Shown: one piece after another, positions 1 to 51,707 of the stretch
Numbering within the stretch: position 1 is the first letter of the stretch
How the letters are laid out: each line of letters begins with the position of its first letter
Virus record (IMG/VR): IMGVR_UViG_3300037155_000078
Location: 1-51,707 of that record
DNA from: a virus
Lineage: Duplodnaviria; Caudoviricetes
DNA: 51,707 bases
Strand: one strand, 5' to 3'
Translations under genes and position numbers: made by a program
Notes under the pieces: generated by a model
Databases searched by the model: none
The model's input: the letters and a program-made list of their open reading frames with translations, nothing else
What the model was told of the DNA's origin: nothing

Positions 1-127
1 CCGGTAGGATGGGGTCTTACCGCGCTTTGGGGTTGGTTGCGTCTTGTGCTAGTCTATTAGCCCTTGACCGACATTCAAGAAGATGGGAAACCGTCCAAGA
101 AGCAGCTCTCCGTCAGACTCGACTGGA
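1..127. repeat. Terminal direct repeat (circular overlap), copy 1
   Basis: 1-127 is identical to 51581-51707; 127 is a common maximal assembler k-mer, so the contig is circular. Confidence 0.95.
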
Positions 128-963
128 GTGCACGTTCCGGCCGCGACCCATCCCCGGCCGTCCACCCAGGCCCGGCCTTTCGCGGTGAGCAGTTCGGGCG
201 GGATATCGCGCGGCGACGTCGCGTACTCATACGAGCAACTGCAGAATGGCAGTTCGGCCGGCTGCTCGATCTCGTCGGTGTACGCGAGGCCGCCCTTCTT
301 GACGAGCCCCTCGGTCATCGCCCACGAGTCGCGCACGAGAAAGAGCTTCCCCGAACGCGCGAGATGCTCGGGCCGGGCGTCATATCCCCGATCGTGCTCG
401 CCCCGATCGTGCCAGATGCCGGCGACGGCGCCCTGACCGGTTGCGACCACATGCGCGACGGCGGCGCTCAACTTGTGCCCCTGGTCGATCGCGACGCGGC
501 GCCGTTCGAACTTCAGTTGCGCGATCGGCTTGCCGATGTCCCCGACGACGTCGCGGACGTTTGTCGTGGAACGTCCCCCGCGCGGCATCGAAGTCACCCA
601 CCCCGAGAAGCGCTGCAACGTCTTCTGAACGGCCGCCGCCTTGTTCAGCCGGATCAGGTCGACGCCGGCGAAGATCCGGCGATCGAGCTCGGCGCGCAGC
701 GTTGGAGCGATCCGGTCGAGCGTGTACCGGCTGACCCCGGGGACGCGCTTTTGGACGCCCTGGCGGTCGACGTCGCGCTTGTAGATCGTCGCCAGGATGG
801 TCGCGAGCTCGCGCCGGGTCGCATCATCACTCGGTAACTCTTGCTCTAGCGCACGGTGTAACCGTAACAACCAATCTTGGAGGTCGGCCTCGCTTGTATA
901 TCCATTGGCACTGAAAAACTGCAGTGCCTCTCGCAATAGTTCCTTGAAGCTGGCGGGCTTCAT
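49..963 (-). CDS. Head morphogenesis / minor head protein (Mu gpF / SPP1 gp7-like)
   Basis: RRVAIDQGHKL, YDARPEH and QPAELPFCSC motifs; lies downstream of portal; likely start ATG 963 (ATGA overlap with HNH stop). Confidence 0.85.
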   Translation of the reverse strand: MKPASFKELLREALQFFSANGYTSEADLQDWLLRLHRALEQELPSDDATRRELATILATIYKRDVDRQGVQKRVPGVSRYTLDRIAPTLRAELDRRIFAGVDLIRLNKAAAVQKTLQRFSGWVTSMPRGGRSTTNVRDVVGDIGKPIAQLKFERRRVAIDQGHKLSAAVAHVVATGQGAVAGIWHDRGEHDRGYDARPEHLARSGKLFLVRDSWAMTEGLVKKGGLAYTDEIEQPAELPFCSCSYEYATSPRDIPPELLTAKGRAWVDGRGWVAAGTCTPVESDGELLLGRFPIFLNVGQGLID

Positions 964-1427
964 CGGAGACGTTTGCGGCGTTCGCGCTGCCTGATAATCG
1001 CGCACGGCTTACAGTGCCGATGGCCGTCCTTTGAATGAAATACGTTATCGCCAGAAAAATTGTGGCCGTGTTTGCAACGAGTAATGCGTGCGCGAGCGCC
1101 TCCTGGTCCTGGTCTCCCTCGCCCCTTTGCAAACATATCGCGAATGTTGTCGGTGCGCGTGCCTAAGAAAAGATGCCTCGGGTTCACGCAAGGCGGGTTG
1201 TCGCATTTGTGCAAGACCCATAGGCCATCTGGTATCGGCCCGTTGTGAATCTCCCACGATAGGCGATGAGCGCGCGGTCCTTTCCCACCGAGGCAACCGT
1301 ACCCAAGTTCTCCTGCCCGCGCGCCGGTCCACTCCCAGCACCCGCGATCATCCATTGACGGAGCGACAAAGCGCCAGAATCTAGTTTCTAGCGGCGTAAT
1401 GGTGCGCGAAAAAGCAGTGTTTGGCAT
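960..1427 (-). CDS. Free-standing HNH homing endonuclease
   Basis: CWEWTG, AHRLSWEIHNGPIP, VLHKCDNPPCVNPRHLFLGT..DN; C-terminal CxxGH..CxxC. Confidence 0.92.
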   Translation of the reverse strand: MPNTAFSRTITPLETRFWRFVAPSMDDRGCWEWTGARAGELGYGCLGGKGPRAHRLSWEIHNGPIPDGLWVLHKCDNPPCVNPRHLFLGTRTDNIRDMFAKGRGRPGPGGARARITRCKHGHNFSGDNVFHSKDGHRHCKPCAIIRQRERRKRLR

Positions 1428-1442
1428 GCCTTTATTTTACCA
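1428..1442 (-). promoter_or_regulatory. Extended -10 promoter, probably leaderless, for the HNH gene
   Basis: Minus strand reads TGgTAAAAT-aaaggc-ATG(1427). Confidence 0.55.
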
Positions 1443-1444
1443 TA

Positions 1445-1948
1445 TTATGCGACCGCGAGTTCGAGCGGGATGCGATTCCGGCGACGATCAGCCCGATCGC
1501 GCGCCTGCGCAGCCGTCACCTTTGCATGACAACCGTGGCAGAGAGTCTCGAGGTTGTCGAGATGATGATGGCAACCCATCTCGCCGTGCTTTACGCCTTG
1601 CTCTACGAGCGGACGAATGTGGTTCACCTCAAGGCGATGTCGCGCATATAGCTGGTCGAGCGTCATGTAGCCAGTCGACTTAGCAGCTTCGCGCAATTCC
1701 TTCGAGGGTCGTCCGTTGGATTTGCATTTCACGCAACGGCCTCCATCGCGTTTGAGTGCCGCGGCGCGGGCTGCACCGAAGTCATGGTTATCGTAGATCG
1801 CGTGAAAATGTGCATCGGCACAATCGTCGGAGCACCAGCGACGGCGCTGTTTGGGAAGCGGCTTCCCGCATGACGCTAGATCGCAGCGCCCCTTCTCGTT
1901 GAGCAGCTTCGGGATCAGCGGACAGTCGGCCGCATAGCGCATTGGCAC
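1445..1948 (-). CDS. HNH endonuclease with N-terminal Zn finger
   Basis: RDGGRCVKC, LEVNHIRPL, NLETLCHGCH. Confidence 0.85.
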   Translation of the reverse strand: MPMRYAADCPLIPKLLNEKGRCDLASCGKPLPKQRRRWCSDDCADAHFHAIYDNHDFGAARAAALKRDGGRCVKCKSNGRPSKELREAAKSTGYMTLDQLYARHRLEVNHIRPLVEQGVKHGEMGCHHHLDNLETLCHGCHAKVTAAQARDRADRRRNRIPLELAVA

Positions 1949-3423
1949 TAGGACCTCGCTGAGAAGGTCGCGGGCTCGCGCGGCTCTTTCTCGAGATCCC
2001 CGGGCGCCGGATCGTTCGCGTGCTCCTCGAGGTACGCCGCAAGCGCATCCTCATCGAGGTCGAGCTTGCTCGCGAACAGCTCCTCGCGCTCGTTCGCGTT
2101 CTCAGCCGCCCACATAAAGAGCTTCGCTTTGTTCTCGGGATCGAGTTGCGGCCCCATCGTTTCGAGCAGCGCGACGACGGCCTTGAACTGAACGTCGGCC
2201 GTTTTGCTCTTCTCCGACTCCGGCTCAATTAAGACGTTCGGCCAGGTCGCAGAGAACGCGCGCGTCCATTCGTGCAACGCCGTCTCGTAATCCATCGCCC
2301 GGTACTCGCGATAGTCCGACTTCAGCGATTCATAGAACTCAGTCGACCACGCGATTCGCTGCACGAGCCGATCGAGGAACGCATACGCGGGTTCCATCTC
2401 CTCGCGGATGTCGTTGAGATACGACGCCTCTTTTTTCGCATCTTCGGTTCCCTCGCCGAACCCTTCGGTGAGGGTTTCCTGGGCGATGATGGACGCCGGC
2501 ATACCGGCCGCAGTCGCGATGTTCTTGATGCAGTTCTCGCGCGCAAAGCGGGCGGCCGGCTCGAGATGCTCGAGTTTTAAGGCTTCGACCTCTTCCTCGA
2601 TTCCGATCTGCAGAACCTGATTCGTGACGCCCGCCTTGATCTGCTGGCGCTTCCACCCGAACATCGAGGTCATGATGTTGTCGATGAAACTGCCCGGAGA
2701 CACCATCTTGGCAACCAGTAATCCGGCTTTTTGCGTCACCATCTGATCGGTCACCATCGTCTGGATGAACGTCTTGAGCGGGTAGAGCGCGCCCTGATAG
2801 ACGCTTCTGCCGACAAACCCAAAGGCCGAATTCGTCCATTCGATGTACAGCGGATCGCCGTTCATCCTTGCGACGGTGCGGCTCGGATGCCACCGCTTGC
2901 CGTTCACGAATAGCTCGCCCTGCTTGAGAAAGAGCGCAGAGTTCGGGTCCTGGTTGAGCACGAGACTCCCGGCCGTGTTCAAGGGGTCGAACACGTTGAA
3001 GTAAAGTCGATCGGGGTCGAGCTTGCTCAGATCGAGCGGCGTTGCGGAGTCTTTGTCGCGCTCGCCGGCGGCGATCGAAGCGATACCGTACGCGCGCGAA
3101 AGCGTCATCAGGTTGCGGATGATCTTGGTCGCGCCGATCTTGCCGATCGTTTTCCACGTCTCTTCGAATTGCTGGATGATCCGCTTCTCGCCCAAGACCG
3201 GAATGCTGAGGATTCTGGCTTGCCCTTGCGCGCGCTTGATGGGAGCCTCGGCAAGGACTATTCCGATTGGGTGGTACGCGAGGATCGTCTTGCAGGTTTG
3301 GTACGACGGCGCTGTGCCCGGCATGATCTCCGGGGCCATGAGCAGATTGACGAGTTCGGAGCCGAGATTGGTGAGCCCAATTGTTGCGAACCCCGCGTCG
3401 GCGTTGACGCCCGCCTCGAACAC
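1948..3423 (-). CDS. Portal protein (DUF1073-type)
   Basis: 491 aa downstream of TerL; HPSR, FGFVGRSVYQ, NIATAAGMPA, GFGEGTED motifs typical of this portal family. Confidence 0.88.
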   Translation of the reverse strand: MFEAGVNADAGFATIGLTNLGSELVNLLMAPEIMPGTAPSYQTCKTILAYHPIGIVLAEAPIKRAQGQARILSIPVLGEKRIIQQFEETWKTIGKIGATKIIRNLMTLSRAYGIASIAAGERDKDSATPLDLSKLDPDRLYFNVFDPLNTAGSLVLNQDPNSALFLKQGELFVNGKRWHPSRTVARMNGDPLYIEWTNSAFGFVGRSVYQGALYPLKTFIQTMVTDQMVTQKAGLLVAKMVSPGSFIDNIMTSMFGWKRQQIKAGVTNQVLQIGIEEEVEALKLEHLEPAARFARENCIKNIATAAGMPASIIAQETLTEGFGEGTEDAKKEASYLNDIREEMEPAYAFLDRLVQRIAWSTEFYESLKSDYREYRAMDYETALHEWTRAFSATWPNVLIEPESEKSKTADVQFKAVVALLETMGPQLDPENKAKLFMWAAENANEREELFASKLDLDEDALAAYLEEHANDPAPGDLEKEPREPATFSARS

Positions 3424-3702
3424 TTACGCTGTCGCCCGCTCTGCGAGCCAAGAAAAGAGACGCTGCCCCCAATACGTGTGGCAGATGCGGTGATCGATGC
3501 GCTCGCAGAACCACCAAATGAAGCGCTCGAGCAACTCGAAGCCGACGCCGATATACGGCGCGAAACGCGATTCGCGGTACGGGACCGTCGTATCGCAGAC
3601 GCGCTCAGCCCAACGATGCGCCTTTATCTCACGGCCGGCTTCCTCGTAGCCCCGGCGAAACTCGGGGTCCTTTAGGTCCTCCGCGAGACGCGCTTCGAAC
3701 AT
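3424..3702 (-). CDS. Small protein with HigA/XRE-antitoxin-like N-terminal segment
   Basis: FEARLAEDLKDPEFRRGYEEA; packed exactly between neighbours; no HTH seen. Confidence 0.55.
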   Translation of the reverse strand: MFEARLAEDLKDPEFRRGYEEAGREIKAHRWAERVCDTTVPYRESRFAPYIGVGFELLERFIWWFCERIDHRICHTYWGQRLFSWLAERATA

Positions 3703-3918
3703 TTAGTCGGCCGCCGGATATGTCTGAAACGGCGGCGACCACTGCGTGTACTGAACATGCACGGTGCCGCAAGCAGCCGAGGTTCGCGGATTGCACGTCA
3801 CGCACGTTCCCGGGTACGGACAGTCAGGTAGCGAGTAGACGCGCTGCCATTCGCGGCCCATCTGAAAACCGATAAACATCACGGCGAGAACGAGGGCGAT
3901 GAATTCGGCGGCGCCCAT
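3703..3918 (-). CDS. Small membrane-anchored Cys-rich protein
   Basis: N-terminal hydrophobic helix, CPYPGTCVTC; abuts neighbours. Confidence 0.6.
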   Translation of the reverse strand: MGAAEFIALVLAVMFIGFQMGREWQRVYSLPDCPYPGTCVTCNPRTSAACGTVHVQYTQWSPPFQTYPAAD

Positions 3919-4188
3919 TCAGAGGCTTTCGAGAAGAGGCAAAAACTTCGCCACAAGTATGAGCACGATGATTAGCGCCAGCACGAGGTACGCGAGCTGC
4001 TTGAAGGTCGCATCCATCGGGACTCTATCGATGATCACCTTGACGATCGCGAAGATGATGCCCGCGACGATGAGCCACACTAGAAGCCAGATGAGCGCGT
4101 GGACGCCGACGGCGGCCAAAACAAACGGCGTGGCGCTGGATACTATCGCGACGAACGCGAAGATGAAGATCCCGAGAATTGCAGTCAT
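3919..4188 (-). CDS. Small multi-pass membrane protein
   Basis: Three hydrophobic segments; TAATG coupling to TerL stop. Confidence 0.7.
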   Translation of the reverse strand: MTAILGIFIFAFVAIVSSATPFVLAAVGVHALIWLLVWLIVAGIIFAIVKVIIDRVPMDATFKQLAYLVLALIIVLILVAKFLPLLESL

Positions 4189-5696
4189 TAGATGCCTTTC
4201 CGTTCGCCGGCGTTCGAGCCGTGCGTGATGCTGACGAGGTATGTGAAAGTGTCGAGTAGGTCATCGGCTTCGTCGCCTTTACGACCGATTCTAAAATCCG
4301 AGACCTGCGTGATGAGATGGTTCGCCGAGTGCCCCTTGTGTACCGTCACCTTATCGAATGCTTCCTTGGTCATCTTGACGCCCCCGGCAATGACGTATGG
4401 GCTCGCCGAGATCGCCCTTTCATCTTTTCCGAGAGCCGTGAGCTTTGAGTCGATTGCATACGCCGGGGCGTGCTTCCCCTGAGCCCGGAGATTCGCGGCC
4501 TGTTGGATGAGGACCGTTCCGGTCGCTTTGTCCTCTATGAAGGCCCCCGCTACGCCCCGCCGAGCACCGCAGTACCGCGCGAGTTCTTCGAGCCGGACGT
4601 AGACATTCGGGAGCCAGTCCGCCTGCGCCGCGCCTTCGATCTGCACGAGGTCCCAATCGAGGATGAGCGTCATTTTCGGCTTTGTGAGCGAGTTGTAACT
4701 GAAATACGTGACGGCCGTTGAGTCGTGCTGCTTGCCGCTCTTGATCGCGGTGTCGATAATCGCCCCAACGCTATCGCATCGGTCGGGCATAGGGACCGGC
4801 TGCCCGTCGACGAGCAGGTCATCGATGTTGAAGAACGATGCGCCGCGCGGTCGCGGATCCTGCTGGTACAGCGCGCCCCAAACGTACTCGCCAACGTTGG
4901 CGCGAATGCGCGCGAGCGCTTCCTCGTCCTGCCATGCTGGCCAGAGTGCCGCGCCGAGCGGACGCCCGAGCGGATCGTCGACCGAGTCGCAGAGCGCCGG
5001 CATGTTCACGACCGTCCACCGGTCGCCGCCGTCCGCTTGCGCAGCTAAGAGGCGACCAGCGAGGTCGTCTGAGTTCCATCGTGTTTGTATTACCACTACG
5101 CGTGCGCCCGGCAAAAGGCGGGTGTACACCTCGGCCTGATACCAATTCCACGCGGTGTCGCGAACGGTTTTTGATTCCGCTTCCGCCGCACCCTTGATCG
5201 GATCGTCGATGATGAAAAGTGCGGCTCGCCGTCCGGTTATGCTGCCGCCGACACCCGCTGCACGGTAGTTGCCGCCGTTGGTCGTTCGCCAATCGGAGAC
5301 ATTCTCGCTTCGCAGTTGGTAGCCCAAGACGCGCGAGAAGTGCCGTATGTAATCCTGGATTCGCCCGCTAAAATTCTTCGCGAGTTCGTCGCCGTGGCTT
5401 GCGCCGATGATGTCCATGTTCGGGCGCTGCGCAAAGAACCACGCTGGGAACAGGATCGAGCAATACGTCGACTTCGCTGACCCTGGGGGAAGCAACACCA
5501 GGAGCCGGTCTATCTCACCGGTCGCGACCTTCTCTAGATTTTGGAGTAGTACCCGGTGGTGCGCTGCCGGTGTCTGCCCCCGCGGCGCCAGCGCCCGAAT
5601 CGTCCACGCGACCAGATCCGTCCGGCACAGGTTGTCCCAAGATTGTGCGCTTGTAAGCCTCGGTCTGGGCTGCGCGCTCGTCGTCGGTGAGCTCAT
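4188..5696 (-). CDS. terL: Terminase large subunit
   Basis: Walker A-like PPGSAKST, ITGRRA, Walker B FIIDDP, IQTRW coupling motif, nuclease DTA..HD and C-terminal DDLLD. Confidence 0.96.
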   Translation of the reverse strand: MSSPTTSAQPRPRLTSAQSWDNLCRTDLVAWTIRALAPRGQTPAAHHRVLLQNLEKVATGEIDRLLVLLPPGSAKSTYCSILFPAWFFAQRPNMDIIGASHGDELAKNFSGRIQDYIRHFSRVLGYQLRSENVSDWRTTNGGNYRAAGVGGSITGRRAALFIIDDPIKGAAEAESKTVRDTAWNWYQAEVYTRLLPGARVVVIQTRWNSDDLAGRLLAAQADGGDRWTVVNMPALCDSVDDPLGRPLGAALWPAWQDEEALARIRANVGEYVWGALYQQDPRPRGASFFNIDDLLVDGQPVPMPDRCDSVGAIIDTAIKSGKQHDSTAVTYFSYNSLTKPKMTLILDWDLVQIEGAAQADWLPNVYVRLEELARYCGARRGVAGAFIEDKATGTVLIQQAANLRAQGKHAPAYAIDSKLTALGKDERAISASPYVIAGGVKMTKEAFDKVTVHKGHSANHLITQVSDFRIGRKGDEADDLLDTFTYLVSITHGSNAGERKGI

Positions 5697-6045
5697 CGTC
5701 AGTCTCTAAGACAATCTTCTGCACGGGGCCGTAGTCCTGCCGGAAGCGGCGCTCCAGGTGAAACTCTGAGTTCGACGATCCCTTCCCGCCGCCCAAGGAC
5801 CGCACGACGAGATTCTTCATAGCCCTCGCGCGCGCGCGCGTCACTTGCGCGGCAAAAGCCGGGAACTTCTCGACCCACTCTCGCACGGTCGCATCGGGAA
5901 CGCCTTCGGCCTCAGCTGCTGGACGAAGAGGCATGGCAAGTTCGAGGTTGTCGCATATCGCCTTAGCGAGTGCGGACTCGACTTCGGTCTTTGGAGGACG
6001 GCCGGTCTTGAGTTTGTCCTCGGGTCGTTTTCGGGGTGTCGCCAT
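5515..6045 (-). CDS. terS: Terminase small subunit
   Basis: GRPPK, HTH-like AAEAEGVPDATVREW, LERRF..DYG; directly upstream of and overlapping terL. Confidence 0.8.
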   Translation of the reverse strand: MATPRKRPEDKLKTGRPPKTEVESALAKAICDNLELAMPLRPAAEAEGVPDATVREWVEKFPAFAAQVTRARARAMKNLVVRSLGGGKGSSNSEFHLERRFRQDYGPVQKIVLETDDELTDDERAAQTEAYKRTILGQPVPDGSGRVDDSGAGAAGADTGSAPPGTTPKSREGRDR

Positions 6046-6349
6046 GCAGGCGCTCTGCCTTCCCTCCCGTCAGATGCTGCCACCTTTCGACGACGACGTC
6101 GACATAGGCCGGATCAAGCTCGACCATGCGGCAAACCCGGTCCGATGCCTCGCACGCGATAAGCGTCGACCCCGACCCGCCGAACGGGTCCAGAATGATC
6201 GAACCGTTCGGACTCCCGTCGCCTAGAAGTCGCTCGAGCAAGGCGACCGGCTTCATAGTCGGGTGAAGGTCGGACTTGTGCGGCCTATCGTACTCCAGCA
6301 CGGTCGATGAAGTCGGCGGCCCATAAAACCTATGCCGCTGCGGCCAGCC
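5963..6349 (-). pseudogene. 5'-truncated N6/N4 DNA methyltransferase (C-terminal part only)
   Basis: GW..RHRFYG, HPTMKPVALL, ILDPFGGSGST, ELDPAYVDV; in-frame TGA just upstream; no catalytic DPPY half. Confidence 0.8.
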
Positions 6350-6482
6350 TTTTCAGCGTGTCGCCATATAAGGCGACGATGCGCTCTGCGTGCCGAGCCA
6401 ACGGGTCGCGGTATCCTTCCGATGAGTTCGGCTCAAGGTAGTGCGCCTCGCCGTCTTCGTCAATGAAAACGAACAGCGTCAT
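6330..6482 (-). CDS. 50-aa protein with antitoxin-like C-terminal helix
   Basis: MTLFVFIDE...AERIVALYGDTLKRLA; TGATG coupling. Confidence 0.5.
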   Translation of the reverse strand: MTLFVFIDEDGEAHYLEPNSSEGYRDPLARHAERIVALYGDTLKRLAAAA

Positions 6483-6670
6483 CAACTCGGCTCCAGCGCG
6501 GCGTCGATTTCGGCGGCGTCGTACACGTCCCATTCGTAGCCGTCGTCGTTAACGACAACCTTGCCAGGCACCGCCCGCACCCGCTCGACCGCAGCCCGTA
6601 AGCGCGCGACCTCGGCTTGTGCGGCTTCAAATTTCTCATAAGCGATGCCGAGCGAGCGAGGCCGTTTCAT
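6482..6670 (-). CDS. Hypothetical protein, paralog of the C-terminus of 9755..10516
   Basis: AEVARL, ERVRAV and YDAAEIDAALE shared with 9755..10516. Confidence 0.7.
   Translation of the reverse strand: MKRPRSLGIAYEKFEAAQAEVARLRAAVERVRAVPGKVVVNDDGYEWDVYDAAEIDAALEPS
6491..6527 (-). repeat. Array repeat R4 (second copy 9767-9803)
   Basis: 35/37 nt identical; further identical blocks 6569-6588=9845-9864 and 6602-6618=9959-9975. Confidence 0.9.
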
Positions 6671-6876
6671 GTTGCCCACGAATCGTAGCAGCTAGGTCCT
6701 CGGCTATGTTCGCAGCTCATAATCGGGCAGCGGCATGGAACATAGTTGACCGACAGGAAATGTGGGCCGTAGTTGGTGGTGGCATTAACCTGCGCTCCGA
6801 GTATGCAGGTCGGATTCATGCACACGACTGTTCCGGGGCCGTTGACGGTTTGGCAGCGCGGACAAATCCAGGGCAT
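6667..6876 (-). CDS. Small Cys-rich (Zn-finger-like) protein
   Basis: WICPRCQTVN..C..C; coupled to neighbours. Confidence 0.6.
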   Translation of the reverse strand: MPWICPRCQTVNGPGTVVCMNPTCILGAQVNATTNYGPHFLSVNYVPCRCPIMSCEHSRGPSCYDSWAT

Positions 6877-7557
6877 TTACTCACTTACCTTTCGTTGCCG
6901 GGCATACTCTTGGTTTGACACCCTCGCATCGTCTTCATCTTTGTGGACGGCGCGGAGAAGAGCATCTGAGTACAACAATCTTGGGCCCCCGCGCTTTCCG
7001 GTCGTAGGGATTTCGTCTGGCTTAGGAAGCGGAACGTATTGCGTTGGGCCACCATATCCTCGAATCCAGACGCTCCACGCAACCTCCATTGTTAGAGCGC
7101 CGCCCTTCGACCCAAAGAGGAAGTCTGGTCGCCAAGTTAGCGGCATAATAGCACTAGGCGGATGTTCGTGAAACAATTTATAGCGACGAGCCGCGTGCCA
7201 ATACTGACTCTTCAGGAGAAGCGCAACTCCGATGCGCGGATTCCACGCAAGGGCAGATTTAATGAACGCTTCTGACTGTGAAAACGGCGGGTTTGTAATA
7301 ATCCAATCAATCCCGGCGTAAGGCGTCCTTTTTGTGAAATCGAACCCGTCCGGGTAAAGATCACCAAAAGTCAGAATAGCGCCAAGTTCCTGCAAGGCAT
7401 GCACCATGTGCCCTTTCCCCGCCGCGGGTTCATAGACTCGCTTCCCCGCAAGGTTGAGAACATAAGCCAGCGCGATTGTGGCTTCGCGCGGCGTAGCGTA
7501 AAAGTCGGTTCCGTTCCGATCTGCCGCAGAAGCATTGGTAAGCGTTCGGCCATTCAT
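6877..7557 (-). CDS. DNA adenine methyltransferase-like protein
   Basis: DFYATP, YEPAAGKG (SAM binding), ITNPPF (catalytic), WRPDF. Confidence 0.88.
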   Translation of the reverse strand: MNGRTLTNASAADRNGTDFYATPREATIALAYVLNLAGKRVYEPAAGKGHMVHALQELGAILTFGDLYPDGFDFTKRTPYAGIDWIITNPPFSQSEAFIKSALAWNPRIGVALLLKSQYWHAARRYKLFHEHPPSAIMPLTWRPDFLFGSKGGALTMEVAWSVWIRGYGGPTQYVPLPKPDEIPTTGKRGGPRLLYSDALLRAVHKDEDDARVSNQEYARQRKVSE

Positions 7558-7567
7558 AGTGTCACCA

Positions 7568-7822
7568 TCACACCGTCTCCTGGTGGTCGCTGCTGGCTGG
7601 CTGTTGGGCGGGCTTCAGAGGAGGGTACGGCTCCAATGCGTTCCATTCGTCGCGCCCGAAGGTGAACGTGTTGAGGTAGTCGTCGCCGCTCCAATTATTG
7701 TTGCGCGCGATTACCCGCGCGTCCGGCGGCGATGACTCGTCTGGGACGAACGAAGCCGTCCAGACTATATAGCCGTCCTGGTGAGTCGCGCAGTTGAGGC
7801 AGCGACAAATACGGGCGCTCAT
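7568..7822 (-). CDS. Hypothetical protein ending QQPASSDHQETV
   Basis: ATGA coupling; C-terminus shared with 8805..9095. Confidence 0.7.
   Translation of the reverse strand: MSARICRCLNCATHQDGYIVWTASFVPDESSPPDARVIARNNNWSGDDYLNTFTFGRDEWNALEPYPPLKPAQQPASSDHQETV
7570..7610 (-). repeat. Array repeat R1 (copy 8807-8847; partial copy 8607-8622)
   Basis: 40/41 nt identical; contains AGGAG Shine-Dalgarno for the next gene. Confidence 0.92.
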
Positions 7823-7863
7823 TTCACCCTCCGTGCTCGTCTTGCTGCGTCGGCGTCCCAGGC
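7817..7863 (-). repeat. Array repeat R2 (copy 9090-9136)
   Basis: 42/47 nt identical; encodes AWDAxAARRARRVK and carries GGAGG plus the next start codon. Confidence 0.9.
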
Positions 7864-8043
7864 AACGCGTTCACTTGGGCTCAGAAGGCGACGCGCGGCG
7901 GCGTCGGCGCGGAACCACTGCTCGGCCGAGATCGAGCGCGCTCGGCGCATCCGCGTCGATACCCAGCGGGGTACGTGGTGGGTCGCCAGCATGACCACGA
8001 CGACGACGGCGAGCACGATGGGGACGACGGCTAGGCCGTTCAT
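7819..8043 (-). CDS. Small single-pass membrane protein (MNG family, copy 1)
   Basis: MNG start, hydrophobic helix, Arg-rich tail. Confidence 0.75.
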   Translation of the reverse strand: MNGLAVVPIVLAVVVVVMLATHHVPRWVSTRMRRARSISAEQWFRADAAARRLLSPSERVAWDADAARRARRVK

Positions 8044-8080
8044 GGCTTGCCCTCGGTCAGACGCGCTGCTAGGGTGGCGA
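8035..8080 (-). repeat. Array repeat R3 (copy 9290-9326)
   Basis: 15 nt identical, a 9-nt indel, then 20/22 identical; spans the LAARL..KP*/MNG junction. Confidence 0.85.
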
Positions 8081-8150
8081 GGACGGTGCGGGCCTGGTCG
8101 TGATACGAGTGCGACAAGTCGCGCCGCAGCGCCTGAGAAACCGTGATCAC
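8040..8150 (-). CDS. Very small hypothetical protein
   Basis: GTGA-coupled start at 8150; ends LAARLTEGKP like LAARLKP of 9295..9675. Confidence 0.5.
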   Translation of the reverse strand: MITVSQALRRDLSHSYHDQARTVLATLAARLTEGKP

Positions 8151-8602
8151 GAATGGTTTGAGGGGGTCGAAAAGAACCGTAGCAGGTCGCCGCGCTCGGT
8201 AAAAATCTTCGTCCCCATCAGCCACATTAGTTCAGGCTCGAATGAGCGACCATTGGCATACGGTGCATCGGGTATGTACGCAACCGCTATTTTCGCCGCG
8301 CCTTTCGCCCAGCCGAACTCCATGTTAGCCGAGATTCCGGCAGGCATTACAAGAACGCAAGCATCACACCGTTCCAACGCGCCCATGTCCTCTTTGAATC
8401 CGGCTATCGCGATGGGGTCGGCAAGCGTCTTGAGAAGCGTGGACGGTTTATCCGGTCGTCCAGTCCAGGTTTGTTCCCAGCCGAATCCAGAACGGTTCGG
8501 CGGGTTCTTGAAGTCGTAGACCTCATGGCCGAGATCACGCAGCAATCCTACAATCTCAGGTTGTTCTTCGTTGCGCCAGGACGACGCGACGTATATTTTC
8601 AC
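8147..8602 (-). CDS. Nucleoside 2-deoxyribosyltransferase-like protein
   Basis: MKIYVASSWRN, GHEVYDF, CDACVLV, SANMEFGWA. Confidence 0.8.
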   Translation of the reverse strand: MKIYVASSWRNEEQPEIVGLLRDLGHEVYDFKNPPNRSGFGWEQTWTGRPDKPSTLLKTLADPIAIAGFKEDMGALERCDACVLVMPAGISANMEFGWAKGAAKIAVAYIPDAPYANGRSFEPELMWLMGTKIFTERGDLLRFFSTPSNHS

Positions 8603-8805
8603 AGCCCCGTCTCCTGGCGGTCCTGGTTTGTGTTCATCGCTTGTTCAGCCGCGTCGTCTTCCGCGGCAATCGAGCACTCTAAGCATAACCCAGAAGCACC
8701 GAGGTCGTCCTCGCAACCAAATCCGTTGCCGCATTCTTCGCAGTAGCCTTCGCCGTCGAGAAAGTTGTTGTACGCCCTATACGCCATAGCGGGCCAAACA
8801 AGCAT
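8599..8805 (-). CDS. Small Zn-ribbon-like protein
   Basis: CEECG..CLEC; coupled at both ends; ends DRQETGL. Confidence 0.6.
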   Translation of the reverse strand: MLVWPAMAYRAYNNFLDGEGYCEECGNGFGCEDDLGASGLCLECSIAAEDDAAEQAMNTNQDRQETGL

Positions 8806-9095
8806 TACACCGTCTCCTGGCGGTCGCTGCTGGCTGGCTGTTGGGCGTATTCGCCGCCGAGGTCCTCGCGCATCGTCAGCGGTTTCATGTTCCCTAATTG
8901 CGGCGTTCGCCCGCGTTGACGAATCTCGCCATTCGGCATAATCTCGATCTCAATGGACTCATCGTTCTCAAGCAATGTGGTCAGTTCATCAATCGTCGGC
9001 TTCGGTTCGACCGTGCGCCAAGACGGGTCAAGGCCACGGGCCTTCTTAGCCGCGTCGGCGCGCTTCTTACGCCGTTTTGAAGGGGACTCGCTCAC
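8805..9095 (-). CDS. Hypothetical protein ending QQPASSDRQETV
   Basis: GTG 9095 after GGAGG inside R2. Confidence 0.7.
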   Translation of the reverse strand: MSESPSKRRKKRADAAKKARGLDPSWRTVEPKPTIDELTTLLENDESIEIEIMPNGEIRQRGRTPQLGNMKPLTMREDLGGEYAQQPASSDRQETV

Positions 9096-9298
9096 TTCAC
9101 CCTCCTTGCTCGTCGCGCTGCCTCGGCGTCCCAGGCGCGTTGAGGGCGGCGCTGGTCTCCGTCGCGCCGCGCGAACTGCGCGTCCGAGATCGGTGCGCCC
9201 CGCATCCGGCGACGGGCGAGATGATCGCATAGCGCGGACCAGGCGAGCGCGAGCAGCATGATTCCGGCAGCAAGGAGGAGCACGCCAAAGCCGTTCAT
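9092..9298 (-). CDS. Small single-pass membrane protein (MNG family, copy 2)
   Basis: MNG, hydrophobic helix, WSALCDHLARRRMRGAPI. Confidence 0.75.
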   Translation of the reverse strand: MNGFGVLLLAAGIMLLALAWSALCDHLARRRMRGAPISDAQFARRDGDQRRPQRAWDAEAARRARRVK

Positions 9299-9675
9299 GG
9301 CTTGAGACGCGCTGCGAGGGCGGCGATATGCAGGCGCGCTTCTTGCCGGTCGCCTTCTCGTTCATTTGCGTACTCACGTTTTGCGCCTCGGATTTGACTC
9401 TCGGCTTTTCCATCCGCCACGTCGTCGCGAAACTTCACTATTCCGACCGCCTTATCGCGCGGAAAGCCGCGCATTATGGCCGCCAACACGCGGACCTCAA
9501 TACGAACGTATTCTACTAGCTCCTCACTCGGTTCCAGCACATCGGCGGCGCTCGTGAAGGCGCGGCTCTTGAATCGCTCTGCGCGTTCGGCTTTTGGCTC
9601 GCCTTCGTCGCGGTAGCGTTCGGCTTCAATGCGCGCTTCCTCCGCGAGCATCCGGTATATCGCAGCGGCCGTCAT
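9295..9675 (-). CDS. Hypothetical protein
   Basis: ATG 9675 with ATGA coupling; a 28-aa hydrophobic ORF lies at 9672..9758. Confidence 0.6.
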   Translation of the reverse strand: MTAAAIYRMLAEEARIEAERYRDEGEPKAERAERFKSRAFTSAADVLEPSEELVEYVRIEVRVLAAIMRGFPRDKAVGIVKFRDDVADGKAESQIRGAKREYANEREGDRQEARLHIAALAARLKP

Positions 9676-9754
9676 GGCGTCCCCGCCCGAAAACCCATCC
9701 AGAACGCAAAGACGGCAAAGAGGAACAGCAGGACGCTCGGGTTCCACAGCGCCC

Positions 9755-10516
9755 TCATGGCCGTTCCTCCAGCGCGGCGTCGATTTCGTCGGCGTCATAC
9801 ACGCGCCAATCTTGGTTGCGCCCATCCAACACGACATCCGCCTCCACCGCCCGCACCCGCTCGATCGTCGCCTGTGCGCGGTGTAATTTCGCCTCTACAC
9901 AATCGCATAGTGGGTTCGTACAAGAACCGTCTGTATGGCGCGACACAAATACTTTCAGGCGCGCGACCTCGGCTTCGGCTCTCTCGGCACGCTCGGCGCG
10001 CCGCTCCATGTTCGTCCATTCGAGCGCCATCCTAACCTGCGCGTCGCCTTGACTCAGCGCCATTTCCTTAGCGCGTTGTTCGGAAACTAAAGCAGCGCCC
10101 AACCGCTCGCGCAGTTCTCGGCACTCGGCAATGAGGTCAGGCACGGCTTCGCGAGCAGCGGCGACGAAAGCGGCGTTTTCGGCCGACTTGTAGCGCCGAT
10201 TGGCTTCAATCGTGCGCGGATCTTTTGGCCCCGAAGCCGCCGCGCAGTTTACGACAGGCGTGTACCGCGTGGGAATGATACCTGCCGGGTCAACGCCGCC
10301 CTCGCGAACGACAACATTGAACGGCCCCCAGCCGTGAGGTTGGGAGTCAATCTCCCACGGTCCCGGCGTAGCGGCGTCCGCCAACGCCTGAAGCGCGTCG
10401 AGATCAAGGGCGCTCACAGCAGACTCCCGACCCGAACCAAACCCGACCCCCGGCGCTGAGGCGAGGTAGCGGTCGGCCATGAGGTCGGCGCGGGTCGCGT
10501 CGTCGGTTGCTTTCAT
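9755..10516 (-). CDS. Ead/Ea22-like protein
   Basis: LADAATPGPW, NAAFVAAAREAVPDLIAE, coiled coil; possible internal GTG start near 10417. Confidence 0.75.
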   Translation of the reverse strand: MKATDDATRADLMADRYLASAPGVGFGSGRESAVSALDLDALQALADAATPGPWEIDSQPHGWGPFNVVVREGGVDPAGIIPTRYTPVVNCAAASGPKDPRTIEANRRYKSAENAAFVAAAREAVPDLIAECRELRERLGAALVSEQRAKEMALSQGDAQVRMALEWTNMERRAERAERAEAEVARLKVFVSRHTDGSCTNPLCDCVEAKLHRAQATIERVRAVEADVVLDGRNQDWRVYDADEIDAALEERP

Positions 10517-10719
10517 GCGTCCTCGCCAAATTGCACCGTTTCTCCGTTGAGGAACACCGCGACGATCCTAAGGCGCTCGTCGCGTTCATGCGGCAAAACT
10601 TGCGCGTGGTCTTTGGCTTGCACGATTGCGTCACGAAGGCTCCGCGTGTCTTCGTCACAAGTGAAATTAAGATTGACGACGTAACGTGCGGGATGCTTAG
10701 ACGTGTACTGTGCGCTCAT
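10513..10719 (-). CDS. Hypothetical protein
   Basis: Strong AAGGAG ribosome-binding site; ATGA coupling. Confidence 0.65.
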   Translation of the reverse strand: MSAQYTSKHPARYVVNLNFTCDEDTRSLRDAIVQAKDHAQVLPHERDERLRIVAVFLNGETVQFGEDA

Positions 10720-10749
10720 ATGTTGTTAACTCCTTTGAGCTTTCATGGT

Positions 10750-10980
10750 TCACTCAGACGCGCTGCCGCGGGCCTTCTCGTGCGCGGCGCCAGGCACGTG
10801 CGGCGTCGGCGGTTCGATTTGCGGCGCCTTGTGCGCGGCCGCGTGGGTCGCGCCCAAGATCTCTTCGCTCCGCGCAGGGGCGTCAATCGACCTCGGTCCC
10901 GTCGTAATCGGCGGCGGAGGCGTTCTCCGTACCGCGGGTCTGCGCGGTTTAGGCTTGGGTTTCATCGGTTTGCGTGCCAT
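10750..10980 (-). CDS. Basic Pro-rich small protein
   Basis: AAGGAG RBS; MARKPMKPKPKPRR. Confidence 0.6.
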   Translation of the reverse strand: MARKPMKPKPKPRRPAVRRTPPPPITTGPRSIDAPARSEEILGATHAAAHKAPQIEPPTPHVPGAAHEKARGSASE

Positions 10981-11116
10981 CGTTTCTCCTTTGGTCCGAA
11001 AGCGGTGTACCGTCCTGGCAAAAGACGCCGTACCCGGCGTCGGCGAGAATCTCTAGCGTGCGGCCGAGCATGATGTACGTTCGCCGGCAGCGCGCGCAGG
11101 TGAGCAGGAAGGCCAT
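10949..11116 (-). CDS. Small Cys-containing hypothetical protein
   Basis: MAFLLTCARCRR; first gene of the leftward unit. Confidence 0.45.
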   Translation of the reverse strand: MAFLLTCARCRRTYIMLGRTLEILADAGYGVFCQDGTPLSDQRRNDGTQTDETQA

Positions 11117-11217
11117 TCTGCGGGAGTCGTTTCGCCCCGGAGGAGGCGCTTTCCCGCCCTCCCTCGTCGTTTCTCGTCGGGGGAGGAATCTCCACAACGA
11201 GGCGTAAAGGGGCGGGT
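11117..11217. promoter_or_regulatory. Divergent control region with nested inverted repeat
   Basis: Coding strand switches here; CCCGCCC(11153-59)/GGGCGGG(11210-16) and CCTCGT(11162-67)/ACGAGG(11197-202). Confidence 0.55.
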
Positions 11218-11907
11218 ATGAGAGAGTCAAAAACCTATGCAGCAGCCCTCGCCCGCGGGGGAGTGCCGATGGCACTTCAGTGGCGCATGGATCATACGGC
11301 CGGCGAGTATCCAGAAGCCCTCGCGGCTTTGAAACAATTGGACGATTCCGTGATCGCGGCCATCTACGCCGACAACCGCGCCGATAGCGCCGACGTTCGC
11401 GATCGCCACGCGCAGGAGCTGGCACCGTTCGAGCATTTGGAGCAGGCGCTCAAGCTCGAGATCGAACGTCGCCTTAAGGAACGGCGCACCGATCCCGACT
11501 CGAAGGTCGCGCTTCCGCACCCGGAGCTCGTGATCGAACTCGAGCCGCAATTCGGCGCGTACGTTTTCAGCGTCGACGGATTGAAACAGGCGGCGGCCAT
11601 GCTGGCCGACGACGAAGCGCGAAAACTCGTCAAGCATACGCCCGAGCACACCGATACGATCCCCGAAAAATGGGAAGCGGGCTCGACGGCGAGCATCAAA
11701 GCGCTGCGCGATAAGTACCCGGGCTCCGACGTCGCGAAGATCCTCAGCGAGTCAATGGATCGCCCCCGGCTTGGCGATCGCCTGACGATCAAGCTACGCG
11801 AGCCAGCGCCGAAGAACGTGACGGGGACGGTTGCAATCGCTCGCGATCTTCAGCGCGCAGAGCGTGAGCAAGAGAACCGTGAACTTGACGAGATGCACGG
11901 CGCATGA
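11218..11907 (+). CDS. Hypothetical coiled-coil early protein
   Basis: 229-aa ORF with phage-typical codons; alternative start ATG 11269 has GGAG RBS. Confidence 0.7.
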   Translation: MRESKTYAAALARGGVPMALQWRMDHTAGEYPEALAALKQLDDSVIAAIYADNRADSADVRDRHAQELAPFEHLEQALKLEIERRLKERRTDPDSKVALPHPELVIELEPQFGAYVFSVDGLKQAAAMLADDEARKLVKHTPEHTDTIPEKWEAGSTASIKALRDKYPGSDVAKILSESMDRPRLGDRLTIKLREPAPKNVTGTVAIARDLQRAEREQENRELDEMHGA

Positions 11908-12110
11908 ACGCAGCAGACCGGCAGGCTGTTTTAGGCGCTTATGCTGAGGCATTCGAGCAAGCCGCCTACGAGCACGACGATCAATCGGTTTTCAGTATGA
12001 CGTTCCGGTACATGACGCCAGATGCTGCTAGGCTACTCGGTCGCGTACTTCGCAGCGGTCTTCGATTGAAAGCCGTCCGCGAAGATGATCAAGAAAGGCG
12101 TGCGCTATGA
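11904..12110 (+). CDS. Hypothetical protein
   Basis: ATGA coupling at both ends. Confidence 0.6.
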   Translation: MNAADRQAVLGAYAEAFEQAAYEHDDQSVFSMTFRYMTPDAARLLGRVLRSGLRLKAVREDDQERRAL

Positions 12111-12406
12111 ACCGCGAGCCCGTGAAGTCGTCGAACATCGCCGCGATCGGCTACGATGCCGGCGCGCAGCTCCTCGAAATAGAGTTCCACCCGAGCCGCG
12201 AGGGCCGCGTCGACGTGTGGCGATATTCGCCCGTCGACGCGGCCTTGTACGCATCCCTCGTCGGCGCCCCGTCGATCGGCCGCCGTTTCAATGCGCTCAA
12301 GCGCGACCCGGCCCTCAAGGCCGAACTCGTCGAGCGCTTCTATCGCGCCGCCCCGAAAGAGGAAATTCCCGTCGCCAATGATGCCGCGACGAACGGGCAA
12401 ACCTAA
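12107..12406 (+). CDS. KTSC domain protein
   Basis: VKSSNIAAIGYD, LEIEF, APSIGRRFN. Confidence 0.9.
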   Translation: MNREPVKSSNIAAIGYDAGAQLLEIEFHPSREGRVDVWRYSPVDAALYASLVGAPSIGRRFNALKRDPALKAELVERFYRAAPKEEIPVANDAATNGQT

Positions 12407-12445
12407 CTCACTCGGCATCGCAATCTGAAAGCAGGAAACCACACT

Positions 12446-12997
12446 ATGAGCAGCACCCCGGAAGTCTACGGAGAATACGCTCCGACCCCCGCCAACAAAA
12501 TCGATCTGCCCGATGGAACATACGAGGCCATGATCGAGTCGACCACGCTGGTACGCAACGAGCAAGGCGAACCGGTTGCCAACCGCGACGGCAAGCATCA
12601 GGTCGATGTGTACTTTCGCGTCGCCAATGCAACCGACAGCGGAAACGGACCCGTGAGCGTGCGCCGACGGTTCACGATCAGCTATGGGAAGAACCAGCAG
12701 AACGGCAAATGGGCGCAATGGGCGCAATTCCTTGCGACCGCGCGGCCGGAAGTCCAAGCCGGCGACGAGCGGCAGAAGAAAATCTCGAACATGCATCTCC
12801 AGGGTAAGATTGTGCGGATCGTCGTGGCCGAGAATGAACGCGGCTACGTCGACATCGTGCGGCTGCTGCCGAAGAAGGCCGCCGAGGCGCAGCCCAGCGA
12901 GCAGCGCGCGCCGACGGCGCAGCAGCAGCGCAAACCGGACCCCGAACCCGGGGAGCGATCGTTCCTCGACGACGATCCTGACAGCATACCGTTTTGA
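12446..12997 (+). CDS. Single-stranded DNA-binding protein-like
   Basis: LPDGTYEA start, beta-rich core, acidic tail DDDPDSIPF. Confidence 0.75.
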   Translation: MSSTPEVYGEYAPTPANKIDLPDGTYEAMIESTTLVRNEQGEPVANRDGKHQVDVYFRVANATDSGNGPVSVRRRFTISYGKNQQNGKWAQWAQFLATARPEVQAGDERQKKISNMHLQGKIVRIVVAENERGYVDIVRLLPKKAAEAQPSEQRAPTAQQQRKPDPEPGERSFLDDDPDSIPF

Positions 12998-13308
12998 TGG
13001 CTAACCAGGCCGGGGGCGGCGCGCAAGCGCCGCTCCCTCCCGACCGATCGCCAATCTTCGAAGCTGCGATCGAACAAGAGGTCCAGAAGCGGCACTACCG
13101 TCTCAAATTTGGGCGCTTCGCGGTTGGAGCCGAGGCGTTCCGCGAGGGCGCGCGTTGGGCGTTTGCGTTCCAACCTTGCTCGGCAGCATCATACCTGAAT
13201 CTCGCGATCCTCCAAGCGAGAGCGCGCACAAACGGCGACCCGCGCGAGGTGCGTCGGCTCGGAGTTTTACTGCGCCAAATCGAGCGCGCATGGAAGCAGA
13301 CAGGATGA
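12994..13308 (+). CDS. Hypothetical protein
   Basis: Coupled to neighbours; start probably ATG 12997. Confidence 0.6.
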   Translation: MMANQAGGGAQAPLPPDRSPIFEAAIEQEVQKRHYRLKFGRFAVGAEAFREGARWAFAFQPCSAASYLNLAILQARARTNGDPREVRRLGVLLRQIERAWKQTG

Positions 13309-13511
13309 ACGGGTGGTGGGTTTTGGGCCTGACTGTTTTCATCACGGTTCCTATGCTCGGGTGGTCCGCGCTCATGGACTACTTGGCCCAACGGCAGATG
13401 CGCCGTGCACCGATCGCCGCCTCTCAGCGGTTTCGCAGAGAGCACGTCCATGAATTGCCCGGATTCGAGGCAACGTACGACGACCTGCCGCAGCCCCGGA
13501 AGAAACCATGA
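13305..13511 (+). CDS. Small single-pass membrane protein (MNG family, copy 3)
   Basis: MNGWWVLG...WSALMDYLAQRQMRRAPI aligns with 9092..9298. Confidence 0.75.
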   Translation: MNGWWVLGLTVFITVPMLGWSALMDYLAQRQMRRAPIAASQRFRREHVHELPGFEATYDDLPQPRKKP

Positions 13512-13528
13512 CGGCCCCCGCTCTGCCC

Positions 13529-13760
13529 TGTGAACAGGCTGCGAATAACCTGTGGACAACCCGGGGTCTTATCCACAGGTTTTTATGTTTTTCACGGTCC
13601 GAAAAAGTTGTCCACTTTACTCACAATTACGTCCACAGGCTTGCTCGCAAGCCATCCACAGGTGGAAAATGACGGCATGTAAAGAGGGGCCGAATTTATC
13701 CACTTTGCTCACCGTACGGCCACCACCGTTACCGTTCTTTATAGGTATATCTCTCTGAAA
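13529..13760. promoter_or_regulatory. oriC-like replication origin (DnaA-box cluster plus unwinding element)
   Basis: Perfect TTATCCACA 13569-77; near-consensus boxes at 13529, 13540, 13551, 13661 (reverse) and 13588, 13608, 13617, 13629, 13641, 13652, 13696, 13705; then CCA CCA CCG TTA CCG TTC and TTTATAGGTATAT. Confidence 0.85.
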
Positions 13761-13871
13761 ACGGCAGCAACGGCGGGACCCTTCGACCTGTGGGCAACCG
13801 CCTATCTGAGCGGCAAGACCAAAGAGAAACCGCCGCCGCGACCGAAAGACGGCAAACCGCCGACCGAGTTC

Positions 13872-14186
13872 GTGATCGCGCACATCGAGGGCATCTTCGG
13901 AATGAAGCTCGCGGAGGTCATGCGCCGGCGCGGGAACGCTGGGCGGCCGAACCGACAAACGATTCAGGTCAAGAGCTATGCGATCTGGCTCGCAACCGAG
14001 GTCACCGCCGATTCCCTCATGGAGATCGCGCGCGCATTCGGATACCGCGACCACACGACGGTTATGTACTTTCGCAATATCGTGCGCGCGCAGTTCAAGA
14101 CCGGATACGATCGCGATCGGCTCGAGGCGGCGTGCGAGACGTTACGCCGAAGCTGGGATAAATTCGTCAAGAACGGAGCATCATGA
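13872..14186 (+). CDS. DnaA domain IV (Bac_DnaA_C)-only protein
   Basis: SLMEIARAFGYRDHTTVMY matches the DnaA signature; no AAA+ domain; frame is open upstream to 13683, so the start may be earlier. Confidence 0.88.
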   Translation: MIAHIEGIFGMKLAEVMRRRGNAGRPNRQTIQVKSYAIWLATEVTADSLMEIARAFGYRDHTTVMYFRNIVRAQFKTGYDRDRLEAACETLRRSWDKFVKNGAS

Positions 14187-14488
14187 GCCAACAGGATCCA
14201 CCGAACATCCTCGAGCTCGAGCGACGCGCCAGCGAAGATGACGGCGCGGGATTTCTCACGCTCTCGCCCGAGAAGGCGCAAGCCAAATGTCACACGGGCG
14301 AAGGCGCGCGCTGCTGCCGCTATCTTTTCAGAGGTTCCTCTGGACTCGAGTGCGGATATCGGAACGAGATCGCTCGAGCGTGGGCCGATGCGAAGGTGGC
14401 GCGTTTTGAATTCCTCGCGCGCAGCGGGCCGTGCGCCGATCCCGACGACGACCTCTCGGAAGCGAAACCGTACGAGGGGCCAGCGTGA
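14183..14488 (+). CDS. Cys-containing hypothetical protein
   Basis: KCHTGEGARCCRYL; coupled. Confidence 0.65.
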   Translation: MSQQDPPNILELERRASEDDGAGFLTLSPEKAQAKCHTGEGARCCRYLFRGSSGLECGYRNEIARAWADAKVARFEFLARSGPCADPDDDLSEAKPYEGPA

Positions 14489-14814
14489 TCGCTCGCGGCA
14501 ACCTGCCCACGAGCGGCATGAACCGCCTTGAAGCAGCCTGGGCATCCGACCTCGAAGTGCGCCGACGCGTGGGCGAGATCGCCTGGTTCAGGTACGAAGG
14601 CGTAACCCTTAAACTCGCCCACGACACGCGCTACACGCCCGACTTTGCCGTCATGCTCGCTAACGGAGAAATGGAGATGCACGAAACGAAGGGCGGATTC
14701 ATGCGCGAAGATTCGTTCATCAAGATCAAACTCGCGGCGAGCCTTTTCCCGTTCCGGTTTTACCTCATCCGTCGCGACAAGAGCGGCCTGACCATCAAGG
14801 AGATTTCACCGTGA
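14485..14814 (+). CDS. PD-(D/E)XK nuclease (DUF1064-like, possible junction resolvase)
   Basis: MNRLEAAWA, YEGVTLKLA, YTPDF, HETKG. Confidence 0.8.
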   Translation: MIARGNLPTSGMNRLEAAWASDLEVRRRVGEIAWFRYEGVTLKLAHDTRYTPDFAVMLANGEMEMHETKGGFMREDSFIKIKLAASLFPFRFYLIRRDKSGLTIKEISP

Positions 14815-14984
14815 CCAAACGCCAGGCAAACGCAATCGCCGCCCAACTACGACGCGCCGGCCTCTCTCCTCGAGATGGCCGAAGGCGATCCTACCCCCAC
14901 AGTTATCCTCGCTGCCGCCGTGCTGGCAAGCGAAGCGACGGCGAAGATCGTGTCTGACCTCTACGCGAAACCCGACGCGAAGGC

Positions 14985-16359
14985 GTGAGATTCGGCAGCG
15001 TCTGCTCAGGGATCGAGGGTGCATCGGTCGCGTGGGAATCGCTCGGTTGGAAACCGGCGTTCGTCGCGGAGATCGATCCCTTCGCGAACGCAGTACTCGC
15101 CCATCACTATCCCGACGTCCCAAACGTCGGAGACTTCACAAAGATCGGAACGAACGATGTCGGATCAGTTGACCTTCTTATCGGCGGAACGCCCTGCCAA
15201 GATTTCTCCGTGGCGGGACTTCGCGCGGGCCTTGCTGGCGATCGCGGTGCGCTCACCGTTGAATTTGTGCACCTCGCTGAACGCCTTCGCCCCCGCTGGC
15301 TGGTATGGGAGAACGTCCCCGGTGTCTTGTCGGCTGACGGGGGGGGGGGCATTTGGAATCTTCCTCGGGGCGCTGGGGAAACTCGGGTATGGGTTCGCTT
15401 ACCGAATTCTTGACGCTCAGCACTTCGGAGTTCCACAGCGACGCCGTCGCGTGTTCGTTGTCGGATATCTTGGAGATTGGCGACCTGCCGCAGCGGTACT
15501 ATTTGAGCGCGAAAGCCTGCGTCGGGATTCTGCGCCGCGCAGAGAAACGCGGGAGATCGTTACCGCCCTTACTGCAAACGGCCTTGGAGGGGGCGGCCCG
15601 GACGACAACCTAGCGCAAGGCGGCCAACTGTTGGTCGCCTACGAGGTCGCCCATTCGCTGCGCGCCGATGGGTTCGATGCGAGCGAGGATGGCACCGGAC
15701 GCGGAACGCCGCTTGTCGCGACAGTTCTCGGCGACGTTTCGCATACGCTCACGGCGTACAAGGGGCGCGGGCCAGTTCAAGAGGACGGCACCGGGCGAGG
15801 TGCGCCAATCGTCGCGTTCTCATGCAAGGATCACGGCGCAGACGCGGGTGACCTCGCACCCACGTTGCGAGCGATGGAGTTCGATGGTTCTCACGCGAAC
15901 GCTGGCGGTCAGTTAGCAATCGCGTACGGAATCTCAAGCGATGCGATCGACCGATCCGGCGAGGGCGCGGATGGCACGGCTGCGGTTCGAGCTGGCCTTG
16001 GCATCGTCGAGGACGCATCTCCAACCCTTCGCGCAGGGCATGCGAACGCGGTAGCATTCAATCTTCGTGGCAGAGAAAACGGCGCACAACCTGAGATCGA
16101 CGGCGATGGCCTGGCCGCCATACGCGCCGCATCTGGAGGCTCGTCACGATCCTACGTCGCGACGAGCGCCGTTCGCCGGCTCACTCCCGTCGAGTGTGAA
16201 AAACTCCAGGGATTTCCGCCCAACTATACGCTCGTCCCGTACCGCAAGAAGCCCGCTGCCGACGGCCCGCGCTACCGAGCTTTGGGAAACTCGTTCGCCG
16301 TGCCCGTCGTCCGCTGGATTGGCGAACGGATCGCCGCGATCGAAACCCTGCTCGACTAG
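14985..16359 (+). CDS. C5-cytosine DNA methyltransferase, alpha frame, frameshifted at a G11 tract
   Basis: SVCSGIEG, GGTPCQDFS and WENVPG in 14985..15413; DAQHFGVPQRRRRVF, RRLTPVECEKLQGFP and ALGNS in the next frame; removing one G gives 457 aa. Confidence 0.9.
15157..15613 (+). CDS. Overlapping beta-type methyltransferase peptide in an alternative frame, broken by the same tract
   Basis: MSDQLTFLS.. joins ..SLSDILEIGDLPQRYYLSAKACVGILRRAEKRG when the tract is G10 (151 aa). Confidence 0.7.
15339..15349 (+). repeat. Poly-G homopolymer (G11)
   Basis: gac-GGGGGGGGGGG-cattt. Confidence 0.95.
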
Positions 16360-16592
16360 GCCCGAACCCGCCGATCCGCCGCCCAGGCCGCCCGGAGTTT
16401 CGCAAGCGGCGTCCGCGTCACGCGAGCCAGCACCGGCAACTGCTCCAACTTGGGAAGATTGTCGTTCGCCCCGGTCCCCCCGGAGCGCCAGCGTTGGGCC
16501 GTCCTGACCGTTACCCCGCACCGGCGAGCCAGAAGGGCGCTCGGGTAGGGGAGGAGGATGGCGGCGAGCTTGGAGCCGGGTTTCTGGGCCAT
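16356..16592 (-). CDS. XRE/Cro-like HTH regulator
   Basis: LLARRCGVTVRTAQRW..G...LP; lone minus-strand gene in the early region; TATTGT 5 nt before ATG. Confidence 0.75.
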   Translation of the reverse strand: MAQKPGSKLAAILLPYPSALLARRCGVTVRTAQRWRSGGTGANDNLPKLEQLPVLARVTRTPLAKLRAAWAADRRVRA

Positions 16593-16637
16593 ACGACACA
16601 ATACGACGAGGGGGAGATTAAATCTTTGCCGGACCCC

Positions 16638-16672
16638 TTGCGTTGCGGTATCCGATGCTGTAACGTAAGGAC
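16638..16672 (+). promoter_or_regulatory. Sigma70-type promoter, probably leaderless
   Basis: TTGCGT-N17-TAACGT-N6-ATG(16673); divergent from the HTH gene. Confidence 0.6.
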
Positions 16673-17010
16673 ATGAAGACGACCCCGCCGCTGTCCACTC
16701 CGGTTTGCGACGAAGCGCGTACCCTACCGACGTTCAAGCAACGGCTGAAGCATTACCGGACCTGCAGCGATCCACGATGCAAGGCGCGCAGCGCAGCAGC
16801 GTCCGAAGTAGGGCGCATGATAGCGCGCGACAATCGGGCACTGCGATGAAGGCGACCTGCCAGCGATCGCGCATCGGCCCGAAGCGTTGCCGGCGCAAGG
16901 CGTCGGTCACGCGCCAAACGTCGGGCGGATTACGGATCGCGCTCTGCGAGGCATGCGACAAGAAGCACGGCTGGATAGTTGGAAGGAACGACCAAAGTGG
17001 CGGACACTAA
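16673..17010 (+). CDS. Two small Cys-containing proteins (16673..16849 and 16846..17010)
   Basis: ATGA-coupled pair directly after the promoter. Confidence 0.55.
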
Positions 17011-17833
17011 AAAGCGGCCAGCATATCAAGCGCTCCTCTCATTAGATGAGAACAATACCGTCAAGAATCAGTTCGGCTGGCTTCCCGTAAGCGTCTATAA
17101 GCCTGGGCACGCTGCGGCGTGGAAAGACATTATCGGCGACGAAGGAGACCAAACCACACGACGCAGCGCCGAGTCGAAATATCTGCCTGGGCTACGGTTC
17201 AGCCAATTCCACCCTGACTTAGCCGAAATCGTGGTTCGCTATTGGAGCCTCCCCGGGGACCTCGTTTGTGACCCATTCGCTGGCCGAGCGACGCGAGGCA
17301 TCGTGGCGTTGACATTGGAGCGGAGATACCTAGGCTTTGAGGTCGCTCCGTCAACCTTCTCTCAAACGGCAGCCAAGATCGAGGCGCTTGGCGGCAGGCT
17401 CGTCAATGCCGATGGTTGCCGAATGGCGGATGCATTGGATTGCAGTGCCGACTTGGTTTTTTCGTGCCCGCCGTATTTCAATATCGAAAAATATGAAAGC
17501 GCGCCAGGGCAATTATCCGACCTGCCCACTTACGAGGCGTTTGTCGCTCGAATGGGAGTAGCCGCGCAGAATGCCGCGCGCGTTCTAAAGCCTGGGAAGT
17601 TTCTGTGTTGGGTTGTTGGGGATTTTCGCACGGGTGGAAGCCTGCGCGTATTTCATGCTGATACGATCCGCATGTTCGAGGCCGCTGGTTTGAACACGCA
17701 CGACATCGTAATCATCCACAATAATAGCCCCTTCGCGCCCTTGCAGGCCGGGAAGGTTGCGGCGAAGCGGTACACGGCCAAAGTTCACGAGTACCTTTTG
17801 GTATTTCGTAAACCGGAATCAAAAGCGTCATGA
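16997..17833 (+). CDS. N6/N4 DNA methyltransferase
   Basis: DPFAGRATRG, FSCPPYF, HEYLLVFRKP; GTG 16997 with GGAAGG RBS. Confidence 0.9.
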   Translation: MADTKKRPAYQALLSLDENNTVKNQFGWLPVSVYKPGHAAAWKDIIGDEGDQTTRRSAESKYLPGLRFSQFHPDLAEIVVRYWSLPGDLVCDPFAGRATRGIVALTLERRYLGFEVAPSTFSQTAAKIEALGGRLVNADGCRMADALDCSADLVFSCPPYFNIEKYESAPGQLSDLPTYEAFVARMGVAAQNAARVLKPGKFLCWVVGDFRTGGSLRVFHADTIRMFEAAGLNTHDIVIIHNNSPFAPLQAGKVAAKRYTAKVHEYLLVFRKPESKAS

Positions 17834-19081
17834 CCTCAACCGAGCGAAGCCGCAAGCGGCGCGCAATACTCAAGCAGAAGCACCGCTGCCTGTGCGGCGC
17901 GAAGCCGAAGCGCGGGCTCAAGACCTGCGCCGGCTGCCTTAAACGCGGAGGCGAGCGCGTGAAAGCCTGGCGCGCAGCGCAGCGGGTCGCATGAGCGGCA
18001 AGACGCCGATCGACGCCTGCCCGGTCCCCGAGGGCTGGGCTGTTGAAGATATTGACCAAACCGAGGACCGCGATTCGATCCGACTCGCTCTCCACCCGCC
18101 GATTGACGGCTGCTGCCCACCGGACACTCTGCGAAGGTCGCCGGTGGGAGCGGACGGAGTAGCCAAACGCGACGAGGCGACGCAATGCGCGGCCGGTGCA
18201 ACCAAGACGTGCGGGCTGCACCCCACCCTAACCTTCAGGAAAGCAGGAACGCATGAACAAGCAAGAAGCCGAAAGCCTAGCCGCAACGCTCAACGCAAAC
18301 GGCGTACAGCCCTGGCAAGATGACAAGAACGAACTCGACCACTGCCACCTTGTCTCCAAGAACTACGACCCGGACGGGGACGCGCGATACCTAGTGCGCT
18401 GGCACGATACTTTCGATCGCTGGGAGGCGGGCGTATGAGTACGACGTCGCTCCTTTACGACGCGCACCGCGCAGCGGACGGCAACCTCGCCGCCGCCGGC
18501 AGATATCTGCTCGAGGTCAACACCGTCGACGCGCACGCCGCGATCCACGTGCTCGACGTGCGCCTGAACAAAGCGCTCGAGCGCCGACCCGGCTCGGTCG
18601 AGACCGGCCGCTTCACGATGGGTCGAAGCGGCTTAGTCGAGATCGAAACGATCGAATGCCCGCACGATCGCGGGACGCTCGAGACGGAAGTCTGGATGGC
18701 GATGTACCCGAACGAGACGCCGCACTGCCAACGCTGCCGAAAAGACATGCCTGCAATGAGGCTGGCACCGTGAGCGCGCTCGTCCACCCCGGCAAGCATC
18801 CGACCTTCCCATTTTTCTGGAGCTGCCCCGCGTACGAATGCAGAGTCGAACGGCGCGCTCCTCGTGTACGCGATCGCGATCTGGATCCTCGGAGAGATGC
18901 TGCAGTGACAACTCGAGAATATGCCACAGTGATGGCGGAGGCTGCTGAAAAATCGGGCGCGACTGACGCCGAGATATTGAAGGCCGCGCAATTCATTCTG
19001 GATTTCGCGACCGCCGTCTACGAGCGCCAACTCCTCGAAAGCGTGGTCGGCCCGCACCTGGCACAGAGGCTGCTACCGTGA
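17830..19081 (+). other. Run of about six small coupled hypothetical genes
   Basis: ORFs at 17830, 17991, 18253, 18435, 18770 and 18905, mostly with ATGA/GTGA overlaps; several have Cys pairs. Confidence 0.5.
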
Positions 19082-19284
19082 GCGGCGGAAGGAAGCCGGG
19101 CATGATCATCATCGATGATCCAGTCCCGACCGACGAGCGCGCGACCGCGGAAAAGCGCGCGAAAGTGCGTGCTTGGTACGAACGAGCCAAGGTGTTCTTC
19201 CCCGAGTTGCATCACGTGGCGCAGCTACCGTGGCATAACGAGGACTTGCTCGAGCGGCTCGGACGCGACGAGAACGACGCGTGA
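19078..19284 (+). CDS. 68-aa protein resembling the TerL Walker B-to-coupling-motif segment
   Basis: IIIDDP..KVRAWY..WHNEDLLERL versus TerL FIIDDP..TAWNWY..WNSDDLAGRL; GTGA coupling at both ends. Confidence 0.7.
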   Translation: MSGGRKPGMIIIDDPVPTDERATAEKRAKVRAWYERAKVFFPELHHVAQLPWHNEDLLERLGRDENDA

Positions 19285-19811
19285 AGGAAACGATGGAAGT
19301 CCTGCGCGTTCGGATCGTCGGTGGTCCGAAGGACGGCGTCGCGTTGAATTGGGTCGGCCCGCTGAAGTCGACGATCTCCTTCGCCGAACCTGGCGGTCGC
19401 GTCTTCGAGTATGCGATGGAAGCAACCAAGGCCGGCGTCGTCGCGCGTTACCTGAGCGGGCCGCCAGGCCACGAGCCTCCTCCGCTGCAACTCGACCTCA
19501 TGACGCCGCTCGGCCCGGCGCCGGCGCGACGTCTGCCGCTCGACGAACGCTTCCGTCGCTTTCACGCCGTGAACCCAAGCGTGTACCGGAACCTGGTCAC
19601 GCTCGCGCGTCGTGCGCTCGCCGCCGGCCGCGAGCGAATCGGCATTAAGCAGCTGTGGGAAGTGCTGCGCTGGGAGTATTCGCTCGCGGTCAACAGCGCT
19701 GACGAGTTTACCTTGAATAATGATTTTACGTCTCGATATGCGAGGCTTATCATGGACAGCGAGCCGGACCTCGCGCAGATGTTCGAGACGAGAAAGTTGC
19801 GCGCAGCATGA
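19281..19811 (+). CDS. Conserved phage hypothetical protein
   Basis: FHAVNPSVY, IKQLWEVLRW, LNNDFTSRYAR. Confidence 0.75.
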   Translation: MKETMEVLRVRIVGGPKDGVALNWVGPLKSTISFAEPGGRVFEYAMEATKAGVVARYLSGPPGHEPPPLQLDLMTPLGPAPARRLPLDERFRRFHAVNPSVYRNLVTLARRALAAGRERIGIKQLWEVLRWEYSLAVNSADEFTLNNDFTSRYARLIMDSEPDLAQMFETRKLRAA

Positions 19812-20137
19812 GCCGGCCGCCCGACGCTGTCAAAGAAAAGCTGCGCGGATTCTTCCCGAGCAACGGTACCGAAGGCGACATGTTTCGAGAGCAATTCTGC
19901 GAACGCTGCATCTATTGGAACCAAACCAAAGACGAAGCCAGCGGCGAGGACGTCGGATGCCCGATTTGGGATTCAGCGTTATGGTTCGGATCGCATGACA
20001 ACCCGCCGAGCCAATGGGTCGAGGACAAGAGCGGACTCTCCGGGAGCTGCGCAATGTTTCAGGAGGCGAGCAAGAGTTACGCGGTCCGCGCGGAACGCGA
20101 GCGGCTCGCGTACGAACGAGTAATGCGCGGCGAATGA
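19808..20137 (+). CDS. Cys-rich phage hypothetical protein
   Basis: SNGTEGDMF...CERC...GCPI. Confidence 0.7.
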   Translation: MSRPPDAVKEKLRGFFPSNGTEGDMFREQFCERCIYWNQTKDEASGEDVGCPIWDSALWFGSHDNPPSQWVEDKSGLSGSCAMFQEASKSYAVRAERERLAYERVMRGE

Positions 20138-21066
20138 GCGACCCCGAATACGTCGGCCGCTGCTTCGCGAAGTCCTGCGAGAGCATGGACGAGATCCCCG
20201 ATGGCGCGATCCAAACCTGCGTGACCTCGCCGCCGTATTTCGGCCTGCGCGACTACGGCGTTGAAGGGCAGATTGGACTTGAGGCGAGCGTGGGCGAGTA
20301 CGTCGAGCGCCTGGTGGGCGTGTTCCGCGAGGTGCGGCGGGTTCTCCGGGACGACGGGACCCTCTGGCTTAACCTGGGGGATTCCTACGCCTCGGCGTTT
20401 TCCTGCGCTCGAAGAAACGTCGTCGGTAACGGCAGCCCTGCGCCCGAGGTAGAGCGCCCCAACAGGCTTGAAGGCGGCAGGCTAAAAGAAAAGGACCTCA
20501 TCGGAGTTCCGTGGTCGGTTGCGTTCGCGCTCAGGGCGGACGGATGGTGGCTGCGCGACGCGATCGTGTGGCACAAGCCGAACCCGATGCCGTCTAGCGT
20601 CGAGGACCGATGCACTGCGTCTTACGAGTTTGTTTTCATGCTGGCTAAGTCGGCGCGGTATTTTTCCGATATGGACGCGGTTCGTGAGGACCCGAAGCCC
20701 TGGAACGAAGGACGCATGAGCGCGCCTGCCCTAAGCGGCTCGGCTCGGGAAACAAACTCGGATGGCTATAAACAGCGCACGGTCCAATACGAGGAAGTCA
20801 AGGGGGCCAACCGCCGCAACGTCTGGACGATAGGCTCAGAGCCATACGCCGACGCGCACTTCGCGACGTTCCCGATAGAGTTGCCCTCGCGCTGCATCCG
20901 CATCGGCTCGCGCCCAGGCGACGTTGTGCTCGACCCGTTCGCGGGCTCAGGCACCACCTTCCAGGCCGCCGAGGCGATCGGCCGGCGTTGGACCGGCTAC
21001 GAGCTGAACCCCGAATATCACGCGCTCATCGCCGAACGCACGCGCCAGGCCGGGCTGTTTTCGTGA
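20134..21066 (+). CDS. N4/N6 DNA methyltransferase (beta class)
   Basis: TSPPYFGLRDYG, WHKPNPMP, HFATFP, LDPFAGSGTT. Confidence 0.93.
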   Translation: MSDPEYVGRCFAKSCESMDEIPDGAIQTCVTSPPYFGLRDYGVEGQIGLEASVGEYVERLVGVFREVRRVLRDDGTLWLNLGDSYASAFSCARRNVVGNGSPAPEVERPNRLEGGRLKEKDLIGVPWSVAFALRADGWWLRDAIVWHKPNPMPSSVEDRCTASYEFVFMLAKSARYFSDMDAVREDPKPWNEGRMSAPALSGSARETNSDGYKQRTVQYEEVKGANRRNVWTIGSEPYADAHFATFPIELPSRCIRIGSRPGDVVLDPFAGSGTTFQAAEAIGRRWTGYELNPEYHALIAERTRQAGLFS

Positions 21067-21341
21067 AGCGCGCAGCGACGCCCAAGCCCTTCTCGCCGTA
21101 CATCCAGCTCTGCCGAAAGTGTCGCGAGCGCACGTTCTGGGCGAAGGTGTCGCCGAGCCTCGCGCTCGTGCTGCTCGAGCGCGATCCCAATCCGTACGGA
21201 ACGTACACCGTCGCGAGAATGGAGCGGCGCACGCCGATCGTCATGTGGGCGTACGCTGGCGCACCGTACGAGGCCGCACCGGAGGGCGAGACGAGGCCGC
21301 GCTACAGCGCACACCTCGGCCGCTGCCCGGGACCGCGGTGA
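21063..21341 (+). CDS. Zn-binding hypothetical protein
   Basis: CRKC...H..RCP; GTGA coupling. Confidence 0.6.
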   Translation: MKRAATPKPFSPYIQLCRKCRERTFWAKVSPSLALVLLERDPNPYGTYTVARMERRTPIVMWAYAGAPYEAAPEGETRPRYSAHLGRCPGPR

Positions 21342-21685
21342 TTCGCGTCGGCAACGTCAAGAAGGAACCCGGCGTCTACATCGGCCGGTTCGTCCGGCGC
21401 TACAATCTCCGAGCCTCCCCGCTCCACAACCCCTTCCGAATCGGGCGCAACCGGGACGGCCGGACGCTGAATCGGACGGAAGCCATCGCCGAGTTCGAGC
21501 GCATCTTCAGGGCCGAGGTTCGGGTCGGATGCTTGGGAGAGGAGGCGCAACGCTTACTCGGCGACCTCGTGCGGCGCGAGCGCGCCGGCGAGGAGATCGT
21601 GCTCGTCTGTTGGTGCGCCCCGCTCGTTTGTCACGGCGACGTCGTCGCGGCGGTCGTTCGCGAACTCGCGCGACGTTCCACGTGA
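21338..21685 (+). CDS. DUF4326 family protein
   Basis: VYIGR, SPLHNPF, LVCWCAP..CHGDV. Confidence 0.88.
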   Translation: MIRVGNVKKEPGVYIGRFVRRYNLRASPLHNPFRIGRNRDGRTLNRTEAIAEFERIFRAEVRVGCLGEEAQRLLGDLVRRERAGEEIVLVCWCAPLVCHGDVVAAVVRELARRST

Positions 21686-21739
21686 CGATCGCTTAAGCAC
21701 CCCCAGGATTCGGCTCGGGTAGCGCCCAAGCGTCCGTCT

Positions 21740-21786
21740 GTGAGTCCGGTTCTTGTCTCGCGGCAAACACCGGGCTCGCGCTTTTT
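21740..21786 (+). terminator. Putative intrinsic terminator
   Basis: GTGAGTCCGGT/ACCGGGCTCGC stem followed by T5. Confidence 0.45.
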
Positions 21787-21824
21787 CCCAGGCGGGCTTT
21801 GGGGGCGTCCTGGGCGCGTAGCGA

Positions 21825-22133
21825 GTGAACCCCGACGCCGGCGACTATCCGGCCATCCGGCGGCGCCGAGCGCCCCAGGGGCCAGGAAACGGCCCGGTCG
21901 AAACCTGGCCCACGATGAATGCCGGCATGAGACGCCCACGATCATGCTGGAACGCGGACGGCTCGCGCAAGCGCGGGTGGCCGCACAAGGCCGACGCCAA
22001 GCGCGCCGCGCTCAAGCATCAGAACGTCTACCGCTGCGCGCTGCATGGCGCGCTGGTCTGGCACGTTGGCGGCCAGCGACGCAAAAGGACCGGCCACCCG
22101 AAAGTGAGCCGGTCCCCTCGCACTCTCCCCTGA
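21825..22133 (+). CDS. Small basic hypothetical protein (last early gene)
   Basis: C..RK...YRC..H..WH pattern; start uncertain. Confidence 0.55.
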   Translation: MNPDAGDYPAIRRRRAPQGPGNGPVETWPTMNAGMRRPRSCWNADGSRKRGWPHKADAKRAALKHQNVYRCALHGALVWHVGGQRRKRTGHPKVSRSPRTLP

Positions 22134-22152
22134 CGGGAAGGTCTTCGGGCGG

Positions 22153-22491
22153 TTAGGCCCCGGCCGCGACGGCCGCGGATGCTGCTGGCACCGACGGTGC
22201 GGCGGTCGGGTTGACTGCGGCGAGAGCGGTCGCAAGACCGGCGCTGGCGCTCGCCACTTGCGCATCCTCGGCCGAGAAGTCGGATCCGGCCGGCGCCACG
22301 GCTTCGAGCGCGGTGAACTTCGCCTGGGCGGCGGTGACGTACGCGGTTTGTGCCTTCAGGAGGGCGTCGAGGTCCTGATCGAAGGTTGCCTGGGTTACAG
22401 CCATAGTGGTGATCGCTTTCTGCAGAAAGTGGTGAGAGGTGGCGATCGCGAGCAGCACGACGCCGCAGGCGATCCAGACCGTTTCATTCAT
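22153..22491 (-). CDS. Membrane-anchored Ala-rich protein (possibly spanin-like)
   Basis: N-terminal TM helix then coiled coil; end of lysis block. Confidence 0.6.
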   Translation of the reverse strand: MNETVWIACGVVLLAIATSHHFLQKAITTMAVTQATFDQDLDALLKAQTAYVTAAQAKFTALEAVAPAGSDFSAEDAQVASASAGLATALAAVNPTAAPSVPAASAAVAAGA

Positions 22492-23306
22492 TGTACCCCA
22501 CCTTTGAATCCTCGCTGCGCGCCGGACCACGCCCAATCGAACGTGGCCGGCAACCCGGCGATGTTCTTGGCGGGCCGCCGGTTTCTTGCCGAGGCGCTCA
22601 TTTTAGCGCGAGTTTCGGCTGAAGCCTTTGAACCGAGGCGACTGGTATTGCGTAGTGCGGCCGCCCTCATGTTGGCTCGCGCTTCCGACGAAACGAGTCT
22701 GCCGCGTTGCGCTTGGCTCATCCTGGCACGGCTTTCAGGTGACGCCTTTTTACCAAGGTTCCCTCTTCGTATTTTCTCCTTAGTTTCAGGCGTATGCGCT
22801 TTCCCTAACCGATAGGAGTTGCCTAGGCTCGCCTTGCCAATTTTGGCTTTAGCGGCGTCGCCGTGCCTGTACCCGGACTTCCTATTGGCATGTTTATACC
22901 CAAGAGAATTCCGGTTCCCAATTCTAGCAACGCTCATCCTAGCGCAAGTCTCAGCACTGAGCTTTTTACCGATTTTCGCCGCTCGCATTTTTATCTTCGC
23001 GGCATCGCTATGTCGGTATCCTAATTGACTTCCAGCGCTCGGCGCGATGTTGTAACCGGGCTTGCGCGCATCCAGCCAGTGCTGCTCGCGCTCGATTAGC
23101 TTGGCGGTGTCGCTAATCTCTTCCAGAATCTCGAATACAAAAGAATCTGCGCCGTACTTCAACCAAGCGCGTTGCAAGTAGCGGCTATGATGACGCCCGC
23201 AACCTAGCGTGCGGCGATGCTCACGAAAGCGCTTCTTGAATAAAGCGGCGCTGCCGATGTACTCAACGCCATTCACAAGATTACGAATCCGATAGACGCC
23301 TCCCAC
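22488..23306 (-). CDS. GIY-YIG homing endonuclease with NUMOD3-like repeats
   Basis: GVYRIRN..YIGSA..RFREH, EREQHW; repeated H(S/T)xE(T)KxK(I/M)S; GTG 23306; lower GC. Confidence 0.93.
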   Translation of the reverse strand: MGGVYRIRNLVNGVEYIGSAALFKKRFREHRRTLGCGRHHSRYLQRAWLKYGADSFVFEILEEISDTAKLIEREQHWLDARKPGYNIAPSAGSQLGYRHSDAAKIKMRAAKIGKKLSAETCARMSVARIGNRNSLGYKHANRKSGYRHGDAAKAKIGKASLGNSYRLGKAHTPETKEKIRRGNLGKKASPESRARMSQAQRGRLVSSEARANMRAAALRNTSRLGSKASAETRAKMSASARNRRPAKNIAGLPATFDWAWSGAQRGFKGGVQ

Positions 23307-23308
23307 GG

Positions 23309-23599
23309 CTACTTGAAGCCCTTCTGTGCGCCGTTCCAAAACCAATCAAAAACCGCTGGCAGGCCAGCAGTCAGGTTTTTGGCGGTGTCGCTCACCTCTT
23401 GGTTCAAGTTTCCCCGCGCCATCCGCTCGAACAGCGTCGCGTGCGGGGTCGAGCCTTCGGCGACGCGGTCGACCAGCGCAATCACGATCGTCGCGTTGCG
23501 AACGAACCAGGCTTTGAAGAGAGCCGCGTCGCCGGAGGCGGTAAGCTGCGCCGCGCCGACCGCGATCGCGGTCGACGCGGCTTCGAGTATCCGCAGCAT
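23309..23599 (-). CDS. Hypothetical protein (host gene of the GIY-YIG insertion)
   Basis: Its C-terminus is duplicated at the end of the GIY-YIG ORF. Confidence 0.7.
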   Translation of the reverse strand: MLRILEAASTAIAVGAAQLTASGDAALFKAWFVRNATIVIALVDRVAEGSTPHATLFERMARGNLNQEVSDTAKNLTAGLPAVFDWFWNGAQKGFK

Positions 23600-23608
23600 T
23601 GAGGCGCG

Positions 23609-23941
23609 CTAGGCGCCGGCGGCTAGCGTTGGCGCGCTCGGCGCGCTGGCACCGGAAATGAGTCCGGGAAGCATCGCCGCGATTGGCGGCGGGGCCGAGA
23701 TCGGGGCCGAGTGCGCCGTGATCGAAACGGTCACATCGCCGACCTGGATGGCGCCGGTCTTACCGCTGAGCGCAGCGAGTCCCGCCTGCAGGATCATGTT
23801 GAACGTGAGGTGCGTCGGCGCTCCGGTTGTCGTCGCGGCCGTGATGTCGACGGGGCCGAGGCGAATGGTCAGCGCGTGGCTGAAAAACGCGCCAACCGCG
23901 GCGGAGATGACGAGTGACCAGTTGATGGATTGAAGGTTCAT
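23609..23941 (-). CDS. Hypothetical protein with hydrophobic N-terminus
   Basis: Coupled to a 53-aa ORF at 23938..24099, which has an AAGGAG RBS. Confidence 0.65.
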   Translation of the reverse strand: MNLQSINWSLVISAAVGAFFSHALTIRLGPVDITAATTTGAPTHLTFNMILQAGLAALSGKTGAIQVGDVTVSITAHSAPISAPPPIAAMLPGLISGASAPSAPTLAAGA

Positions 23942-24112
23942 TTCGGTTTCGTTTCCACCGCCGAAGCGGCAGGAGAGGGTGCGGATGCCGATGCTTCGAC
24001 GATTTTCTGCGCGGAGTCGGCCGCTTCGATTGAAGCGCGCCGGCCACCGAAACGCGCATCGAGCGCGGCCTGGACGGGATTGAGATTGGGCTGTGGCATG
24101 AGGATTCTCCTT

Positions 24113-24823
24113 TTACTTACCCACTATTGCGGACTGAACGATCGGATGCGACAAAACATAGGTGACGACGACGGCGCCGATTGCGATGAGGCTCGTGATC
24201 ATCCAGCGACCGCCCTGGACGTTCGAGGTTTTTTCGACCTGCTCTCCCTGCCGATTGAACAAAACGTAGGTCAACACCACCGCGCCAAGAGCGATCGCGG
24301 ACGTGAGCAGCCATTGGCTGTCGCCGCGCCCCTCGGTTCGTTGCGCCGCTTGCCCCTGCTGCGTAAACTGAGCTGCGCGCAGCGCTTCGATCGCCGTCGT
24401 GATCGGCTGCAGTTGCGTCGCCAAGGTCTGCTGCAGCGTGCTGGCCGTCGTTGCAACGAGACCACGCAGCGTATCGGCGGCAACCGTAGCCTGAGTCGCG
24501 AGCGCCTGTTGCGCAGTCGCCAGCACGTCGGCCGCGCGCGCCGCCGTGCCAACGTCAACGGAGCGAATGGCATCGATGCGCGCGCTTTCAGCGGAACCGA
24601 GTTCCTTTTGGTGCCCCGCGAGCGTAACGATGAACCCGACGATCCCCGCGACCACGACCGAGCCCATGCGCAACATCCACCGGGCCTCGAGCTCGCGCAG
24701 ATCGTCTTGCCGCGCGAGCCCGGCTTCATTCAGCGCCTTGACATTGACGGACGGATCGACCACCTCGCGACCCTGCAAGTCCACGCCGGGGCCAGGGCGG
24801 CCTCCGTTTCCCCGATTCGCCAT
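24113..24823 (-). CDS. Membrane protein with coiled coil (lysis block)
   Basis: Three TM segments around a Q/A/T-rich coil. Confidence 0.7.
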   Translation of the reverse strand: MANRGNGGRPGPGVDLQGREVVDPSVNVKALNEAGLARQDDLRELEARWMLRMGSVVVAGIVGFIVTLAGHQKELGSAESARIDAIRSVDVGTAARAADVLATAQQALATQATVAADTLRGLVATTASTLQQTLATQLQPITTAIEALRAAQFTQQGQAAQRTEGRGDSQWLLTSAIALGAVVLTYVLFNRQGEQVEKTSNVQGGRWMITSLIAIGAVVVTYVLSHPIVQSAIVGK

Positions 24824-24826
24824 CGG

Positions 24827-25168
24827 CTACTGTCCGGATGCCACGAGCGTCGCGGTAGCAGTGTGCGGCGACGGCGGCTGGGTTGTCGGCTGAAGAACGG
24901 CCGAGCCGCCGCCCTCGAGCGGAACCGTATTCTGAGATCGACTTCTGGCTTCAGCGCCACGCGCATAGGGACCAATACCGAATACGAGCGCAACGAACAC
25001 CGAGAAACTCGACGCCTCAAGAAATGCGAAGAACGTCTGCCATCCGTGAATCTGTCCCTGAGTCACGCCCCACGTGACAGCGAAAACAAGAATCGACCAC
25101 AGCGCGTACAGTTGCGAGACGAGCCAGGCTTTGATCGCGGCCCAGCTGGCCGGGCTTACCTTCGTCAT
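24827..25168 (-). CDS. Putative holin
   Basis: Two TM helices, directly after the endolysin, AAGGA RBS. Confidence 0.65.
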   Translation of the reverse strand: MTKVSPASWAAIKAWLVSQLYALWSILVFAVTWGVTQGQIHGWQTFFAFLEASSFSVFVALVFGIGPYARGAEARSRSQNTVPLEGGGSAVLQPTTQPPSPHTATATLVASGQ

Positions 25169-25187
25169 AGGGTGTGGTCCTTCGTGA

Positions 25188-25739
25188 CTAGGGCTTCCAG
25201 GTACTCCAATCGACAGGGACGCCTTGCGTCGCGGCCGTGAAGTTCACGAAACGGGTGAACACGTCGAGGCCGTAGTCGTGATCGGTCGTCCAGGCATCCG
25301 GCGATATGCCAGCGGCGATCTCGCGAGCAACCGCTCCGCCACCCAAGTTATAGGCTGCGAACGCGGCTACGTGCGAGCTCGGGAACTGCTCGAGCACGCC
25401 CTCGAGGAACTCGTGCGCGGCGACCCGCGCGTTCACCATGACGTCGGTGAGGTCACCGTAATTCGGGAACGTCGGATGGGCAAGATCCGTCCAGTCGACG
25501 CCGCTTGTGATCTGCCACGGCCCGACGCCGCAACCCGGCCCGCGGGGGACGCCGAGCTGGAAGATATTCTGGCCGTTGGTTTCCCGGTCTGCGACGGCCG
25601 CCATGATGCACGGCGTGACGAGCCTCGTCTCGCTTGCGACATTGAAGGCGGAGACGAGGGCCATGAGCGCAGGCCGCCACGGCACGTGGAACGCAGGTCG
25701 GGCTTGTGCGTCGGCTGCGACGATCTCAGTAACGGTCAT
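25188..25739 (-). CDS. Endolysin, lysozyme/SLT-like fold
   Basis: DRET (catalytic Glu), GPWQI, AAYNLG; ATGA-coupled start 25739. Confidence 0.8.
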   Translation of the reverse strand: MTVTEIVAADAQARPAFHVPWRPALMALVSAFNVASETRLVTPCIMAAVADRETNGQNIFQLGVPRGPGCGVGPWQITSGVDWTDLAHPTFPNYGDLTDVMVNARVAAHEFLEGVLEQFPSSHVAAFAAYNLGGGAVAREIAAGISPDAWTTDHDYGLDVFTRFVNFTAATQGVPVDWSTWKP

Positions 25740-26155
25740 AGCTTCGTTACTTTCGTCGGAGCATCGACGCGCCAGCGATCGCGGACGCAGGTTACGACGA
25801 CCGGGTACACCGGCGCCTCGGGCTTCCCGCTCAGGGCAATGGATGAGATTTTGTCGTTCGCCTTGCAATACGGTGCGAACACCGCGAATAGCAGGTTCGT
25901 TAATACCGCCTGCTGCGTTTGGAGTCGGTACGCGATCTCGGCCTCACTCGGCGGCGGAAGTGTCGGCATAGGGAGAGGGCTCCACGCTGCGCGAGGCGTT
26001 GCGCTCGGGGATGGAGTTGGGAGCGGCATCCTGTTTGTGAACGGGCTGAGAGCAGGCGCAGGAGTTGGGCTCGCCGTTTGCGCGATTCCCGGAACCGCCT
26101 GGAAGATCGCCATAACAGCGATGACGATGAGCAGAACGAACTTATCGAAGCGCAC
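25736..26155 (-). CDS. Secreted Pro-rich protein
   Basis: Signal peptide then SPTPAP..PTPSPSATP. Confidence 0.7.
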   Translation of the reverse strand: MRFDKFVLLIVIAVMAIFQAVPGIAQTASPTPAPALSPFTNRMPLPTPSPSATPRAAWSPLPMPTLPPPSEAEIAYRLQTQQAVLTNLLFAVFAPYCKANDKISSIALSGKPEAPVYPVVVTCVRDRWRVDAPTKVTKL

Positions 26156-26171
26156 TAGGAGCCTTCCTTTC

Positions 26172-28211
26172 TTAGAAACCTTTGCAACCCGCTATGAGCG
26201 TATCTATACCGGATACGATTGTGAGGCCGACTTCGTTCAACGTGACGACCGTGGTGCTGGTGTTCACGGCAAACGTACCTGTGAGCGTTCCGGTGACGGA
26301 CGCCCCGGTTGCTAGGCTGACGCTGCATGAATAGGACGTAGTCGATGTGAACGGTGAGGCCCCGCTCAATGTTGCCGTGCAGGTCGTTTGTCCCGCCCCA
26401 ATCGTGCAGCTCCCAACCATGTCATGCGTCGTGCTTCCGAGTGATGCTCCCGCCAAACCGTAAGTTGGAGCGACGTACGCGACTGCGCTTCCGTTAGACG
26501 AACCTTGCACCGTTCCGGTTCCGGCGGTCAATCCGACAAACGTACCGAGTCCAGAGGCATTAAGAGTGGTGATGTTTGTGAGCGCGTCCGCGCCCATATC
26601 AATCGAGCCCGATTGCGAAGTCAGTTTCAGCCGTCCGTCGCTCGACATACGAAACACGGTGCTGCCGTTTCCTAAATCTAAGCCGTTATCTGCGCCAACG
26701 GCGACGATCGGTCCGTTGATCGTTGCGCTTGTCGGTCCGTAGGTGGAAGAGCCTGTCTTAAACGAACCCTTAATACCGAGATTTCCCGAAGCATCCATAG
26801 AAGCAAGTTGCGGCGACCCAAGCCCTACGCCGTAGATGGAAAAAGCCGTCCCTGTTACCCCTGAGACGGTGCCGCTATTCGCGTACAAGGCGGTAATGTT
26901 CGAGCCGCCTGCAACGTTGGTAAACTCGTAGAACGCGGTCCCGGCTGCGGCGTTCGCAAGGAACGTAGACCCAGTTACGGCCCCCGCGCCTGATACCGTA
27001 AAGGCACCAGGAAAATTAAAAATGTTTCCGGTGACGGTCAGATTAGTTCCGTCGATGTACGTTCCGATGGTGGCGACCGTACCGTCGGTTCCGATGAAGG
27101 TCCCCGTTGTTCCGATTCCAAAAGCACCGCCGCTTCGTAACTCAATCCCCTTCTTCCAACCTACGTTGAGGCCATAGATAGGCAACGCAACGTCGGAGCC
27201 GATGGCTTGCAAGTTGCCGTTGCTAACGAGCGAGAGTCCCCACCGATTTTGAGCAGACGCGCCCGTATTTATCCCAGTGTCTATTTCAATTCCGGTGAGT
27301 TGATTGATGTAGGTCGCCCCGGAGAGAGCGAAAGTGTTAAAGTTTCCGCCGAAGAAGTTGCCGGTGGGAACGCCTGCCGTTCCGCCATCGGCAGACGCGG
27401 CTGTCGCCGCCCCTATCACGCCAACATAATCATACTGAGCAAGTGAAGCCGGTGACGTAAGCGTTGTCACCCCGTAGATGGCGGTTCTGCTTCCCGTTGC
27501 TCCTCCGCCAAAGTTAAGGTTTACTCCAAACCCGTTCACAGCGGAGTTTCCACGCAGCATTGAACTATTGACTGCGTCGTTGTTGATCGTGAACAGGTTG
27601 TAGTAGAACAACGTTGATGGCGTGGCGCTGCTACCGGTCTGCGCTCCTGTGAACGGGCCGCCGCTGGATAGCCCTGAAGTCGCCGTCACCAAGCCTGAGA
27701 ACGTAGGCGCGGCGACCGTTGACCAAGAGCAAGTGTTAGGGAACGCACCAGAGACGTTGATGTTGGTCCCGTTAACTCCGCAGATCGGTGAACTCGTCCC
27801 GGTGCCGCCGTTCGCGAGAGGGAGCACGCCCGTAATCGCCCCGACCGGCACGGTGCAACCGGAAGTTATTTCGTTCCCGCCACCATCGGTGCAAAGCGGC
27901 GAGGAGATCGCCCACGCCGACGAATTGAAGTAGCCGCCCGTCAAGGACACGCCGTTGCTAAACGTAAGCGGATAATTCAGCGGAGCAACGCACTCTGGTT
28001 GGCTCGTGCAATTCCAAATCCAAGGCTTGGTCATCTGCCCGACCGTGATTTTCTTGGTTACGCCCGCGTTGACGATCGGGAGAACGTCGGTTTGCGTGGG
28101 CGTTCCACTGAGGGCGGGCAAACCGCTAATCGGAATATTCTGCGCGAGAGCGACGGAGGGGAGCGCAAGAAAAACAGCGAGAGCCGATACGGAGCGCAGG
28201 ATGCGTTTCAT
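26172..28211 (-). CDS. Tail fibre / receptor-binding protein with N-terminal signal peptide
   Basis: G/S/T-rich beta repeats, GVLPLANGGTG, ISGLP motif; lower GC; follows baseplate genes. Confidence 0.75.
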   Translation of the reverse strand: MKRILRSVSALAVFLALPSVALAQNIPISGLPALSGTPTQTDVLPIVNAGVTKKITVGQMTKPWIWNCTSQPECVAPLNYPLTFSNGVSLTGGYFNSSAWAISSPLCTDGGGNEITSGCTVPVGAITGVLPLANGGTGTSSPICGVNGTNINVSGAFPNTCSWSTVAAPTFSGLVTATSGLSSGGPFTGAQTGSSATPSTLFYYNLFTINNDAVNSSMLRGNSAVNGFGVNLNFGGGATGSRTAIYGVTTLTSPASLAQYDYVGVIGAATAASADGGTAGVPTGNFFGGNFNTFALSGATYINQLTGIEIDTGINTGASAQNRWGLSLVSNGNLQAIGSDVALPIYGLNVGWKKGIELRSGGAFGIGTTGTFIGTDGTVATIGTYIDGTNLTVTGNIFNFPGAFTVSGAGAVTGSTFLANAAAGTAFYEFTNVAGGSNITALYANSGTVSGVTGTAFSIYGVGLGSPQLASMDASGNLGIKGSFKTGSSTYGPTSATINGPIVAVGADNGLDLGNGSTVFRMSSDGRLKLTSQSGSIDMGADALTNITTLNASGLGTFVGLTAGTGTVQGSSNGSAVAYVAPTYGLAGASLGSTTHDMVGSCTIGAGQTTCTATLSGASPFTSTTSYSCSVSLATGASVTGTLTGTFAVNTSTTVVTLNEVGLTIVSGIDTLIAGCKGF

Positions 28212-28220
28212 GGCAAAACC

Positions 28221-28616
28221 TCAGAGACCGTGAACATTGAAGTTGTGACCACCGGTCGCGCCGCCCCCGCCTTTTGCGGGACCGCCGAGGCCCGAGTATG
28301 ACCCGCCCGTGTAGTTCGCAATCGCCGCCGCGCAGAGGTTCTGGATGGTCACATAGAGCCCAGCTATTGACGCGGCTGCTGCCACGGCCTGGTTGTAGGT
28401 CACGTACACGACCACGCTGTTGCCGTCGCCCATAGCGATCGAAAAACTCGATGTTCCGCGCGTGCTCGTGGTGGCGGTCACCGTTAGGCTCGAGACCGTA
28501 AATGAACCGGGGACGCTTGAGTAATTGACCACCGCGGCGATCCCGTCGACGTCGGCCTGGAGAAGCGTTCCCTTTGCAACAAGGAGCGCAGCGAGATCGG
28601 ATACTTCAAAACTCAT
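28221..28616 (-). CDS. Hypothetical virion-associated protein
   Basis: Lies between the two fibre genes. Confidence 0.65.
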   Translation of the reverse strand: MSFEVSDLAALLVAKGTLLQADVDGIAAVVNYSSVPGSFTVSSLTVTATTSTRGTSSFSIAMGDGNSVVVYVTYNQAVAAAASIAGLYVTIQNLCAAAIANYTGGSYSGLGGPAKGGGGATGGHNFNVHGL

Positions 28617-28628
28617 GCCATGCCCCTT

Positions 28629-29492
28629 TTAAATGCCGCCACAGAGAATCAGGAACGTCGCAGCGTTGCTCGTAAAGATGTGGAAGCTGGTTGTCCCGAC
28701 CGCGGTAATGACCGCGTTCGCGTTCGCTGTGTTCGTGGACGTAACCACCGCCGGCGGATTCGTGTACGATGCTCCGAAGCTGATCGTCGACGATCCGCCA
28801 CCTCCGAGAGAAACGCCGCTGAAAATCTCGATGTGAACCTGGCCGAGCACGATCGACCCGTTGATGTAGAGCTTCGCAATCGCCGCGGCGAGATTGATCG
28901 TTGTGCCCGAGGGCGTGATCGTAACGCTGCCATCGGAACTCGCCAGATTGAGCGCGCCGAGCAGTGTATTGAGACTCGAAACAATGCTCGAGAGAGCTGC
29001 CGGCGCGACCGATCCCGCAAGAATCGACCCACCCGACATGACGGGCGCCGATGAAAAGGTTTTGATGCCCCCGATCGTCTGAGGGTTGGCAAGATCGACG
29101 TAGCCGCTCGGAATCACTGCATTGGTGAATGTCTTGATGCCGCCGATGGTCTGATTGGTCGTGAGGTCGACGAATCCAGTCGAAGTCGTTAAGAAGCTTG
29201 CGAGTTGCCCTGCCGTCAAGGCGCCATAGGCAAAGTCGCCAGTCAGCCAGGTCGTCGCGGCCGTGCCTTCTTGTCCGCGAACAACGGTGAGGTTCGCGCC
29301 GGCGATCGCGGTCACAGTCAAGATTTCAAAGACGCTCTGGGTTGCCGCATCATTAAGCGTGAGATTAAAGGTCTGCCCGGCAGTAAGCGTCGGCAGGTGC
29401 GCGCTCGATGCGAGCACGATCGTCGTCTGCCCTGTCGTGGTGATGGGCGCCGCGAGCGTGGTCGAGCAGTTATTGCTGAAGACAAACGGCAC
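28629..29492 (-). CDS. Proximal tail fibre protein
   Basis: NN..TTLA..IT, LTVVRGQEGT; two VDLxxxQTIGGIKTF repeats. Confidence 0.8.
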   Translation of the reverse strand: MPFVFSNNCSTTLAAPITTTGQTTIVLASSAHLPTLTAGQTFNLTLNDAATQSVFEILTVTAIAGANLTVVRGQEGTAATTWLTGDFAYGALTAGQLASFLTTSTGFVDLTTNQTIGGIKTFTNAVIPSGYVDLANPQTIGGIKTFSSAPVMSGGSILAGSVAPAALSSIVSSLNTLLGALNLASSDGSVTITPSGTTINLAAAIAKLYINGSIVLGQVHIEIFSGVSLGGGGSSTISFGASYTNPPAVVTSTNTANANAVITAVGTTSFHIFTSNAATFLILCGGI

Positions 29493-29526
29493 GGCTATCC
29501 CTTACTTCCTGTGACTTGCAGAGTGC

Positions 29527-30651
29527 TCAAGAAACCACGACCGTCGACGTGAACTGAAACGGGAACGCAAGAAGCCCTTGCGCCATCGCCTGCTCAAAGA
29601 ACTGCGATGACGTCCCGCCTGGGATTTTAATGATGAAGTTTCCCACCTTATTGCTGGTATTCGCGCTCGGGAGCGGCGCTCCCACGACCAGCCCAGAAAT
29701 CGGTTCCGTCCAGTTCGTTCCGATCGGAATCGGGAATGCGTTCTGCCGGGTCGGCGGCGAGCCTCCGAACTTGTTGGTCCCATTGAGGGAGAAGCCATTG
29801 ACGGGCATGGAATTGAGCCCGGCGGTGAATTTTGCGGGGTTCGTCGAGAGAACGCTGGCGTAGATATCGTAGTCGTCGGCGCCGCTCATCGGGGGCGGCG
29901 TACCGACCACAAGCAGGTAATCGAGGGGAACCGTCAGCGTCGACGGCGGCCCGACCAGCGTCTCGCCAAGCGGGGTGACGTAGGAAAGCCAGACGCCATA
30001 TTGTTTCGATGTAAGCGTTCCCCCACTTCGCGAAGAAAGCGTCGGCGCCGGGGGCGAGGGTAATAACGCCGGCTGGATCTGCACGCTCTGCGCTTGCGAA
30101 AGCGTTACGTCTGTCCCACCGACGCCGTAGAGAAAACGCGCGACTTTTAATCTCAGCAACTCGACGTTAAAATACCGCCCGTTGCCGGCGTACAGCCACC
30201 AGGTGAGAACGCGCTTGTAGTAATCGTCGGTCGCGATCGTCGCCGTGCCGCTTTGGAAGTATTCTCGTCCGTTGACCGCACCGACGTTGAGCGGCAAAGA
30301 ATTCAGTCCGGCGACGTATTTGATCGACAGCGATGAGAAGACGGGCCGTTCGAGTCCGTAGATCCCGGTGGCAATCCAGTCCAAGAGCGGACCTGAGACA
30401 TTCGGGTTCGTGTAGACGGCGAGCGGCGTTGAGTTAAACCAGTCCAGGTACGCCTGCGCGAGTTCGTTGAAAGCCGTGAAGAATGCGACGATATTTTCGT
30501 CGTCGCTGTATTCTTGATAGGGATACGACGGGATGATGGTTTGAAGCGGCAGCGGACCAGTGTACGGGACGGGGGTATACCCCTCGATGAGAATCTTCTC
30601 ACCGGACTCTGTTGTGAGCGGCTGCCCGCCTTCAGTTAGAAGCCAACTCAC
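29527..30651 (-). CDS. Baseplate wedge protein (DUF2612 / gpI-like)
   Basis: PSYPYQEYSDD, LLDWIA.GIYG..RP, DDYYKRVLTW; follows baseplate J. Confidence 0.8.
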   Translation of the reverse strand: MSWLLTEGGQPLTTESGEKILIEGYTPVPYTGPLPLQTIIPSYPYQEYSDDENIVAFFTAFNELAQAYLDWFNSTPLAVYTNPNVSGPLLDWIATGIYGLERPVFSSLSIKYVAGLNSLPLNVGAVNGREYFQSGTATIATDDYYKRVLTWWLYAGNGRYFNVELLRLKVARFLYGVGGTDVTLSQAQSVQIQPALLPSPPAPTLSSRSGGTLTSKQYGVWLSYVTPLGETLVGPPSTLTVPLDYLLVVGTPPPMSGADDYDIYASVLSTNPAKFTAGLNSMPVNGFSLNGTNKFGGSPPTRQNAFPIPIGTNWTEPISGLVVGAPLPSANTSNKVGNFIIKIPGGTSSQFFEQAMAQGLLAFPFQFTSTVVVS

Positions 30652-30654
30652 CGA

Positions 30655-31857
30655 TCAGCCCTGTACTGACGTGGCGCCGCTCGCCGAAATATAGAATGAC
30701 GATTCCGGATCACTCGCGATGACGGATGTCCCCGCGGTCGGCGAGACCGGCACGCTATTGATCGTCACCGCAAATTGCAGGGTCGTGAGATTATTCGGGG
30801 CAAGCACAGGTGCAATGGCGAGCTGAATTTGCTCGGTCATCATCAGAAGATTGATCGGCTGCCCGACGAGGATCGAATTGGTGTATGCCTGCACCGCGCC
30901 GACGATATATTGATTGACCAGAGCGGAAGCTGTGAAATTAGCTAACGTCGTATTCCACGTGACCGCGACCGTGACGGTCTGCTGGGGCGGACTCACATAG
31001 ACGATCGTGTACGTGTCAGGCGCGTCGTAAATCGAGACGGTGACGTTTCGTAGGCTGCTGATCGACGAGCCGGCGAGTAACCCGATCTGACTTACGCCCG
31101 CATAGATTGCGCCAGCGATCTGAAACGGATCCCCTCCGCCGCAGATGACTTGCCACGATGAGCCGGACTGCCGAACAGAAACAAGTCGAGGCGAGACCCC
31201 GGGAAGAGCAAGGAGGAGCGTCTTGAGATAGCTCGGTGTCCCTTGAATCGAGACCGCGAATGCCTCGAGAACGCGGCTCCGATACGCCTCCATCGTCTCG
31301 GCGGCTGTAGCGGGAACGCCGGCCAGTGGGTTCGTCACCGTCAGGGAATAGGGGCTCGGCACGGAGGTGACGGGCGTGACAATCGAGTTCGCCGGGATTG
31401 CGAACGTGCCAGAGTTGGTCGCGACAACGTAGATGGATTGCGAGCTGCCGCCGGTCCCGATCGTGCCGCCGTCTTGCACGGCGTACTGATTGGTCCCATC
31501 CGAGACGAGGAAGCCCGGCGGGATCACGTAGCCGGGCGAGCCGCTAAAGACGACGTTCGCGTTCCCGTTCGCTGAAACACCGCTCGGCACGCCGAACATC
31601 GCGCCGAGCTGCGCGAGGATGTACGGATTGGCGGCGTAGGGCGAGACGTTGTTGACGGCGTCGACGCGCGCCTGATCGACTACCACGAGCGCGCCGACGT
31701 CGGTGCTCGACATATCCTCGATCATTGAACCGGGCAACGAGGCGGTGTAGTTCGGCACCATCGCTGCGACGGACGCGATGAGCGCCTGCTGAAGCGTTGC
31801 CGGCGGCGTAGCTACGGGACCACTAGCGGAAAAGAGCAGCGGGGTAGAACCGGCCAT
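30655..31857 (-). CDS. Baseplate J-like protein
   Basis: LPGSMIEDMSST, GYVIPPG, ET.EAYRSRV. Confidence 0.88.
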   Translation of the reverse strand: MAGSTPLLFSASGPVATPPATLQQALIASVAAMVPNYTASLPGSMIEDMSSTDVGALVVVDQARVDAVNNVSPYAANPYILAQLGAMFGVPSGVSANGNANVVFSGSPGYVIPPGFLVSDGTNQYAVQDGGTIGTGGSSQSIYVVATNSGTFAIPANSIVTPVTSVPSPYSLTVTNPLAGVPATAAETMEAYRSRVLEAFAVSIQGTPSYLKTLLLALPGVSPRLVSVRQSGSSWQVICGGGDPFQIAGAIYAGVSQIGLLAGSSISSLRNVTVSIYDAPDTYTIVYVSPPQQTVTVAVTWNTTLANFTASALVNQYIVGAVQAYTNSILVGQPINLLMMTEQIQLAIAPVLAPNNLTTLQFAVTINSVPVSPTAGTSVIASDPESSFYISASGATSVQG

Positions 31858-32234
31858 TATGAGGGCACCTCGAGCTGCCCGGTTACGACTTGCACGCCGA
31901 CGATCGCTCCATTATGGCAGACGGCCTGTACGTTGTAGGTCGGCGGGAACGAACCCTGGATGCGCGTGATTGCGAGCGAGGCGAAGTAGGGCGAGAACTG
32001 CGTCTGCGTTTGCGCGGCATAGTAGTCGGGAAAAACCTGCGTCACGACCGACGGCTGCGCCGGGATCCCGTAATTCGCGAAAAAAGGTGACTCGCCCAGG
32101 TTCAGCTTCAGGCACTGAACGAGCGTCGTGAGATAGACGGCGTCGTTGAGGCCGTCAGCGTCCGTGGTGATCTCGACCCAAGTGCCGCCGCTCCCCTTGG
32201 TTTGATTGATGCGGCCGTACGTTCTAAGCGCCAT
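31857..32234 (-). CDS. Baseplate wedge protein (gp25/W-like)
   Basis: LKLNLGESPFFANYGIP; position. Confidence 0.75.
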   Translation of the reverse strand: MALRTYGRINQTKGSGGTWVEITTDADGLNDAVYLTTLVQCLKLNLGESPFFANYGIPAQPSVVTQVFPDYYAAQTQTQFSPYFASLAITRIQGSFPPTYNVQAVCHNGAIVGVQVVTGQLEVPS

Positions 32235-32240
32235 CGGTCA

Positions 32241-32855
32241 TCACGTGATCGGTGGCCCCGTGTCGTCGGGGCCGGTTTGCACGCCGGGATGCAGATGCGT
32301 CTCGGCGACAACGCCGGTCGACATCGTGAAGCCAGCGCTGGTAAATGTCCATGTCTTGCTGCCGAGCTGCACAGTGATCGTCCCCGTTTCTCCGTCGACG
32401 TCGATATAGTTCGTATTCGCCGCATCGCCGATCCTTACACCCTTCGGCCCGTTCGCCCACACCTTGTCCGGATTCGGTGTATCGCTGAAGTTGACCGAGC
32501 CGACCGGCACCCAAACCAGCGCCGACATGTTCCCGTAGTCGACGGTCAGATCGGCGACCCCCGAGCCCAGGCCGCTAATCCCGCCCAGGAACGTATCGGC
32601 CGGCAGGGTCAATCCGAAGTCCCCGACCTGCGTCGGCGCGCGCAGCCATTGGCTTTCGGCCTTCGGCAGCGTGAGCGGCGGCAGCGTCCAGGGGGCGTTC
32701 GCAACCTCGAAGGTGACCGTCACGATCGAGCCGTCGACCGCGGTCACCTTGCACGGAAGCGCGCGACCGATGCGCTCAATCTCTTGCAGCGCGCGGTTCG
32801 TCGCCAGCGCATTGAGGTTCTGCTGAAGCCAGAGGGTCTGATAGTTGTCGGGCAT
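32241..32855 (-). CDS. Baseplate central spike (gpV-like)
   Basis: LPCKVTAV OB-fold start; C-terminal HLHPGVQTG (HxH). Confidence 0.88.
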   Translation of the reverse strand: MPDNYQTLWLQQNLNALATNRALQEIERIGRALPCKVTAVDGSIVTVTFEVANAPWTLPPLTLPKAESQWLRAPTQVGDFGLTLPADTFLGGISGLGSGVADLTVDYGNMSALVWVPVGSVNFSDTPNPDKVWANGPKGVRIGDAANTNYIDVDGETGTITVQLGSKTWTFTSAGFTMSTGVVAETHLHPGVQTGPDDTGPPIT

Positions 32856-32858
32856 CTT

Positions 32859-33806
32859 TTAGCTCGCCGGCGTCTGCGGGACGCATTGGAAGATCGTCGC
32901 CCACGACGCGCCGTTGGGATCGCGGAAGTTGCCGATCTGCCGCACTGACTGCACGAGAAACGTGCCCTGGAAGGCGGTCTTATATTTGAGCTGCGACGGG
33001 AAGGCTGCGGCCGTCGTCGTCACGATCCCCGGTACGTCCTGGAGTCCCTGTGGCATCTTGATAACCGTGCCGACGCCGATGTCCGCGCGCATGACGGTCG
33101 TGAACTGCATGACGTTCACGTCGGTCCAGGTCGGCTGCCCGATCAAGTCGGTGAACTGAAGCTGGGTCGGATTCGTTTGCACCGAGCCATCGAGCACAAT
33201 AATCGTGTTCGCCGTATTGAGGTAGACGATATCGACGCCCGGCGACGTCGGGCTCTTCGTGACCGACTTTACATGCTTGGCGAGATTGCTCAGAGTCGAA
33301 TAGGCGCCAATGTCGTCGTGCGAATTAATGTGCTGCGCGATGCGAAAGACCGCCGTCGTATTGGGATAGGCAATCGAAAGCGTCGTCGCGAGCGCCTGCT
33401 GAAGCGTCGTGCCTTTCTTCCAGTTGAGCACAATGTTGCCCGGACTCGAGACCGTGTAGAGTGATGGGATGACGACGAAGTCGAGCGTCATTTCCGTGCC
33501 GGCCCAGTTCCCGAAGCTCTGGAAAATCTGGCCTGCAAGGACCAGGCCCGCCTGCGTCGGGTTCGCGAGCGGCAAGCCGGCAGACATTCCCGCCTTCATG
33601 CTGAGCTGCTGTCCGGCGAATTGGGGCGCCTGCTGGAGATCCTCGAGCGAGACGCCCTCGATCGTCAGCGTCGAGTTGCCCATCGGGATCGCGTAGACAT
33701 ATTCGAAGAAGTCGAATTCGATGTTCAGCGCGCCTGGATCGTCGACGCCCTTCTGCTGCGAGCTCCAGGTCTTGCCTCCGACCGTGATGTTGTATAAGCG
33801 TCCCAT
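32859..33806 (-). CDS. Baseplate hub protein
   Basis: DLIGQPTW and VRQIGNFR motifs; position. Confidence 0.78.
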   Translation of the reverse strand: MGRLYNITVGGKTWSSQQKGVDDPGALNIEFDFFEYVYAIPMGNSTLTIEGVSLEDLQQAPQFAGQQLSMKAGMSAGLPLANPTQAGLVLAGQIFQSFGNWAGTEMTLDFVVIPSLYTVSSPGNIVLNWKKGTTLQQALATTLSIAYPNTTAVFRIAQHINSHDDIGAYSTLSNLAKHVKSVTKSPTSPGVDIVYLNTANTIIVLDGSVQTNPTQLQFTDLIGQPTWTDVNVMQFTTVMRADIGVGTVIKMPQGLQDVPGIVTTTAAAFPSQLKYKTAFQGTFLVQSVRQIGNFRDPNGASWATIFQCVPQTPAS

Positions 33807-33809
33807 CGG

Positions 33810-34085
33810 TTAGGGCGTCTGCTCGAATTGTCCGGTCGACGGTCGATAGACCAGCGTCGATGTCTTGAAGACTCCCGGGAAGAGCAGGATGTTCGAATTC
33901 GGCGGCGAGCCGATCAGCGGCTGATTCATCACGACGGTCCCGCTTTGGTCGGTCAGCGATACGTACCAGAAGCGCCGATACAGATTCCACCGCGCGGCGA
34001 GCACGTAGGGATTGCCATCAAGGATGACCTGCGCCTGAAACGGCGGCGTCGCTGCGTTGTTCGGTAGGAACGGGATCGTCGTCAT
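33810..34085 (-). CDS. Small baseplate protein
   Basis: MTTIPF..LDG.PY...WN...WY; ATGA start 34085. Confidence 0.75.
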   Translation of the reverse strand: MTTIPFLPNNAATPPFQAQVILDGNPYVLAARWNLYRRFWYVSLTDQSGTVVMNQPLIGSPPNSNILLFPGVFKTSTLVYRPSTGQFEQTP

Positions 34086-34798
34086 GTCCGACCTGCTCCC
34101 GGAATCGAGATCGGTGCACCGGAGAGGCCGAGACCGCTCGAGAGACCCGGCGTCACGGGGGGATTCTGGCTTTGCAGATTCCCGGACCAAGCCGGCGTCC
34201 CGCTGAACGCAGCTCCGCTCGAGACCTTCGACATCAGGTTGCTCTGCGCAGCGGCGGCGCCCTCGAGCGTGAGGAGCGGCTGGATGAAGTCGAGCTGCCA
34301 TTGGATCTGCTGCTGCTGAGTCTCGCCGTGCGTGACGTCGGTCATCCCAGTCAGGATAAGATTGTTGTAGACGAACGCCGGCGTCGCGACGGAATAGGTT
34401 CCCGCCCCGATCGAGTGATTGTAGAGCGACTGTCGCAACGATGTGAACATCGACTGCTTTTGGGAATAGCCGCCTGGCTGGTTCACCGGCGCGATCATCA
34501 GCATCGAAAGCGTGAGTGGCTGCACGATGATCGCATTCGCCGCGACTTGCTGGTTGGCGAACGGATACATGCCGACCTGATTGTTGATGAGCGTGCTGCC
34601 GGGCAGCGGAACGTAGCGTGCGAAAAAGGCGTTCGGGTCGGTGGTAGGATTATTGAGAAGCGCGAGTTGACCGTACAGGAATACGATCGGCAGCGACCCG
34701 CCTTGCGCGGACGATGCAATCCCGCCCACTAAGATGATTGGCGAAACTTGGAAGGCGAGATCGTATCGCGAAATCGCCGATTGCGAGAGATCGGCCAT
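34082..34798 (-). CDS. Tail tube initiator / baseplate protein
   Basis: FQVSPIIL.GGIA, YPFANQQVAANA; directly after tape measure. Confidence 0.75.
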   Translation of the reverse strand: MADLSQSAISRYDLAFQVSPIILVGGIASSAQGGSLPIVFLYGQLALLNNPTTDPNAFFARYVPLPGSTLINNQVGMYPFANQQVAANAIIVQPLTLSMLMIAPVNQPGGYSQKQSMFTSLRQSLYNHSIGAGTYSVATPAFVYNNLILTGMTDVTHGETQQQQIQWQLDFIQPLLTLEGAAAAQSNLMSKVSSGAAFSGTPAWSGNLQSQNPPVTPGLSSGLGLSGAPISIPGAGRT

Positions 34799-34801
34799 AG
34801 G

Positions 34802-36670
34802 CTATCCTGCCGCCAGAGCATTCGCACTCACGGCGACGCGCGCCGCGGTCGAGTTCGTGATATTGACGTGAACGGGCTTTACTCTGTTTCTAGCTTGTTC
34901 GACTTTCAATATGCGCCGGAGTATTGCATCGCTCGACGCCGCGCCAGATCCGTAGATATCATGGACGTAGCCGCGCGTGTCTGACGGCACGTAACGCAGC
35001 CAGTCTTTCGCATGCCGTGCTAGGACCGCATCCAGAGCGCCCGGCCCCATATTGTACGCCGCGAGTGCCTTGCCCCAGTCGTGATATTTTGCGTACATTT
35101 GCTGAAGGTACTTCGCACCTCCAGCGATGCTCTGAGCGGGATTCGTCCGATCAGTTACACCGAGGCCCTTCGCCGTCTCGGGCATGAGTTGCGCGAGTCC
35201 CAACGCTCCCGCGCTAGAAGTGCCCGGATTCCGACCGTAGCCGGATTCAGCGAGCAAAAGGCGGTCGAGTATTTGAACAGGGATGCCCGTAGCTGCACTC
35301 ATCATTTGATTGAATGCGTGAATCCCGGTCGGAGATCGGAGCGCGTCGAGAGCTTTCTTCGGAAGGCTCTTGGCCCAAGCTAACGGGCCACTGACATCTA
35401 AGCCGATTTTTGCATGACCGAATACGTCGCCCAACCATTTCGCGTCTCTCTTGAGTTTGTCCGGGAATCCTAGGGGATCGTATGGCTTCGACGGATCGCC
35501 TGTCTGTTGCGGGAGGAGCCAAGCGAACTTTTTCGCGATGACTGCGATCTCGGAACCGAGGAGCTTGAAGTCCTCGCCGACCGCTTTCCAGTTGGTTTTC
35601 GTGAGAAAGTCGCCGAAGTCTGAAAGACCCTGCTTTATCCCCCCGACACCGATCGTATTGACGAACGAGGCAATGGCATCCGTGACCCATGCCGAGAGTT
35701 TCGTGAATTCGGGCGCGAGCGGGGCGAGTTTGTTGATGAAGATCGTCTCGATCTCTTTCCCCGCCCGATCGAGTTGAACGTAGAACTGCGTCCAAGCGTC
35801 GCCCGTCTTTTTATCGAATCCGAGCACGCCGACGTCGCGTTTGTACGCACCCTGCGCCGCGTTGATTGCCGGTAGTCCCGCCAGCGCCGCCCGGCGCACG
35901 TCCTCGAGGTTTCCACCGAGCTCCTGATAGGCTCGCACAAACGGCGACGACGCTGGCGGCGTACCGCTCTTTTGCGCGCTTTGCCATGCCTTCACCGCGC
36001 CCTTGAGCTGTTCGAAGGCGAGATCGGCGGCCGACATGCCCTGCGCGTTGCGGAAGTCGATCCCGAGCATCGAGAGGTACGGGGCACTCTGATAGGTCAA
36101 CTGAGAGGCCGCGGCGGCCTGTAGCGCGCCTTCCCCGAGGAACGGCTTGGCGTTCACCCCGAAGCTCGCAAGCTGCCCAGGAGAGAGTCCTAGGCCCCCA
36201 GCGGCCCGCTGGCGCGAGAAGGCCGCGCTCGCGAGCTCGCCGACGCCGAAGCCGCCCAGGAGCGCCCCCAGGCCCAATCCGGCCAGCGCCCCGGCCCCGA
36301 GCTTCAGCACCCACTTGCCGACCCCGGCGATCTCGCCGCCCAGGCTCTTAGCCGTCTTGGCGAGTTCGCCCATTTTCTTGTTGGTCGAGTGGCTCGCGTC
36401 GCCGAGCGCGTTCTGGGCTTTCGCCGCTTTCGAGAGCGCGCCGCCGATCAACTCGGCCTGCGCGAAGGCGAGCGCAAGCGCTTCCTTGCCGGTCAGCGCT
36501 CCCGAGGCGAGCGCGTTCCCGGCGTCGCCAGCCCCTTCCATCGCAGCGTTGAGCCGACGCCAAGACTCGGGTTGCTTCTCGAGCTCAGCACTGTAGTCTG
36601 CGAAGGCAGCGGCGAACCTTTTGAAAGATTCGTCATTGACCTGAATATCCACGACCGCGCGGTTTGGCGT
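34802..36670 (-). CDS. Tape measure protein with C-terminal lytic transglycosylase domain
   Basis: Ala/Gly-rich helical body; AESG, GLAQLMPETA, ALAAYNMG; start ACG 36670 or GTG 36652. Confidence 0.9.
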   Translation of the reverse strand, partial: TPNRAVVDIQVNDESFKRFAAAFADYSAELEKQPESWRRLNAAMEGAGDAGNALASGALTGKEALALAFAQAELIGGALSKAAKAQNALGDASHSTNKKMGELAKTAKSLGGEIAGVGKWVLKLGAGALAGLGLGALLGGFGVGELASAAFSRQRAAGGLGLSPGQLASFGVNAKPFLGEGALQAAAASQLTYQSAPYLSMLGIDFRNAQGMSAADLAFEQLKGAVKAWQSAQKSGTPPASSPFVRAYQELGGNLEDVRRAALAGLPAINAAQGAYKRDVGVLGFDKKTGDAWTQFYVQLDRAGKEIETIFINKLAPLAPEFTKLSAWVTDAIASFVNTIGVGGIKQGLSDFGDFLTKTNWKAVGEDFKLLGSEIAVIAKKFAWLLPQQTGDPSKPYDPLGFPDKLKRDAKWLGDVFGHAKIGLDVSGPLAWAKSLPKKALDALRSPTGIHAFNQMMSAATGIPVQILDRLLLAESGYGRNPGTSSAGALGLAQLMPETAKGLGVTDRTNPAQSIAGGAKYLQQMYAKYHDWGKALAAYNMGPGALDAVLARHAKDWLRYVPSDTRGYVHDIYGSGAASSDAILRRILKVEQARNRVKPVHVNITNSTAARVAVSANALAAG

Positions 36671-36675
36671 AGGAC

Positions 36676-37439
36676 TTACCCTCCGAGTGCTTTCGTGAGC
36701 CTATTCAACGCACGCACGATGTGGCGCTGCCGGTATTCGCTCGGAGTCGTGAATTCGTCGAGCCCGTACCGATTCAGCGTTTCGGCGAAACCCTCGCCGG
36801 ATGCCCAATCTAGGACGGAACTGACGATGGTTCCGGCGGTGCGGAAGTCTCGGTTTTCGTCGACTGCACCAAGGAATCTGCGAATTCCGTAGGCGCTAAG
36901 GATGTAATCGAGCCCTTCAAGACTGACGCGAGGGCGCTGTTCTTCATGCCCCGCTTTTCGCGGCGAGCCATCCACGATCCGCAGGTAAAAAAAACGATGG
37001 ACGACTCCGCCTCCTTCCAGTCCTCGGCGTCGATGACGTTACGCGAGAGCGCGATGTCGACGGGGACGGTATCATAGCCCTGCGCTGATGGGGCGAGGAT
37101 CATCGTAAGCCGTTTGATCTCTAAGAGAACGGGCGTCGCCGGATCGCCTGCGATCTCGACCCCATTTTCGATTGCGTCCGCTCGTGCGGCGTCGCGCAAT
37201 GCGAGCGTACCGATGATCGGGCCTGACTCGGCTGCGAAGCCGATACCCTTTGAAAAGAGCGTCATATTGGCGGCGGCGATCGCGCGGTAGTTCGCTTCGA
37301 ATACCTCGCGGCCGAGCGGGGTGTGATACGCCCAAATGAGCGGCTGCAAGACAGCATCATCGCTGCCGTTCTTCGAGACGCTTGTCCAGCGAATCGGAAA
37401 CACCAGCTTCAGATCGGCGGAGATCCTGTTGAGTTCCAT
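36676..37439 (-). CDS. Tail assembly chaperone pair (36810..37439 plus -1 frameshift product to 36676)
   Basis: Between tube and tape measure; T8 run at 36987-36994 joins ORF 36676..36975 in the -1 frame. Confidence 0.75.
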
Positions 37440-37454
37440 GCGCTATACGGTCCT

Positions 37455-37937
37455 TTAGACCGTCGGTGCGCCGGCCGGCCCTGTCAGTGCTGCCCAGAGG
37501 TTCGCGTTGATGTAGAACGTGCCTTTTATCGTCACTTTCACGGCCGGATCCATGCCGTCGAAAGCTCCTGGGTCGATCTCCGTAATCGAGGCGTTCGTCA
37601 ACGAGATCGGCGGAAAGACGTTCGAATCGGGGTAAGCGACAACCGTTCCGAGATATGTTCCCGCCTGTACCTGCGCGATCCACAGACTCGCGAGGATCTG
37701 CGAGCGCAAGAGGCTCACGACGATGTGTCCCATCACGAAGGGCTTGGGCGAATTGACGATGCCGGTCGCCGTCTCTATCTGGTCGGTAAACGGCCCCTCG
37801 AATGTGGCGACGGCGAGTGATTTGCCCATGTACCCGGCGTTCGCACTCAGGCCCGGATAACTCGCGACGACGATGTGCGTTGCGACGCGGTTCAGGTTGC
37901 CTTGCGTGACGGTCGGATTGAAACCGAGGAAGCTCAT
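37455..37937 (-). CDS. Tail tube protein
   Basis: NP.VTQGNLNR; 160 aa after sheath. Confidence 0.8.
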   Translation of the reverse strand: MSFLGFNPTVTQGNLNRVATHIVVASYPGLSANAGYMGKSLAVATFEGPFTDQIETATGIVNSPKPFVMGHIVVSLLRSQILASLWIAQVQAGTYLGTVVAYPDSNVFPPISLTNASITEIDPGAFDGMDPAVKVTIKGTFYINANLWAALTGPAGAPTV

Positions 37938-37950
37938 CTCTTAACCGCCC

Positions 37951-39042
37951 TTATGCGAACGTCGTCGCGTTGAGGTAAAACACGATGCTCTCGAAACCAA
38001 GCTGCGGTGTTGCGACGCAGGAGAATCCGCCGTAGATGCCCGCCGCGTAGTTGGCCGGGTTCGCCGCCGTATACGTTATGAACGGAATGGCGGTGAACGT
38101 CACGGCCAGCAGGAGGCCAAGCGATACGCCGGTCGTCCCGAGGTTGTGCAGAACCGCGAGCAGTTGGTTGATGCCAAACTGATTGTAGAGCAGCGGCGGA
38201 TTCGAATTCGACCCGTTGATGATAGTATTTGCCAGGCGCAAGTCTGCGTTGATCAATATCCAATCGACGGCGTACCAGAACATCGCCTGGTTTCCATCGG
38301 CCGTCGTACCGTTGCGCAGCGTCGCGGTGGAGATGCCGCCTTCGGCCCCGGTGATGATGAGGTTGCCGTACGCCGAGAGGATCGTGTTGATCGTGGCCGC
38401 GTTTCCGCTGAGCACCCAGGGCGTCACGCCGTAGACGAATCGGAAATTCATCGGAGCTGCGGGAGCGGCGAGCGACGGGTTGTTCGCGAGCCACTGATAG
38501 AACAGCGCCGCAGCTTGGAATTCGCCCACGGCGGCCGTCGGGCTCGGGACCGTAGCGAAGATCGATTTCGCGAGATACGCGGCGATGTTCGTGCTCGAGG
38601 CCGTAACGAAAAAGTACGTCTTGCTCGTCGGGCTCGCATAGTTCGCGGCCATCGTCTGCACGCCGGCCGAGTTCGCCGTATCCCACGCCGCCGGCACGAG
38701 ATATGCGTAAAAAACGTTCGGGTTGGCGGTGACCCAGGTACCCAGCAGCGTGATCTGCGTCGGGACGCTCGCTTGAATGCCAAGTTCGAGAACGTACACG
38801 CCGACCGAACTGCCCTGCGCGAAGAAGGTCGTCGCCATCGTTGTGAGTTCGGCGAAGTTGCCGGTGGCGCTCAGAATTGCCGTAACGGCTGCGGCGTTAC
38901 CGCAATAGAGATAGGTGCCGGTCGTCAGGGTCGTGCCGCCGTACGAAACGAGCGCACCGCTCTGTTGAAGAGTCGACGGCGCCGGCGCGGTCGTAACGGT
39001 CGCGTTGATGTCTACGATCTGGGGCGTGATGGTGACCGGCAT
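37951..39042 (-). CDS. Tail sheath protein (DUF3383-like)
   Basis: GAEGGIS, WYAVDW, PLLYNQFGINQL. Confidence 0.85.
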   Translation of the reverse strand: MPVTITPQIVDINATVTTAPAPSTLQQSGALVSYGGTTLTTGTYLYCGNAAAVTAILSATGNFAELTTMATTFFAQGSSVGVYVLELGIQASVPTQITLLGTWVTANPNVFYAYLVPAAWDTANSAGVQTMAANYASPTSKTYFFVTASSTNIAAYLAKSIFATVPSPTAAVGEFQAAALFYQWLANNPSLAAPAAPMNFRFVYGVTPWVLSGNAATINTILSAYGNLIITGAEGGISTATLRNGTTADGNQAMFWYAVDWILINADLRLANTIINGSNSNPPLLYNQFGINQLLAVLHNLGTTGVSLGLLLAVTFTAIPFITYTAANPANYAAGIYGGFSCVATPQLGFESIVFYLNATTFA

Positions 39043-39080
39043 ACGTTACGCTCCGTTCGGCAAGGTAGAAAAGCGCCCTG

Positions 39081-39374
39081 TCACGAGAACGCGACGCTAA
39101 CGACTTGGCCCGTGCCTACGATGTAGGTGATCCCGGTAGAGCAGGGCCAATTCAGTTCGATCGGACTCGTCGCCGTCGTGGGGATATTCGCGACGAGGGT
39201 CGCGGCCGTGTTTCCGGTCGACGTCGAATTGTTATCGTAGATCGCGCCGGCGGCGCTGCCCGCGGTCACGACGTTGACCGTCACGATCGTCCCGGGCGTG
39301 CCTTTGATGACCTTCGACGCTGCGACGTTGAGCGCCGTGGAATTACCGCCGAGGGTCGGACCTAATCCAGCCAC
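39081..39374 (-). CDS. Small beta-sandwich virion protein
   Basis: VIKGTPG.I.TVNV, GAIYD, GITY..GTGQVVSVAF. Confidence 0.7.
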   Translation of the reverse strand: MAGLGPTLGGNSTALNVAASKVIKGTPGTIVTVNVVTAGSAAGAIYDNNSTSTGNTAATLVANIPTTATSPIELNWPCSTGITYIVGTGQVVSVAFS

Positions 39375-39377
39375 GGT

Positions 39378-39968
39378 TTAGCTCGACCCCGCGCCCACTT
39401 CTTCCCAAACGAAATTGCCGAAGAACGACGACGCGGTTCCGGCCGCAGACGATGTGAAAACGCAGTACGCGCCCGGCGTCAAGATGATCCCGCCGGCGAT
39501 GTCGCTTTCGCCCTGGAGGCTGCCCAGGCCAGTCGTCGGTGTGACGGTATCGACGCTGCCGAGCACGCGCGCGAGATACGGTGCGACCGGGAGCGTGACG
39601 CTCGCCGACGAGTACAGTTTTCCCTGCGCGGTTGCGGCCGAGCCAACGTTGTTCGAAGCCGAGGCGACCGCGGTTAGGGTTCCGGTGAGCGCCGTGCCGC
39701 TCTGCGCAACGCCGAGGCCGATGACGGCGACGTTGGTTTGCGGCAAAACGAACCTGAAACTCGCGCGTAGGATCGAGAGGTTGACCGTGCTCGCGACCGG
39801 GTTGTAGAGCACTAGGCCGCCCGTATAGGCCGTGGGCAGTCCGGCTGCAAGCGCCGTTGCGACGACGGCTTGATTCCCGGCGGAAAAGAGCCGGGCCGAA
39901 GATGCGGGCGTATAGAGCAGCCCGTGGTTCATAACGCCGTAGTAGCCGAGCGCGTTCTGGATCGCCAT
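39378..39968 (-). CDS. Putative accessory virion protein
   Basis: A/G/S/T-rich; LYNPVAS; ends FVWEEV. Confidence 0.7.
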   Translation of the reverse strand: MAIQNALGYYGVMNHGLLYTPASSARLFSAGNQAVVATALAAGLPTAYTGGLVLYNPVASTVNLSILRASFRFVLPQTNVAVIGLGVAQSGTALTGTLTAVASASNNVGSAATAQGKLYSSASVTLPVAPYLARVLGSVDTVTPTTGLGSLQGESDIAGGIILTPGAYCVFTSSAAGTASSFFGNFVWEEVGAGSS

Positions 39969-40061
39969 CAGGTTCCTCCAACAACAACAAGTGGACCGAT
40001 GAGGTGGGTTCGTTCGGCAAGCGAGCCGGGCGACCTGTTCGGCGGGCTAAGTTGGCGGCGG

Positions 40062-41225
40062 TCAGCTCGCGTCGAGCGTGGGCGAAATCGGCGTTTCGAT
40101 CCCGATCGTCGACAAGATTTGACCCGAGGCGGAGACCGTTGGCGAGATGGGAAGGCCCACGAACAGGGACTCGTTTGGCGGGTCAATGACCTTGACCGCG
40201 CCGAGGACGAACTGCGGAGCCTGCGCGATGGCTGCAGTGCCCGTCATCGTCTCGCTGTCGTAGGCCGTAATGGTCTGAGCGGCTTGGACAACGGCGGCTG
40301 GGCCGATCACCGGAACGAGCCCCGACGCCGCCACGACCTGAACGTCCTGTGCGATGGCGCCGATCGCTTGGACGGCGAACAGCGCTTTCACGCTCGCCGT
40401 CAGCGGTACCGTGTGGGATAAGGCGACCCTGACGAGCGCCTGGATTTTCGCGCCGAGGACCGTCGTCGCCGAACGGCTCACGATCGCGAGCGCCTTCGCC
40501 GAGGCGAGGATGCTCAAGGCGCGCGAACTCGAGGCCGAGACGAACGCCTTCACCTTCGCCGTCAATGACGTCGACGCCAAGAGCGGCGCGTTCACTCGGA
40601 CCTTGATCGTGCCCGAGATGGGCGTCGTCGCGCGCTGCGCAGCGAGCTCGAGGACGCCCATCTTCGCCGTCTGCGCCGTCGTCGCGCGTTGCGCCACATT
40701 CGCCCGGGCCGCGATCTTGGCCGCAAGCGCGGTCGTTGCTACCTGCTTCGATGGTACGACCACGAGGATCTTCGCCGCGAACGCAATCGTTTTGGAGAGC
40801 GCCGCAATCGCGAGCGCGACAACCTTAGCCGAGAGCGGAGTCGTTTTGGATTGCGCTGCCGAGACGAGGACGCTGACCTTCGCCGTCTGCGCTGTCGTCG
40901 CGCTCCACTTGACCTTCGCAAGTAGGCCGAGCACCGCCGAGATCGGCGTACTCTTAGAGACGGTCGCTGTGGCGAGCGCGAGCAGCTTGGGTGTCGCCGT
41001 CGACGTCGCTTTCGCCGACGCCGACACTTGAACGACCAGCTTCGGCGTCGCCGTCGTCGTCGCTGAAAGTTTCCCGCTCGCAAGAGCCTTCTCGAGTGCG
41101 GTGATCGCCGTCGTCGCGGAAGCCGACAGCGTTACAATATTGGTATAGCTATGGACGCTTGCAAGGAACCTGCCCGGCATCGCACCTTTACCGGGGCCTT
41201 TGCCGGGATGAAACCGGACCGGCAT
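40062..41225 (-). CDS. Ala/Thr/Ser-rich repeat protein (putative fibre or scaffold)
   Basis: Many ~20-aa repeats such as AQRATTAQTAKMGVLELA and AQRATTPISGTIKVRV. Confidence 0.75.
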   Translation of the reverse strand: MPVRFHPGKGPGKGAMPGRFLASVHSYTNIVTLSASATTAITALEKALASGKLSATTTATPKLVVQVSASAKATSTATPKLLALATATVSKSTPISAVLGLLAKVKWSATTAQTAKVSVLVSAAQSKTTPLSAKVVALAIAALSKTIAFAAKILVVVPSKQVATTALAAKIAARANVAQRATTAQTAKMGVLELAAQRATTPISGTIKVRVNAPLLASTSLTAKVKAFVSASSSRALSILASAKALAIVSRSATTVLGAKIQALVRVALSHTVPLTASVKALFAVQAIGAIAQDVQVVAASGLVPVIGPAAVVQAAQTITAYDSETMTGTAAIAQAPQFVLGAVKVIDPPNESLFVGLPISPTVSASGQILSTIGIETPISPTLDAS

Positions 41226-41236
41226 CTTTTAGCCGC

Positions 41237-41773
41237 CTAGTTCATCGACTCTAAAGTATATTCGTTGCAGACAAGCGTTTGACCGGTCAGCGAAAAGTTT
41301 GCGCGAAGATCGATCAACTGCGAGGCGGTCGAGTCGAAGCCGGTGCCGACTACGGGAGCAGACGTCGGCATCATAAACGTGGTTACTGCGCCGGCGGCGC
41401 CGAAGATGCCAGAGACGATCCTGCCGACTCCCATGAGCGTTGTGGCCGTACCAGAACCGAGCGTTCGAGCCGTGAGCATGATCTCGATCTCGAACGTGAG
41501 ATTTGTCAAAGTCGTGACGACGGTGTACGCGGAGCTCGTAAAAACCTTGACGGCGCCAAAATACACGGTGATCGTCAGCGTGCCGGCCGCCGTGGTCGTT
41601 ATCTTTCCCCACGCTTCGATGCGAAAAACCTTACCGATCTTCTCGATGAAGTTGCCGGGCAGCAAGAATACCGCGGGCGTCGGGAGCATCGACGTATCGG
41701 CGCCGTTGGTCGTAACATTCGGGCCATCCGCTTGTCCGGAGACGAGCGTCTCGACCCATCCTAGCGCAGACAT
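41237..41773 (-). CDS. Putative accessory virion protein
   Basis: Beta-rich; VGTGFDST. Confidence 0.7.
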   Translation of the reverse strand: MSALGWVETLVSGQADGPNVTTNGADTSMLPTPAVFLLPGNFIEKIGKVFRIEAWGKITTTAAGTLTITVYFGAVKVFTSSAYTVVTTLTNLTFEIEIMLTARTLGSGTATTLMGVGRIVSGIFGAAGAVTTFMMPTSAPVVGTGFDSTASQLIDLRANFSLTGQTLVCNEYTLESMN

Positions 41774-41776
41774 AGG

Positions 41777-42181
41777 CTACCCCGCCACGATACTTTGGGT
41801 CAGCTGAATCCCAAACGTCGGGGCGAGGTTGATCGCCGAAAAGACGCAATGGAAGAACATGTTCCCGGCCGACACGGCATCGAACAGGCCGCCTTCCGTG
41901 ACCGCGATCGTGTTCGCCGAGAGTGTGGGGTTCGTCCAAGTCGCGACCGCTTGCATCGTATCGTTCGCAACGGTCGTCGTCTGCTGTGTATTCGTCGTCG
42001 AGGCGCGCGCATAGGTGCCCGAGCCGCCAAGCGAGGCCGTCGTTACCTCGGTCCCGAGTGCCGTGTCGGCGTTGAGCGGTGTCGTCGTGGCGATCCCGAC
42101 CCCAAGCCAAAGCGAATCGGCCTGAAGATCCCCGGATATCGTGCTGCGGGCGAAGTTTGTGACGACCTGACCGTTTGCCAT
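41777..42181 (-). CDS. Tail-collar / fibre-like protein
   Basis: DTALGTE, VTEGGLFDA..GNMF, FSAINL. Confidence 0.72.
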   Translation of the reverse strand: MANGQVVTNFARSTISGDLQADSLWLGVGIATTTPLNADTALGTEVTTASLGGSGTYARASTTNTQQTTTVANDTMQAVATWTNPTLSANTIAVTEGGLFDAVSAGNMFFHCVFSAINLAPTFGIQLTQSIVAG

Positions 42182-42184
42182 TGC

Positions 42185-42397
42185 TTACGACCTCGTGATG
42201 GGGAAGCGGCGGTTATGGGCCGCGGTGTTGAACTCGAGACGCGTTCGCTCGAACCAATCGCGCAGACGATGAATGAGCTCGTTGCGGTGCCAGCGGCCGG
42301 AGTCGAGCCTATGCCCGATCACGCGGCGGTCGCCCGCTGGGCCGATGACTGCAATAGTGAGAACCGAGCCGACTTTACTCTTGCCTGATGCGTGCAT
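42185..42397 (-). CDS. Small hypothetical protein
   Basis: TAATG-coupled ATG 42397. Confidence 0.55.
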   Translation of the reverse strand: MHASGKSKVGSVLTIAVIGPAGDRRVIGHRLDSGRWHRNELIHRLRDWFERTRLEFNTAAHNRRFPITRS

Positions 42398-42804
42398 TAC
42401 GTCTCCGTCACAGTGTACGTTAAGCTCGAGCACGAGACCGTCGCTCCGGTGACGATCGAGGTCGTGTTGAGATTCAAGCCGGCGCCGCTCGTGCCGACCT
42501 GAATGTCCATGACGACAGTCGTGGCGTCGCTTTTGAAGATGCGCGCGAAGGTTGCGGTTCCGGTCGCAACTCCGGTTCCCGAGGTGATCGGGTTCGCAGT
42601 GATGATCCCACCCGCGGTGGCCGCTCCGAACGCCGTCGCGCCGAAGGTCATGGTCGCGAGCAGCGTGTTCCCCGAAAGCGCCGCGTTGGCGTTCACCGGC
42701 TGCGTCCCCGAGTAGAGAAGGATCGTGCCCGAATTCATCAGCGGCGCGAGCGCGTTGGCTTCGGCGGCGGCGGCGACGTCGGATAGGAACGCTATGTTAC
42801 TAAT
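42397..42804 (-). CDS. Accessory virion protein
   Basis: LYSGTQP.NA, TGTATFARI, LNTTSIVTG; probable ATT start 42804 (first ATG 42738). Confidence 0.75.
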   Translation of the reverse strand: MSNIAFLSDVAAAAEANALAPLMNSGTILLYSGTQPVNANAALSGNTLLATMTFGATAFGAATAGGIITANPITSGTGVATGTATFARIFKSDATTVVMDIQVGTSGAGLNLNTTSIVTGATVSCSSLTYTVTET

Positions 42805-42816
42805 GACGCTGTTTCC

Positions 42817-43146
42817 TTACAGGAGTGGAAAGACATAAATCTCGGTCTGCGGTGCGGTGTACTTTTGGGCCTGGAGCGTCGGAACCTGTAATTGGAGCTG
42901 CCACGCGCCGCCTTGCAAAAAGTCCGTTCCCGTCGTGACGTATATTCCGTACCCGCCGGTCACGATCGGGTAGGTGGTTCCGCCGATGACGCCGCCATTA
43001 GATATCGAGACAGGGGTGAGTATCAGGGCCTTTCCCGTCTTCCCCGGTTTCCCAGGGGCCGCCCGAAGCGTCACTGTCGTCAAGCCGGTCATGTTGTAGC
43101 CGCCTGAACCGCAGACGATCGCGACGCCTATATCGCCCGCAGTCAC
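42817..43146 (-). CDS. BppU-N-like Ig-fold virion protein
   Basis: GDIG, YVTTGTDF..GAWQLQ. Confidence 0.6.
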   Translation of the reverse strand: MTAGDIGVAIVCGSGGYNMTGLTTVTLRAAPGKPGKTGKALILTPVSISNGGVIGGTTYPIVTGGYGIYVTTGTDFLQGGAWQLQLQVPTLQAQKYTAPQTEIYVFPLL

Positions 43147-44186
43147 TCGAGGACCATTCCGATCGCGTTCACGACCTGACCATCCTGCACAAGCGCGGCC
43201 TGTCCCTCTGGCGCCACGCCGCCCGGCTCCGTGATGCTCGAGACAAACGCGGACAGGATAAGCCTACGCGCCATCGCATCCGCCGCGCTTTGATAGTAGT
43301 TCGCCGAAACGTGGATCGTCTTTTTCTGCGCGAGCGCCGCGATCTCGACCTGCACGCGCTTGGCGTCTTGGATCGCCGGCGAATTCGCAAACCCGAAATT
43401 CGCGGTCGTGAGCGAAGCGTCGATCAGGCTCCAGAGATACTGAATCGCCTGCTGGTTTGTGAATCCGTAAAGTATGAGGTCGACCTCGTCACGCATGAGC
43501 TGCGAGGACGCGAGCTCGTGCATGGGCGACGCGCCTGAATTCGGAACGGTGCGGCCCGGCCAGGTGAGGATCGGGGCGGCCGCAAGCGCCTGCGTGCCGG
43601 CGGGATCGATGTGCGCGACGATGTACGGCGGCGCGATGTTGTCGGGCACGAGAAACGAGGGGTACACGGGCGCCATCGCGTTAAGCGCGAGCCAGATCGG
43701 CAGAGAATTTGAGACGAGCGGCCCTTGCGGCAGGTCGTCAGCCGAGTCGACGATCTGAACACTGAGCGCCGGATAGACGGCGAAGCCGACGTAATGAAAC
43801 AGGTCGGCTTCTTTGAAAAAACTCGTCTGCGATGCGAAGGCGACCTGAAGGTTCTGCGTCGGCGAAAGCGGCCAGGATCCGATCCACATCGTGCCCGGCG
43901 CGATCGCATTGAATTCGGTGACCGGCGTCTCGGCAGTAAATAGCACCTGATTGGTTGCAATCGTCTCATCTTCTGATTGCTGGCGATCGGTCGCATAGTG
44001 CAGCGCGCCACTGACGTTCATCGTTTGGGGTGAGGCCACCCAAAAAACGAAGCCGTCTTGCGAAAAGACGAACTTGTTGTAGAGCCGAAACTCGACGTTC
44101 TGCTGAACAGAGAGTTGCTCGACGCCAGCGTCGAGCGCGGATTTTAGCTGGCTCTGCTCGCCGAGCGCTTCAGTAGCGGTGGGCAT
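43143..44186 (-). CDS. Head closure / tail completion protein
   Basis: DGFVFWV, GALHY, SNSLPIWL, YPSFLVPDN.APPY. Confidence 0.75.
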   Translation of the reverse strand: MPTATEALGEQSQLKSALDAGVEQLSVQQNVEFRLYNKFVFSQDGFVFWVASPQTMNVSGALHYATDRQQSEDETIATNQVLFTAETPVTEFNAIAPGTMWIGSWPLSPTQNLQVAFASQTSFFKEADLFHYVGFAVYPALSVQIVDSADDLPQGPLVSNSLPIWLALNAMAPVYPSFLVPDNIAPPYIVAHIDPAGTQALAAAPILTWPGRTVPNSGASPMHELASSQLMRDEVDLILYGFTNQQAIQYLWSLIDASLTTANFGFANSPAIQDAKRVQVEIAALAQKKTIHVSANYYQSAADAMARRLILSAFVSSITEPGGVAPEGQAALVQDGQVVNAIGMVLE

Positions 44187-44747
44187 TTAGATCAGTACCG
44201 CTCCGGATTGTGAGCGAGCGAGATAGCCGGCGGCGGTTGCTCCCGATTGCACGGAAGCGAACCTGTTTGCCGCACTCGTGTCGCCGCTGGGGGCGACGGT
44301 CGTCCACGCGCGGAACGAGATTCTATAGAGGCCCGTGTCGATGAACGCGGGCCGCGCTTTGTTCGCCTGCGCGTACGGATGCTTCTTCCGATGAGAGACG
44401 CCGGCTTCCGCCGCGGCTGACAGTCCGACGCCGGTGAACGCTTTTTGAAGCCGCGACATTTCGTTCGCATCCAGGAAGCTGCGGAACATCGCTTCGATCT
44501 TCTGGTCCGCCCCGTAGGTGAGGCTGCTGCGCTTGTCGATTGCTGGGCCGCCGTTCACGAGGCGCTGAATCGACGCGGCCATATCGTTCGCGAGGAACCC
44601 GGCGATCTTCTCACGCCGTAGCTCGAAAAAAGTCGCCATTATGTGGTAACGATCCTCGAGCAACTCCGCGACATCTCCGGTCGTCTTTGCCACCGAACTG
44701 CTTGCGTCGGAATATGCGACGTCGACCACGCCGAGCGAGAGGATCAT
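44187..44747 (-). CDS. Neck / tail completion protein
   Basis: LGVVDVAY, TTGDVAELLE.RY, RPAFIDTGLY. Confidence 0.78.
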   Translation of the reverse strand: MILSLGVVDVAYSDASSSVAKTTGDVAELLEDRYHIMATFFELRREKIAGFLANDMAASIQRLVNGGPAIDKRSSLTYGADQKIEAMFRSFLDANEMSRLQKAFTGVGLSAAAEAGVSHRKKHPYAQANKARPAFIDTGLYRISFRAWTTVAPSGDTSAANRFASVQSGATAAGYLARSQSGAVLI

Positions 44748-44908
44748 GCCGGTGCGTTCGGCGTCGCGGGCTTATAGACCATCCACTCGGTGCCGCAGTT
44801 CTCGCATCGGAACATAACGAGGAGGTTGCCGATCACGCGGTCGACGCGCCAAGGCCCGGGGCAAGGCGCCGGCAGAACGTGGGCGCTCTTCTCGACCCGG
44901 GACGCCAC
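44744..44908 (-). CDS. 54-aa Zn-ribbon-like protein (not in the ORF track)
   Basis: GTG GCG TCC...FRCENCGTEW; ATGA coupling to 44747. Confidence 0.45.
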   Translation of the reverse strand: MASRVEKSAHVLPAPCPGPWRVDRVIGNLLVMFRCENCGTEWMVYKPATPNAPA

Positions 44909-44912
44909 CCGA

Positions 44913-45434
44913 TCAGCTCAGGCCGACGATCGTCGGACCGTACGATTGCTGCCAGGAAAGATATTCGCGCCCCCAGGGCGTCTTGTAGTAGCCGAGCTGG
45001 CTCACGGTGAGGCCCTTGGCCCACTTCGGCTCCGCGAGCCCGGCGCTCGTACCCTGGTCGGAACTCGAGACGACCAGGCCCGTCGACGGCGCGTTCAGCC
45101 CGAAGCCGGGCGGATCACTGCTGCTGTTATTGCCCCGAGCGTTCTTGAAGTACGTCTGCCCGTCTTGGTCCGGCGTGATCACAAACAGGAGATGCGTCGC
45201 GCAGTTGTAGCAGGCGAGCGAATACATGACGCCCGGATACCCCGCGCCAGGCGGAAACGTGACGCCAGGAAACATCGCACCGGACGGGTTGAGCACGAGC
45301 GCGATCGCCTGGTTGAGCGCGTACCCGGGATAGGGCGAATTGGCTGGCAGCGCCGCGACCGGGATCTGAACCGTGTCAGCCAGGAAGGTAAGAAAATCCG
45401 CGAGGTTCGGCGTCGTCGGGTTGACGAACGGCAT
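44913..45434 (-). CDS. Head-tail adaptor (DUF4054-like)
   Basis: YNCATH.L, SSSDQGTS, KTPWGREYL. Confidence 0.8.
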   Translation of the reverse strand: MPFVNPTTPNLADFLTFLADTVQIPVAALPANSPYPGYALNQAIALVLNPSGAMFPGVTFPPGAGYPGVMYSLACYNCATHLLFVITPDQDGQTYFKNARGNNSSSDPPGFGLNAPSTGLVVSSSDQGTSAGLAEPKWAKGLTVSQLGYYKTPWGREYLSWQQSYGPTIVGLS

Positions 45435-45440
45435 CGGAAG

Positions 45441-45956
45441 CTAGTTCTTGTCCTCGGTGCGAATACGGCCCGCGCGCCGCGATGGCTTCGAACTGACGAT
45501 CACTTCCGCATTGACCCCGTTTTTTACCGGGCCCCGATCAGTCGTTTCGACCACTTCCACGGATGTCTCGACCACGTTCGCGCCTTGCGCGCGTTCTTGA
45601 GCGACCTTGAAAGCGGCCAATCCGGCCTCTTCCATCTTTACCCCGGAGACTTCTTGACGCGCCTGCTCGTCGCGCTCCAGCCCCTCTTCGAGCCGGTCGG
45701 AGGTGATCGGAGTCGGTGAGACGTTGTAAACGAGCGCCTTCGGTAGAGCGATAGCGCCAATGTCACTCGCCGGTACGGCTCCGAGTTGTTCGAGTTGGGT
45801 GATGACGGATTGAAGATCGCTCCCGGAGAGATTGTCGGGGAGCAGCTCTTGCCCGCCAGCGGCAATTTTTACGACTCGCGCCGTCTTGTGCTGCGGAAGG
45901 CGATAGTGCAGTTCGCGATGCTGCTGAGTTGGATTTCCAACGAATACTTGACTCAT
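45441..45956 (-). CDS. Conserved head-module protein
   Basis: After capsid gene; AGGAG RBS. Confidence 0.7.
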   Translation of the reverse strand: MSQVFVGNPTQQHRELHYRLPQHKTARVVKIAAGGQELLPDNLSGSDLQSVITQLEQLGAVPASDIGAIALPKALVYNVSPTPITSDRLEEGLERDEQARQEVSGVKMEEAGLAAFKVAQERAQGANVVETSVEVVETTDRGPVKNGVNAEVIVSSKPSRRAGRIRTEDKN

Positions 45957-46011
45957 GGTGTGCGGCTCCTCGGATGCGGACTGATTGCGTTAGCCTACAC
46001 CTTCGGGTAAC

Positions 46012-46040
46012 GAAGAAGCCGCCCTTTCGGACGGCCCTTC
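46012..46040 (-). terminator. Terminator-like hairpin after major capsid gene
   Basis: GGGCCGTCC-GAAA-GGGCGGCTTCTTC on the minus strand. Confidence 0.65.
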
Positions 46041-46064
46041 GGATCGGCCTCCCCAGCAAGTCGG

Positions 46065-47084
46065 TCAGTAGGGGATTTGCGCGATCGTGATGGCCTGGCT
46101 GCGAATACACCACCCGGCGCTCACGCGCATCGTGCTCGTCACGTCGAGCCCCTCGGGGATCGGCGTGGTGACTTCGACCGGCGCGATGACGTCGGAATAC
46201 TGAAGCGTATTCCCACTGATGTTCGGCGCGACCATCGCGAACTCGTTGGTGTTGATCCCGCCCATCGTCGGGACGTTCAGTTCGGGGAACACCACGAGCA
46301 CGGCGTCCGTCGTCGCTGAGCCGCCTTGACCGATCAGCGTGTCGTCGAATGCCCACTCGACCGTGTACCCGAACTCTTTGTTGATCGTGGTGATGGTCTG
46401 CGCGGTCGTCGCCGTACCGGCGCCCGGGCGCTGATACGAAGTGAGTTGGATGATGTCCTGAAGCTGCATCGTACCGAGAATGCGCTGCGGCCCGAGAATC
46501 ACTACGCGCACCGGCGTCCCCATGAGGAACATGCGGGAGAGTCCGGCCTGAATGACGCCGTTGAACCAGATCGCGAGCTGGCCGGCGTCGTACGTCCGCA
46601 GAGTCGTGTTGCCGAAACTGTCCGGCGGAAGATTCGAAGTCGTAGCGCCCGGGGTATTGATGAGCCCCTCGGAGTTTGCCGCATTGACGCCGTACAGCCC
46701 AGCGTTTCGAATGAACTGAAAGGCGCCCTGGCGTTGCGCGTACCGATAGGCCATCGGCAGCGCCACATTGTACTCGCCGGCCTCGGCCACGTCGAATTCG
46801 TTATACTCGTTCCGCTGCCGAACCGTGTAGGTCGCGGTCTGAATGAAGTCGGCGGTCAGCGTTGCGCCAGGGAGCGCGTTGTGCGTCGCCTGATTCGCGG
46901 CGATCTGGGTGCGAACATCGAGCCGATTCGCATAGACCACCTTGTCGATCGGGCCGAGTTGAACGCGCAGTCCCTCGCCGGCAAGCACATCCATGTAGCC
47001 GGAAGCCTGAGACTGCGTGATGATCAGGCCCGGTTCGTAGTGGTGCGGGTGAACGAGGGTCCGAGCGTTGAAAACTCCTGGCAT
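46065..47084 (-). CDS. Major capsid protein
   Basis: 339 aa after protease and decoration genes; LYGVNAANSEGLIN, TSYQRPGAGTAT. Confidence 0.88.
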   Translation of the reverse strand: MPGVFNARTLVHPHHYEPGLIITQSQASGYMDVLAGEGLRVQLGPIDKVVYANRLDVRTQIAANQATHNALPGATLTADFIQTATYTVRQRNEYNEFDVAEAGEYNVALPMAYRYAQRQGAFQFIRNAGLYGVNAANSEGLINTPGATTSNLPPDSFGNTTLRTYDAGQLAIWFNGVIQAGLSRMFLMGTPVRVVILGPQRILGTMQLQDIIQLTSYQRPGAGTATTAQTITTINKEFGYTVEWAFDDTLIGQGGSATTDAVLVVFPELNVPTMGGINTNEFAMVAPNISGNTLQYSDVIAPVEVTTPIPEGLDVTSTMRVSAGWCIRSQAITIAQIPY

Positions 47085-47099
47085 TGTAGCGGCCTTTCT

Positions 47100-47690
47100 T
47101 TAGACGCGGACGACGATAACCGAGCCGCCACCGGCCCAGTTCGCAGTGATCGGAGGACCAGCCACATACGTTATGGTCTTGCTGTTGGTGTTGAGGCTGA
47201 TGATCTGTAAGCCGAGCGCACCCGTACCGGCGGCCGCGACCCAGTTGTTGGTGTAGTCCCAATAGATCGCCTGATTCGACGCGCCGCCCGCGAGCGTGTT
47301 GACGTCCGCGGCCTTCACCGGCAGCACGACCCAGAGGCCCGAGCCCACTCGCACGAAGTTGAGCGATTGGCCGGCGTAGTACAACGGCACGTTCGAGGTC
47401 GCCGAGATGAGGCCGGCCGATGCTTGGTTAAAGACGCACCAGGCGTCGATGTTCGCCACGGCGGTTGCTGCGACCGCGGACTCGCCCAACCCTGAAGATG
47501 CCCCGCTACTCGTCGGAGCGGTGACCGTCAGGGTGAGCGGGAGGCTTCCGTAGAGCGGGGTCGTTTGTGCCGCGCCGACGACGCCACCCTCGAGCTGATA
47601 GCGTTTGGCCGGGTCGTCGATGAACGTGCCAGCGACAAATCCGTCGCTTTGGAGCAGGAACGAGCTTCTCGAGACTGAGGTTGCGTACAT
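47100..47690 (-). CDS. Capsid decoration / cement protein
   Basis: SDGFVAG.FIDDP, VFNQA, RVGSG; position. Confidence 0.78.
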   Translation of the reverse strand: MYATSVSRSSFLLQSDGFVAGTFIDDPAKRYQLEGGVVGAAQTTPLYGSLPLTLTVTAPTSSGASSGLGESAVAATAVANIDAWCVFNQASAGLISATSNVPLYYAGQSLNFVRVGSGLWVVLPVKAADVNTLAGGASNQAIYWDYTNNWVAAAGTGALGLQIISLNTNSKTITYVAGPPITANWAGGGSVIVVRV

Positions 47691-47710
47691 AGTGTGACCT
47701 TCCTACTGCC

Positions 47711-49201
47711 TTAGCTGTAGACGTTGCCGCTGGGACGGTTGATCTTCGCAATCGCGAACTTCGTCGGATGCATGAACGGGAGCCACGGAGTGCGATGATC
47801 CCCGATGAACTCGGTGCGCGTCTTTCCATGCGGGTGGGTAACCACTTCCCGTAGGAATCCGGGCTTGTCCATGATCGGCTTTTTCGAGTGCGCAAGCGCT
47901 TCGGCGAAGATCGCATCGGCAACGAGCCCGAAATCCGTCACTTGCTGCGCATCGTGGAATGCGTAGTTGGCGAAGCTCTGCGTGTACTTGCGCACGCCAT
48001 CGGCCAGCCGGCGCAGGTATGCGCGCGGCGCCTCGCCCGGATACGCTCGCGGCGTCTGGTCGCCCAGCATTTGATAGAGCGAATCCCAGCGAGCCCAGGC
48101 TTTGGCGATCTCGTTCGAATCATCGATCGACGGCTGCACGTTCATCGCGTCGAGCCGCCGTAGCATTTCGGCGTTTTGCACTTGCAGCGCATTGTGCTTC
48201 GTGGTGAGCTCGGCGAACTTCGAATCGTGCAGTTGCGTGCCGCGCTCGGCGTCGACCTCTGCCTGTTTGGCTGCGGCGGCGTCTTTCTTGGCCTTGTCGT
48301 CGCGCTCTTTTTCCTCGCGCTCTTTCTCCTCGGATTCCTCGGAGTCGCAACGCGCGCAATCCATGACGTTGCCGTCGTGCTTCGCGTGACGATCCTTGCG
48401 CGAATCGCGCTTCTTCGAGTCGGCCGCGTCCTTTTTGTCCTTCTCTTTTTCGGCCGCCGCGATCGCCTCTTTATCGGATTCGTCCTTGCGACGCTTGTCG
48501 TCGCGCTCTTTTTCGTCGGCGTCTTTGCGCGCGGCGTCCGCTCTTACCATCGCGTCCATTTTCGAGTTCGCGGAGTCGAGCGCGGCTTTCGCGTCGTCGC
48601 GCTCTTTCTTGACTTTTTCGAGATCCTCGTCAGCCACGCTAAGGTCCTTTCGGTCGAGCCTAATGCCCTCGGGTGGTCCGTCCTTATCCCAAACACCGGC
48701 GGCACAGATAGCGAGGTGATCGAGAACGAGCGGAAGCCCTTCGGCCAAAACTTTGCTTCCATCTTTCAATTCTGCGGCCACAGACCCTTTAGGGGGCGTT
48801 ACCCCGGGGCTCGTCGACCGATGCGTCGTCTGCATCACCTGGGCGGCGTCGGAGTTGAAAATCTTGGCGATGCCCCAAACTTCGTCGCCTTTGACGTAGG
48901 GGAGCACGACCGTCCCGATCGCCCGCTCCCCGAACTCCTTGCTATCCAAGCCGGAGCGCTCGGGATGCTCGAAGATGACCGGCAGTCCGTTGCAGCGGTT
49001 GACGAAGTCGTCGTGGAGCCACTCCTTCGGGTCGCGCACCGCCCACTCGTCGAGCGCGTCGCGGTAGGCGGCGCCCGTGCCGGTGATTCGAAGATCGAAC
49101 AGCCAGAAGTCGCCGTATTTGGTCGGCGAGGCCATCTTGCCGTCGCGGATCGCTTCCGCCGTCTCGTGGTCGGTCAAGTCGTCGGCGCGCGCGGATTCCA
49201 C
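47711..49201 (-). CDS. DUF2213 prohead protease-scaffold protein
   Basis: RITGTG, NGLPVIFEHP, STSP, LDHLAIC..GVWD; D/K-rich scaffold region. Confidence 0.9.
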   Translation of the reverse strand: MESARADDLTDHETAEAIRDGKMASPTKYGDFWLFDLRITGTGAAYRDALDEWAVRDPKEWLHDDFVNRCNGLPVIFEHPERSGLDSKEFGERAIGTVVLPYVKGDEVWGIAKIFNSDAAQVMQTTHRSTSPGVTPPKGSVAAELKDGSKVLAEGLPLVLDHLAICAAGVWDKDGPPEGIRLDRKDLSVADEDLEKVKKERDDAKAALDSANSKMDAMVRADAARKDADEKERDDKRRKDESDKEAIAAAEKEKDKKDAADSKKRDSRKDRHAKHDGNVMDCARCDSEESEEKEREEKERDDKAKKDAAAAKQAEVDAERGTQLHDSKFAELTTKHNALQVQNAEMLRRLDAMNVQPSIDDSNEIAKAWARWDSLYQMLGDQTPRAYPGEAPRAYLRRLADGVRKYTQSFANYAFHDAQQVTDFGLVADAIFAEALAHSKKPIMDKPGFLREVVTHPHGKTRTEFIGDHRTPWLPFMHPTKFAIAKINRPSGNVYS

Positions 49202-49256
49202 GCGCAGTCATTCGCTCAAAAATGGTGCAAGGCCCCCGTTCGAGAATCGCTACGGA

Positions 49257-49396
49257 GTCGAGAGGTCCGATGGGCTCGACGAACATCGGCGAGTTCGGAT
49301 CACCGCCGAGCCTTCGCACCCGGCCGCTGACGAGCGGAAGGCACTAACAGTTCTGCGATCGACAACCGGCTCGCCCGAAAAGGCGGGCCGCTGTCG
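49257..49396. ncRNA. Candidate structured RNA of four consecutive hairpins
   Basis: Stems at 49257-280, 49286-309, 49310-342 and 49360-396 in a non-coding gap. Confidence 0.35.
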
Positions 49397-49411
49397 TTCA
49401 CGCCAACTTAG

Positions 49412-49447
49412 GCCATTTTCGCCATTTTCGCCATTTAAGGCATTTAA
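49412..49447. repeat. Tandem 9-bp repeats
   Basis: GCCATTTTC GCCATTTTC GCCATTTAA GGCATTTAA. Confidence 0.85.
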
Positions 49448-49488
49448 GGCGCTGACCGCAAACCGGATAGATGATCGTCATGGGAAAA

Positions 49489-49674
49489 TCAGTTCGCGCC
49501 GACCCAGTGCGTGAATACGCGGCGCGCGTGGATGACCTTCGTCTGCTCGTCGCCTTCCCACGAGATCGCCGTGATCAGCGAGATGGCGACGATGATGTGA
49601 GGCGGCTCGTCCTCGAGGCACGTCTTGATCGTCAAGAGCCCGTCGCCCGGCTTGAGTTTCTCCCCGTTCAGCAC
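49489..49674 (-). CDS. Small hypothetical protein
   Basis: Abuts the upstream stop codon. Confidence 0.55.
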   Translation of the reverse strand: MLNGEKLKPGDGLLTIKTCLEDEPPHIIVAISLITAISWEGDEQTKVIHARRVFTHWVGAN

Positions 49675-49911
49675 TTAGGTCGGGTGCGGCGCTGGCGTCG
49701 CGCTCGCGCTCGGTGCCGGCGAAGGCGCGACATGCTTGATCGCCTTCGAGGCTTTGTGTGCGGTGAACGCGTACGAGCCGATCTTCGCGAGCCACCCGAG
49801 GTCGATCCGGCCTGAGATCGTGATACCGCCGATCTTCACCTTCGCGGCGACGGGCGGCGGGATCGCGAGCAGCAGCGCGCATACCGCGACGAGTAGGGCG
49901 ATGGTTCTCAT
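49675..49911 (-). CDS. Small secreted or membrane protein
   Basis: Signal-peptide-like start; PSPAPSASATPAP tail. Confidence 0.65.
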   Translation of the reverse strand: MRTIALLVAVCALLLAIPPPVAAKVKIGGITISGRIDLGWLAKIGSYAFTAHKASKAIKHVAPSPAPSASATPAPHPT

Positions 49912-49932
49912 TGAGCCCGGTTATTCGTAGAA

Positions 49933-49966
49933 CGGAAAGAGCCGCCCTTGCGGAACGGCCCCTTCG
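49933..49966 (-). terminator. Intrinsic terminator-like hairpin
   Basis: GGGGCCGTTCC-GCAA-GGGCGGCTCTTTCC; close in sequence to the 46012-46040 hairpin. Confidence 0.7.
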
Positions 49967-50128
49967 GTATTTAGTGGTTTTGGAGGAAACTCGCAGCGGT
50001 GTAACTTTGCGAGTTGCTCGTCCCTGTCAGCGTGTAGCTGATACCGTTTTGAAGCGTGTGGGTATAGGGCAGAGCCGTGATTGCTGTCGTCGCCGCGCCG
50101 ACGAGCCTTTGTTGTAGCTTCGCGGCGG

Positions 50129-50362
50129 CTAGAAAGGGCGGATCAGAATCTCCACGTCCTCTAACTTATCCTCGTAGGCGGTCCCGACCGAGCGGGCGGC
50201 CAGCATTCCGACCTCTTGCTCGCTGCCCGCGAGGATCGTCGTGATATCGGTCACGACGACGGACTTCGGACGCTCGCCCGTTTCGATCTGGTCTTTGGTC
50301 GGCTTGGGATGAAAAAGGACCGCGTACTGAAAGAGTTGCTGGCGCGGCTTAGCGTCTGCCAT
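50129..50362 (-). CDS. Conserved small protein ending IRPF; candidate -1 frameshift extension to 49971
   Basis: LFQYAVLFHP..EILIRPF; C CCT TTC TAG. Confidence 0.8.
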   Translation of the reverse strand: MADAKPRQQLFQYAVLFHPKPTKDQIETGERPKSVVVTDITTILAGSEQEVGMLAARSVGTAYEDKLEDVEILIRPF

Positions 50363-50367
50363 GTAAA

Positions 50368-50697
50368 TTACGCTCCCTCTTCTTCGACGGTTTCCTTGGG
50401 CTCTGGGACGTCTTCCAACATGCCGCGCTCGCGCGCTTTATCCCAGAACATTTGAGCCACCGTAAAGGCGCGCTCGATCAACTCCCCGGGCGTTTGTAGG
50501 CGCGCCTTCGAGCGGCCAGCCGAGTCTTCGCCGTCGATCTCTGCTGCGACCATGCCCCACTTCGTGGTCAGTTCCGAAGCCATTGCGCCGGGACCGGTTA
50601 CAATGGACTTGTTCACGATTCTGTAGCCATCGTAGTTGGCTTCGAACCTGACGTGTTTTCCGTCGACGCGAGGGAATTTTTCCTTAGTCAGACTCAC
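50368..50697 (-). CDS. Conserved phage hypothetical protein
   Basis: KWGMVAA..DGEDSAGR...TP.EL.ERA. Confidence 0.75.
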   Translation of the reverse strand: MSLTKEKFPRVDGKHVRFEANYDGYRIVNKSIVTGPGAMASELTTKWGMVAAEIDGEDSAGRSKARLQTPGELIERAFTVAQMFWDKARERGMLEDVPEPKETVEEEGA

Positions 50698-50837
50698 TTC
50701 GAACCATCCTGTTTCAAACAGCGTTGAATATAGATCGCAATCTGCGCCGAGATAGACCGCTTCTCAGCGGTGGCCGCGCGCTCAAGCCTCTTGGCAATTT
50801 GAACGTCCAGGCTAACCATCAATCGGCGCAACGCCAT
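50694..50837 (-). CDS. Ribbon-helix-helix (Arc-like) regulator
   Basis: RLMVSLD...LERAA..EKRSISAQI. Confidence 0.78.
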   Translation of the reverse strand: MALRRLMVSLDVQIAKRLERAATAEKRSISAQIAIYIQRCLKQDGSK

Positions 50838-50872
50838 GCAACACTCTACAACGCCCAGATACGCCCTGTCAA
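50838..50872 (-). promoter_or_regulatory. Sigma70-type leaderless promoter
   Basis: TTGACA-N18-TAGAGT-N5-ATG(50837); GGGCGT direct repeat in the spacer. Confidence 0.7.
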
Positions 50873-51015
50873 CTAGGCGAGCACCGGTCCCCACCGCTTG
50901 AACTCGTCCACGCCCATCTCGCGCACGCCCCCGATCCGAGCGCCCCCCATCCCATCGCTGAACCCGAGTGTGTACGCACCGACCGCCTCGGCGCGCGAAT
51001 CGAAACCGATCAGGA
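50873..51015 (-). pseudogene. C-terminal remnant resembling the phage inorganic-pyrophosphatase-like domain
   Basis: FLIGFDSRAEAVGAYTLGFSDGMGGARIGGVREMGVDEFKRW; no start codon, N-terminal part missing. Confidence 0.5.
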
Positions 51016-51125
51016 AAGTCGTGGCTGGGATGATCCCGGTTCAGAAGGCCAAGATCGACCGGGACAGCCCCAAGAAGCCGAAGCGCAAGCGGAAGCGCCC
51101 CTGAAGCCTGTTTTAGGCCAGGGTC

Positions 51126-51431
51126 CTAGCTAAGCGGCAGAACGGGTTGCGGGATCGCTGGCTTGAGGTCGTTGTCCTCTTCGATCCTGAGCATCCGAAT
51201 GTCGCGGACCGCATCCCCGAACCACGGTAGTTCGCGAGCCATTCGCTGGACCAAAAGGACGCACGTAACCGGGTCGGTGCCCTTCTTGCCAAAATAGACG
51301 CTACCTTGAACGCCCGTGAACCCCTCGTCTTCAAGGATGCGGCGGACTAAGCGATAGCCGGTCTGGTAAGATTGCTCTCCAAAAACGGTTTCGAGGACCT
51401 TCGTATCGAGGTCGAAGGCGATGGCGTACAA
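51126..51431 (-). CDS. vapD: VapD (Cas2-like fold) nuclease
   Basis: MYAIAFDLDT, GF..VQGSVY, PWF..AVRDIRMLRIEE.NDL; TTG 51431 with GGGAG RBS. Confidence 0.9.
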   Translation of the reverse strand: MYAIAFDLDTKVLETVFGEQSYQTGYRLVRRILEDEGFTGVQGSVYFGKKGTDPVTCVLLVQRMARELPWFGDAVRDIRMLRIEEDNDLKPAIPQPVLPLS

Positions 51432-51580
51432 GCGGACACTCCCTAGCGGCAGAGTTCCCAAGCCGCTTTTTGGCTGTATTTCCGCCAGGAGTCGGTCAAG
51501 AACTTCCATTCCAGAAACCTCTTCGAGCACGATCAAGTTGCCGAAAAGGCTTCGCCTGATTTCATAGGATTCCCTATGAT

Positions 51581-51707
51581 CCGGTAGGATGGGGTCTTAC
51601 CGCGCTTTGGGGTTGGTTGCGTCTTGTGCTAGTCTATTAGCCCTTGACCGACATTCAAGAAGATGGGAAACCGTCCAAGAAGCAGCTCTCCGTCAGACTC
51701 GACTGGA
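51581..51707. repeat. Terminal direct repeat (circular overlap), copy 2
   Basis: Identical to 1-127. Confidence 0.95.

Follow-up and report, generated by a model that had tools for sequence, protein, structure and literature searches.

A C5 methyltransferase gene divided by a G tract

The locus analyzed in this study consists of a gene of the C5 cytosine methyltransferase family (alpha), a second reading frame nested in its +1 frame (beta) and a run of 11 G residues in the part of the DNA that codes in both frames (Table 1). It belongs to a contig of 51,707 bases, all of which was analyzed and is called the window below. As this contig carries genes for terminase, portal, sheath, baseplate and tape-measure proteins, it was assigned to an uncultured tailed phage, whose large terminase shares at most 30% identity with that of any isolate and whose DNA turned up in many metagenome studies of peat and permafrost.

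Table 1. Features of the methyltransferase locus, with positions in the window.
Feature	Position	Strand	Description
alpha-N	14985-15338	+	Frame 1, GTG start; motifs I-VI: CSGIEG, PCQDFS, ENVPG
ORF as assembled	14985-15413	+	142 aa; alpha-N followed by 24 residues read out of frame; stop at 15411-15413
Second ORF as assembled	15019-16359	+	446 aa
beta-N	15157-15348	+	Frame 2; first 64 codons from conserved ATG
G11 homopolymer tract	15339-15349	+	Five codons past ENVPG; at length 10 codes for Gly-Gly-Gly in both alpha and beta frames
alpha-C	15349-16359	+	Frame 2; motifs VII/VIII (QRRRRVF), target-recognition region, motif IX (RRLTPVECEKLQGFP), motif X (GNSFAVPVV)
beta-C	15350-15613	+	Frame 3; last 87 codons and stop; contains CSLSDILEIGDLPQRYYLSAKACVGILRRAEKRGRSLPPLLQTALE
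beta-frame selection segment	15466-15585	+	Codon-position entropy peaks at alpha position 1 (beta position 3)

Both halves of alpha matched the methyltransferase profile PF00145 above its gathering cut-off of 22 bits, alpha-N with 95.5 bits (profile positions 1-119) and alpha-C with 76.8 bits. In addition, alpha-N could be aligned to residues 12-126 of M.HhaI (E 1.9e-11), a match that covers motif I, GGTPCQDFS and ENVPG, and alpha-C to residues 138-174 (QxRxR) and 245-319 (motifs IX and X). Since the aligned halves flank the frame break, the break lies in the short segment that separates motif VI from motif VII. The original prediction of a phage-borne C5 cytosine methyltransferase is supported by these matches, and 5mC activity is predicted for the gene. 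Its placing of the G11 run at 15339-15349, just past ENVPG, where it splits alpha with a stop at 15413, was also confirmed in the sequence. As assembled, the methyltransferase frame is broken within this run, and an uninterrupted frame is obtained for G10 only, a version that fits the homologs without gaps (window, ENVPGVLSADGGGAFGIFLG; L142, ENVPGVLSADGGRAFGIFLG). Other decay in the gene had been named beforehand as a sign against a switch; no second lesion was seen in either frame over the 1.4 kb of the gene, an observation with little power because the samples differ by just 0 to 1 per 1.4 kb.

The three frame states claimed on the basis of tract length could be rebuilt computationally. With G10 or G13, the alpha start gives an alpha chain of 457 or 458 aa and the ATG at 15157 gives a beta chain of 151 or 152 aa. 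With G11, which is the assembled state, the alpha start leads to the 142-aa product only, and beta-N reads on into alpha-C to form a betaN-alphaC hybrid of 400 aa (15157-16359). With G9 or G12, the products are an alphaN-betaC hybrid of 208 or 209 aa and a truncated beta of 84 or 85 aa. The alphaN-betaC architecture was also found in four database proteins (P0192, P0237, P0146 and P0002), which may equally be frameshift errors.

The tract stands apart from the other G runs of the contig, which comprise 76 runs of four, 17 of five and one of six, with no other run longer than six. The G9 pattern had three overlapping matches, all of them within the tract; in 100 dinucleotide-preserving shuffles, the mean was 0.41, and three shuffles attained at least three matches. 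Such shuffles are a loose null, under which a chance origin of the tract is not negligible; the real run lengths of this genome drop off much faster. With regard to codon usage, in 16 ORFs with 487 Gly codons, GGG accounted for 23.6% of these codons and GGG-GGG for one of 44 Gly-Gly pairs.

Besides the gene containing the tract, three more DNA methyltransferase genes are present in the contig. One of them (16979-17833) was at first suspected to be truncated, which was ruled out when DPFAG and SCPPY were found to share one ORF in permuted order. The sole other homopolymer of at least eight bases in the contig is A8 at 36987-36994, which is read as T8 in the tail chaperone gene and is probably a -1 frameshift site.

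A conserved gene nested in the +1 frame

The beta frame was initially regarded as a spurious ORF of high-GC DNA, as it matched no Pfam family and did not stand out in synonymous shuffles of the window gene. This view was overturned by the frame, entropy and start/stop evidence from homologs, and the earlier claim that the overlapping chain is real was upheld. The homolog set comprised 243 loci, of which 240 came from three collection scans and three from annotated phage records. First, the 87-residue peptide encoded by 15350-15610 had a tblastn match in 239 of the 243 loci, always in the +1 frame relative to alpha, and its mean identity was 64.8%, compared with 63.7% for the alpha peptide from the same DNA. 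In the window, the C-terminal peptide (SLSDILE...GILRRAEKRG..LP) is present at 15350-15613, and the beta ORF is whole only for G10 (151 aa).

Second, beta has a selection signature of its own. According to codon-position entropy in 176 sequences, variability was greatest at position 3 of alpha both in 14985-15465 and past 15586. In the segment between them, alpha position 3 had an entropy of 0.45-0.73 bits in the first three 30-nt blocks and 1.22 in the fourth, compared with 1.2-1.7 elsewhere, and the variability moved to the position that is third in beta codons. The same pattern was repeated in a set of 216 sequences.

Third, the +1 frame was open over a median of 171 codons in 208 distinct genes, compared with approximately 94 in synonymous shuffles, and 91 of these genes fell below the 5% level and 178 below the 20% level. 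For the window gene alone, the longest open beta stretch was reached in 16% of synonymous shuffles and the one running through the tract in 5.7%, neither of which is significant.

Fourth, both ends of the frame were conserved. A beta-frame ATG 8 to 16 codons before PCQ was found in 123 of 195 genes, compared with 17 for the other shifted frame and 2 for the alpha frame, and the beta stop fell 135 to 199 codons past PCQ in 173 of the 195 genes and within 50 codons in 21. A Shine-Dalgarno-like word preceded the beta ATG in 60 of 86 distinct homolog contexts, compared with 77 of 430 control windows; on reading the window itself, no clear ribosome-binding site was seen before its beta ATG. Thus, as judged from comparative sequence evidence, beta is a real, conserved coding gene whose start and stop are conserved. 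It encodes approximately 150 aa and spans the DNA from just before motif IV to approximately 55 codons past motif VIII.

Proteins matching beta were common in databases: 330 of them had 47-153 aa and 872 were longer, and 5,781 representative clusters gave a match at E values up to 0.001. The frame has thus been annotated by gene callers thousands of times. Typical called products have 148-157 aa and begin with M.QLTF.SEEPPA. Beta matched no Pfam family, PF00145 included, and no PDB sequence at E values up to 10. Its fold had no Foldseek match at E values of 0.001 or below, the best VIA match having a Z score of 4.3 over 43 residues (rmsd 2.4). In PHROGs, it weakly matched phrog_16143 and phrog_1008, both of which are labelled methyltransferase; these labels are probably frame-mixed annotations.

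The beta monomer model had an overall pLDDT of 63 and was confident only for residues 100-150 or so, which form three helices (pLDDT 81-93). In the alpha model of locus L164, mean pLDDT in the part that shares its DNA with beta was 95 for residues 161-170, 69 for 171-180, 53 for 181-190 and 41 for 191-200.

We further modelled the intact alpha and beta chains of L164 as a pair, with an alignment of 73 rows per chain. The ipSAE of the complex was 0.85 versus 0.00 for the best control, a comparison in which the alpha and beta alignments covary by construction because one DNA encodes both, and to such covariation the controls are blind. Of 80 solved complexes, 58 attained the ipSAE mark, as did 2 of 110 mismatched pairs. 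Contact agreement among the alpha-beta runs was at least 54%, and the pLDDT of the partner was at least 73. The modelled interface involves alpha motifs IV, VI-VIII and IX together with the C-terminal helix, and the residues at the tract position (alpha 118-120 and beta 62-66) lie within it. Codons are shared in only three of the 25 best residue pairs, and contacts with motif IX and the C-terminus fall beyond the overlap, so a covariation artefact alone does not explain the result. The model supports the prediction that beta binds alpha.

Tract length in homologs and in metagenome samples

No close relative of the gene was found in viral, genome or metagenome contigs. The best identity for alpha-C was 48% over the full length in viral contigs (50% for a partial match, L080), 53% in genome contigs (up to 64% for the best segment) and 53% in metagenome contigs (57% for the best segment). 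A search for the exact flanks of the tract with a variable gap between them returned 0 stretches in viral contigs and 0 in metagenome contigs, sets in which the record of the window itself and records near to it may be absent.

The site of the tract could be located in 221 of the 243 loci, a count in which duplicates across collections were kept. The longest G run in the 33 nt past ENVPG was 1-3 bases in 211 of these, 4-5 in nine and 9 in one (L036). The original prediction had set interruption of the run in homologs as evidence against a switch, and 220 of the 221 homologs, none of them close, do interrupt it, usually with GGAGGACGGG (Gly-Gly-Arg). Thus, at this site the tract is a rare and derived state that the family does not conserve. 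Compared with the usual GGAGGACGGG, the run in the window differs by three substitutions: two A-to-G, both silent in alpha, and a C-to-G that replaces Arg with Gly. Given this replacement among the substitutions that built the tract, the enzyme may have been impaired already; Gly is found at the same position in two intact homologs (L036 and L106).

For the methyltransferase family as a whole, nine G runs of at least eight bases were present in 309,279 nt of coding sequence, compared with 11 runs of G or C in the flanks (962,859 nt; Poisson p 0.01). Each of the nine is on the coding strand, and eight fall within the target-recognition region, between 114 and 162 codons past ENV. L036 has a G9 at the same site as the window, in frame. 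L112 has an out-of-frame G9, directly after which alpha stops and the C-terminal motifs carry on in the next frame.

Tract lengths in nature were read from contigs of four other metagenome runs (X2 to X5), which drop rare variants and hide mixtures within a sample. In X2, a contig of depth 50.9 spans the tract with 0 gaps and has G11. In X3, a 5,858-nt contig of depth 18.3 also spans it with G11, its four gaps all falling at 16928-16953. In X4, a 448-nt contig of depth 3.9 lacks one base at 15339, has 0 other differences and corresponds to G10; a difference in a single contig at a depth below 5 may be an error. The contigs of X5 gave no cover at the tract.

These data alter the earlier view that a sequencing error was as possible as a switch. 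An error in a single assembly is unlikely because G11 recurs in two independent runs, and the G10 form was also seen, in the low-depth contig of X4. An intact G10 allele seems to exist in nature, as represented by this one contig. The broken G11 state was found in three of four assemblies, the window included, which also fits a fixed loss. Length polymorphism is the weakest link in the argument, as it depends on one low-depth contig.

Possible roles of the tract and comparison with known systems

We moderately favor the view that the tract is a real, heritable and slippage-prone contingency locus in the dual-coding part of the C5 methyltransferase gene. Through slipped-strand mispairing, runs of 10 or 11 G residues frequently and reversibly change in length during replication. 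Because such runs slip often, the phage population would hold all three length classes, whatever the consensus. In the proposed mechanism, slippage would add or remove one base at a rate that is presumably high and reversible, and tract length modulo 3 would set the products. G10 (as well as G7 and G13) would give intact alpha and beta. G11 would give an alpha-N with motifs I-VI only and a betaN-alphaC hybrid, with little or no methyltransferase activity expected, and G9 or G12 would give the alphaN-betaC hybrid and a truncated beta. G10 progeny would be methylated and G11 progeny would not, because motifs VII to X are missing from alpha-N. The likely benefit would be that the on state is guarded from restriction that methylation blocks, and that the off state escapes methylation-dependent defence.

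If this is true, an uncultured soil phage would provide a natural contingency locus whose on and off alleles were recovered from separate environmental samples. The gene concerned is one of DNA modification, the trait deciding between host defences that modification blocks and those that depend on it. The tract would also be a natural knock-out and knock-in of a widespread, unstudied nested gene, and comparing G10 with G11 would show whether alpha needs beta and how each state affects the methylome.

A less probable alternative, which we nevertheless take seriously, is a one-way inactivating slip: a G10 that arose by chance in the Gly-Gly-Arg stretch became G11, the enzyme was dispensable, and the dead allele spread and is decaying neutrally. 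Consistent with such a loss, G11 was found in the window and two other runs and G10 just once, at low depth; the phage has three further methyltransferase genes; 220 of 221 homologs lack a tract at the site; and the conserved Arg is replaced. On the other hand, the gene is free of a second lesion over 1.4 kb in both frames, the G10 allele is still found in nature (X4), and a run of 10 or 11 G residues is inherently reversible. Moreover, family G tracts exceed those of the flanks, and that of L112 is also out of frame, which argues against a simple loss.

It is quite unlikely that G11 is itself the working state, with RNA polymerase slippage or a ribosomal +1 shift yielding some full-length alpha (and beta). 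The efficient transcriptional slippage sites known so far are mostly A or T runs, and homologs encode alpha in one frame with no slippery run at the site. In favor of this explanation, G11 is the majority state (three assemblies), and the T8 run of the tail chaperone gene is a probable frameshift site in the same genome. In addition, transcriptional slippage is known to take place at long homopolymers, for example in Thermus dnaX and Shigella spa13 (PMC5009743).

Similarly improbable is a stronger form of the contingency view, in which the tract would act as a three-position selector on a two-protein methyltransferase, each length class giving different working products and one burst giving three epigenetic types. 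Under this selector model, alpha-N and the betaN-alphaC hybrid of G11 might come together as a split enzyme whose activity or specificity differs, and the alphaN-betaC hybrid of G9 or G12, which keeps the helical domain of beta, could serve as a decoy or regulator.

Finally, it is very improbable that all samples really carry G10 and that G11 is a homopolymer miscall, because, although homopolymers are error-prone and the sequences seen are consensus, the same G11 was obtained without a gap at the tract in two runs from other studies (depths 50.9 and 18.3) and no other frameshifted gene was seen among the ORFs scanned in the window.

Returning to the proposed contingency locus, several of its elements have counterparts in known systems. 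Homopolymer switches in bacterial methyltransferases are textbook knowledge. The locus would resemble bacterial phasevarions such as ModM of Moraxella (PMC6902483) in having repeats within a methyltransferase ORF that turn it on or off at random; phasevarions are chromosomal Type III adenine methyltransferases that regulate genes, whereas the enzyme here is an orphan C5 methyltransferase of a phage.

Among phages, the closest likeness is to agt of T2, which also has a homopolymer inside a DNA-modification gene. In a recent preprint, one-base slips in this homopolymer were shown experimentally to knock out or restore the gene, the off state escaping TgvAB, a modification-dependent defence, and the on state escaping McrA/BC (Gomez, Barrick and Waters, bioRxiv 10.1101/2025.10.21.683753). 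The T2 run consists of A residues in a glucosyltransferase gene and reverts approximately 1000-fold more often than a point mutant (bioRxiv 10.1101/2025.10.21.683753), whereas the run in the window is a G11 in a C5 methyltransferase gene and involves two overlapping genes. The same preprint proposed in 2025 that homopolymer contingency loci of phages are a general bet-hedging device, based on laboratory coliphages, and mentioned polyG tracts in receptor-binding genes of Fletchervirus (Campylobacter phage) and in the methylase gene of Bordetella phage BPP-1 (bioRxiv 10.1101/2025.10.21.683753).

In the limited literature covered, neither a paper describing a phage C5 methyltransferase switched by a homopolymer nor a description of the nested beta gene was found. 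What is unusual about the present locus is that two overlapping proteins, which probably interact, are governed by one tract.

With respect to the nested gene, the locus is similar to M.EcoHK31I in that a second polypeptide is encoded in an alternative frame of a C5 methyltransferase gene. The second chain of M.EcoHK31I is read wholly from a different frame of the gene, the two chains associate, and its alpha lacks motif IX, which is supplied by beta (PMC2836561). In contrast, the alpha of the window has motifs I to X, and its beta has no methyltransferase motif or Pfam match. The present enzyme is not of the M.EcoHK31I type, because its alpha carries motif IX.

As for the other phage tracts, the window shares with Fletchervirus and BPP-1 the presence of G runs of 7 to 11 bases in phage coding sequence. 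Those of Fletchervirus are in receptor-binding proteins, unlike the run studied here; that of BPP-1 is in a DNA methyltransferase gene. On inspection of AY029185, bpm of BPP-1 was found to contain a G8 on the coding strand at 29922-29929. This gene encodes an adenine methyltransferase of another family, and its run is in frame and without a nested gene.

G runs in homologous methyltransferase genes

Analysis of the homologous methyltransferase loci revealed that the methyltransferase gene of L112, a metagenome-assembled Beijerinckiaceae contig, carried an out-of-frame G9 run in its target-recognition region. The alpha chain, i.e. the C5 cytosine methyltransferase reading frame, stopped directly 3' of this run, and motifs IX and X were carried on in the next frame. 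L112 is a second natural instance of a G tract disrupting a methyltransferase of the family found in the window. In-frame runs of G8 to G10 were present in the methyltransferase genes of eight other loci. One of these, in L036, occupied the same position as the tract of the window, and those of L079, L111, L126, L137, L167, L171 and L208 were located in the target-recognition region, mostly at one recurring Gly-Gly-Gly site.

With regard to codon usage, GGAGGA was a very frequent spelling of the Gly-Gly pair that follows ENVPG (motif VI) across loci L001-L243, which include relatives from many phyla. This spelling interrupts a potential G run, and it also resembles a ribosome-binding word.

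Insertion and possible hybrid form among relatives

The homologous methyltransferase ORF of L240 contained a large insertion downstream of motif VIII, within which an HNH-endonuclease-like ORF was found in a different frame; this insertion may be a mobile intervening element. The ORF of L240 resembling beta (the small gene nested within alpha) retained the overlap with the alpha segment LFPFSESLSG. The database protein P0219 (250 aa), derived from a metagenome contig of 1,324 nt, followed the beta sequence through ...LALREAL, after which motifs IX and X of a methyltransferase came next in the same reading frame. It is either the product of a frameshift error or a natural form that joins beta to the closing half of the methyltransferase.

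Other features of the phage genome

Besides the alpha gene, three further DNA methyltransferase genes were identified in the window (a pair belonging to the N6_N4 type, and a third that matched the N6 type weakly), giving a total of four modification genes in this phage. Immediately upstream of alpha, the GTGA overlap between a 37-codon ORF and the GTG start of the methyltransferase suggests, at the sequence level, that the two are translationally coupled.

The only long homopolymer of the genome other than the G11 tract was a T8 run spelled GTT TTT TTT ACC, which lay in a gene flanked by the tail tube and tape measure genes. From this run, the -1 frame was open as far as the start of the tape-measure gene, and the run appears to be the T TTT TTT slippery site typical of frameshifting in tail assembly chaperone genes.

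Coordinates of features in the window and in homologous loci
Feature	Source	Position	Strand	Remark
DNA methyltransferase	window	6877-7557	-	
DNA methyltransferase	window	16979-17833	+	permuted motif order, DPFAG then SCPPY
DNA methyltransferase	window	20014-21066	+	
37-codon ORF	window	14875-14988		overlap at its 3' end
T8 run	window	36987-36994	-	
ORF at T8 run	window	36810-37442	-	
ORF at T8 run	window	36676-37038	-	
G9 run	L112	2368-2376		
G run	L036	2886-2894		
Methyltransferase ORF	L240	797-3184		
Inner ORF	L240	1297-2067		
Beta-like ORF	L240	2070-2366
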